Assembly (NCBI GenBank): GCA_038740895.1
Contig: JAVYLK010000006.1
Span: 1 to 24,000 of the forward strand
Direction of reading: 5' to 3'
From: Candidatus Caldarchaeum sp.
GTDB lineage: Archaea > Thermoproteota > Nitrososphaeria_A > Caldarchaeales > Caldarchaeaceae
Length of the DNA stretch: 24,000 bases
In this document: in pieces, positions 1 to 24,000 of the stretch
Position numbering within the stretch: the first letter of the stretch is position 1
Layout of the letters: each line of letters opens with the position of its first letter
The notes under the pieces: model-generated
What the model saw: the letters and a program-made list of their open reading frames with translations, nothing else
What the model was told of the DNA's origin: nothing
The model's database searches: none
Program-made: the position numbers and the translations under genes

Positions 1-1
1 T

Positions 2-187
2 GTCACTCACGACCCGATTGAAGCATCGTTGATAGCTGACAGGATCTACCTCATGGAAAACGGGCTTGTAAAAAAGTCATACACAAACCCACTTAGGGAC
101 AAGGCTGAAAAGGTGCTGGAGGAATTTAACCTTTACAGATTGCTAGACTCGATGGAAAATCACCCCTTTCAAAAGGTGTTGAAATAA
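2..187 (+). CDS. ABC transporter ATP-binding protein, C-terminal fragment (5' part outside window)
   Basis: Frame open from the window edge (nt 2) to TAA at 185-187. It translates VTHDPIEASLIADRIYLMENGLVKK..., which is the H-loop (VTHD) and distal strands of an ABC ATPase. Confidence 0.6.
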   Translation, partial: VTHDPIEASLIADRIYLMENGLVKKSYTNPLRDKAEKVLEEFNLYRLLDSMENHPFQKVLK

Positions 188-218
188 ACTTAAGTAGGTT
201 TTTAGCATATCGACTCCG

Positions 219-321
219 GGGGGTGTAGCCGAGCAAGGCCAAGGCGTCGGGCTCCAGATCACGTCCCGGCTGGTCATGAGGCGGTACCCGAAGACCGTGG
301 GTTCAAGTCCCACCACCCCCA
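219..321 (+). tRNA. tRNA-Trp (anticodon CCA) with one canonical-position intron
   Basis: Cloverleaf read by eye. Acceptor GGGGGTG (219-225) pairs with CACCCCC (314-320), discriminator A321. Anticodon stem TCGGG (247-251)/CCCGA (287-291), anticodon CCA at 254-256. A 28-nt insert at 258-285 (boundary ambiguous by 1 nt) sits at the 37/38 position. Variable AGACC; T arm GTGGG-TTCAAGT-CCCAC. Mature length 75; CCA not encoded. Confidence 0.85.
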
Positions 322-377
322 CCTCAGCTAAATCTTAAATCCTCTAGATGTTTGACTATGGGTTAGTGGCTTGAAGC

Positions 378-1094
378 GTGGAGGCCGAGGATAGTCTAAA
401 ACGACAGTTGATGAACACGATAGCCGGCGAGGTGATTTTTTCGGCGAGGCCCGGGGATGCTTTGAAGAAGTGGAGGATGTTGTTTGAGGAGAGTCAGAAG
501 AACTTGGCCAAGGCTATGGGAGTGGCCTCGTCTGTTTTGAGCGATTATGAGAAGAACCGCCGAAAGTCTCCAGGGACTGAGTTCATCAGAAGATATGTCA
601 ACGCTTTGATTAGCTTGGACGAGTCGAAGGGTGGGCTGCACATCAGGAAGTACGCTGGCTCCGTCAGGGACTTGTCGGGTGTTGTGCTTGGTATGGCTGA
701 GTACACCTCGCCTAGGACGCTGGCGGAGGTTGCTGATGCTATGAAGGGTGTTTGGCTTGCCGGGGAAGGGTTGAGGGACTCCTATGTCTACGGATACACA
801 GTTGTGGACAGCCTTCGTGCGATAAAGAACCTCGACTCACACGAATTCCTAAGACTGTTCGGCGGAAACTCTGTCCGAGTCGTGGTGTTCACAAACGTCT
901 CCAGGGGAAGATCGCCCATCATAGCAGCCAAGATATTCCCGATAAGGCCTCGGATGATAGCAATTCACGGGCCTCCAGGCAAGGAGGACGTCGACCCGTT
1001 CGCCGTGGAGCTGGCTTCGTCTGAAGGCATACCCTACGTCCTGTCTCTCCACAAAACGGTTGAAGATATACTGGACGGGCTCAGCTCGTTGTAG
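378..1094 (+). CDS. XRE-type helix-turn-helix transcriptional regulator with uncharacterised C-terminal domain (archaeal predicted-regulator family)
   Basis: 238-codon ORF with GTG start at 378 (in-frame ATG at 411). HTH signature: ALKKWRMLFEESQKNLAKAMGVASSVLSDYEKNRRKSPGTEFIRRYVNALISLD. Nested ORFs 396-641(-), 752-1024(+) and 849-1115(-) are treated as shadow ORFs. Confidence 0.6.
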   Translation: MEAEDSLKRQLMNTIAGEVIFSARPGDALKKWRMLFEESQKNLAKAMGVASSVLSDYEKNRRKSPGTEFIRRYVNALISLDESKGGLHIRKYAGSVRDLSGVVLGMAEYTSPRTLAEVADAMKGVWLAGEGLRDSYVYGYTVVDSLRAIKNLDSHEFLRLFGGNSVRVVVFTNVSRGRSPIIAAKIFPIRPRMIAIHGPPGKEDVDPFAVELASSEGIPYVLSLHKTVEDILDGLSSL

Positions 1095-1518
1095 GAGCGT
1101 CGGCTCTCTTGACAAGCTTAGCGTTCAGTATGCCGTTCACGTACCTCAGCTCTCTCAAGATGGCCTCGTAGGGTAGCTTGACAGTCCGCCTAAAGCCCAT
1201 CCCGCCTTTGAGCACTAGCTTCCTTCCGAGGAGCTCTACCTTGACGTTGCTCTCCGGGCCGGGTACTTGAGCTGTGAGGTCGACCACATCTCCCTCATGC
1301 CTTATTTCGAGAAGAAAGTCATCCCACGCTGATGCGGCTAGGCTCTTGTTCAAGGCTTTGAACCAGTAGACAGCAAGACCTACTGCTAGGCCTCCCAGAA
1401 CTAGGCCTAAAAGCCCTGTCTGAAGACGTAGCATGAATGATAGAATTGCAACTCCGACTAGGAATAGCAGGAGATAGCCCAACCCGTTGAACCCGGTTCT
1501 TTTTACGTCTCTGCTCAA
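1081..1518 (-). CDS. Membrane-anchored small protein with alpha-crystallin/Hsp20-like C-terminal domain
   Basis: 145 codons. The TTG start (1518-1516) overlaps the TGA stop of the upstream gene (TTGA at 1515-1518). Two hydrophobic N-terminal helices (GLGYLLLFLVGVAILSFML; LLGLVLGGLAVGLAVYWF). About 75 aa then fit the ACD pattern (DVVDLTAQVPGPESNVKVELLGRKLVLKG...RRTVKLPYEAILRELRYVNGILNAKLVKR). Confidence 0.55.
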   Translation of the reverse strand: MSRDVKRTGFNGLGYLLLFLVGVAILSFMLRLQTGLLGLVLGGLAVGLAVYWFKALNKSLAASAWDDFLLEIRHEGDVVDLTAQVPGPESNVKVELLGRKLVLKGGMGFRRTVKLPYEAILRELRYVNGILNAKLVKRADAPTTS

Positions 1519-4310
1519 TCCACGACCACCCTCACGTACCTAAGCACAGTTATTCCCGACTGCTGATATACTGCGCCTAAATATAAGCTATCGCCAGAAA
1601 TCCAGTGGACTATAATAGCACCGTAATTCCTCCAAGACTCCGTGAATGACTGGAAGGTCTGTCTAATTTTCTCGAAATCCCTTTCGACGGTGTAGTTTAA
1701 GACTTCATGCTTGTAGACTATGTTGGCGTTGACCGTGTCGACGGCCTCGCCTCCCAGCCCGAGCTCCGTCAGCAGCTTTCTAAGGTTTTCAATCTTGGCT
1801 TCACGCGTGAGTGCGGCGGTGGGGGGTGGTGGTTGTTCGCCGAGCAGCTTCAGAAGATAGTTTCGGAATGCTTCGTCGATTGTATTGCCGAGACCCACGT
1901 AGTAAAGGCCCGTGAACGCAGCGCCCACAACCGCTATCGTTCCGATCTGCGTGACCACCCCCTCACCCTCTCTCGCTGTGTAAACAGGTATGACGTAGAC
2001 GGGATGGTCGCCGACCTCGTAGAAGATTGTTTCACCGATTCTTGGCGAGGCTAGCAGGGTGCTTAACGTTCTGAAGGCTGGGTCTCTCTGAAGAGCCTGA
2101 AGAGCCGCTGTGGGGCCTAGAAGCTTGATGGGCGAGTCGGGGTCTACCTTGTAGAAGTACATCTCACCCGTGTGGGGGTAGTCGTTGCGCACCACGGCGT
2201 AGCCGGCCAGGTTGAGCCCTCTAGCCCCCCTCAGCTCGAGCGACAGGATGCCGATGAACTCGAGGCTGTTCATGTTGGGCAGCCTTGCTTGAACGAAGTA
2301 TACGTCTACGCCTTGAGGAATCTCGTAAAACTCTCGGGCCTGTATGAATATGGCTGGGTCGTTGATGTGGTACAGAGAAAACTGCCTTATCTGGTATGAG
2401 AAGAGCTCCGCAGGATACCTGAGCTGGTTTTCAAGCCATTGTGGAACATCATCCTTCACGTAGTCAGAGTAGACTGTTTTGAACAGCTTGGTGAAAAAGT
2501 CGTTGCCCAGCGTAATCACCTCTATCGAGCCATCGTAGACGTCCACCAGCGCTATGCCGACGAACCTGACGAGGGGGTTCTCACGAGACCACGGAGTCTT
2601 GTCGGTTGGCAGGGAGATGATGAGCGGCATCATCCAGTAGGTTTTGACGCCGTCGGTGACCGGAAACATGTCGACGTAGTCGTTTCCTAGGAAGTATGTG
2701 AAGTAGGGGAAGAGCAGGGATACTCTGTCGTGGACGTCCCGATACCTTAGTAGTGTTATGCTGCGGTCTGGGTAGCTGAGGAAGAAGGTGATGTCGTACA
2801 GCCAGCTTAGCGGGGGCCCTACCAAGACTCCGCCCTTGCCGTTGTAGACGGCTCGGCCTATCTCGTCGGGTGTTTCCTTTCCATTTATGATCGCTGCCCA
2901 TGTTGCTGAGAAGAGGCTTCGGGCTCCCCCCTCACCGTAGTATATTCTCCTCTCCTTGAAAAACTGGGAGCTGTCAACCACTTCTCCCGTGTGCGCGTCG
3001 AGCATCAGGAATCCCTGGGGGATGTGGGTGTAGACGAGATGCCTGTTGTACCAAAGGTCGGCGCTAGTCACTGTAGCGGGCAGGACGGGCTTCATCGAGG
3101 CGCTCCAGTAGAGCGTGCCGTTGAACCGCAGTATGTCCGAGTCTTCAAAATCTATGTAGGGGATGAGACCGATCTCTGGCCTGAGTTTGGCAAAGGCGGC
3201 GCTCCAGTCCCACAGCCTCGTTCGTTCGAGTATGTTCATGCTTGACCGGGTGATTGAGTCGACTTCAAACGCTTGTACCTCCATCTTGCTGAAGTTGTAT
3301 GGGAGAATCTTAACCCTCAAGTCTGACAAGTACCTGTTGACCATGATCTCCTGCATCACATAGGGGCCTCTGTACTCGATCTTCTGAGCGTCTGCGATTG
3401 TGTTCTGAACAGTCACGATGGAGGCTGTTGAGAGAGCGATTATGACAATCAGCCCTGCTCTGAGGTAGATGTTGTTCAACAGCCTTCTTCCGGAGTAGTC
3501 TAGGTACCCGTAGAAAGCTAAAACCCCTGAAGCTAGGAAGCATGCTATTATCAGCACGCGTGTGTTGTAGTCGATGTAGGTGCTGAAGAAGAGGTTGAAG
3601 CCGGTCCATGCAAGACCGAGCGCTGCGAGGAATTGTATCGTCGAGGCTTTAATCGTAATCATGCCAGTCTCGCCGAACGAGATCAAGGCTTTTGTGAAAA
3701 CCTTGACTATGTTCGTCAACCCGATTAATAGCAGGAGCCTTACGCCGATGGCGCTGAAGATAGGCGGTATCAGGAGTATGAGGGCTGGAGAGGATTCGAT
3801 TACTGCTTCTGCGCCTACTGTCTCGCCGGGCTTGAAGGGCATGAAGGGGAGTAGTAATATCCGTTGTATCTGGCTCAGGCCTGTCTCCCAGCCGTTTAGC
3901 CATGCCAGGAAAGACATGCCGAAAACGCTGTTGGAGAAAAGGAAGGTTCCCAGAAGGAGTTTGGTCAACTGCCATGCTGTGAAGGTCTGAACCGAGAGGC
4001 GGAACCTTTCGAAGTCAAGCATCCTCGTTGAAAAACCACCCCGGAGCATTATGAGCAGAGACCTCAGAGCCCATATCGTCACCGATTTCCTAGATCTGAA
4101 ATCCAGCCTGAACAGCGCTATGAACGAGAGCACGAGGCCTCCAACGATGGAGAAGTAGAAGGGTCTTATGAAGAGGTCTCCGAACTCTACGATGTTAAGG
4201 TAGACGTTCAGGAATGAGCTTCCCACCAATCCGGTCAGAAGGAACGCCACCAGAGCGACGGCAAGCGCCGCCGTGAACCGCGTCCTCCTACCCCTCGATA
4301 CATACACCAA
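1515..4310 (-). CDS. UPF0182 (COG1615)-family large polytopic membrane protein, function unknown
   Basis: 931 codons with a TTG (4310) or GTG (4307) start. The N-terminal ~300 aa hold at least 7 hydrophobic helices, followed by a large soluble region. Motifs DLWYNRHLVYTH and QLRYPAELFSYQ match what I recall as conserved in UPF0182 proteins (actinobacterial members have WINRHTVYTH and LRYPEDLFKVQ). Confidence 0.65.
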   Translation of the reverse strand: MVYVSRGRRTRFTAALAVALVAFLLTGLVGSSFLNVYLNIVEFGDLFIRPFYFSIVGGLVLSFIALFRLDFRSRKSVTIWALRSLLIMLRGGFSTRMLDFERFRLSVQTFTAWQLTKLLLGTFLFSNSVFGMSFLAWLNGWETGLSQIQRILLLPFMPFKPGETVGAEAVIESSPALILLIPPIFSAIGVRLLLLIGLTNIVKVFTKALISFGETGMITIKASTIQFLAALGLAWTGFNLFFSTYIDYNTRVLIIACFLASGVLAFYGYLDYSGRRLLNNIYLRAGLIVIIALSTASIVTVQNTIADAQKIEYRGPYVMQEIMVNRYLSDLRVKILPYNFSKMEVQAFEVDSITRSSMNILERTRLWDWSAAFAKLRPEIGLIPYIDFEDSDILRFNGTLYWSASMKPVLPATVTSADLWYNRHLVYTHIPQGFLMLDAHTGEVVDSSQFFKERRIYYGEGGARSLFSATWAAIINGKETPDEIGRAVYNGKGGVLVGPPLSWLYDITFFLSYPDRSITLLRYRDVHDRVSLLFPYFTYFLGNDYVDMFPVTDGVKTYWMMPLIISLPTDKTPWSRENPLVRFVGIALVDVYDGSIEVITLGNDFFTKLFKTVYSDYVKDDVPQWLENQLRYPAELFSYQIRQFSLYHINDPAIFIQAREFYEIPQGVDVYFVQARLPNMNSLEFIGILSLELRGARGLNLAGYAVVRNDYPHTGEMYFYKVDPDSPIKLLGPTAALQALQRDPAFRTLSTLLASPRIGETIFYEVGDHPVYVIPVYTAREGEGVVTQIGTIAVVGAAFTGLYYVGLGNTIDEAFRNYLLKLLGEQPPPPTAALTREAKIENLRKLLTELGLGGEAVDTVNANIVYKHEVLNYTVERDFEKIRQTFQSFTESWRNYGAIIVHWISGDSLYLGAVYQQSGITVLRYVRVVVD

Positions 4311-4367
4311 ATCTAAACACTGGAAAAAGGTTTGAACGGCGTGTATTATAGCTTATTCCAAATTAGG

Positions 4368-5936
4368 CTAGTGCTCCAACCCCTTCCTCAACCCTAGGTA
4401 GACCGCAAAAGCTAGGGCTGGAATAATCAACAACGCTGCAAGCGTGTTGGGCAGCGGAATCGTTGGCTGAGGCTGCTTCATCACCTCGTCAAGGTATTCG
4501 ACGTAGTCCGATAGCCATCTCTCGGACACGGACGACGCTCCTGTTAAAGCCTGCCAGCCGACCAAGACCGTTGGCGTTGAGAAGCTCAGTAAAAACCCGT
4601 AAGCACCTGCTGGAAAAGCCGCTACACCGAGTGTTAGGCAGGCGGCGGCTAGGCCGGCGGGTTTGTTTACGGCGGTTAGCCTAGTTAGGCTGTATGCTGT
4701 GAGGCATGCGAGCGCTGGTACTGCCTGGGCTAGGAACCTGTACTCGAAGTGTGTGAAGAAGAATACATAGGGTATGGAGACTCCTCCCCAGATGACCAAG
4801 GGCCTTGCTTCGACGACTCGGTTTTTCAACACGAGCACGCCGCCCAGCAGCGATAGAGCTAGGATCGGCGTCGTCAGAAGCTGGGGGGTTGTGCTAGCCC
4901 AGACCGACGCCCGCTCAAAGGCGCCCAACCCGGTGCGAGCTATGTCGTTTCTAACCATGATGGAGTGAGCAACAGGTCTTGACAGAACCCCTCTTCCAGC
5001 TATCTGGTACTCATCCCCGAGCCTAACGTTGTCGAGAAAGTACGGGTAAAGGACGATTATGCATAAGACAACAGCTAGTAGGATGTCGAAGAATCTCTCC
5101 TCGATGCTCGGCCTGCGGGATACGAGGTTTTTCTGCTCAGCTATCTTGTACACAGCCAACGTTGCGAACAACGCTACAAACGTAATGAAAACAGGGAACA
5201 CCCTGTCTAGCAAAACAACTGTGGCGATGTCGGACAGGTACTGGAGAAACACTTCCTGGGTTAGTGAGACGGCGAGGTAGGCCGTCAAGCCTAGGAGGAC
5301 GAGTGCTAGGACCTTGAGAAGCCTCGAAGTCTTTGCAACCCAGATGAGAAACAACGCCAAGACAGGTATGAGGAGGAGGTTCTGGTCCCTCGCCAGTATG
5401 GCGACTGACATAAGGATTCCTGAAAGCCACATGTAAGGACCGTACCTCAGGCCTAGGGAGAAGGACGCCAGCGCTAGAAAAGCTAGGATAGAGCCCAGCG
5501 AATCTGTCAGGATGTAGGAGGTTGTCAGGACGAAGTAGTCATGCACAACCAGCATCAAGGCGGTGAGGAAGCCTGTCAAAAAACTCTTGAAGATCTTTGA
5601 AGTTAGGAGGAAGACGGCCACGACGCCGGCCGACACCGTCAAGGGTGATATTAGCCTAGCTGTCTCGACCGGCAGGCCCGCCGTGTAAAGGAGAGCGAGA
5701 AGCCACCAGAAAAGCGGAGGCCTCTCCTCGGCGTAGGGCCCCCTTGCTTGGCTTGGTTCTATCCGGCCGCTGGCTATGAGGGCGTTGTTTATGTATGCTT
5801 TGTCGTCCCAGAAGGGTGCTTCGTTGACGAGGGCTGGAGGGAGGTAGAACGCTAGTGAAAGAAGAAAAACAGCCAGCGATAGAATGTAGTGTTTACGGGT
5901 TTTCAGCGATAGCTCGACTCCATGCAGCATGGTCAA
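4368..5936 (-). CDS. GT-C fold glycosyltransferase (PMT_2/ArnT-like, GT39/GT83-type) membrane protein
   Basis: 522 codons with a TTG (5936) or ATG (5930) start and more than 10 hydrophobic helices. The first loop has an acidic motif (APFWDDKAY), followed by ERPPLFWWLLALLY, typical of dolichyl/undecaprenyl-phosphate-sugar dependent GT-C enzymes. Confidence 0.6.
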   Translation of the reverse strand: MTMLHGVELSLKTRKHYILSLAVFLLSLAFYLPPALVNEAPFWDDKAYINNALIASGRIEPSQARGPYAEERPPLFWWLLALLYTAGLPVETARLISPLTVSAGVVAVFLLTSKIFKSFLTGFLTALMLVVHDYFVLTTSYILTDSLGSILAFLALASFSLGLRYGPYMWLSGILMSVAILARDQNLLLIPVLALFLIWVAKTSRLLKVLALVLLGLTAYLAVSLTQEVFLQYLSDIATVVLLDRVFPVFITFVALFATLAVYKIAEQKNLVSRRPSIEERFFDILLAVVLCIIVLYPYFLDNVRLGDEYQIAGRGVLSRPVAHSIMVRNDIARTGLGAFERASVWASTTPQLLTTPILALSLLGGVLVLKNRVVEARPLVIWGGVSIPYVFFFTHFEYRFLAQAVPALACLTAYSLTRLTAVNKPAGLAAACLTLGVAAFPAGAYGFLLSFSTPTVLVGWQALTGASSVSERWLSDYVEYLDEVMKQPQPTIPLPNTLAALLIIPALAFAVYLGLRKGLEH

Positions 5937-5957
5937 GACTAAGCAGCTGCCTTCAAC

Positions 5958-6371
5958 CTAAGCGTACTTGCCGCAGCTGTAGCAGTACCATCTCTGGTAC
6001 TGTTCTATCCACGTAAGGTCTTTGCCGCACGTCGGGCAGGGATACTTCTCCTTCCGACCCTTCCCGGGCTTGGCGGGGATGTACGCGGTGGCTGGCTGCG
6101 GTGCTGCCGTAGTGGTGTATGCCGGGGCTGCGGCTTGCTCCGGCTGCTTCAGCTCTATCCTCTCCTTCAAGATGACTATGTCCCCAGCTGCTCCCACCAT
6201 GTTCCAGGCTATCTTCTCAAGGTTGTTGAACTTAGAAAGCACTTGAAGGCTTATTTCTCCGCCGCCGATCGGCAGCTCCACGTCTTGAATGGTTCCGACA
6301 AGGGTGCCGTCGGGGTTGTAAACCTGCATCCCTATTAATCTTCCTCTCGGGACAGAAGACATGTACTTCAC
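5958..6371 (-). CDS. PRC-barrel domain protein with C-terminal zinc ribbon
   Basis: 137 codons with GTG start at 6371 (ATG at 6362 in frame). PRC-barrel pattern RLIGMQVYNPDGTLVGTIQDVELPIGGGEISLQVL...GDIVILKERIE. A Pro/Ala/Thr-rich linker follows. The C-terminus has CPTCGKDLTWIEQYQRWYCYSCGKY (CxxC...CxxC). Confidence 0.7.
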   Translation of the reverse strand: MKYMSSVPRGRLIGMQVYNPDGTLVGTIQDVELPIGGGEISLQVLSKFNNLEKIAWNMVGAAGDIVILKERIELKQPEQAAAPAYTTTAAPQPATAYIPAKPGKGRKEKYPCPTCGKDLTWIEQYQRWYCYSCGKYA

Positions 6372-6392
6372 CGCTTGGATGTCAAAGGATGT

Positions 6393-6404
6393 TAAAATAT
6401 TTTA
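6393..6404. promoter_or_regulatory. Perfectly palindromic TATA-like box in divergent intergenic region
   Basis: TAAAATATTTTA is its own reverse complement. Its centre lies ~27 nt from the PRC-barrel GTG (6371, minus) and ~42 nt from the MazG-like ATG (6440, plus), which is preceded by GGTGAGG (6425-6431), a possible Shine-Dalgarno. Confidence 0.45.
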
Positions 6405-6439
6405 CTAGTGGTTTTCCGCTTGATGGGTGAGGGTTTTCG

Positions 6440-6733
6440 ATGGACATTAGGTCGGCTCAGCTGTTGATGGATGACCTGTATGGTTTGAGGGACAGGAGGC
6501 GGGGCTTGGAGAGGACGTTTACATGGTTCGTGTCGGAAGTGGGGGAGCTAGGAGACGCCGTCGTCAAGAACAAGGAAGCTTCCAGAGTTGGGGAGGAGGC
6601 GGCTGACGTGCTTGCCTGGCTGCTTAGCTTCTGCAACGTGGCCGGGCTTGACCTGGAACGGGCCTTCACAGAGAAGTATGGAGAAGCATGCCCGCGCTGC
6701 CGTTCAAAACCATGCGGCTGCCCTCCAGTCTAG
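6440..6733 (+). CDS. MazG-like nucleotide pyrophosphohydrolase domain protein
   Basis: 97 codons. The four-helix MazG pattern includes FVSEVGELGDAV and GEEAADVLAWLLSFCNVAGLDLERAF. Cys-rich tail CPRCRSKPCGC. Confidence 0.7.
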   Translation: MDIRSAQLLMDDLYGLRDRRRGLERTFTWFVSEVGELGDAVVKNKEASRVGEEAADVLAWLLSFCNVAGLDLERAFTEKYGEACPRCRSKPCGCPPV

Positions 6734-6963
6734 CGAGACCTCTGCCTAATCTCGTCCTCTATCTCCTCAAGGGTCTTCCCGGTGACGTCTATCCCGAGAG
6801 CGCGTGCTTTCTCGAGAATTTCCTCACGCTTCGATGCCTTCTCAAACTCCCTCTTCGCCTCCCCGAATGACTTGGCCAGCTTGGGCAGCTTGCCCGGAAG
6901 GATGTAGATGGCTATCAGTATGATGGCCGCTATTATCGCAACCTCTGTTAACGAGACCGCCAT
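6730..6963 (-). CDS. tatA: Sec-independent (Tat) translocase protein TatA/E
   Basis: 77 codons. An N-terminal TM helix (VAIIAAIILIAIYIL) is followed by PGKLPKLAKSFGEAKREFEKA, the TatA hinge/amphipathic-helix signature. Confidence 0.75.
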   Translation of the reverse strand: MAVSLTEVAIIAAIILIAIYILPGKLPKLAKSFGEAKREFEKASKREEILEKARALGIDVTGKTLEEIEDEIRQRSR

Positions 6964-6986
6964 GTCATAACGTTTCTACAGCAAGA

Positions 6987-6994
6987 CTTAAAGG
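6987..6994. promoter_or_regulatory. Possible shared TATA-like element for tatA (minus) and tRNA-Val (plus)
   Basis: CTTAAAGG is centred ~27 nt from the tatA ATG (6963) and ~29 nt from the tRNA-Val 5' end (7019). It is a weak match to an archaeal TATA box. Confidence 0.3.
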
Positions 6995-7018
6995 TTTAGA
7001 CAGAGTTGAGAAAGCTGG

Positions 7019-7092
7019 GGGCCGGTGGTCTAGCCTGGTATGACGCCGCCCTCACACGGCGGAGGTCGGCGGTTCAAGTCCGCCCCGGCCCA
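7019..7092 (+). tRNA. tRNA-Val (anticodon CAC), intronless
   Basis: Acceptor GGGCCGG/CCGGCCC plus A7092. Anticodon stem CCGCC (7046-7050)/GGCGG (7058-7062), loop CT-CAC-AC (anticodon 7053-7055). T arm GGCGG-TTCAAGT-CCGCC. Length 74 nt. Confidence 0.95.
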
Positions 7093-7096
7093 CGCC

Positions 7097-7101
7097 TTTT
7101 T
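7097..7101 (+). terminator. Oligo-T tract just after tRNA-Val
   Basis: TTTTT starts 5 nt after the tRNA 3' end. Archaeal RNA polymerase terminates at oligo-T runs. Confidence 0.4.
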
Positions 7102-7108
7102 AGAATGC

Positions 7109-7115
7109 TTATATT
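7109..7115 (+). promoter_or_regulatory. TATA-like box upstream of the CoxL-like gene
   Basis: TTATATT is centred 27 nt upstream of ATG 7139, which is leaderless-type spacing. Confidence 0.4.
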
Positions 7116-7138
7116 CAAGCTAGTATATACTTTAATCT

Positions 7139-9520
7139 ATGGCGGTCTCCAAGCTTTTTGGAGCCCGTGTAAAAAGGCGTGAAGACCCTCGGCTTCTTAC
7201 GGGGATGGGAAAGTTCACGGCAGACCTGAGACCTCCCAACTGTCTCCACGCTGTGTTCGTCAGGAGCAGCAAGGCTCATGCCAAGATCCGCAGGGTAAAC
7301 GTGGACGAGGCTTACCGGGTGGAGGGGGTTGTGAAGGTTTTGACGGGGGCTGATCTGTCTGACGGGCTTGCTCCTATTCCGTGCGCATGGCTCATTCCTA
7401 ACTCGGGTCTCAAAGTCCCACGGTACACCGCTCTAGCGGTTGACAGAGTGAGGTTCGTGGGAGAGCCTTTCGCAGTCGTCGTAGCGGATTCTTACTACGC
7501 AGCCGTTGATGCTGCCCAGCTAGTCTCTCTCGAGTACGGATCGATGGATGCAGTGGTAAACCCTGAGGAAGCCGTGAAGCCAGGAGCTCCGCAGCTGTAC
7601 GACGACATCCCAAACAACACGGCGTTCACATGGCGGGCTTCAGGCGGGGAGATGGATGAGGCGTTTTCCCAAGCAGACCACGTCGTCAAGACCAAGATGG
7701 TGAACAGCAGGCTTCAGCCGACGGCGCTTGAGACACGTGGAGCCGTCGCCGAATACAACAGGCTTACGGGCGAGGCGACCGTTTACATGACTTCGCAGAA
7801 CCCCCATGTTCACAGGCTTCTCCTCTCCATCATCACCGGCATTCCGGAGTCGAAGCTTAGGGTCGTAGCTCCTGACGTGGGCGGAGGGTTCGGAAGCAAG
7901 ATTCAGTGCTACCCTGCCGAGGCTGTTGTGCTGCATCTCGCCAGAATGACGGGAAGACCCGTGAAGTGGGTAGAGACAAGGGAGGAGAACCTAAAGTCAA
8001 CCATACACGGCAGGGACCATGTCCAGTACGTCGAGGCAGCAGCTACGAAGAACGGCGAGGTTCTCGGGCTCAGGGTGAAGTCTTACGCCAACCTGGGGGC
8101 CTACCTATCGACAGCAGCCCCCGGAGTACCCACGATTCTTTTCGGAACGATGCTCAGCGGCCCCTACCGAATTAAGGCCGTCTCAGCCGAGGTCGTCGGC
8201 GTTCTGACGAACACGGCCCCCGTCGACGCATACAGGGGTGCCGGCAGGCCTGAGGCCACCTACTTGCTCGAGCGTGTCATGGACCTAGTTGCGAGAAGAG
8301 TCGGGCTCGACCCGGCTGAAGTGCGTTCACGCAACTTCATACCTTCGAACATGTTTCCTTACACAGCCCATCCAGCTGGGCTGACGTACGACAGCGGAGA
8401 CTACCACAAGGCGTTTAATCGAGCTTTGGAGCTGGCGGATTACTGGAATATGAGAAGGAGGCAGGCGGAGCTTAGGAGTAAAGGCAGGCTAGTTGGGTTG
8501 GGTATTTCAAGCTACGTTGAGATATGCGGGCTTGGACCCTCTTCCGTCGCCAGGGGGACCGGGTTCGGGCTCGGCCTCTGGGAGAGTGCAGTTGTGAGGG
8601 TGCATCCGACTGGGAAGGTTAAGGTTTACACGGGGGCAAGCCCCCACGGACAGGGCGAGGAGACGACGCTGGCTCAAGTCGTAGCCGACCAGCTTCAGAT
8701 ACCTTTTGAAGACGTCGAGATAATCCACGGGGACACCGAGATGACTCCATTCGGTCTCGGAACTTACGGCAGCAGGACGACGCCCGTGGCGGGCGGAGCC
8801 ATAGCTACGGCGTGCCATAAAATCCTGTCGAAGGCGAAGAAGGTGGCGGCCCACATGCTGGAGGCGAGGGAGGAGGACATCGAGTACGAGAGCGGCAGGT
8901 TTTACGTCAAGGATGCGCAGGACAGAGCGAAATCGTTTGCGGAGGTGGCCTACGCATGCTACGCAGCAGGTTCGAACGAGCTTCCGAGCGGGCTTGAGCC
9001 GGGGCTGGAGGCCAGCGTGTTCTACGACCCGCCCAACTTCACTTTCCCGTTCGGAACTCATGTCTGTCTCACGGAGGTCGACCCTGAGACGGGCAGAGTC
9101 TCAATCTTGAAGTATGTTGCAGTTGATGACTGCGGAAGAAGGATAAACCCGATGATAGTCGAGGGCCAGATACACGGAGGAATAGCTCAGGGAGTTGCTC
9201 AAGCTCTGTACGAGGAGGCTGTGTACGACACGGCGGGAAACCTGCTCACAGCCAGCTTGAACGACTACCTCGTCCCCTCAGCCTGTGAAGTACCCAGCAT
9301 CATCTCCGACGAAACCATCACACCATCGCCGTCAAACCCTCTCGGCGTGAAAGGGGTAGGGGAGACGGGAACCATCGCTTCAACTCCAGCCGTCGTCAAC
9401 TCGGTGGTCGACGCCCTGTCGCATTTAGGCGTCCTCCACATAGACATGCCGCTGACGCATGAGAAGGTGCTGAATGCTTTGAACCCTAGACGGCATCACA
9501 GCGGGCCCGGTGGGACTTGA
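7139..9520 (+). CDS. Xanthine dehydrogenase/aerobic CO dehydrogenase family molybdopterin-binding large subunit (form II CoxL-like)
   Basis: 793 codons. N-terminus GARVKRREDPRLLTGMGKFTADL. Active-site loop AYRGAGR (nt 8228-8248) is the form-II type, not the form-I AYRCSFR. GHGQGEETTLAQVVAD and DDCGRRINPMIVEGQIHGG are typical of the family. Confidence 0.85.
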   Translation: MAVSKLFGARVKRREDPRLLTGMGKFTADLRPPNCLHAVFVRSSKAHAKIRRVNVDEAYRVEGVVKVLTGADLSDGLAPIPCAWLIPNSGLKVPRYTALAVDRVRFVGEPFAVVVADSYYAAVDAAQLVSLEYGSMDAVVNPEEAVKPGAPQLYDDIPNNTAFTWRASGGEMDEAFSQADHVVKTKMVNSRLQPTALETRGAVAEYNRLTGEATVYMTSQNPHVHRLLLSIITGIPESKLRVVAPDVGGGFGSKIQCYPAEAVVLHLARMTGRPVKWVETREENLKSTIHGRDHVQYVEAAATKNGEVLGLRVKSYANLGAYLSTAAPGVPTILFGTMLSGPYRIKAVSAEVVGVLTNTAPVDAYRGAGRPEATYLLERVMDLVARRVGLDPAEVRSRNFIPSNMFPYTAHPAGLTYDSGDYHKAFNRALELADYWNMRRRQAELRSKGRLVGLGISSYVEICGLGPSSVARGTGFGLGLWESAVVRVHPTGKVKVYTGASPHGQGEETTLAQVVADQLQIPFEDVEIIHGDTEMTPFGLGTYGSRTTPVAGGAIATACHKILSKAKKVAAHMLEAREEDIEYESGRFYVKDAQDRAKSFAEVAYACYAAGSNELPSGLEPGLEASVFYDPPNFTFPFGTHVCLTEVDPETGRVSILKYVAVDDCGRRINPMIVEGQIHGGIAQGVAQALYEEAVYDTAGNLLTASLNDYLVPSACEVPSIISDETITPSPSNPLGVKGVGETGTIASTPAVVNSVVDALSHLGVLHIDMPLTHEKVLNALNPRRHHSGPGGT

Positions 9521-9604
9521 ACCCACGGCCTCCGGCTCCGCAGGCCGGCGCTGTAGGAACAGGTGCTGACCAAGTTCTCTCTATCCATTCTGAGCTACGG
9601 GCCC
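9502..9604 (-). tRNA. tRNA-Arg (anticodon GCG) with a non-canonical intron in the D arm
   Basis: Reverse complement reads GGGCCCG-TA-GCTC-AGAATGGATA-GAG[28-nt insert]C-G-CCGGC-CTGCGGA-GCCGG-AGGCC-GTGGG-TTCAAGT-CCCAC-CGGGCCC-G. The insert (9551-9578, boundary ambiguous by 1-2 nt) interrupts the 3' strand of the D stem. Mature length 75. Confidence 0.8.
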
Positions 9605-9625
9605 GTATGTAGGAATCTGCTCCGG

Positions 9626-9633
9626 TTTATAAA
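9626..9633 (-). promoter_or_regulatory. TATA box for tRNA-Arg(GCG)
   Basis: TTTATAAA (palindromic) is centred ~26 nt upstream of the tRNA 5' end at 9604. Confidence 0.55.
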
Positions 9634-9730
9634 TCATTAAAGAGCCGGCTTCTCAGCGAGGCAGGATGAAGATCCCTGTTGAGCAGGCCGGAAGCACGCC
9701 CGCAGACCCTTCGAGACTCGGGCATTTGTC

Positions 9731-10510
9731 TTATCTGTAGGCCCAGCCGACGAGGCTTTTCTCAAGCAGCGCGAAGACGAGGAAAAGGCTTATCCCTAAG
9801 AAGGATATGACCAGCAGGCCTGCGAAGACCAGCGGGACGTCAAACCTTGAGCTGGCCGCTATCATCAAGTATCCAGTGCCTTCGTTGCTCGCAACGGTTT
9901 CGGATATGACTGCGCCCACGAACGCCAGCGTCGAAGCTACCTTGAGAGAGCCGAAGAAGTAGGGCAGGGAACGCGGTATGCCTATTTTGACGAATATCTG
10001 GCTCTTCGACGCTCCTAGCGAACGGAGGACGTCCCTTATCTCTGGCTCGATTGTCGCTAAAGCGATGGCCACGTTGACAACAATCGGGAAGAAAGAGATG
10101 AGGAAAGCTGTTAGTATGGCCGGCACCTTGCCGACGCCGAGCCATATTACTAGGATGGGGACTATCGCCACCTTCGGAATCGTGTTGAAAGCTACTAGTA
10201 GTGGGTAGACAGCCCGGTAGACCACGATTGAGTATCCGACGGCTAGGCCGAGGCCGAGGCCGAAGACTATCGACATGCCGAAGCCTATCAAGGTTGCTTC
10301 GAGCGTGGCGTACGAGTGCTTGATGATTATGTCGAGGTTTTTTTCAAGCGAGTAGATCACCCTCGTGGGGGGTGGTAGGATGAACTCCGGTATGTTGAGG
10401 GCAATAGTGACAGCTTCCCAGCCGACGAAAAACCCGACGAAGACAAGCACTGGGAGACCATATTCCTTGAGGGCAGAAGACACAAGCGACGAGACCGGCT
10501 GCTTAGCCAT
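9731..10510 (-). CDS. ABC transporter permease (NitT/TauT, SsuC/TauC-like)
   Basis: 259 codons with 6 hydrophobic helices. Binding-protein-dependent transport motif region: EPEIRDVLRSLGASKSQIFVKIGIPRSLPYF. The ATG directly abuts the stop of the upstream ATPase gene. Confidence 0.85.
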   Translation of the reverse strand: MAKQPVSSLVSSALKEYGLPVLVFVGFFVGWEAVTIALNIPEFILPPPTRVIYSLEKNLDIIIKHSYATLEATLIGFGMSIVFGLGLGLAVGYSIVVYRAVYPLLVAFNTIPKVAIVPILVIWLGVGKVPAILTAFLISFFPIVVNVAIALATIEPEIRDVLRSLGASKSQIFVKIGIPRSLPYFFGSLKVASTLAFVGAVISETVASNEGTGYLMIAASSRFDVPLVFAGLLVISFLGISLFLVFALLEKSLVGWAYR

Positions 10511-11296
10511 TCACTTCACCTGTATCATTTCCCTGAGGCTGTGAGTCATGTTCACAAACCTCTCCTCGTAGCATATGTCTAGCTCCCGAGGTCTTTCGAA
10601 CCTAGGCTCAACCACGCCGATGATTTTACCAGGTCTCCTGCTCATGACGTACACCTTGTCCGACAGGTAGAGGGACTCCCTGAGGTCGTGGGTGACCATC
10701 ACGACCGTGCATCTTGTCCGGAGCCATAGGCTCTGAAGAACGTTCCAGAGCTCTTCACGGGTAAACAGGTCGAGGGCGCCGAACGGCTCGTCGAGCAGGA
10801 GTATTGCTGGGTCGTGGATTAGCGCTCTGCAGAGCGAGACCCGCTGCTGCATCCCGCCAGATAGCTCCCACGGCTTTCTTTCTGAGAACCCTTCCAGCCC
10901 TACGGTCTTGAGCAGGTTTAGAGCCTTCTCAACGTATTCTTTTTTCTTGTCGTTAAACCTGGACTTGTGGGGTTCGACGACCTCGAGAGGAAGCAGCACG
11001 TTCTGGAGCACTGTTCTCCAAGGGAGCAGCACAGGGTTTTGGAAAGCCATGCCAACGATCGAGAGCGGCTTCTCGACGAGGTTGTTGTTGACGTAAACTC
11101 CACCCTCGGTGGGCTTGATCAAGCCTGCTATGAGCTTCAACACGGTCGTCTTCCCACAGCCGCTGGGCCCGACGATGGAGGTGAAGCTGCCCTCCTCCAC
11201 ACGGAGGCTTACTTTCTCAAGAGCCTTGACCGAGACGAAGGTCCTAAACCCCGACTTCGAGAGATACTCCAGAGAGACGTTCTTTAACTCTATCAA
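10511..11296 (-). CDS. ABC transporter ATP-binding protein (NitT/TauT, SsuB/TauB-like)
   Basis: 261 codons with a TTG start. Walker A GPSGCGKTT, signature LSGGMQQRVSLCRAL, Walker B ILLLDEPFGALD, H-loop VTHD. Confidence 0.9.
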   Translation of the reverse strand: MIELKNVSLEYLSKSGFRTFVSVKALEKVSLRVEEGSFTSIVGPSGCGKTTVLKLIAGLIKPTEGGVYVNNNLVEKPLSIVGMAFQNPVLLPWRTVLQNVLLPLEVVEPHKSRFNDKKKEYVEKALNLLKTVGLEGFSERKPWELSGGMQQRVSLCRALIHDPAILLLDEPFGALDLFTREELWNVLQSLWLRTRCTVVMVTHDLRESLYLSDKVYVMSRRPGKIIGVVEPRFERPRELDICYEERFVNMTHSLREMIQVK

Positions 11297-11323
11297 GCCG
11301 ACATCATAAAAATAGGGAGGTTT

Positions 11324-12370
11324 TTAAATGGTTCTCTGTTCCTTGGGCGGCAGGAACCTGTCGGTGAACACTTCGTCCGGCGAGGGCGTCCTAGGCAGGT
11401 TGAAAGCCTCGACCACTGATTTGATCGTCCTCTCCAGCCTGGCCCTGTCAACAGCTCCCAGCCCGTTCCTACGAACCTCCTCCGTCACGATGTTGTCCTT
11501 CAACGCCAGCTTGAGCCTCTCGAGCTCGACGTTCCTGTCAACCGTCGGGTCTTTCCGCTTGACAAAGTCGGCTCCAACGTCCGGGTTTGCTATCACTTCT
11601 TTCAACGCCTTGTTGAAAGCCCTGATGAACCCAGCGACTGCTTCGGGGTTGGACTGGATGAAGTCCTTCCGAGCGACGATGGCGTTGCCGTAAAGCTCGA
11701 CGCCGAAGTCGGTGTACTTGAAAGCCGTTATTCTGTCAGGGTCGACTTTCAGGGCTACAAGGTTGAGGTAGCCTGTGTAGTAGAAGCCGGTGATGGCGTC
11801 AACCTCTCCCTGTACGAGCGAAGGCTCCCTGAGAGCTGGCGACATGCTGACCCACTGCACTTTGGAGGCATCTATGCCCGTTGCCTTGGCGAACACGGGG
11901 AACAGCCTTCGCGGAGCATCTCCTTCGGGAGCGCCTATCTTCTTCCCTTCAAGGGCCTTGGGGTTCGTTATGCCTTTGTCCTTTAGAGTTATCACCGAGT
12001 AGGGTGGGTTGTTGAGAACCATGTAGACGGCGACAAGCTCCTGCCCGGGGTTTTTGACGTTGAACTCTATCAAGGCGTCGATGCTGCCGTACCCCATCTG
12101 GTAAGCCCCTGAAGCAACCTTGGTAATTGTGTCGGCTGAGCCGTAGCCTCTGTCCATGATGACCGCCAACCCCTCTTCGACGAAGTAGCCCTTCTCCAGA
12201 GCAACGATGAAAGGCGCCTGAGGCCCTTGCACAGCCCAGTCGAGCACGAACTTCACGGAGACTATTCTAGGGGCTTGAGTCGGCATAACGACGGGGCTCA
12301 GGAAAATTCCAGCAACCAACCCGACAACTAGGAAGACGCCGGCTGTGGCCAAAAGTTTTCCCGACACCAT
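11324..12370 (-). CDS. ABC transporter substrate-binding protein (NMT1/THI5-like, SsuA/TauA family), membrane-anchored
   Basis: 348 codons. An N-terminal anchor helix is followed by VKFVLDWAVQGPQAPFIVALEKGYFVEEGLAV...GYGSADTITKVASGAYQMGYG, the NMT1/SsuA pattern. Confidence 0.8.
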   Translation of the reverse strand: MVSGKLLATAGVFLVVGLVAGIFLSPVVMPTQAPRIVSVKFVLDWAVQGPQAPFIVALEKGYFVEEGLAVIMDRGYGSADTITKVASGAYQMGYGSIDALIEFNVKNPGQELVAVYMVLNNPPYSVITLKDKGITNPKALEGKKIGAPEGDAPRRLFPVFAKATGIDASKVQWVSMSPALREPSLVQGEVDAITGFYYTGYLNLVALKVDPDRITAFKYTDFGVELYGNAIVARKDFIQSNPEAVAGFIRAFNKALKEVIANPDVGADFVKRKDPTVDRNVELERLKLALKDNIVTEEVRRNGLGAVDRARLERTIKSVVEAFNLPRTPSPDEVFTDRFLPPKEQRTI

Positions 12371-12406
12371 GCAAATAAACGTGTTCTTGAGGGTTATTAA
12401 ATATTT

Positions 12407-12760
12407 CTAGAAGCTGACCACGTAGTATCCTTTCTCGGCGGCTTCAACCACCACTGTAGTCGAGTCGTCTGCGATTACTAGGTTTCTGTCGATTTTATCA
12501 TCTAGGTTGTAGGCCTTGAGGTTTCCTGCGCAGGCCGCCACATATGCCCGGGCCTCGTTCAAGGCTGTTAGATAGTCTTTGACCAGCTTGTAGTGGGGGT
12601 TATGCGGGTCGAGTAGATGGACGCCGGGGCCTAGGAATAGCATTCTGACCTCTGCCATCCTCTCCCTCGCCATGTTTCTTGCGATGCGTAAACCCTGCCT
12701 AGCCTTATCAATCTCCTCGGGGCCTGAGAGAATTATGAACAGAACTTTCAAGCCGGCCAA
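12407..12760 (-). CDS. DsrE/DsrF-like family protein
   Basis: 117 codons. The TTG start at 12760 lies 3 nt after the leuS stop. LKVLFIILSGPEEIDKARQGLRIARNMA...VRMLFLGPGVHLL fits the DsrE-like fold pattern, and a conserved-looking Cys sits in YVAACAGN. Confidence 0.55.
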   Translation of the reverse strand: MAGLKVLFIILSGPEEIDKARQGLRIARNMARERMAEVRMLFLGPGVHLLDPHNPHYKLVKDYLTALNEARAYVAACAGNLKAYNLDDKIDRNLVIADDSTTVVVEAAEKGYYVVSF

Positions 12761-12763
12761 TTT

Positions 12764-15733
12764 CTATGACCTCGAGACGTAAACCGCTGGCTTGAGCGGA
12801 ATGGATTGGGAGGCTTTCAAGGCCTCGGCTGTGCCCGACGCATCATCCTCGTTGAGCACGACGACGTCTACACGAATCTCCTGCTTGATTAGCTCGGCAG
12901 CCTGAACCCATATGTTTTCCTCAACCCTGAGAAGCTTAGCCAAAGCTTCCTTCCGGTCCCCAGCCCCCAAGACTTTAGAGTATTCTCCGCACAGGTCTTC
13001 GACAGCCTTCAGCCTCTCCACAACTCTCGTCATGAGACGCTGGGCAACAGCCAGCTTATCACGGTGATGCTCCTTGAGCCATCCAAATGCATCGCTTGGC
13101 GAGGACCTTAGCAGGCGCTCAGCGAGACTAACCTTCCAGCCTGCGGCCTTAAAGATCTTTATCACAGCAGGCTTCCCCTTGACCACCTTCAGTATCTCCC
13201 TAACGTCGGCCATCAGCTCTCTCAGAACATCTTCGTGGACGAGTGAGAAAACACTGTCCTCGTCTACTCCTGTTTCTGGCCATCGGTGTGTTGACGCATA
13301 CCCCTCCCCACGTAGATTTCGCCAAGCCTCCTCCGCTGCGAAGGGTGCGAAGGGTGAGAGCAGTAGTGTCCAGACCTTGACGAACTTCTTCCCTGCTTCG
13401 TTTATTCTGCCGTTGTTTCTCCGGAGCCACCACCTCCATATGTTGAGCATGCCGTAGACAGCCTCGTTGCAAGCCGTTCTTGTCTTCATCTTTTCCAAGG
13501 CGTTCTCGACATTCTTCAGCACCATGCTCGTCGACACGCTGAGCCATTTGTCCGCAGGCCCCTCCCGGGCTTCAACATCCTGCTTGCACCTGTCAACTAT
13601 CGACAGGAAGTTTTGGATGAACTGTTCAGCCTCCTCAACGTTCTTCAAACGCCAGTCGGGGTCGTCCAGCTCTTCAGCTCCCAGCAGCAAGGCCAGGCGG
13701 GTTGCGTCTGCGCCGTGTCTCATGACAGCCGTCTTCAAGGTAATGAAGTTCCCCCTACTCTTCGACATCTTCTCGCCCTCGACCGAGACCATGCCGTTAA
13801 CGCTGATGCTCCGGGGCCAGTGTCTTCTCTCGAATATCCCGGCGTGGTGGAATAGGTAGAAGGTAAGGTGGTTAGGGACTAGGTCTTTGCCTGAAACGCG
13901 AAGGTCGACGCCGTACCAGTATGTGAATTCGTCCCTCATTTTCTTTAGCAGGTTTAGGTCGATGCCGTGTCTTTCGGCTATCTGGGCTGGGTCTCCTTCT
14001 CCTAGAAAGACGTAGTCGAGGACTTCAGGCGTGATTCTCGAAGCTACTTCGCGATGCTTGTTGAGTATGCTGCTTACTGTGTACAGAGCCGGGTAGATGG
14101 TTGAGTCGCTCAGCGTCTCGATCTTCCACGAGGGGTCCCATGGAAGCGGAGTTCCCAATCCTGTCTTGCGTGTGCAGGCCCAGTCCTTGAGCCAGTCTAC
14201 GACGTTGAAGAACCATGTCCTGACGGCTTCGGGGTATATCCCCATCTCGGCTAGGTGAGTCCTGACCTTCTCCTTCCATTCACGGTTTGAAAACTTGAGA
14301 AACCACTGGTCTTCCACGATCTTGACTATGCACTCGTCCCCAGACCTGCAAACCACCTTTCCAGACAGGTCGTAGAAGAGCTGCCCCCTACCCTCTGTCA
14401 TGAGTTTCTGCTGTACTTCCTTCCTAGCCTGCGAGACTGGAAGACCTTTGTACTCCCCAGCGTACATCACACCTGTGTGGAATTCTTTCGAGTAAATCTC
14501 CCTAGTTGCTTCATCCAGCCTCTCGTCAAGCTGGCTAGTTATCTTCATCTTCTCCACGATCTCGACGGCTGGAAACTCTCCGTAGCCCTCAACCGACACC
14601 ACCTTGACAGGCTTCAAGCTGTCTAGGCATGAAGGGTTCAAACCGTACTGCGAAAGAGCTTGGGGGGCTTGAGCCAGTTCTCGAAGTGCTACGTAGTCGT
14701 AGGGGGCGTGGGCGGGGACGCTGTAGACAACTCCCGTGCCCATGGACGGGTCTACGAACGGAGCTGGGAGTATGACCATCTCCCTGCCTGTTAGAGGAGC
14801 CCTAGCGTATCTCCCAATAAGCTGCCGGGCTGAAACCGTGTCGACTACCGAGACATCCTGCCACTGCTCCACGAACTTGTTGAAAGCCTCTCGGCTAACC
14901 AGAAACCTCACCCCGTTCTTTTCAAACACTTGATAGACTGCGTCGGGGTTGACCCAGAGGTTTGTAGCTCCGTACAGCGTCTCAGGCCTTAGCGTTGCAG
15001 CGACTATGTTCACGCCGTCCATGTCGAAAAACACTAGAGTAAACTCCTCAGGGTAAATCCCCTCCCCACGCAGCCGGTCGTGGTCTCCCGTTGCGCTCTG
15101 GCATCTTGGACACCAGACGACGGGGTGGCGGCCCTTGGAGACAAGACCTTTTCTTGATAAAACGCTGTACTGCCAGTTGATGAAGTTGCTGTAGTATGGG
15201 TGGAGGCTCGTTGTGTAGAATTCTCTCGTCCAGTCGACCGACCATCCTATAGCGTCGACCACTTGCCTGTTCTCGGCTGTGTAGTAGGCGCATATGAACT
15301 CGGGGTTCTCAAAGTATTCGAGAAGGTCTTCACGAACACCGTCGATCTCTACTAGCATTTTTCTTATGGCTTGGTCTCCTCGCCGCAGCCGCTCGCTCGT
15401 CCCAGCCACCGCCTCTCCCGTCCAGTGCCACGCCCACGGAAAAAGGACGTTGTACCCCTTCATCCGCTTATAACGGGCTATCACATCGCCCCGAGTGAAG
15501 GTGAAGCCGTGGCCTAGGTGGAGTGGGCCGTTTTGGTAGGAGTAGGGGACGCAGATGAAGAATTTAGGCCTAGAATTATCAGGCTCGGCTTCGAAGAGTC
15601 TAGCAGCCTTCCACTCGGCCGACCAGCTTGCTTCGTAAGCTTTCGACGAAGCAATCCTAGACCTAGCTCCAAGCATGAAGCCTAGGCTAACTAACTCCTC
15701 AGGCCTGCGCGTCAACCTGTCTCCGAATGACAA
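12764..15733 (-). CDS. leuS: Leucine--tRNA ligase (archaeal type)
   Basis: 989-codon ORF. HIGH motif (HLGHGFTF) and KMSKS are present. Blocks matching archaeal LeuRS as I remember it: FPWAWHWTGEAV, DWTREFYTTSL, ATLRPETLYG, LSDSTIY, GKDLVPNHLTF and a C-terminal IPLKPAVYV. The ORF-track start is TTG 15733. ATG 15676 (MLGARSRIASSKAYEASWSAEW...) fits the usual N-terminus better. Confidence 0.95.
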   Translation of the reverse strand: MSFGDRLTRRPEELVSLGFMLGARSRIASSKAYEASWSAEWKAARLFEAEPDNSRPKFFICVPYSYQNGPLHLGHGFTFTRGDVIARYKRMKGYNVLFPWAWHWTGEAVAGTSERLRRGDQAIRKMLVEIDGVREDLLEYFENPEFICAYYTAENRQVVDAIGWSVDWTREFYTTSLHPYYSNFINWQYSVLSRKGLVSKGRHPVVWCPRCQSATGDHDRLRGEGIYPEEFTLVFFDMDGVNIVAATLRPETLYGATNLWVNPDAVYQVFEKNGVRFLVSREAFNKFVEQWQDVSVVDTVSARQLIGRYARAPLTGREMVILPAPFVDPSMGTGVVYSVPAHAPYDYVALRELAQAPQALSQYGLNPSCLDSLKPVKVVSVEGYGEFPAVEIVEKMKITSQLDERLDEATREIYSKEFHTGVMYAGEYKGLPVSQARKEVQQKLMTEGRGQLFYDLSGKVVCRSGDECIVKIVEDQWFLKFSNREWKEKVRTHLAEMGIYPEAVRTWFFNVVDWLKDWACTRKTGLGTPLPWDPSWKIETLSDSTIYPALYTVSSILNKHREVASRITPEVLDYVFLGEGDPAQIAERHGIDLNLLKKMRDEFTYWYGVDLRVSGKDLVPNHLTFYLFHHAGIFERRHWPRSISVNGMVSVEGEKMSKSRGNFITLKTAVMRHGADATRLALLLGAEELDDPDWRLKNVEEAEQFIQNFLSIVDRCKQDVEAREGPADKWLSVSTSMVLKNVENALEKMKTRTACNEAVYGMLNIWRWWLRRNNGRINEAGKKFVKVWTLLLSPFAPFAAEEAWRNLRGEGYASTHRWPETGVDEDSVFSLVHEDVLRELMADVREILKVVKGKPAVIKIFKAAGWKVSLAERLLRSSPSDAFGWLKEHHRDKLAVAQRLMTRVVERLKAVEDLCGEYSKVLGAGDRKEALAKLLRVEENIWVQAAELIKQEIRVDVVVLNEDDASGTAEALKASQSIPLKPAVYVSRS

Positions 15734-15745
15734 ATGGTGGTTAAT

Positions 15746-16324
15746 TTATGTTATGAACTGCCCTCCCTCGACGTCCGGCATCTCTCTCTTCAGACGCTGC
15801 GCCGCTATCTCCGAAGCCTCCTTGAGAATAGCTTCAGCCTCCGGGTCGGAGACGCTGTACCCAGTAACTGTGTCAGACACAGTTCCCACGCTGACTGAAA
15901 GGTCGTCTAGAAGGTCTTGGACTCCTCTAAGACCGTGGGATATCTCGGGCATCACGCCTCCGACGTCTTTCTGTACAGCCATGACCACTGCGGCTACAGG
16001 TCCGATTACCTTCTTCACCTCGTTGTAGTCTTTGACGGCTTCAAGCCTAAGTACAACTCCCTCGAGGGAGGCTTGGCTTCTTACGGTGGCGTGCATCATC
16101 TTCCTCAGCTGGGCCAGCTCATTGGCGTAGACGGCGGCTCTCTCGTTGTCCTTCTCCATCTTGGCCCGGACTACTTGGTTGAATATCTCCCTACCCCTCA
16201 TCTGCATCGAGCGTGCTTTAGAGTCCATCCTGTTCTGGATAGTCATAAGCCTAGTTATGATCTCGGTCATCTTCTCATCGAACGGCGGCTTTGGCGGTTG
16301 TTTTTTGCGGAAGAATCTTAGCAT
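15746..16324 (-). CDS. ESCRT-III/Snf7 superfamily-like coiled-coil protein (tentative)
   Basis: 192 codons with an ATG start. Basic N-terminus MLRFFRKKQPPKPP. The helical hairpin region is rich in K/R (ARSMQMRGREIFNQVVRAKMEKDNERAAVYANELAQLRKMMH...LEGVVLRLEAVKDY). The C-terminal half is acidic and ends in an amphipathic helix (DPEAEAILKEASEIAAQRLKRE). The layout resembles CHMP/Vps24-type proteins. Confidence 0.45.
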   Translation of the reverse strand: MLRFFRKKQPPKPPFDEKMTEIITRLMTIQNRMDSKARSMQMRGREIFNQVVRAKMEKDNERAAVYANELAQLRKMMHATVRSQASLEGVVLRLEAVKDYNEVKKVIGPVAAVVMAVQKDVGGVMPEISHGLRGVQDLLDDLSVSVGTVSDTVTGYSVSDPEAEAILKEASEIAAQRLKREMPDVEGGQFIT

Positions 16325-16433
16325 CTGTCTCGGCGTACGCCCCGGCTGATGAGTAAAAAGGTTATCGTGAGCATCTTGGATTGATGTTGTGCGGGTATTA
16401 TCCCGGAATGTTCTCGAAAAATAAGAATGGGGT

Positions 16434-16994
16434 TTAGGTTTTGCTCCGCCACGTCAGCAGGTAGGCGAGTCCTCCGAGCAGCACTCCAGCTGCTAGAACG
16501 AAGATGAATGCAGCTATCCAGGTTGGATAGCCCAGCGGTATTCCGTAGAATATGTTGACGTGCACTTGGCCCGCATTCCACCCACGTCCTCCAACCTCGA
16601 CCGGAAGCATGGCAGCCCCTCCCAGATAGCCGCCAATCATCATCATCCACGTAGCTCCTACGACGCCGACGTTCATCAATATGAGGTGGAGCCATGCCAA
16701 GGTGTTTGCAACACCCTTGAAAGGCTTGCCTAGGACGTTTTCGATGTAGTGGTAGAAAAGGGCTGTCACCGCTACACCCATCACCCCGACAATCAAGTAT
16801 GTCGTGTACCCTACTGTGAACCAGTTGCCGGCGCTTCCGAAGGCGATGACCCTGCTGAACTCAGGCCTCATGAACCCTAGCTGCCCTATCACCCAGAACA
16901 ACGTCAGCCCTGTCGCAAGAGCGCCCTGCACGATCGCAGCCGATATGAACCTAGAAGCCCACTTTGAAACCAAAACTTTCTGGGACACGTCCAA
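16434..16994 (-). CDS. Hypothetical polytopic membrane protein (about 5 TM helices)
   Basis: 186 codons with a TTG (16994) or GTG (16988) start. Consistently hydrophobic segments, and a TATA-like TTATTAAATAATT at ~17014-17026 upstream. I recognise no family. Confidence 0.5.
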   Translation of the reverse strand: MDVSQKVLVSKWASRFISAAIVQGALATGLTLFWVIGQLGFMRPEFSRVIAFGSAGNWFTVGYTTYLIVGVMGVAVTALFYHYIENVLGKPFKGVANTLAWLHLILMNVGVVGATWMMMIGGYLGGAAMLPVEVGGRGWNAGQVHVNIFYGIPLGYPTWIAAFIFVLAAGVLLGGLAYLLTWRSKT

Positions 16995-17077
16995 GTTATC
17001 TACTTACGTGTTATTAAATAATTACGTTCACATGTCTACAAAGCTGCGCAAAAGCGTGAAGATGCACGCCACTAAGG

Positions 17078-17086
17078 TATTTATTA
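17078..17086 (+). promoter_or_regulatory. TATA box for tRNA-Arg(UCU)
   Basis: TATTTATTA is centred ~28 nt upstream of the tRNA 5' end (17110). Confidence 0.5.
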
Positions 17087-17109
17087 GTGCGGTGGTAGAT
17101 GTTAGCTGC

Positions 17110-17240
17110 GGGCCCGTAGCTCAGAATGGATAGAGAGGGTCGTGGCTGTAGACCCCTAGAATACCGGCCTTCTAAGTCGGGGGTCGTGAGCACGGGGCTG
17201 GAAAGCCTCTGCCGACAGGGTTCAAGTCCCACCGGGCCCG
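17110..17240 (+). tRNA. tRNA-Arg (anticodon UCU) with two non-canonical introns (D arm and T stem)
   Basis: Reads GGGCCCG-TA-GCTC-AGAATGGATA-GAG[26 nt, 17136-17161]T-A-CCGGC-CTTCTAA-GTCGG-GGGTC-GTG[30 nt, 17189-17218]GG-TTCAAGT-CCCAC-CGGGCCC-G. Anticodon TCT is at 17171-17173. The cloverleaf closes only if both inserts are removed. The gene is 131 nt and the mature tRNA 75 nt. Boundaries are ambiguous by 1-2 nt. Confidence 0.75.
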
Positions 17241-17324
17241 CAGCCATGATCAAAAAAGCCTGCACACATAACGGTCTGTAACAGAGGTTTTGGCGGCAGC
17301 TCTGTCGAGTTTTACCAAAAATGG

Positions 17325-17333
17325 TTTTTAAAT
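17325..17333 (+). promoter_or_regulatory. TATA box for tRNA-Thr
   Basis: TTTTTAAAT is centred ~32 nt upstream of the tRNA 5' end (17362). Confidence 0.45.
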
Positions 17334-17361
17334 CCTTAGTAGCCTATAAGAGCGGCGACAA

Positions 17362-17436
17362 GCCCTGGTAGCTCAGCCCGGTTAGAGCGGCCGCCTCGTA
17401 AGCGGCAGGTCGAGGGTTCAAAGCCCTCCCAGGGCT
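17362..17436 (+). tRNA. tRNA-Thr (anticodon CGU), intronless
   Basis: GCCCTGG-TA-GCTC-AGCCCGGTTA-GAGC-G-GCCGC-CTCGTAA-GCGGC-AGGTC-GAGGG-TTCAAAG-CCCTC-CCAGGGC-T. Length 75 nt. T-runs follow at 17444-17463. Confidence 0.95.
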
Positions 17437-18075
17437 TCATCTTGTTTTGGGTTTTGATGCTTTTATGACCCATGGTGTCCAGACGTTTTCTAGGGCTTTG
17501 GCTCGGTGGATGGTGTTGAGGATTATGACGGAGGGGATTAGGCTGAATGCCGTGTGGATGATGTTGTAGACTGCTGTGAAGAAAAGGACCAGCAAAAGGC
17601 CTTGGAGGTCTGCTGCTAGGCTTATGCCTAGGAAAGCTGAGAGCATCATCGTTGCGAAGTTCAGGAATTCTGGGAACATCATCACGAGCACGACGTAGTT
17701 GGCAGCGGTGAGGATCATCACTCTCACTGCAGTTCCCACAACTGCTCCTCCTCCAACCATGGTTCTGAAGCTCCGCCCCGACATCAGCCTTGATCCAGCC
17801 CAGAGCCCCATCAGCGAGGAAAACACAGCCAAAAACTTCAGCGTTGGGCCGACGGGAGTAAACTCGCCGACAGCCAGAAGAGCCATGTAGTATATCACAG
17901 CTGCCAGAAACCCTGACGCTGGGCCGAACCCCAGCAAGGCCGTGAAGACAGGTATCTCAGCAGGGTCGAACCTTAAGTATGGTACCGGCGGGAACGGGAA
18001 GCTCAACGGAAGCACAGCTAGGACGAGGGCAAGCGCAGCCATCGAAGCGCCTGAAGTTATGGTTGTGAGCCTCAT
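17437..18075 (-). CDS. ECF-transporter S-component-like membrane protein (substrate unknown)
   Basis: 212 codons with an ATG start. LSFPFPPVPYLRFDPAEIPVFTALLGFGPASGFLAAVIYY matches the pattern I recall for RibU-type S components (FP.P..PFLKFD.S.IP.LL...L.GP..G). No EcfA/EcfT gene is adjacent. TATA-like TATTAAAAA (complement of 18100-18109) lies ~29 nt upstream. Confidence 0.55.
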   Translation of the reverse strand: MRLTTITSGASMAALALVLAVLPLSFPFPPVPYLRFDPAEIPVFTALLGFGPASGFLAAVIYYMALLAVGEFTPVGPTLKFLAVFSSLMGLWAGSRLMSGRSFRTMVGGGAVVGTAVRVMILTAANYVVLVMMFPEFLNFATMMLSAFLGISLAADLQGLLLVLFFTAVYNIIHTAFSLIPSVIILNTIHRAKALENVWTPWVIKASKPKTR

Positions 18076-18137
18076 TTCCGCAAGGACGAAGGTTGTTGGT
18101 TTTTAATAGGTGTTGAGTACCTACGTAGAGTCTTTTC

Positions 18138-19346
18138 ATGCTTAAAACCCGAGACTTAAATAGAATACAAGTGGATGCCAAGATGCAGATGAAGGCTTCT
18201 GACGTTATGATGACCGAGTTTCCGTCGGTCTACGAAAACGACCCGCTGACCAAGATAATCGGGTTTTTCATGGAGAGAAGAGCAGACGTGGTTGTGGTGC
18301 AGGAGCAGACTGACAACAAGCTTCTGGGGATAGTGACGAAGAGGTCCATCCTGAAGCCGAACCTCAACCCCTCCACGGTTCTGGCCAAGACGCTGGCTGT
18401 CAAAACTCCGAGGATACTCCCCTCGGACAACCTCGAGAAGGTGGCTTCTCAGATGCTTGAGAAGAACCTCAAAGGCATACCCGTGACTTCTGGAGGCAGG
18501 CCTGTTGGGCTTGTCGCAGCAACTGACGTCATACTCAACTCGCAGAACTCTCTCGGCAAGGTCGAGGTAGGGCAAGTAATGACCAAGGACGTCATTACAA
18601 TCGGCTCGAACGACACGATAGGCAAGGCCATTTCGCTTATGCGGGATGAGGGCGTATCGCGTCTTCCCGTTGTTGAGGGCGGCAGGCTGGTTGGCATCGT
18701 CACCGTCTCGGACATAGCTGAGAAAGTCATAAAACCCAGGATCAAGGCGTCGTGGGGGGATGTCGTCGGCGAAAGAGTTAGGACGTTGAGCAACCCTGTC
18801 AAGAGCATAATGACGAGGAACGTTATAACAACTCAGCCTAGGGAGAAGATAGTGTCGGCCGTCGAGCGGATGAAGGTCCACGGCTTGTCATGCCTTGTGG
18901 CGACTGAGATGAACAGGGTTGTGGGTATATTCACTTTGATGGATGCTTTAGAACCGTTGGTGGCTAGGCAAGAGGGTGAGAGGAGGACCATCTCGATAGA
19001 GGTGAGCTACAAGCTGGAAAGAGTTGACATGGACGTCAAGGAGAGCGTGCTCGAAGTAGCCGAGAAATTCGTGCAGAGGTTCCGGAAAACACTAGGCCAC
19101 GGCGTTCTGAGCCTTTACTTCAAGGAGCACAAGGAAAAACACGGAGACCTCAAGCTCATCCACTGCAGGGCGAGACTGAACTCCGACAGGTATCAGTTTG
19201 TCGGCATCGGCGAGGCCTGGAGACCTGACTTGGCGGCGAGAACTGCCCTGAAGGTAATCGAGAGGCAGTTCCTCGTGAGGAAAGAGCTGGCGTCCAAGTA
19301 CCCCTACGGAAGAGAGTTCTTCGAAAGCCTGACCGGAGCCTACTGA
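18138..19346 (+). CDS. Four-CBS-domain protein with a non-CBS C-terminal domain (HPF/RaiA-like by eye)
   Basis: 402-codon ORF. An alternative ATG at 18183 sits 24 nt downstream of TATA-like CTTAAATAG (18155-18163). Four CBS motifs: ASDVMMTEFPSV...LLGIVTKRSIL; ...PVGLVAATDVIL; VGQVMTKDVITI...LVGIVTVSDIA; VKSIMTRNVITT...VVGIFTLMDAL. The C-terminal part (nt ~18987-19343) is described under findings. Confidence 0.85.
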   Translation: MLKTRDLNRIQVDAKMQMKASDVMMTEFPSVYENDPLTKIIGFFMERRADVVVVQEQTDNKLLGIVTKRSILKPNLNPSTVLAKTLAVKTPRILPSDNLEKVASQMLEKNLKGIPVTSGGRPVGLVAATDVILNSQNSLGKVEVGQVMTKDVITIGSNDTIGKAISLMRDEGVSRLPVVEGGRLVGIVTVSDIAEKVIKPRIKASWGDVVGERVRTLSNPVKSIMTRNVITTQPREKIVSAVERMKVHGLSCLVATEMNRVVGIFTLMDALEPLVARQEGERRTISIEVSYKLERVDMDVKESVLEVAEKFVQRFRKTLGHGVLSLYFKEHKEKHGDLKLIHCRARLNSDRYQFVGIGEAWRPDLAARTALKVIERQFLVRKELASKYPYGREFFESLTGAY

Positions 19347-19519
19347 CCCTTCTCCTCCTTCATCATGGCCAAGTATTCGTCAACCTCCATCTCGATGATT
19401 AGGGAGCCGACGTATCCGCATGACCCACACCTGTAAACCTTCCCGAGATAGCCTCCAAGATGAAGGTCGATGCTCGTGCCCTTGCAAGAAGGACAGACCT
19501 GAACAACTTTCTTCTTCAA
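19340..19519 (-). CDS. Small zinc-ribbon protein (59 aa), absent from the supplied ORF track
   Basis: Hand translation of the minus strand gives (M)KKKVVQVCPSCKGTSIDLHLGGYLGKVYRCGSCGYVGSLIIEMEVDEYLAMMKEEKGQ*. The TTG start (19519-19517) overlaps the TGA stop of mrp (19518-19516) as TTGA, with GAGGA a few nt upstream. Two CxxC pairs give a zinc-ribbon signature. At 59 aa it is shorter than every entry in the track (minimum 60 aa). Confidence 0.55.
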   Translation of the reverse strand: MKKKVVQVCPSCKGTSIDLHLGGYLGKVYRCGSCGYVGSLIIEMEVDEYLAMMKEEKGQ

Positions 19520-20613
19520 ACTTCCTCAGCCTTGGCCCCACTCCGGTGGGCTAAGACGCTTATCTTTGAGGCCACGTTTCGCGCCATTTCTTGGAAGGCT
19601 TTGGCAGCGGGAGATGCAGGGTCTGCCAGTACTATGGGAAGTCCTTTGTCGTAGTTGACGGAGACGTCTGGAACTAGGGGGATTCGGCCGAGGACAGGTA
19701 TGTCTAGCTCTTCAGCCATGCTGTCTATGACGCTCTCCCCGAACAGCTTGGACGCTGTTCCGCAGCAAGGGCAGACGAAGTGGCTCATGTTCTCGACCAC
19801 GCCGATAACGGGGATTCCGAGCCTCCTGAACATTCTCAAAGCTTTCGCCGCTATGACGGATGCGGCTGCTTGAGGAGTTGAGACAACCACGACGCCTGTT
19901 AACGGGATTGTCTGAGCTAGGGTGAGGGAGGCGTCTCCTGTCCCCGGGGGAAGGTCGACGACTAGGTAGTCTAGGTCGCCCCACACAGCCTCCGTAAGAA
20001 GTTGTTTGACGGCGCTAGCCACTAAGGGCCCTCTCCAGATTACCGCCGTGTTTTCGTCGACGAATAGGCCTAGGGACATCACCTTGATTCCCAGCATTAT
20101 CCTGGCGGGGTCCACCTTATTCTTTCCCAGAATCTTCGGAGGCTGGACCACTTTGACGATCTTCGGCATCATAGGTCCGTAGATGTCTGTATCGACCAGC
20201 CCGACCTTTGCGCCAGCGAGAGCAAGGCTGCAGGCCAGGTTGATGGAGACCGTCGTCTTTCCCACCCCACCCTTGCCGCTTGCGACCGCTATCACGTTCT
20301 TAACCCTCGAAAGCTCGTCCAAGCCGGCGGCCGAAGGCCTGGCTGACCATACACGAGCCGTGACCTTCATGTCCAACTCCTCAACACCCGGAACCGCTTG
20401 GACAGCTCGCCGAACGCTGTCTTCAATCTCCTTGTTAAAAGGGCATGCAGGCGTAGTGAGCTCCAGAGTGAAGCTAACCTTGGCGCCGTCGATGCTCAAG
20501 TCCTTTATCATGCCGAGGGAGACGACGTCAATCTTAAGGTCGGGGTCGATTACCGTCCGGAGAGAGCTCAGAACCTTGTCCCTGTCAACCAAGAAACCCA
20601 CACGCCAACTCAC
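19516..20613 (-). CDS. mrp: Mrp/NBP35/ApbC-family iron-sulfur cluster carrier ATPase with N-terminal DUF59/MIP18-like domain
   Basis: 365 codons with GTG start at 20613 (other in-frame starts are possible). DUF59 region VLSSLRTVIDPDLKIDVVSLGMI...TTPACP. Deviant Walker A VASGKGGVGKTT. CxxC pair in FVCPCCG. Confidence 0.9.
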   Translation of the reverse strand: MSWRVGFLVDRDKVLSSLRTVIDPDLKIDVVSLGMIKDLSIDGAKVSFTLELTTPACPFNKEIEDSVRRAVQAVPGVEELDMKVTARVWSARPSAAGLDELSRVKNVIAVASGKGGVGKTTVSINLACSLALAGAKVGLVDTDIYGPMMPKIVKVVQPPKILGKNKVDPARIMLGIKVMSLGLFVDENTAVIWRGPLVASAVKQLLTEAVWGDLDYLVVDLPPGTGDASLTLAQTIPLTGVVVVSTPQAAASVIAAKALRMFRRLGIPVIGVVENMSHFVCPCCGTASKLFGESVIDSMAEELDIPVLGRIPLVPDVSVNYDKGLPIVLADPASPAAKAFQEMARNVASKISVLAHRSGAKAEEV

Positions 20614-20645
20614 AGCCCTGGAGTTTATTTATGTGTTTCCTATCA

Positions 20646-21152
20646 TCAAATTATGTTTACAAGCTTCCACGCAGCGTCGTCCACGTGATGGATGTTTTTA
20701 ACCACCCTGCCCCTCGAGGCCTCAGCAGCCTCGGACGAGTTTATCAAAGCGCTGCCGACAGCCAGAGGCTGTGAATGCTTGTCATCCCTCACAACAACCA
20801 GTTCGCCCTGCTTGAACTCGTCCATCCTCGTGATTCCGGGCCTCATGACGTCTGCGCCCGAAGCTATTCTGGGAACAGCTCCCTTGTCGACCCATACTGA
20901 CGGCAGCCTGTCGACGATCTCGGCGTTCGGCTTGACTAGTACGGGGACCAGCCAAGCCTCCTTCTCCACGAAGACGTAAGGCCCTAGAACAATCAAAGAA
21001 ACCTTCTCAGCGTCAACCCTCTCGACACCACGCTTTACAAGCTTCTTCAGCTGCCCCTGGTCCAGAAAGCTACTAAGCCCTTCGACGACCTTCTCAGCTT
21101 CCTGCGAAGGCAGAGTCCTCCTCCTCAACAACCCATCACAGCCAGCCTTCAA
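20646..21152 (-). CDS. PUA-domain RNA-binding protein (archaeal MCT-1/Tma20-like)
   Basis: 168 codons. PUA pattern VWVDKGAVPRIASGADVMRPGITRMDEFKQGELVVVRDDKHSQPLAVGSALINSSEA. The first in-frame start is TTG 21152, directly abutting a T7A tract (complement of 21153-21160). TTG codons at 21131 and 21128 lie ~25 nt downstream of that tract, so the true start is uncertain. Confidence 0.7.
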   Translation of the reverse strand: MKAGCDGLLRRRTLPSQEAEKVVEGLSSFLDQGQLKKLVKRGVERVDAEKVSLIVLGPYVFVEKEAWLVPVLVKPNAEIVDRLPSVWVDKGAVPRIASGADVMRPGITRMDEFKQGELVVVRDDKHSQPLAVGSALINSSEAAEASRGRVVKNIHHVDDAAWKLVNII

Positions 21153-21204
21153 TAAAAAAATGAGTCAAAAACCCAAAATAGCACGAAGACGACGTTGCGT
21201 CTAA

Positions 21205-21289
21205 GCGGGGGTTGCCAAGCCTGGTCAACGGCGCAGGGCTTAGGACCCTGTCCCGTAGGGGTTCGTGGGTTCAAATCCCACCCCCCGCA
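21205..21289 (+). tRNA. tRNA-Leu (anticodon UAG), long variable arm, intronless
   Basis: GCGGGGG-TT-GCC-AAGCCTGGTCAAC-GGC-G-CAGGG-CTTAGGA-CCCTG-TCCCGTAGGGGTTC-GTGGG-TTCAAAT-CCCAC-CCCCCGC-A. Anticodon at 21241-21243. Length 85 nt. Confidence 0.95.
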
Positions 21290-21389
21290 CATAACTAAAC
21301 AATTTCGTGACGTGCAGGGAAAACTATAGGACAATGCCCACATAAGCTGAAAGAAAATGTGGAAGCTAGGCGTGCAGACGCTTTGTGTC

Positions 21390-21656
21390 TTATAAGAGTT
21401 TTATTGCTTCCTCCCTCGGGATAGCTGTTAAAGTTTCTATCCACACGAAGTCAGAAACTGTGATAGCCATCTTAAGGGCTTCTTTTTCACCTGGGGCTTC
21501 GAAGGTGACTGCTACATCATAGCGTCCAAGGGTCCAATACCAGCCTAGAATTTTAATTCCGGTTTTCTGAAGCTCCTCCTGAATCGTTTTTGTGGATTGC
21601 TGCACCATCCCATTGCTTGGTTTTTCCTTAAACTTGCCCAAACTAATGAAAATCAC
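21390..21656 (-). CDS. GYD-domain protein
   Basis: 88 codons with a GTG start. ILGWYWTLGRYDVAVTFEAPGEKEALKMA contains the eponymous G-(R)-Y-D motif. Codon third positions are visibly A/T-richer than in neighbouring core genes. Confidence 0.7.
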   Translation of the reverse strand: MIFISLGKFKEKPSNGMVQQSTKTIQEELQKTGIKILGWYWTLGRYDVAVTFEAPGEKEALKMAITVSDFVWIETLTAIPREEAIKLL

Positions 21657-21673
21657 ACTAATCGCCTCATTCC

Positions 21674-22111
21674 TCAGAGACGTGACCTTGGACCAAGGCT
21701 ATTCTCTATAACGCCCAGCTGACGCAACATCCCCAACTCATCATAGTTCTCCCACTCCTCCACAACCTTGCCATCCCTAAATCTCATGACACCTATAGTC
21801 CTAATCGATATCTTTTTGTTCGTGGGAGGCAAGCCCATCAGATCACCACTATTGGTTCCCGATATTGTCATACGATAGCATAGCTTGTCGCCGGCTGTGA
21901 AGATGTCGTCCACATGAATATGCATATCTGGAAAAGCTTTCAGCATTTCACTGATGAACTGTCTCCAATCTTCCCTTGTCAGATTAGCTGTCTCACCATT
22001 TCCATGGTAAACAAATCCCCTATCATATAGCTCGTCTATAACACTTAGTTCTTTTCGATTGTATGAATCAACCACCTTGTGCACGGCGCTTTCCATTTCA
22101 ATTGCTGTCAT
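21674..22111 (-). CDS. SnoaL-like ester/polyketide cyclase family protein
   Basis: 145 codons. VVDSYNRKELSVIDELYDRGFVYH...FPDMHIHVDDIFTAGDKLCYRMTISGTNSGDLMGLPPTNKKISIRTIGVMRFRDGKVVEEWENYD matches the SnoaL/ester-cyclase pattern. Confidence 0.7.
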   Translation of the reverse strand: MTAIEMESAVHKVVDSYNRKELSVIDELYDRGFVYHGNGETANLTREDWRQFISEMLKAFPDMHIHVDDIFTAGDKLCYRMTISGTNSGDLMGLPPTNKKISIRTIGVMRFRDGKVVEEWENYDELGMLRQLGVIENSLGPRSRL

Positions 22112-22452
22112 GAGAAGGGGTGGTCCGTGTGGCTATTATATTCGGCATAGCTACGTCAAAACCGGTTAGTCATACACCCTTAATTACGATCACATAGGCT
22201 GATTTAATAGGTCGATAAAAATAAACGGATAGATCTGTCGGATGAGAAACGCCGTTCAAAAGGCTCTTATGGCGTGGTCTCTGTCCGGCCGCTTGCGTCA
22301 GCCAGTGCTGCCTGATCGGCCCTCTTCAGCCAGCCAGAGTATTCCTCAAAGAGCTATTCTCTCCGCTATAGTCTGCCTCGCAACCTACTAAAAGTTTCCT
22401 TTTTCCGTCTCTGTTATATACATTATGTTCCAAGGCTTGTAATTGCTCTAAC

Positions 22453-22460
22453 TTTATAAT
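22453..22460 (+). promoter_or_regulatory. TATA box positioned for a leaderless transcript starting at ATG 22483
   Basis: TTTATAAT is centred 26-27 nt upstream of ATG 22483, the start of the full-length hydrolase frame. Confidence 0.5.
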
Positions 22461-22482
22461 CAGACGGGTGAAGTCTGACGCA

Positions 22483-23271
22483 ATGGTAAAGGTAACTTCA
22501 GAGGGGGTGGAAATCGTTTATGATGACGTAGGAAATGGATAACCAGCACTGTTGTTTATGCCGGGCTGGTGCCGTAACCGAACGGTTTTCCAAGACTTGG
22601 CTCCAGGATGCAGTGCGCATAGGCGGACACTCGTTCTTGACTGGCGAGGCCACGGGGGATCAGGACAACCTAAGGGCGATTTTGGGTTCGGTGAGCTGGT
22701 ATCAGATGCGATAGCAGTGATAGAAGCCAGCGGGTCCCAACAAGTTGTTCCGGTTGCACTTGCCCACAGCGGCTGGATAGCCATCGAGTTAAGGCGTAGG
22801 TTGAGGCAACGGATTCCAAAACTTGTGTTAGTCGACTGGATAGTTCTCGAACCACCTAAGCCGTTTCTTGAAGCCCTAAAGGGAATGCAAGACCCTGATA
22901 AGTGGCGGCAGACAGTAGAACACATCTTCTCACAATGGTTACAGTGCGCAGACAACAAGAGGCTTATCCAGTTTGTTCGCCGAGAGATGGGGTCGTATGG
23001 TTTCCAGATGTGGGCGAGAGCAGCAAGAGAGATTGCTGCAGCCTACGCAGAGTCAGGAAGCCCTCTCCACGCTCTATCTTCATTTAACCCGCCTCTTCCT
23101 GTATTGCATCTGTATGCTCAGCCACCCGACCCAAACTATTTGGCAGCCCAACAAAAGTTTGCTTCTTCACATTCATGGTTCAACGTGCTCAAGCTAGAAG
23201 CACGCAGCCACTTCCCGATGTTCGAGGTCTCTGACCAGATGGCATCCGCCATAGAGCGGTTTGTTAGGTAG
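22483..23271 (+). pseudogene. Alpha/beta-hydrolase fold gene interrupted by an in-frame TAA at codon 20
   Basis: ATG 22483 opens MVKVTSEGVEIVYDDVGNG, then TAA (22540-22542). The same frame then continues PALLFMPGWCRNRTVFQDL...DWRGHGGSGQP...ALAHSGWIAIELR... to 23271. The ORF track entry (22552-23271) begins at an internal TTG. The pre-stop peptide is the expected first beta-hairpin of the fold. Confidence 0.6.
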
Positions 23272-23557
23272 TGGGAAAACGAGATTGCATAAAATCGTGG
23301 GGCGAAAAGTCTTCGCAGTAATGGCGGAGATTCGGTTGTTGGATATCTTCTCAGAACGCTAGCTTAAACGTTGTGATTGCTATTTACGAGGAGCTCCTGC
23401 ACTATGGGGTGCAGGAAGTTGAAGCCGCTGTCATTTACCATTCCATGTTGGGTTTTCTGTCTTTAATCTCAGATGATTAAAAGGTATGCCTCACGCTCTA
23501 AAGACATGTCTCCAACGTAACTTTATTGATATTGAATGGGGTAGCTAACGATGGCCG

Positions 23558-23971
23558 TTATTTCAATGGAACATACATGCTGCTTCTTGTCGCGCCTACG
23601 CCAGCCCTGCCGTGGACGACTTTCTTGTTTGTGACGACGTATTCGCCGAGCCTGTGGCCGATCATCTCAGGAACGATCTCGACGGGCTGAAACTCCTTAC
23701 CGTTGTGAACGTGGATGGTTAACCCGACCATCTCGGGGATTACAACCATGTCCCTGCAGTGTGTCTTAATCGGCTTCTCAAGCCTCTGCCCCGACTCTAG
23801 AAGCTTCCTAGCCTTACGCACCTTGACCAACAGCTTGGACTGCGCAGGAGTGAGCCCTCTCTTGTAGAGGCTTCTCCTAGCCCTGCTGGGCAGGAGCTTT
23901 ATCACTGCATCCATGCTCATGGACGTGAGCTGCTCGACAGTGTAGCCTCTGTAGGTGAACTCCCGAACCAT
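23558..23971 (-). CDS. rps19p: 30S ribosomal protein uS19 (S19P/S15e)
   Basis: 137 codons. [11 protein letters not shown]...[12 protein letters not shown]...[54 protein letters not shown] is the archaeal/eukaryotic uS19 signature. The ATG overlaps the stop of an upstream ORF (TAATG). Confidence 0.95.
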
Positions 23972-24000
23972 TACCAGCCGTCAAGGCAGACCGCCTGCAT
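23971..24000 (-). CDS. 3' end of an unidentified upstream ORF running off the window
   Basis: The minus-strand frame ...[12 protein letters not shown] ends at 23973-23971 and shares one nt with the uS19 ATG. Only 9 codons are visible, so no family can be assigned. It does not look like the usual basic L2 C-terminus. Confidence 0.25.

Follow-up and report, generated by a model that had tools for sequence, protein, structure and literature searches.

Intron-bearing tRNA-Arg genes on either side of a leucyl-tRNA synthetase block in Caldarchaeum, and a candidate replaceable 5′ module in the genus

In Candidatus Caldiarchaeum subterraneum, the tRNA-Thr(GGU) gene has been described as having gained an intron at position 24/25, accompanied by inserted DNA and by an orphan 5′ fragment (Sugahara et al. 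2012, PMC3293823). Transposed tRNA introns were reported by Fujishima 2010 (Mol Biol Evol 27:2233), as described in PMC4033280, PMC4090602 and a 2026 Asgard preprint (bioRxiv 10.64898/2026.10.13.758758); PMC4090602 calls the mechanism of tRNA intron movement “still unknown”, and the preprint treats the arrival of intron DNA likewise as unknown. Archaeal tRNA genes also serve as integration sites and as synteny breakpoints, examples being the SSV1 attP in tRNA-Arg and the pNOB8-type integrases (Chan et al. 2011, PMC3218864).

Here we compare with these systems two tRNA-Arg genes lying in a window of 24,000 nt at the start of contig JAVYLK010000006.1 from Candidatus Caldarchaeum sp. (genome G000), an aigarchaeote outside the Thermoproteales. 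Probably the locus as a whole is best described as a pair of Arg genes with introns of the bulge-helix-bulge type, with outer exons that are partly generic and partly derived, with a 5′ module that can be replaced, and with an intervening block that has been flipped.

Structure and splicing of the two window genes

The two genes and their associated features are as follows.

9502-9604, minus strand: tRNA-Arg(GCG) gene, 103 nt, 75 nt when spliced (Rfam RF00005, 56.3 bits; ARAGORN on the spliced sequence, tRNA-Arg(gcg)); exon 9604-9579, intron 9578-9551 (28 nt), exon 9550-9502
9551-9578, minus strand: 28-nt intron in the D arm of the GCG gene, at 24/25; going by sequence alone, its junction can slide by as much as 2 nt
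9627-9633, minus strand: TATA-like box TTTATAA, putative promoter found by reading, 23-29 nt upstream of the GCG gene, conserved in G006
17080-17086, plus strand: TATA-like box TTTATTA, putative promoter found by reading; it lies 24-30 nt before the start of the UCU gene and is conserved in G002 and G006
17110-17240, plus strand: tRNA-Arg(UCU) gene, 131 nt, by direct reading (ARAGORN on the spliced 75 nt, tRNA-Arg(tct)); exons 17110-17135, 17162-17188 and 17219-17240 (26, 27 and 22 nt), introns 17136-17161 (26 nt) and 17189-17218 (30 nt)
17136-17161, plus strand: 26-nt intron in the D arm of the UCU gene, at 24/25; the next exon starts with T25, giving a G10-U25 pair
17189-17218, plus strand: 30-nt intron in the T arm of the UCU gene, at 51/52 (or 50/51); its bulge-helix-bulge motif is clear
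17361-17436, plus strand: tRNA-Thr(CGU) gene, 121 nt downstream of the UCU gene

Direct reading bears out the original prediction that the outer exons of the pair are identical and that a D-arm intron occupies the same site in both, and Rfam confirms the GCG gene. The identity covers the first 26 nt plus the AG that follows and the last 23 nt plus one C; the GCG gene is interrupted at 24/25, and the UCU gene at 24/25 and 51/52. The second UCU intron had been placed at the point where identity resumes, which does not hold: identity resumes at C48 of the mature sequence, 4 nt before the T-arm intron site, so that the T-arm intron lies inside the identical block and not at its edge. A gene identical to the window UCU gene occurs in G002, in G006 and on a metagenome contig, and all five Arg genes of G000 yield a tRNA-Arg of 75-77 nt when spliced in silico (ARAGORN). 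Judged from sequence, both loci are predicted to be working members of this five-gene set.

Neither ARAGORN, with or without its intron mode, nor Rfam detects the two-intron UCU gene, and ARAGORN assigns wrong labels to four others: Arg(cct) to the GCG gene, Asn to CCG, Ser to UCG, and Gly to Pro(CGG). The Arg genes were consequently parsed by hand and then checked by in-silico splicing. Since such genes are missed or mislabeled, the tRNA complements of bins of this kind are undercounted.

All introns appear to be substrates of the archaeal splicing endonuclease, which would act on a relaxed junction at 24/25 and on a near-canonical bulge-helix-bulge at 51/52. In the GCG gene, exon ATAG can be paired with intron CTAC over 3 bp, with bulges AG|A and AG|C and an inner hairpin GAAC/GTTC; in the UCU gene, ATAG faces CTAG, with bulges AG|A and AA|T and a hairpin GGGTC/GACCC, and the base preceding T25 is A, T and C in G000, G002 and G006, respectively, as expected of a bulge base. 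This D-arm junction is a relaxed HBh′-type form with 3 bp and one mismatch, and the local minimum-energy fold favours another register; still, 24 out of 24 D-arm introns of the genus, which represent only about three independent families, fit the one scheme, with exon T/C covarying with intron A/G. The minimum-energy fold of the T-arm intron contains both 3-nt bulges and the intron hairpin (4-bp helix GUCG:CGAC, 3-nt bulge, 9-bp hairpin, GGAA loop, -17.3 kcal/mol), and its architecture is alike in 19/19 T-arm introns of the genus; an outer exon-exon helix was looked for at the T-arm intron by reading the sequence, and none was found. The EndA catalytic domain (PF01974) is present in two ORFs of the genome (97.5 and 60.4 bits), which would fit a two-subunit enzyme; the ORFs lie at C1:113178-113429 and C26:7306-7560.

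The similarity of the two D-arm introns at their ends (A, G at the start, and CTAG or CTAC plus 2 nt at the finish), which had been taken as a possible sign of kinship, is real, but these are the positions fixed by the motif: the initial A is the third base of the bulge, the G that follows belongs to the first base pair of the hairpin, and the CTAG or CTAC near the 3′ end is the strand that pairs with exon TAG. Inside these ends, the D-arm introns of GCG and UCU resemble each other no more than shuffled sequences do (z = -0.1). The similarity between the UCU and UCG D-arm introns of G000 is not significant, and no mutual similarity could be detected among those of its GCG, UCU and UCG genes. 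A “D2 family” of introns was initially delineated and then dropped, as the grouping rested only on the constrained ends. The GCG D-arm intron does have orthologues in G006 (z = 6.9) and G005 (z = 2.3).

Outer exons and a proposed 5′ module across the genus

The identity of the outer arms, which the original prediction traced to a common intron-bearing ancestor or to exchange between paralogues, turned out to be generic, and the D-arm introns inside it to be unrelated, which is largely the outcome named beforehand as refuting that prediction. The shared 5′ and 3′ ends are common to all five G000 Arg isoacceptors and to all 13 Caldarchaeum genomes, with introns or without: end identity across the five G000 genes is 19-22/22 and 23-24/24, and the 3′ 23-mer has an exact match in 4-5 genes per genome in 13/13 genomes of the genus. 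The Thr, Glu, Ser and Leu isoacceptors of the genome show a likeness comparable to that of the Arg set. The end identity of the GCG and UCU genes reflects homology rather than chance, with nothing special to the pair. It appears to be two-layered, a derived type of 5′ exon being superimposed on generic Arg acceptor, D and T arms. The exact 5′ exon of the window genes (A9, D stem GCTC..GAG) is found only on genes with the 24/25 intron and on the CCG genes of four clade C genomes (G001, G008, G009 and G012), and a GCTY..AGAG exon (D stem GCTY..GAG) is present in 24/24 D-intron genes versus 4/31 intronless genes. Part of this association of exon type with intron could be due to a requirement of the splicing motif.

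Evidence that the intron moves together with its surroundings comes from the genus at large. In all four available pairs of sister alleles with and without the intron (G000 versus G006 for CCG, G004 versus G007 for GCG, and G003 versus G004 for both UCU and UCG), homology breaks at the 3′ border of the intron, within one base, and the upstream sequence is replaced over 139-643 nt or >2 kb. One of the four is the CCG gene of G000 itself (C6:43080-43171, outside the window), and the 643-nt insert upstream of it has no second copy in the genome or the fetched loci, save in G002; the window GCG and UCU loci, for which no intronless sister allele is known, lie outside this comparison. One sister clade (G003, G004 and G007) has retained orphan fragments of the old 5′ exon, which end near position 29 and lie upstream of the new genes, separated from them by about 40-200 nt or, in G007, by 3.7 kb carrying a restriction-modification pair (DNA methylase and BsaWI-like endonuclease; Pfam). 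No integrase or recombinase was found in the orphan inserts or adjoining any orphan (Pfam on the G007 insert).

Furthermore, one and the same leader and intron occur in relatives on genes of differing anticodon, a leader of about 150 nt being common to D3/D4 genes with UCU, UCG, CCG and GCG anticodons. Little distinguishes the three D3-intron genes of G003, G004 and G007, which serve UCG, GCG and CCG at different loci: between the G003 and G004 copies, base 34 (T versus G) is the sole difference in the mature tRNA, and the G007 copy has C34 and two further differences in mature sequence. Such changes could have come about by point mutation of the anticodon or, alternatively, by patchy gene conversion. 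Within G011, the T-arm introns of the CCU and UCU genes are 29/30 identical. In the UCU genes of clade C, presence or absence of the T-arm intron is a clean indel with both flanks kept, and module replacement is therefore not extended to the T-arm intron.

We suggest that, in the genus, the 5′ exon, the 24/25 intron and the proximal upstream DNA may act as one replaceable module, which would be swapped in by recombination inside the tRNA gene, either in an integration-like event or by gene conversion between paralogues, with the shared exons serving as homology arms; the 3′ border of the intron would then become the point where homology with the old allele resumes. The enzymes behind the recombination are presumed. 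Exchange of modules between paralogues, as originally envisaged, is supported at the level of the genus by breakpoints, orphans, leaders and T-arm introns; the window pair is connected to it only indirectly, through the shared derived 5′ exon and the flipped block. In clade A, to which the window belongs, there is no orphan fragment within 2 kb upstream of any Arg gene and no leader common to the GCG, UCU and UCG genes, and no orphan copy of the 5′ exon exists elsewhere in G000. With no common leader and with dissimilar D-arm introns, co-transfer of exon and intron is something that we infer for the window pair, whose own D-arm introns may have arrived by the same module route.

A more specific version, which we offer tentatively, regards the 24/25 intron as the junction left by a recombined module of promoter, 5′ exon and spacer that homes among the Arg isoacceptors by gene conversion. 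Such a module could home into any Arg isoacceptor because all five share their outer exons: the old 5′ part would pair with the orphan or the exon, and positions 25-73 would pair on the other side, so that flanks would be dragged along, intervening DNA could be flipped, and anticodon shifts would be allowed. If true, this would constitute a concrete DNA-level mechanism for transposition of archaeal tRNA introns. A pattern consisting of the exon and the start of the intron gave 0 matches in viral contigs and 32 in metagenome contigs, all of them whole genes or contig-end truncations, with no free element.

It is unlikely that unrelated short introns instead entered a permissive 24/25 site one by one, with exons kept alike by purifying selection on Arg identity and on the exon half of the splicing motif, and with no module moved in the pair. 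The shuffled-level likeness of the GCG, UCU and UCG intron interiors in G000, the generic outer arms, and the lack of orphans and shared leaders in clade A are what independent insertions would leave, and the 24/25 site is also used in tRNA-Pro(CGG) of G000 and in tRNA-Thr(GGU) (PMC3293823). However, the bulge bases 23-24 and base 9, unpaired in the motif, nevertheless change along with intron presence, and wherever sister alleles could be compared, the CCG gene of G000 included, the upstream DNA changes as well.

The other origin proposed initially, a D-arm intron inherited vertically from before the split of the isoacceptors and lost many times, is very improbable and contradicted by the present data, even though position and junction scheme are the same in 4/5 G000 Arg genes. 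Of the Arg genes that could be recovered, none of those from outgroups G013-G017 or from the four clade C genomes named above was found to have a 24/25 intron; in the other genomes of the genus it is patchy when mapped on the tree of leucyl-tRNA synthetase (LeuRS), and it is polymorphic between near-identical species, as in G004 and G007, in which the LeuRS proteins are near-identical and the D-arm intron states differ. The genomes are all metagenome bins, and G011, with six Arg genes, may be a mixture. Intronless orthologues also differ in the D stem and in upstream DNA, which precise loss would not yield, and the intron interiors are unrelated.

The LeuRS block between the genes

The window genes form divergent inverted repeats bounding a block of 7.5 kb.

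9731-16994, minus strand: conserved core block with ABC permease, ABC ATPase, NMT1-type binding protein, DsrE-like protein, then leucyl-tRNA synthetase (12764-15733), a Snf7-family protein and a 186-aa protein without known function (Pfam)

Synteny was established by reference-based and ORF-family comparison; single-linkage clustering of flanks, which lumped 50 loci, and a nucleotide-level flank family, which merged unrelated upstream regions, were both dropped. The block is collinear in G006, G007, G009 and G012, but in G000 and G006 it is turned around with respect to the tRNA bodies, as compared with all other clades. The Arg gene next to the Snf7 end is UCU in clade A, CCG in clade B, GCG in clade C and CCU in G013. 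At the permease end (in outgroups, the C-terminal side of LeuRS), clade A has GCG, and UCU is what clades B and C share with outgroups G013 and G014. The arrangement in G013 is CCU(-)-Snf7-LeuRS-UCU(+). The UCU gene retains its downstream tRNA-Thr(CGU) both in G000 and in clade B, the gap being 6 nt in the latter. Recombination between the 5′ parts of the window genes most likely flipped the block in this lineage, probably in a single inversion; as other clades do not share the outer flanks of the GCG gene, the single-inversion reading draws on the UCU side only.

An assembly or binning artefact, with identical ends due to collapsed repeats or chimeric contigs, might be suspected in a 65-contig bin containing a sixth, divergent Arg(UCU) gene (contig C45) present in 0/30 relatives, and can be given practically no weight, since the same pair, introns and flipped block are found on a 608-kb contig of G006, and identical genes in G002 and on independent metagenome contigs.

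Comparison with known systems

On its own, the window pair adds little, consisting of ordinary intron-bearing isoacceptors with generic outer arms. The genus, in turn, offers several natural before/after alleles in which the 3′ border of the intron is a recombination breakpoint.

Shifts of anticodon, or tRNA gene remolding, have been described in mitochondria and in eukaryotes. Their counterpart here is the set of near-identical D3-intron genes with a changed base 34, which is found in relatives and not in the window.

As in the integration sites surveyed in PMC3218864, synteny breaks exactly at tRNA genes, and partial tRNA copies and adjoining foreign DNA are present. In contrast to those sites, flanks have been traded here among paralogous Arg genes, with the same neighbour next to a different isoacceptor in each clade, which points to recombination between paralogues as well as to integration. 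The transposed introns of Fujishima 2010, as presented in the reviews, are similar in that near-identical introns occupy one non-canonical site across anticodons, which applies here to D3/D4 and T-arm introns in sister genomes. They differ in belonging to another phylum than the Aigarchaeota studied here, and the window-pair introns are dissimilar (z = -0.1, as above). The mechanism is called unknown in the reviews, whereas here allele pairs place the breakpoints.

Closest is tRNA-Thr of PMC3293823, which shares with our data the genus, the 24/25 site and an upstream direct-repeat orphan of the old 5′ part; in both, a new 5′ part and intron bring in foreign upstream DNA, and later homologous recombination is invoked. 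Here, by contrast, the change extends to all five members of an isoacceptor family, only about 40-200 nt or a 3.7-kb restriction-modification island separates orphan and gene, no recombinase gene was found, the module appears to spread among paralogues with swapping of flanks, and the window genes lack an orphan. The data from the genus extend the recombination model published for tRNA-Thr of C. subterraneum, and the alleles with orphans, shared leaders and swapped flanks make a model built on a single tRNA-Thr gene testable across a five-gene family.

Outer ends of the tRNA-Arg genes

The host of the window pair (genome G000, a 1.67-Mb bin of 65 contigs with 54% G+C, in which the window spans C6:1-24000) belongs to the genus Candidatus Caldarchaeum/Caldiarchaeum of the Aigarchaeota, and not to the Thermoproteales. 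Rfam detected its tRNA-Arg(GCG) gene in the window and missed tRNA-Arg(UCU), and ARAGORN mislabelled or missed both on unspliced sequence; the in-silico spliced products of both were called as 75-nt tRNA-Arg, with anticodons GCG and UCU. The earlier observation of a common 5′ stretch (26 nt and the subsequent AG) and a common 3′ stretch (23 nt and one C) in the two genes was confirmed, and the same ends are found on three further Arg genes of this genome.

tRNA-Arg genes of G000 with the shared outer ends
Window 9604..9502, minus strand: tRNA-Arg(GCG); exon 1 of 26 nt, intron of 28 nt, exon 2 of 49 nt
Window 17110..17240, plus strand: tRNA-Arg(UCU); exons of 26, 27 and 22 nt; introns of 26 nt (first) and 30 nt (second)
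C4:58352-58446: tRNA-Arg(UCG); intron at 24/25
C6:43080-43171: tRNA-Arg(CCG); 15-nt intron at 24/25
C50:1195-1269: tRNA-Arg(CCU); intronless

Pairwise, the 5′ ends of these five genes are identical at 19-22/22 positions and their 3′ ends at 23-24/24; the G000 pairs Thr(UGU)/Thr(CGU) and Glu(UUC)/Glu(CUC) both reach 22/22 (5′) and 24/24 (3′), its Ser and Leu isoacceptors are identical at 24/24 positions at the 3′ end, and the exact 3′ 23-mer occurs in 4-5 genes per genome, regardless of introns, in 13/13 genomes of the genus. The outer-arm identity which the original prediction had singled out in the GCG/UCU pair is thus generic, and ordinary rather than special. Nor does the second UCU intron lie at the edge of identity, as had been proposed: in mature coordinates, identity restarts at C48, 4 nt ahead of the T-arm intron site, which places this intron inside the shared block.

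A sixth G000 gene, an intronless and divergent tRNA-Arg(UCU) outside the window (C45:5625-5697), was undetected in 30/30 relatives, and is either a binning contaminant or mobile-element cargo. Two tRNA-Trp(CCA) genes of the same bin (window 219-321, plus strand, and C38:210-310) have identical exons and different introns in the anticodon-loop region, representing either strain heterogeneity or a real duplicate. On about 24 metagenome contigs from another hot-spring lineage (L287-L318), there is a tRNA gene whose ends are Arg-like and in which an insert of 18 nt seems to occupy the D-arm site and another to lie close to the anticodon loop.

Intron junctions

Parsing for introns covered the full set of 55 Arg genes that the genus yielded. 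The D-arm introns (24/25) fit a single scheme in 24/24 cases, with exon [A/T][T/C]AG opposite intron CT[A/G]N, bulges A23 G24/A and N N/N25, and a hairpin in between. An exon T is matched by an intron A, and an exon C by an intron G, with a T-G wobble in 3 cases, a covariation drawn from about three independent families; the local fold favours another register, so that the D-arm motif is a relaxed one. In the T-arm introns (51/52), GTCG stands opposite CGAC, CGAT or CGGC in 19/19 cases, with bulges TG/A (one TG/T) and AG/G, and in the minimum-energy fold of the window T-arm intron (-17.3 kcal/mol) the 4-bp helix and first bulge are present together with the intron hairpin. G000 encodes two ORFs with an EndA catalytic domain, consistent with the broad-specificity two-subunit enzyme.

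The likeness noted between the ends of the two window D-arm introns (AG..., ...CCTA[C/G]A[G/A]) is real, but it coincides exactly with the motif-constrained positions and does not extend to the interiors, which for GCG versus UCU score the same as shuffled sequence (z = -0.1); UCU and UCG interiors likewise showed no likeness beyond shuffled sequence. The only matches to the window D-arm introns were orthologous introns in G002, G006 and G005.

Replacement of the 5′ exon, intron and upstream DNA

The LeuRS tree splits the genus into three clades.

Groups in the LeuRS tree
Clade A: (G005,(G006,(G000,G002)))
Clade B, sister of clade A: (G003,(G004,G007))
Clade C: (G001,G011,(G008,(G012,G009)))
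Outgroups: G014/G017, then G013/G016

The 5′ exon is of the GCT[C/T]...AGAG type in 24/24 genes with a D-arm intron, while the D stem is GCGC, GCCT or GCCC in 27/31 intronless genes; the remaining four are CCG genes, each from a different clade C genome. In all four same-locus pairs of alleles with and without the intron (G000/G006 CCG, G004/G007 GCG, and G003/G004 UCU and UCG), homology restarts at the first post-intron base, or at most one base off, and the 5′ exon differs together with 139-643 nt or more than 2 kb of upstream DNA. Clade B retains the old 5′ part as an orphan fragment upstream of the new gene; the fragment ends near position 29 at a recurrent CG/AACG junction, beyond which come 40-200 nt of inserted DNA, and two nested orphans occur at one locus. 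An orphan tRNA-Arg(CCU) 5′ fragment in G007 contains a 3.7-kb island (L281, G007:C5, 2378-6125), absent at the same place in G003, which codes for an N6/N4 DNA methylase fused to a DCD-like domain and for a BsaWI-like restriction endonuclease. No integrase was found, including by Pfam search of this island, and no free element with the exon-intron module was present in the viral or metagenome contigs searched.

A leader of ~150 nt is common to genes with D3 or D4 introns (D-arm intron types seen in clade B), at different loci and with UCU, UCG, CCG and GCG anticodons. Nearly identical D3-intron genes at three different loci, L057 (G003), L065 (G004) and L061 (G007), have the anticodons UCG, GCG and CCG, respectively; the mature tRNAs of the first two differ only at base 34 (T vs G), and L061 (C34) has two additional differences, making these genes candidates for an anticodon shift or patchy gene conversion. 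Together, the breakpoints, orphans and leaders support the proposed exchange of introns and exon modules within the genus.

T-arm introns behave unlike D-arm introns, their presence or absence being a clean indel with both flanks retained. Movement between paralogues does occur: the CCU and UCU T-arm introns of G011, a bin with six Arg genes that may be mixed, are identical at 29/30 positions, and the CCG intron of G012 matches the CCU introns of G009 and G008 at 27/30 positions versus 24/30 for the CCG intron of G009.

Outside the window, a 643-nt insert lies upstream of the G000 CCG gene (C6:43172-43814); it is shared with G002 alone, occurs once in the genome and may encode a small membrane protein. 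The tRNA-Pro(CGG) gene of G000 (C3:32594-32698, also outside the window; labelled Gly by ARAGORN) has T25 and a 30-nt intron at 24/25 resembling the D4 introns of clade B Arg genes (AGA.ATA...TATTTCCT..TT).

The LeuRS block and the origin of the window introns

The GCG and UCU genes of the window point away from each other on either side of seven core genes (Pfam: ABC transporter, DsrE-like protein, LeuRS, Snf7-family protein and one protein of unknown function), a block that is collinear in every genome compared. In outgroup G013, a divergent Arg pair, CCU(-)...UCU(+), already surrounds Snf7-LeuRS, and UCU lies on the LeuRS side opposite Snf7 in both G013 and G014.

Arg genes at the two ends of the LeuRS block
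Snf7 end: GCG in clade C, CCG in clade B, CCU in G013, UCU in clade A
End opposite Snf7: UCU in clades B and C, GCG in G000 and G006

The downstream neighbour of UCU is tRNA-Thr(CGU) in G000 as well as in clade B. We infer, as the simplest reading, that the block was inverted when the two oppositely oriented Arg genes recombined through their 5′ parts. Downstream of UCU, G002 and G006 differ from G000, indicating further breaks at 3′ ends; the GCG-side outer flank is not conserved with other clades, and the isoacceptor attached to other downstream blocks also varies by clade. Synteny breakpoints at tRNA genes are known in other archaea (PMC3218864). A CoxL-like molybdopterin enzyme large-subunit ORF (Pfam; window 7139-9520, plus strand) overlaps the antisense 3′ end of tRNA-Arg(GCG) by 19 nt, and is inverted relative to the tRNA in G006, indicating a rearrangement breakpoint at that 3′ end. 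In G011, the Snf7 end of the block (L258, G011:C27, ~5785) holds an Arg 5′ half of 35 nt that stops within the anticodon loop, and the CCU gene (L052) is directly followed by an orphan T-arm and 3′ end, in which the last 4 bases of the intron are also duplicated.

For the window pair itself, gain of the D-arm introns by module replacement is plausible, because of the analogy with clade B, the derived exon shared by the two genes and the CCG event in G000. A real rival is that introns inserted independently at a permissive site while selection kept the exons identical, since clade A contains neither orphan fragments nor shared leaders and its D-arm introns are mutually dissimilar. Inheritance of a D-arm intron from a common ancestor of both genes, the other history originally put forward, is untenable in view of the lack of a 24/25 intron in all Arg genes recovered from the outgroups and from G001, G008, G009 and G012, its patchy distribution in the remaining genus genomes, and the discord between G004 and G007, in which LeuRS is nearly identical, yet the D-arm-intron Arg genes and the intron type differ.

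Module replacement in the genus resembles the case of C. subterraneum tRNA-Thr(GGU), in which gain of a 24/25 intron, an orphan 5′ fragment and an insertion were followed by homologous recombination (PMC3293823). The Arg genes show the same pattern, the difference being that it recurs over the whole isoacceptor family. They are a further instance of a phenomenon already known, in the genus where it was first modelled, and what they add is a set of natural allele pairs that locate the breakpoints of recombination at the border of the intron.

Follow-up and report, generated by a model that had tools for sequence, protein, structure and literature searches.

The hibA locus and its gene start

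The window analyzed here (the whole 24,000-nucleotide stretch of a contig from the hot-spring archaeon Candidatus Caldarchaeum) contains a 402-aa open reading frame (ORF) on the forward strand (18138..19346), which is real and matches its earlier description and for which we use the name hibA (see below). Comparative evidence places the start of the gene further downstream: ATG 18183 and the bases that follow it are invariant across four aligned Caldarchaeum genomes, and the homologues all start at the position of M16 of the 402-aa ORF, whereas ATG 18138 is missing in one genome (L002) and disrupted by an indel and a TAG codon in another (L003). Hence, we read hibA as a gene of 387 codons plus stop (Table 1); ATG 18183 is almost certainly its true start, and the first 15 codons of the longer ORF are probably untranslated. 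The intergenic bases flanking the TATA-like box in this segment vary among the four aligned genomes, and we infer that the box serves as promoter for hibA, whose mRNA would be leaderless or nearly so. A second A/T-rich box upstream is, by the same type of evidence, a putative promoter of the divergent ECF S-component gene.

On its other side, hibA is followed by convergent genes for a zinc-ribbon protein and an Mrp/NBP35 protein, and then by genes for PUA, SnoaL and uS19 proteins. We rejected an operon with functionally linked genes, as the adjoining genes are divergent or convergent; no co-oriented gene is adjacent to hibA, which appears to be monocistronic from this arrangement. The pairing with the zinc-ribbon gene is kept in Caldarchaeales despite rearranged surroundings, and the zinc-ribbon protein weakly resembles a small zinc-finger protein in the Pyrobaculum calidifontis 70S model (9e71_Bc). 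This small protein might be a partner or modulator of HibA that associates with the ribosome and is specific to the lineage, a role we consider very unlikely, as convergent orientation and plain lineage synteny account equally well for the pairing.

Table 1. Features of the hibA locus and its product (window coordinates; residues in the 387-aa numbering).
Feature	Coordinates	Strand	Description and evidence
ECF S-component gene	17437..18075	divergent to hibA	ECF_trnsprt match
Second A/T box TTTTTAATAG (+ strand letters)	18100..18109	-	invariant; ~29 nt from the ECF S-component start at 18075
In-frame 15-codon ORF extension	18138..18182	+	probably untranslated promoter/leader DNA; contains the TATA-like box
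TATA-like box CTTAAATAGA	18155..18164	+	centre ~24 nt before ATG 18183; invariant in 4/4 aligned genomes
hibA	18183..19346	+	387 aa + stop, revised start; ATG conservation, homologue lengths, 9sr9_H match (E 2.4e-57)
CBS1	18189..18353	+	residues 3-57; Pfam CBS, AF2 secondary structure
CBS2	18378..18536	+	residues 66-118; Pfam CBS, AF2 secondary structure
CBS3	18561..18725	+	residues 127-181; best Pfam CBS stretch; G171-x-x-T174-x-x-D177 ribose-binding-type motif
Extended loop VIKPRIKASWGDVVGERVRTLSN	18726..18794	+	residues 182-204; equivalent to HibA 'PTC loop' / AHA 'loop 3'
CBS4	18795..18974	+	residues 205-264; G248-x-x-T251-x-x-D254
HPF/RaiA-like domain	18981..19298	+	with the long beta2-beta3 hairpin FKEHKEKHGDLK typical of the family; AF2, Foldseek, profile, PF02482 in relatives
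C-terminal tail helix YPYGREFFESLTGAY	19299..19343	+	residues 373-387; helix 376-386 in both AF2 models, lower confidence
Zinc-ribbon gene	19340..19519	-	59 aa, convergent (tail-to-tail) to hibA, conserved

A two-module protein colinear with ribosome-bound HibA

A sequence-based search of the PDB found the whole protein to be colinear with Pyrococcus abyssi HibA (PDB 9SR9 chain H; residues 20-398 of the 402-aa ORF against 6-388, E 2.4e-57). The next match, a 406-aa chain labeled 'CBS domain-containing protein' (9l96_a, E 1.3e-36), is likely a halophile-type homologue and, from the way its chain is named, seems to come from a ribosome entry; a literature search on the PDB codes 9L96, 9L98, 9L9C and 9L9V turned up nothing relevant. 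Pairwise alignment with P. abyssi HibA gives 36.6% identity for the CBS module and 28.4% for the HPF domain, and an AlphaFold2 (AF2) model of the full-length protein has a pLDDT of 85.8. Caldarchaeales and Nitrososphaeria metagenome-assembled genomes (MAGs) hold over 60 full-length homologues, each 385-390 aa long, so the domain architecture is not a product of chance, and the JGI annotation already labels some of these homologues 'CBS domain-containing protein/ribosome-associated translation inhibitor RaiA'.

Database names offer a different identity, namely a subunit related to IMP dehydrogenase or belonging to another 'dehydrogenase' or metabolic enzyme: one homologue, for instance, is called 'Inosine-5'-monophosphate dehydrogenase [archaeon HR01]', the PDB molecule is named 'Dehydrogenase', and there is a 52.5-bit match to TIGR01302 (IMP_dehydrog). 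We give this next to no credence, since the match is confined to residues 88-200, which are a CBS pair, and lies far under the 481.5-bit cut-off, while neither the sequence nor the model contains a catalytic (TIM) barrel; the domain content thus refutes the enzyme identity.

The relatives of known function are HibA, reported by Madru et al. (bioRxiv, October 2025; Nat Commun, April 2026; PMC13324472), and AHA, Haloferax volcanii HVO_2384, reported by Souza et al. (bioRxiv, February 2026; PMC12934967). The family is reported in ~47% of archaeal genomes, and the genome list of the HibA paper includes Caldarchaeales (PMC13324472). By cryo-EM, P. abyssi HibA occupies the tRNA and mRNA sites of the 70S ribosome; it inhibits translation in vitro (PMC13324472), and delta-hibA and delta-AHA knockouts recover slowly from stationary phase (PMC13324472, PMC12934967). 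We find it very probable that the gene specifies an archaeal ribosome hibernation factor of two modules, the HibA (= AHA) orthologue of Candidatus Caldarchaeum, and its features are those of an ordinary family member with no departure from HibA/AHA.

The preliminary description had proposed that four CBS domains joined to an HPF/RaiA-like domain make a candidate ribosome hibernation factor. The fold, the profile searches, the colinearity with 9sr9_H and the characterized family members all support this, and ribosome association has been established for the family by cryo-EM, in vitro translation inhibition and knockouts of HibA (PMC13324472) and likewise for Haloferax AHA (PMC12934967). As HibA and AHA have been characterized as ribosome hibernation factors, the same results date its further statement that the fusion is not a described family: HibA has been public since October 2025 and AHA since February 2026.

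The CBS tetrad, its nucleotide site and the loop after CBS3

The four tandem CBS motifs recognized earlier by eye are recovered by Pfam as four stretches (E 4.7e-43), and the AF2 model displays four CBS units in the N-terminal module, which form two Bateman modules arranged as a disc. A Foldseek search of the PDB with the full-length model (library to 2026-04-08) retrieved CBS-tetrad proteins only, with HibA/9SR9 not among the matches. The predicted tetrad matches, over ~265-300 aligned columns, SriA bound to the Methanosarcina acetivorans 70S ribosome (9znf_4, E 6.7e-23), Dri and AMPK-gamma. That SriA is the best match of the tetrad, and that Dri is matched too, might suggest a hibernation factor acting through its CBS domains only, of the Sri, ARC or single-lobe Dri type, to which the C-terminal domain is incidental. 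We regard this as highly improbable: Sri, ARC and Dri are without the HPF domain that the Caldarchaeum protein possesses, Dri has two tetrads, and the likeness of HibA/AHA to SriA is explained by published phylogenies, which derive their CBS module from a SriA-like (CM-5) ancestor.

Conservation was counted in a 45-sequence alignment of homologues of the HibA orthologue. G171 and D177 of CBS3 and T251 and D254 of CBS4 are each conserved in at least 90% of the 45 sequences, G248 of CBS4 is the sole invariant column, and the two triads G171/T174/D177 and G248/T251/D254 are each kept in at least 89% of the homologues; few columns of the family are better conserved than these G-x-x-T-x-x-D motifs and the motif of the loop after CBS3. 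The adenylate site of HibA and AHA is located where CBS3 meets CBS4 (PMC13324472, PMC12934967), and isothermal titration calorimetry (ITC) showed AMP to be a tighter ligand of the HibA CBS module than ADP or ATP (PMC13324472). By analogy, AMP, ADP or ATP probably binds the CBS3/CBS4 interface of the Caldarchaeum protein. The earlier suggestion that one polypeptide couples adenylate sensing to ribosome silencing holds in part: the HibA CBS module does bind AMP, but adenylates left the binding of HibA to the ribosome unchanged in reconstitutions (PMC13324472).

The extended loop between CBS3 and CBS4 equals P. abyssi residues 186-208 in length and aligns with them without gaps. P185, R186, K188, G192, G196 and E197 are conserved family-wide within the motif P-R-x-K...G-[DE]-x-x-G-E-[KR], and identical or similar residues occupy 9 of the 15 positions that make contacts in P. 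abyssi, where Y195, which stacks on A2834, corresponds to W191 of the Caldarchaeum loop. The AF2 model has low pLDDT at 196-198, as expected of a loop that becomes ordered when ribosome-bound.

The C-terminal HPF/RaiA-like domain

The last ~120 aa had been described as lying outside the CBS repeats, and Pfam indeed finds nothing in the final 119 aa. Modeled alone, this C-terminal domain reaches a pLDDT of 87.9 and adopts the b-a-b-b-b-a layout that had been threaded by eye: the AF2 elements (387-aa numbering: E270-277, H283-304, E307-320, E323-334, E338-345, H348-372 and tail helix H376-386) coincide with ISIEVSY, the DVKESVLEVAEKFVQRF helix, GVLSLYFKEHKEKH, LKLIHCRARLNS, YQFVGIGE and RPDLAARTALKVIERQFLVRKELAS. 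The parallel drawn earlier between FVGIGEAW-RPDLAAR... and the HPF segment HASAEGQDMYAAIDGLIDKLARQL is reproduced by HMM alignment to 4v8h_AX, 6h4n_x and 2rql_A. The top 28 Foldseek matches of the isolated domain are all HPF/pY/RaiA proteins (best 5mmj_y, E 4.6e-7, TM 0.66; also 5zep_x, 4hei_A and 2rql, the last being E. coli HPF). The domain profile finds 9sr9_H (E 1.4e-19) and 9l96_a (E 2.4e-13), and reaches bacterial HPF and RaiA weakly (E 0.005-0.05). PF02482 (S30AE) is matched directly by 8 of 26 family members (best 4.7e-7), while the C-terminal 119-121 aa of the Caldarchaeum protein have no Pfam or NCBIfam match even at E<=10; therefore, the link to bacterial HPF rests on fold, profile and relatives.

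Against P. abyssi HibA, the alignment of the domain contains single-residue gaps only, and the archaeal HPF insertions (beta1-alpha1 and beta2-beta3) are present; by comparison, an E. coli-type HPF shows a 6-residue gap against the family profile at the beta2-beta3 hairpin. Using the rRNA and ribosomal-protein contacts in Supplementary Data 1 of PMC13324472, we found 9 of the 31 P. abyssi rRNA-contact residues to be identical (16 of the 31 if similar residues are counted too), which is not above the 28% domain average. The core P. abyssi rRNA contacts that are retained comprise Y312, E318, K319, R331, D335, R361, L364, E368 and L369, and the substitutions include F325/R326 to H320/G321, R347 to I342 and R292 to S288; in P. 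abyssi, F325/R326 hold A1461 and uS12 (PMC13324472). The HibA authors likewise report conservation mostly in the domain cores. The tail helix aligns with P. abyssi HibA tail 379-388, which contacts h23, uS7, uS11 and eS28 on the side where the mRNA leaves (PMC13324472). The uS19 encoded in the window has the C-terminal end SMYVPLK; the P. abyssi uS19 tail, S126-M-F-V-A-V-K132, pairs with HibA strand beta13 (PMC13324472).

The moderate conservation of ribosome-contact residues bears on a further alternative, a CBS-tetrad regulator with an HPF-like domain repurposed for another RNA, protein or DNA partner rather than the ribosome, in the manner of HhpR, a transcription factor with a CBS tetrad. 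It could also draw on the dsRBD folds among the weak Foldseek matches from rank 29 onward, on a pull-down in Thermococcales in which HibA co-purified with replication and recombination proteins, and on a weak NCBIfam similarity to HhpR. That similarity amounts to 48.8 bits against a cut-off of 520, on which we rejected an HhpR-type identity, and HhpR-type (CM-3) proteins are themselves without an HPF domain. Moreover, the whole protein is colinear with a ribosome-bound factor and keeps the conserved PTC loop and beta2-beta3 hairpin, and the first 28 structural matches are all ribosome-bound HPF-family proteins. Taken together, we judge a non-ribosomal role of this type to be very unlikely and prefer the HibA reading.

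Predicted mode of action and significance

Ribosome binding, translation inhibition and 70S preservation are known for the P. abyssi, T. barophilus and H. volcanii orthologues only, and we predict ribosome binding, translation inhibition and adenylate binding for the Caldarchaeum protein by homology. On the HibA/AHA model, its HPF/RaiA-like domain would lodge in the decoding and mRNA-tRNA channel of the small subunit (h44, h18, h24, h28 and h31; uS12, uS9, uS7, uS11 and uS19), and would thereby exclude mRNA and A/P-site tRNA. The four-CBS disc would sit on the large subunit in the tRNA space, from where the long post-CBS3 loop could enter the peptidyl-transferase centre. With one module on each subunit, a single polypeptide would clamp 30S to 50S, silence the ribosome and shield its active sites until regrowth.

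As the fusion of a CBS tetrad with an HPF domain is already published (HibA, AHA), the finding has little weight as a discovery. Its practical value is a correct name and start codon for genes of Caldarchaeales MAGs labeled 'CBS domain-containing protein', 'dehydrogenase' or 'IMP dehydrogenase', and the case illustrates that a by-eye reading of raw sequence recovered a function confirmed experimentally in the family. It also adds one divergent orthologue, 28-37% identical to a solved protein, which with the 45-sequence alignment can help to sort conserved positions (the PTC-loop motif, the CBS3/CBS4 motifs, the E-K of the beta2-beta3 hairpin, R331 and R361) from lineage-specific contacts.

Comparison with known systems

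HibA (P. abyssi PAB0961/Q9UYR4, PDB 9SR9 series; Thermococcus barophilus F0LKU5) has the same length and architecture as the Caldarchaeum protein, sharing the four CBS domains, the PTC loop after CBS3, the HPF/RaiA-like domain with archaeal insertions and the C-terminal tail. The differences lie in the sequence, at the identity level given above, and in the lineage (Caldarchaeales; Thermoproteota/Nitrososphaeria_A), and by homology the mechanism is predicted to be the same. Haloferax AHA, which we liken by its published description, belongs to the same family under a different family name; its CBS tetrad occupies the 50S, its loop 3 lies in the PTC and its HPF domain occupies the 30S, with AMP at CBS3/CBS4 (PMC12934967).

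Bacterial and plastid HPF, RaiA (YfiA, pY) and long HPF share the b-a-b-b-b-a fold (TM 0.6-0.67) and have weak but full-length profile similarity to the Caldarchaeum domain, although the gathering score of PF02482 (Ribosomal_S30AE) is not reached; the 30S site of the HPF domain in the characterized HibA/AHA is that of bacterial HPF/RaiA. Whereas bacterial HPF is standalone or carries a C-terminal dimerization domain, the Caldarchaeum protein adds an N-terminal CBS tetrad of 265 aa, and in its HPF-like domain the beta2-beta3 hairpin and the last helix are longer and a tail is added. In the CBS-tetrad-only factors SriA-D, ARC-A,P and Dri, the tetrad matches closely in structure (9znf_4, 9zng_7, 9e7f_3) and the post-CBS3 loop likewise reaches into the ribosome, but, unlike in the Caldarchaeum protein, there is no HPF domain; Dri binds the PTC in the opposite orientation, and published surveys find Sri/ARC/Dri and HibA to be largely mutually exclusive across genomes. 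Finally, the CBS tetrads of AMPK gamma and MJ1225 form the same four-CBS disc (E 1e-17 to 1e-22), and the adenylate sites at CBS3/CBS4 correspond to sites 3 and 4 of AMPK-gamma (PMC12934967), though AMPK-gamma has no HPF domain and regulates a kinase rather than the ribosome.

Gene Model and Domain Architecture of hibA

A mechanical ORF at 18138..19346 (+; 402 codons) carries the four CBS stretches that the preliminary description had claimed for it (Pfam CBS, E 4.7e-43), followed by 119 residues of the window's own sequence that have no Pfam match even at E<=10; NCBIfam adds sub-threshold, CBS-driven matches only. The gene is genuine, given the >60 full-length homologues (385-390 aa, 98% to about 40% identity) recovered from a large protein collection, mostly from MAGs of Candidatus Caldarchaeum and of further Nitrososphaeria/Aigarchaeota, with remoter copies in haloarchaea and other lineages. 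A genome scan assigned the window to a Candidatus Caldarchaeum species, at 98% identity to MAG QQ_201912_bins_79 and 96% to JZ-3_201907_bins_57.

The N-termini of these homologues all correspond to M16 of the 402-aa ORF. In an upstream DNA alignment of four Caldarchaeum genomes, the ATG at 18138, previously taken as the start, is AAC in one related locus (L002) and is disrupted by an indel and a stop codon in another (L003), and ATGCAGATGAAGGC at 18183 is invariant. Accordingly, we correct the start to 18183; residue numbers below refer to the resulting 387-aa protein unless otherwise stated.

Positions of hibA and other features in the window
Feature	Position	Strand	Remarks
UPF0182-family protein	1515..4310	-	931 aa
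522-aa ORF	4368..5936	-	no Pfam match
Molybdopterin-binding aldehyde oxidase/xanthine dehydrogenase-family large subunit	7139..9520	+	
NMT1/ABC transporter cluster	9731..12370		
Snf7/ESCRT-III (CdvB-like) homologue, then 125-aa ORF without Pfam match	15746..16695	-	beside LeuRS
tRNA-Thr (CGT)	17361..17438	+	abuts 3' end of ECF S-component ORF, 2-nt overlap
ECF S-component ORF	17437..18075	-	ECF_trnsprt 28.2 bits, just under Pfam cut-off 30.7
A/T box TTTTTAATAG	18100-18109		~29 nt from divergent ECF-transporter S-component start
A/T box CTTAAATAGA	18155-18164		~24 nt before ATG 18183, by box centre
hibA, revised start	18183..19346	+	387 aa; from homologue starts and four-genome upstream alignment
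Zinc-ribbon ORF	19340..19519	-	59 aa, CPSC-x18-CGSC
uS19	23558..23971	-	137 aa, ends ...SSMYVPLK

An HPF-Like C-Terminal Domain

AlphaFold2 models of the full-length protein (45-sequence alignment; pLDDT 85.8) and of the isolated C-terminal domain (26-sequence alignment; pLDDT 87.9, pTM 0.77) both predict strands at 270-277, 307-320, 323-334 and 338-345, helices at 283-304 and 348-372, and a tail helix at 376-386. Foldseek searches of the PDB with the isolated domain return HPF, RaiA/YfiA/pY or plastid PSRP1-type proteins throughout ranks 1-28, including 5mmj_y (E 4.6e-7, TM 0.66), M. smegmatis 5zep_x, V. cholerae HPF 4hei_A and E. coli HPF 2rql; dsRBDs and other unrelated folds do not enter before rank 29. 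Against PDB sequences, a profile of the domain retrieves 9sr9_H (1.4e-19) and 9l96_a (2.4e-13), and then reaches HPF (4v8h_AX, 0.005; 6h4n_x, 0.016; 2rql_A, 0.017) and RaiA (about 0.05) in matches that cover nearly the whole lengths of these chains. The profile alignment sets FVG-GE-W...AAR.AL..IERQ opposite HASAEGQDMYAAIDGLIDKLARQL of HPF, reproducing a parallel of the last strand-helix unit that had been drawn earlier. Pfam PF02482 (Ribosomal_S30AE) directly matches 8 of 26 family members (best 4.7e-7), unlike the window's copy, which it leaves unmatched. The fold in both models, the top 28 structural matches and the profile matches at 0.005-0.05 all agree on an HPF-like domain; with HPF matches in hand and no other fold predicted, the HPF hypothesis survives.

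Orthology to HibA/AHA

The whole protein (residues 20 to 398 in the 402-aa numbering) aligns colinearly with PDB 9sr9 chain H, P. abyssi HibA (392 aa, E 2.4e-57), a chain deposited under the name 'Dehydrogenase'. A second full-length homologue is 9l96 chain a (406 aa, 'CBS domain-containing protein', E 1.3e-36), whose acidic composition suggests a haloarchaeal source; chains of this type are present in entries 9l96, 9l98, 9l9c and 9l9v, and a literature search on these four codes found no citing paper. The earlier reading of the protein as a ribosome hibernation factor is supported, and the window gene is an ordinary orthologue of HibA/AHA. The fusion, previously thought unrecognized, is not novel, as the family has already been described structurally, biochemically and genetically under these names. 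The domain content and the colinear HibA match speak against each of three other readings, namely a repurposed non-ribosomal regulator, a CBS-only factor of the Sri/Dri type and an IMPDH-like enzyme, and contradict all of them.

By extension from its orthologues, we propose that the HPF domain of the window protein would plug the 30S decoding/mRNA channel, and the CBS disc would fill the 50S tRNA space with a loop able to enter the PTC, such that one chain might bridge the subunits and preserve the idle 70S.

Gene Neighborhood

The hibA gene looks monocistronic, and the 24,000-nt window has no second CBS or HPF gene. Upstream lies a divergent ECF S-component gene and, farther out, tRNA-Thr, the Snf7/ESCRT-III homologue and LeuRS; downstream, the convergent zinc-ribbon ORF is followed in turn by genes for an Mrp/NBP35 Fe-S ATPase and a PUA protein, by tRNA-Leu, and by genes for a SnoaL-like protein and uS19. 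The 107 nt between the divergent ECF S-component gene and hibA contain two A/T boxes that do not vary among the four Caldarchaeum genomes, and the surrounding bases drift. A distance of ~24 nt before the start is the spacing expected of an archaeal TATA box with a leaderless mRNA, and the boxes suggest putative back-to-back promoters for such mRNAs.

The TTG start of the zinc-ribbon ORF overlaps the Mrp/NBP35 stop, and there is a 7-nt overlap between the ORF's 3' end and the hibA stop. The ORF adjoins hibA in 6/6 Caldarchaeales loci examined (Caldarchaeum, Pelearchaeum and C. subterraneum; 55-97% identity) despite rearranged flanks, and in none of four other lineages examined. In Pelearchaeum (L004 and L005), the Snf7-LeuRS block directly adjoins the hibA/zinc-ribbon pair, indicating local rearrangement between genera. 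The ORF matches no Pfam family above threshold; its best PDB match, 9e71_Bc (E 0.0014-0.003), a small zinc-finger protein in a Pyrobaculum calidifontis 70S model, is too weak a resemblance for homology to be called.

Comparison with Known Hibernation Factors

HibA is spread over all major archaeal lineages and is present in 47% of archaeal genomes (PMC13324472). In cryo-EM structures, its C-terminal domain occupies the 30S mRNA/tRNA channel, as bacterial HPF does, its CBS module takes three 50S positions (PTC, near uL5 and L1 stalk), and a loop (HibA residues 190-207) wraps a universally conserved PTC adenine (PMC13324472). Translation in extracts is inhibited by HibA and not by the isolated CBS module, so the C-terminal domain is required; in T. 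barophilus, delta-hibA doubles the lag phase and lowers stationary-phase 70S by about 60% (PMC13324472). The module binds AMP, ADP and ATP (Kd 12, 65 and 113 uM) at the CBS3/CBS4 interface, and neither AMP nor ATP affects ribosome occupancy in reconstitutions (PMC13324472). For the related CBS-only ARC complex, ATP is reported to cause release. According to an independent preprint, which names the Haloferax orthologue AHA, two AMP molecules sit at CBS3/CBS4, loss of the gene impairs survival, and the tetrad is homologous to AMPK-gamma (PMC12934967).

The window protein shares 36.6% identity with P. abyssi HibA over the CBS module and 28.4% over the HPF domain, with small gaps only, and therefore keeps the PTC loop and both archaeal HPF insertions at the same lengths; the adenine-stacking residue is Tyr in P. 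abyssi and Trp here. Across the 45-sequence alignment, the CBS3 and CBS4 G-x-x-T-x-x-D motifs are the top conserved columns (G248, the sole invariant residue; G171, D177, T251 and D254 in at least 90%; T174 in 89%), and two glycines of the PTC loop, its flanking P-R-x-K and G-E-K/R, and L332 and E344 of the HPF domain are strongly conserved. When the contacts tabulated for P. abyssi (Supplementary Data 1, PMC13324472) are projected onto the window protein, 9/31 rRNA contacts of the C-terminal domain are identical (Y312, E318, K319, R331, D335, R361, L364, E368 and L369) and 16/31 identical or similar, as are 9/15 PTC-loop contacts, in both cases without enrichment over background identity; the HibA authors found conservation to be concentrated in domain cores (PMC13324472). 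The predicted CBS tetrad best matches ribosome-bound SriA (9znf_4, 6.7e-23), then MJ1225, Dri and AMPK-gamma, in agreement with the published derivation of the HibA/AHA tetrad from an SriA-like (CM-5) ancestor (PMC13324472, PMC12934967). Finally, the tail of the window's uS19, SMYVPLK, resembles the P. abyssi uS19 tail S126-MFVAV-K132 (SMFVAVK), the element with which the first HPF-domain strand of HibA pairs (PMC13324472).
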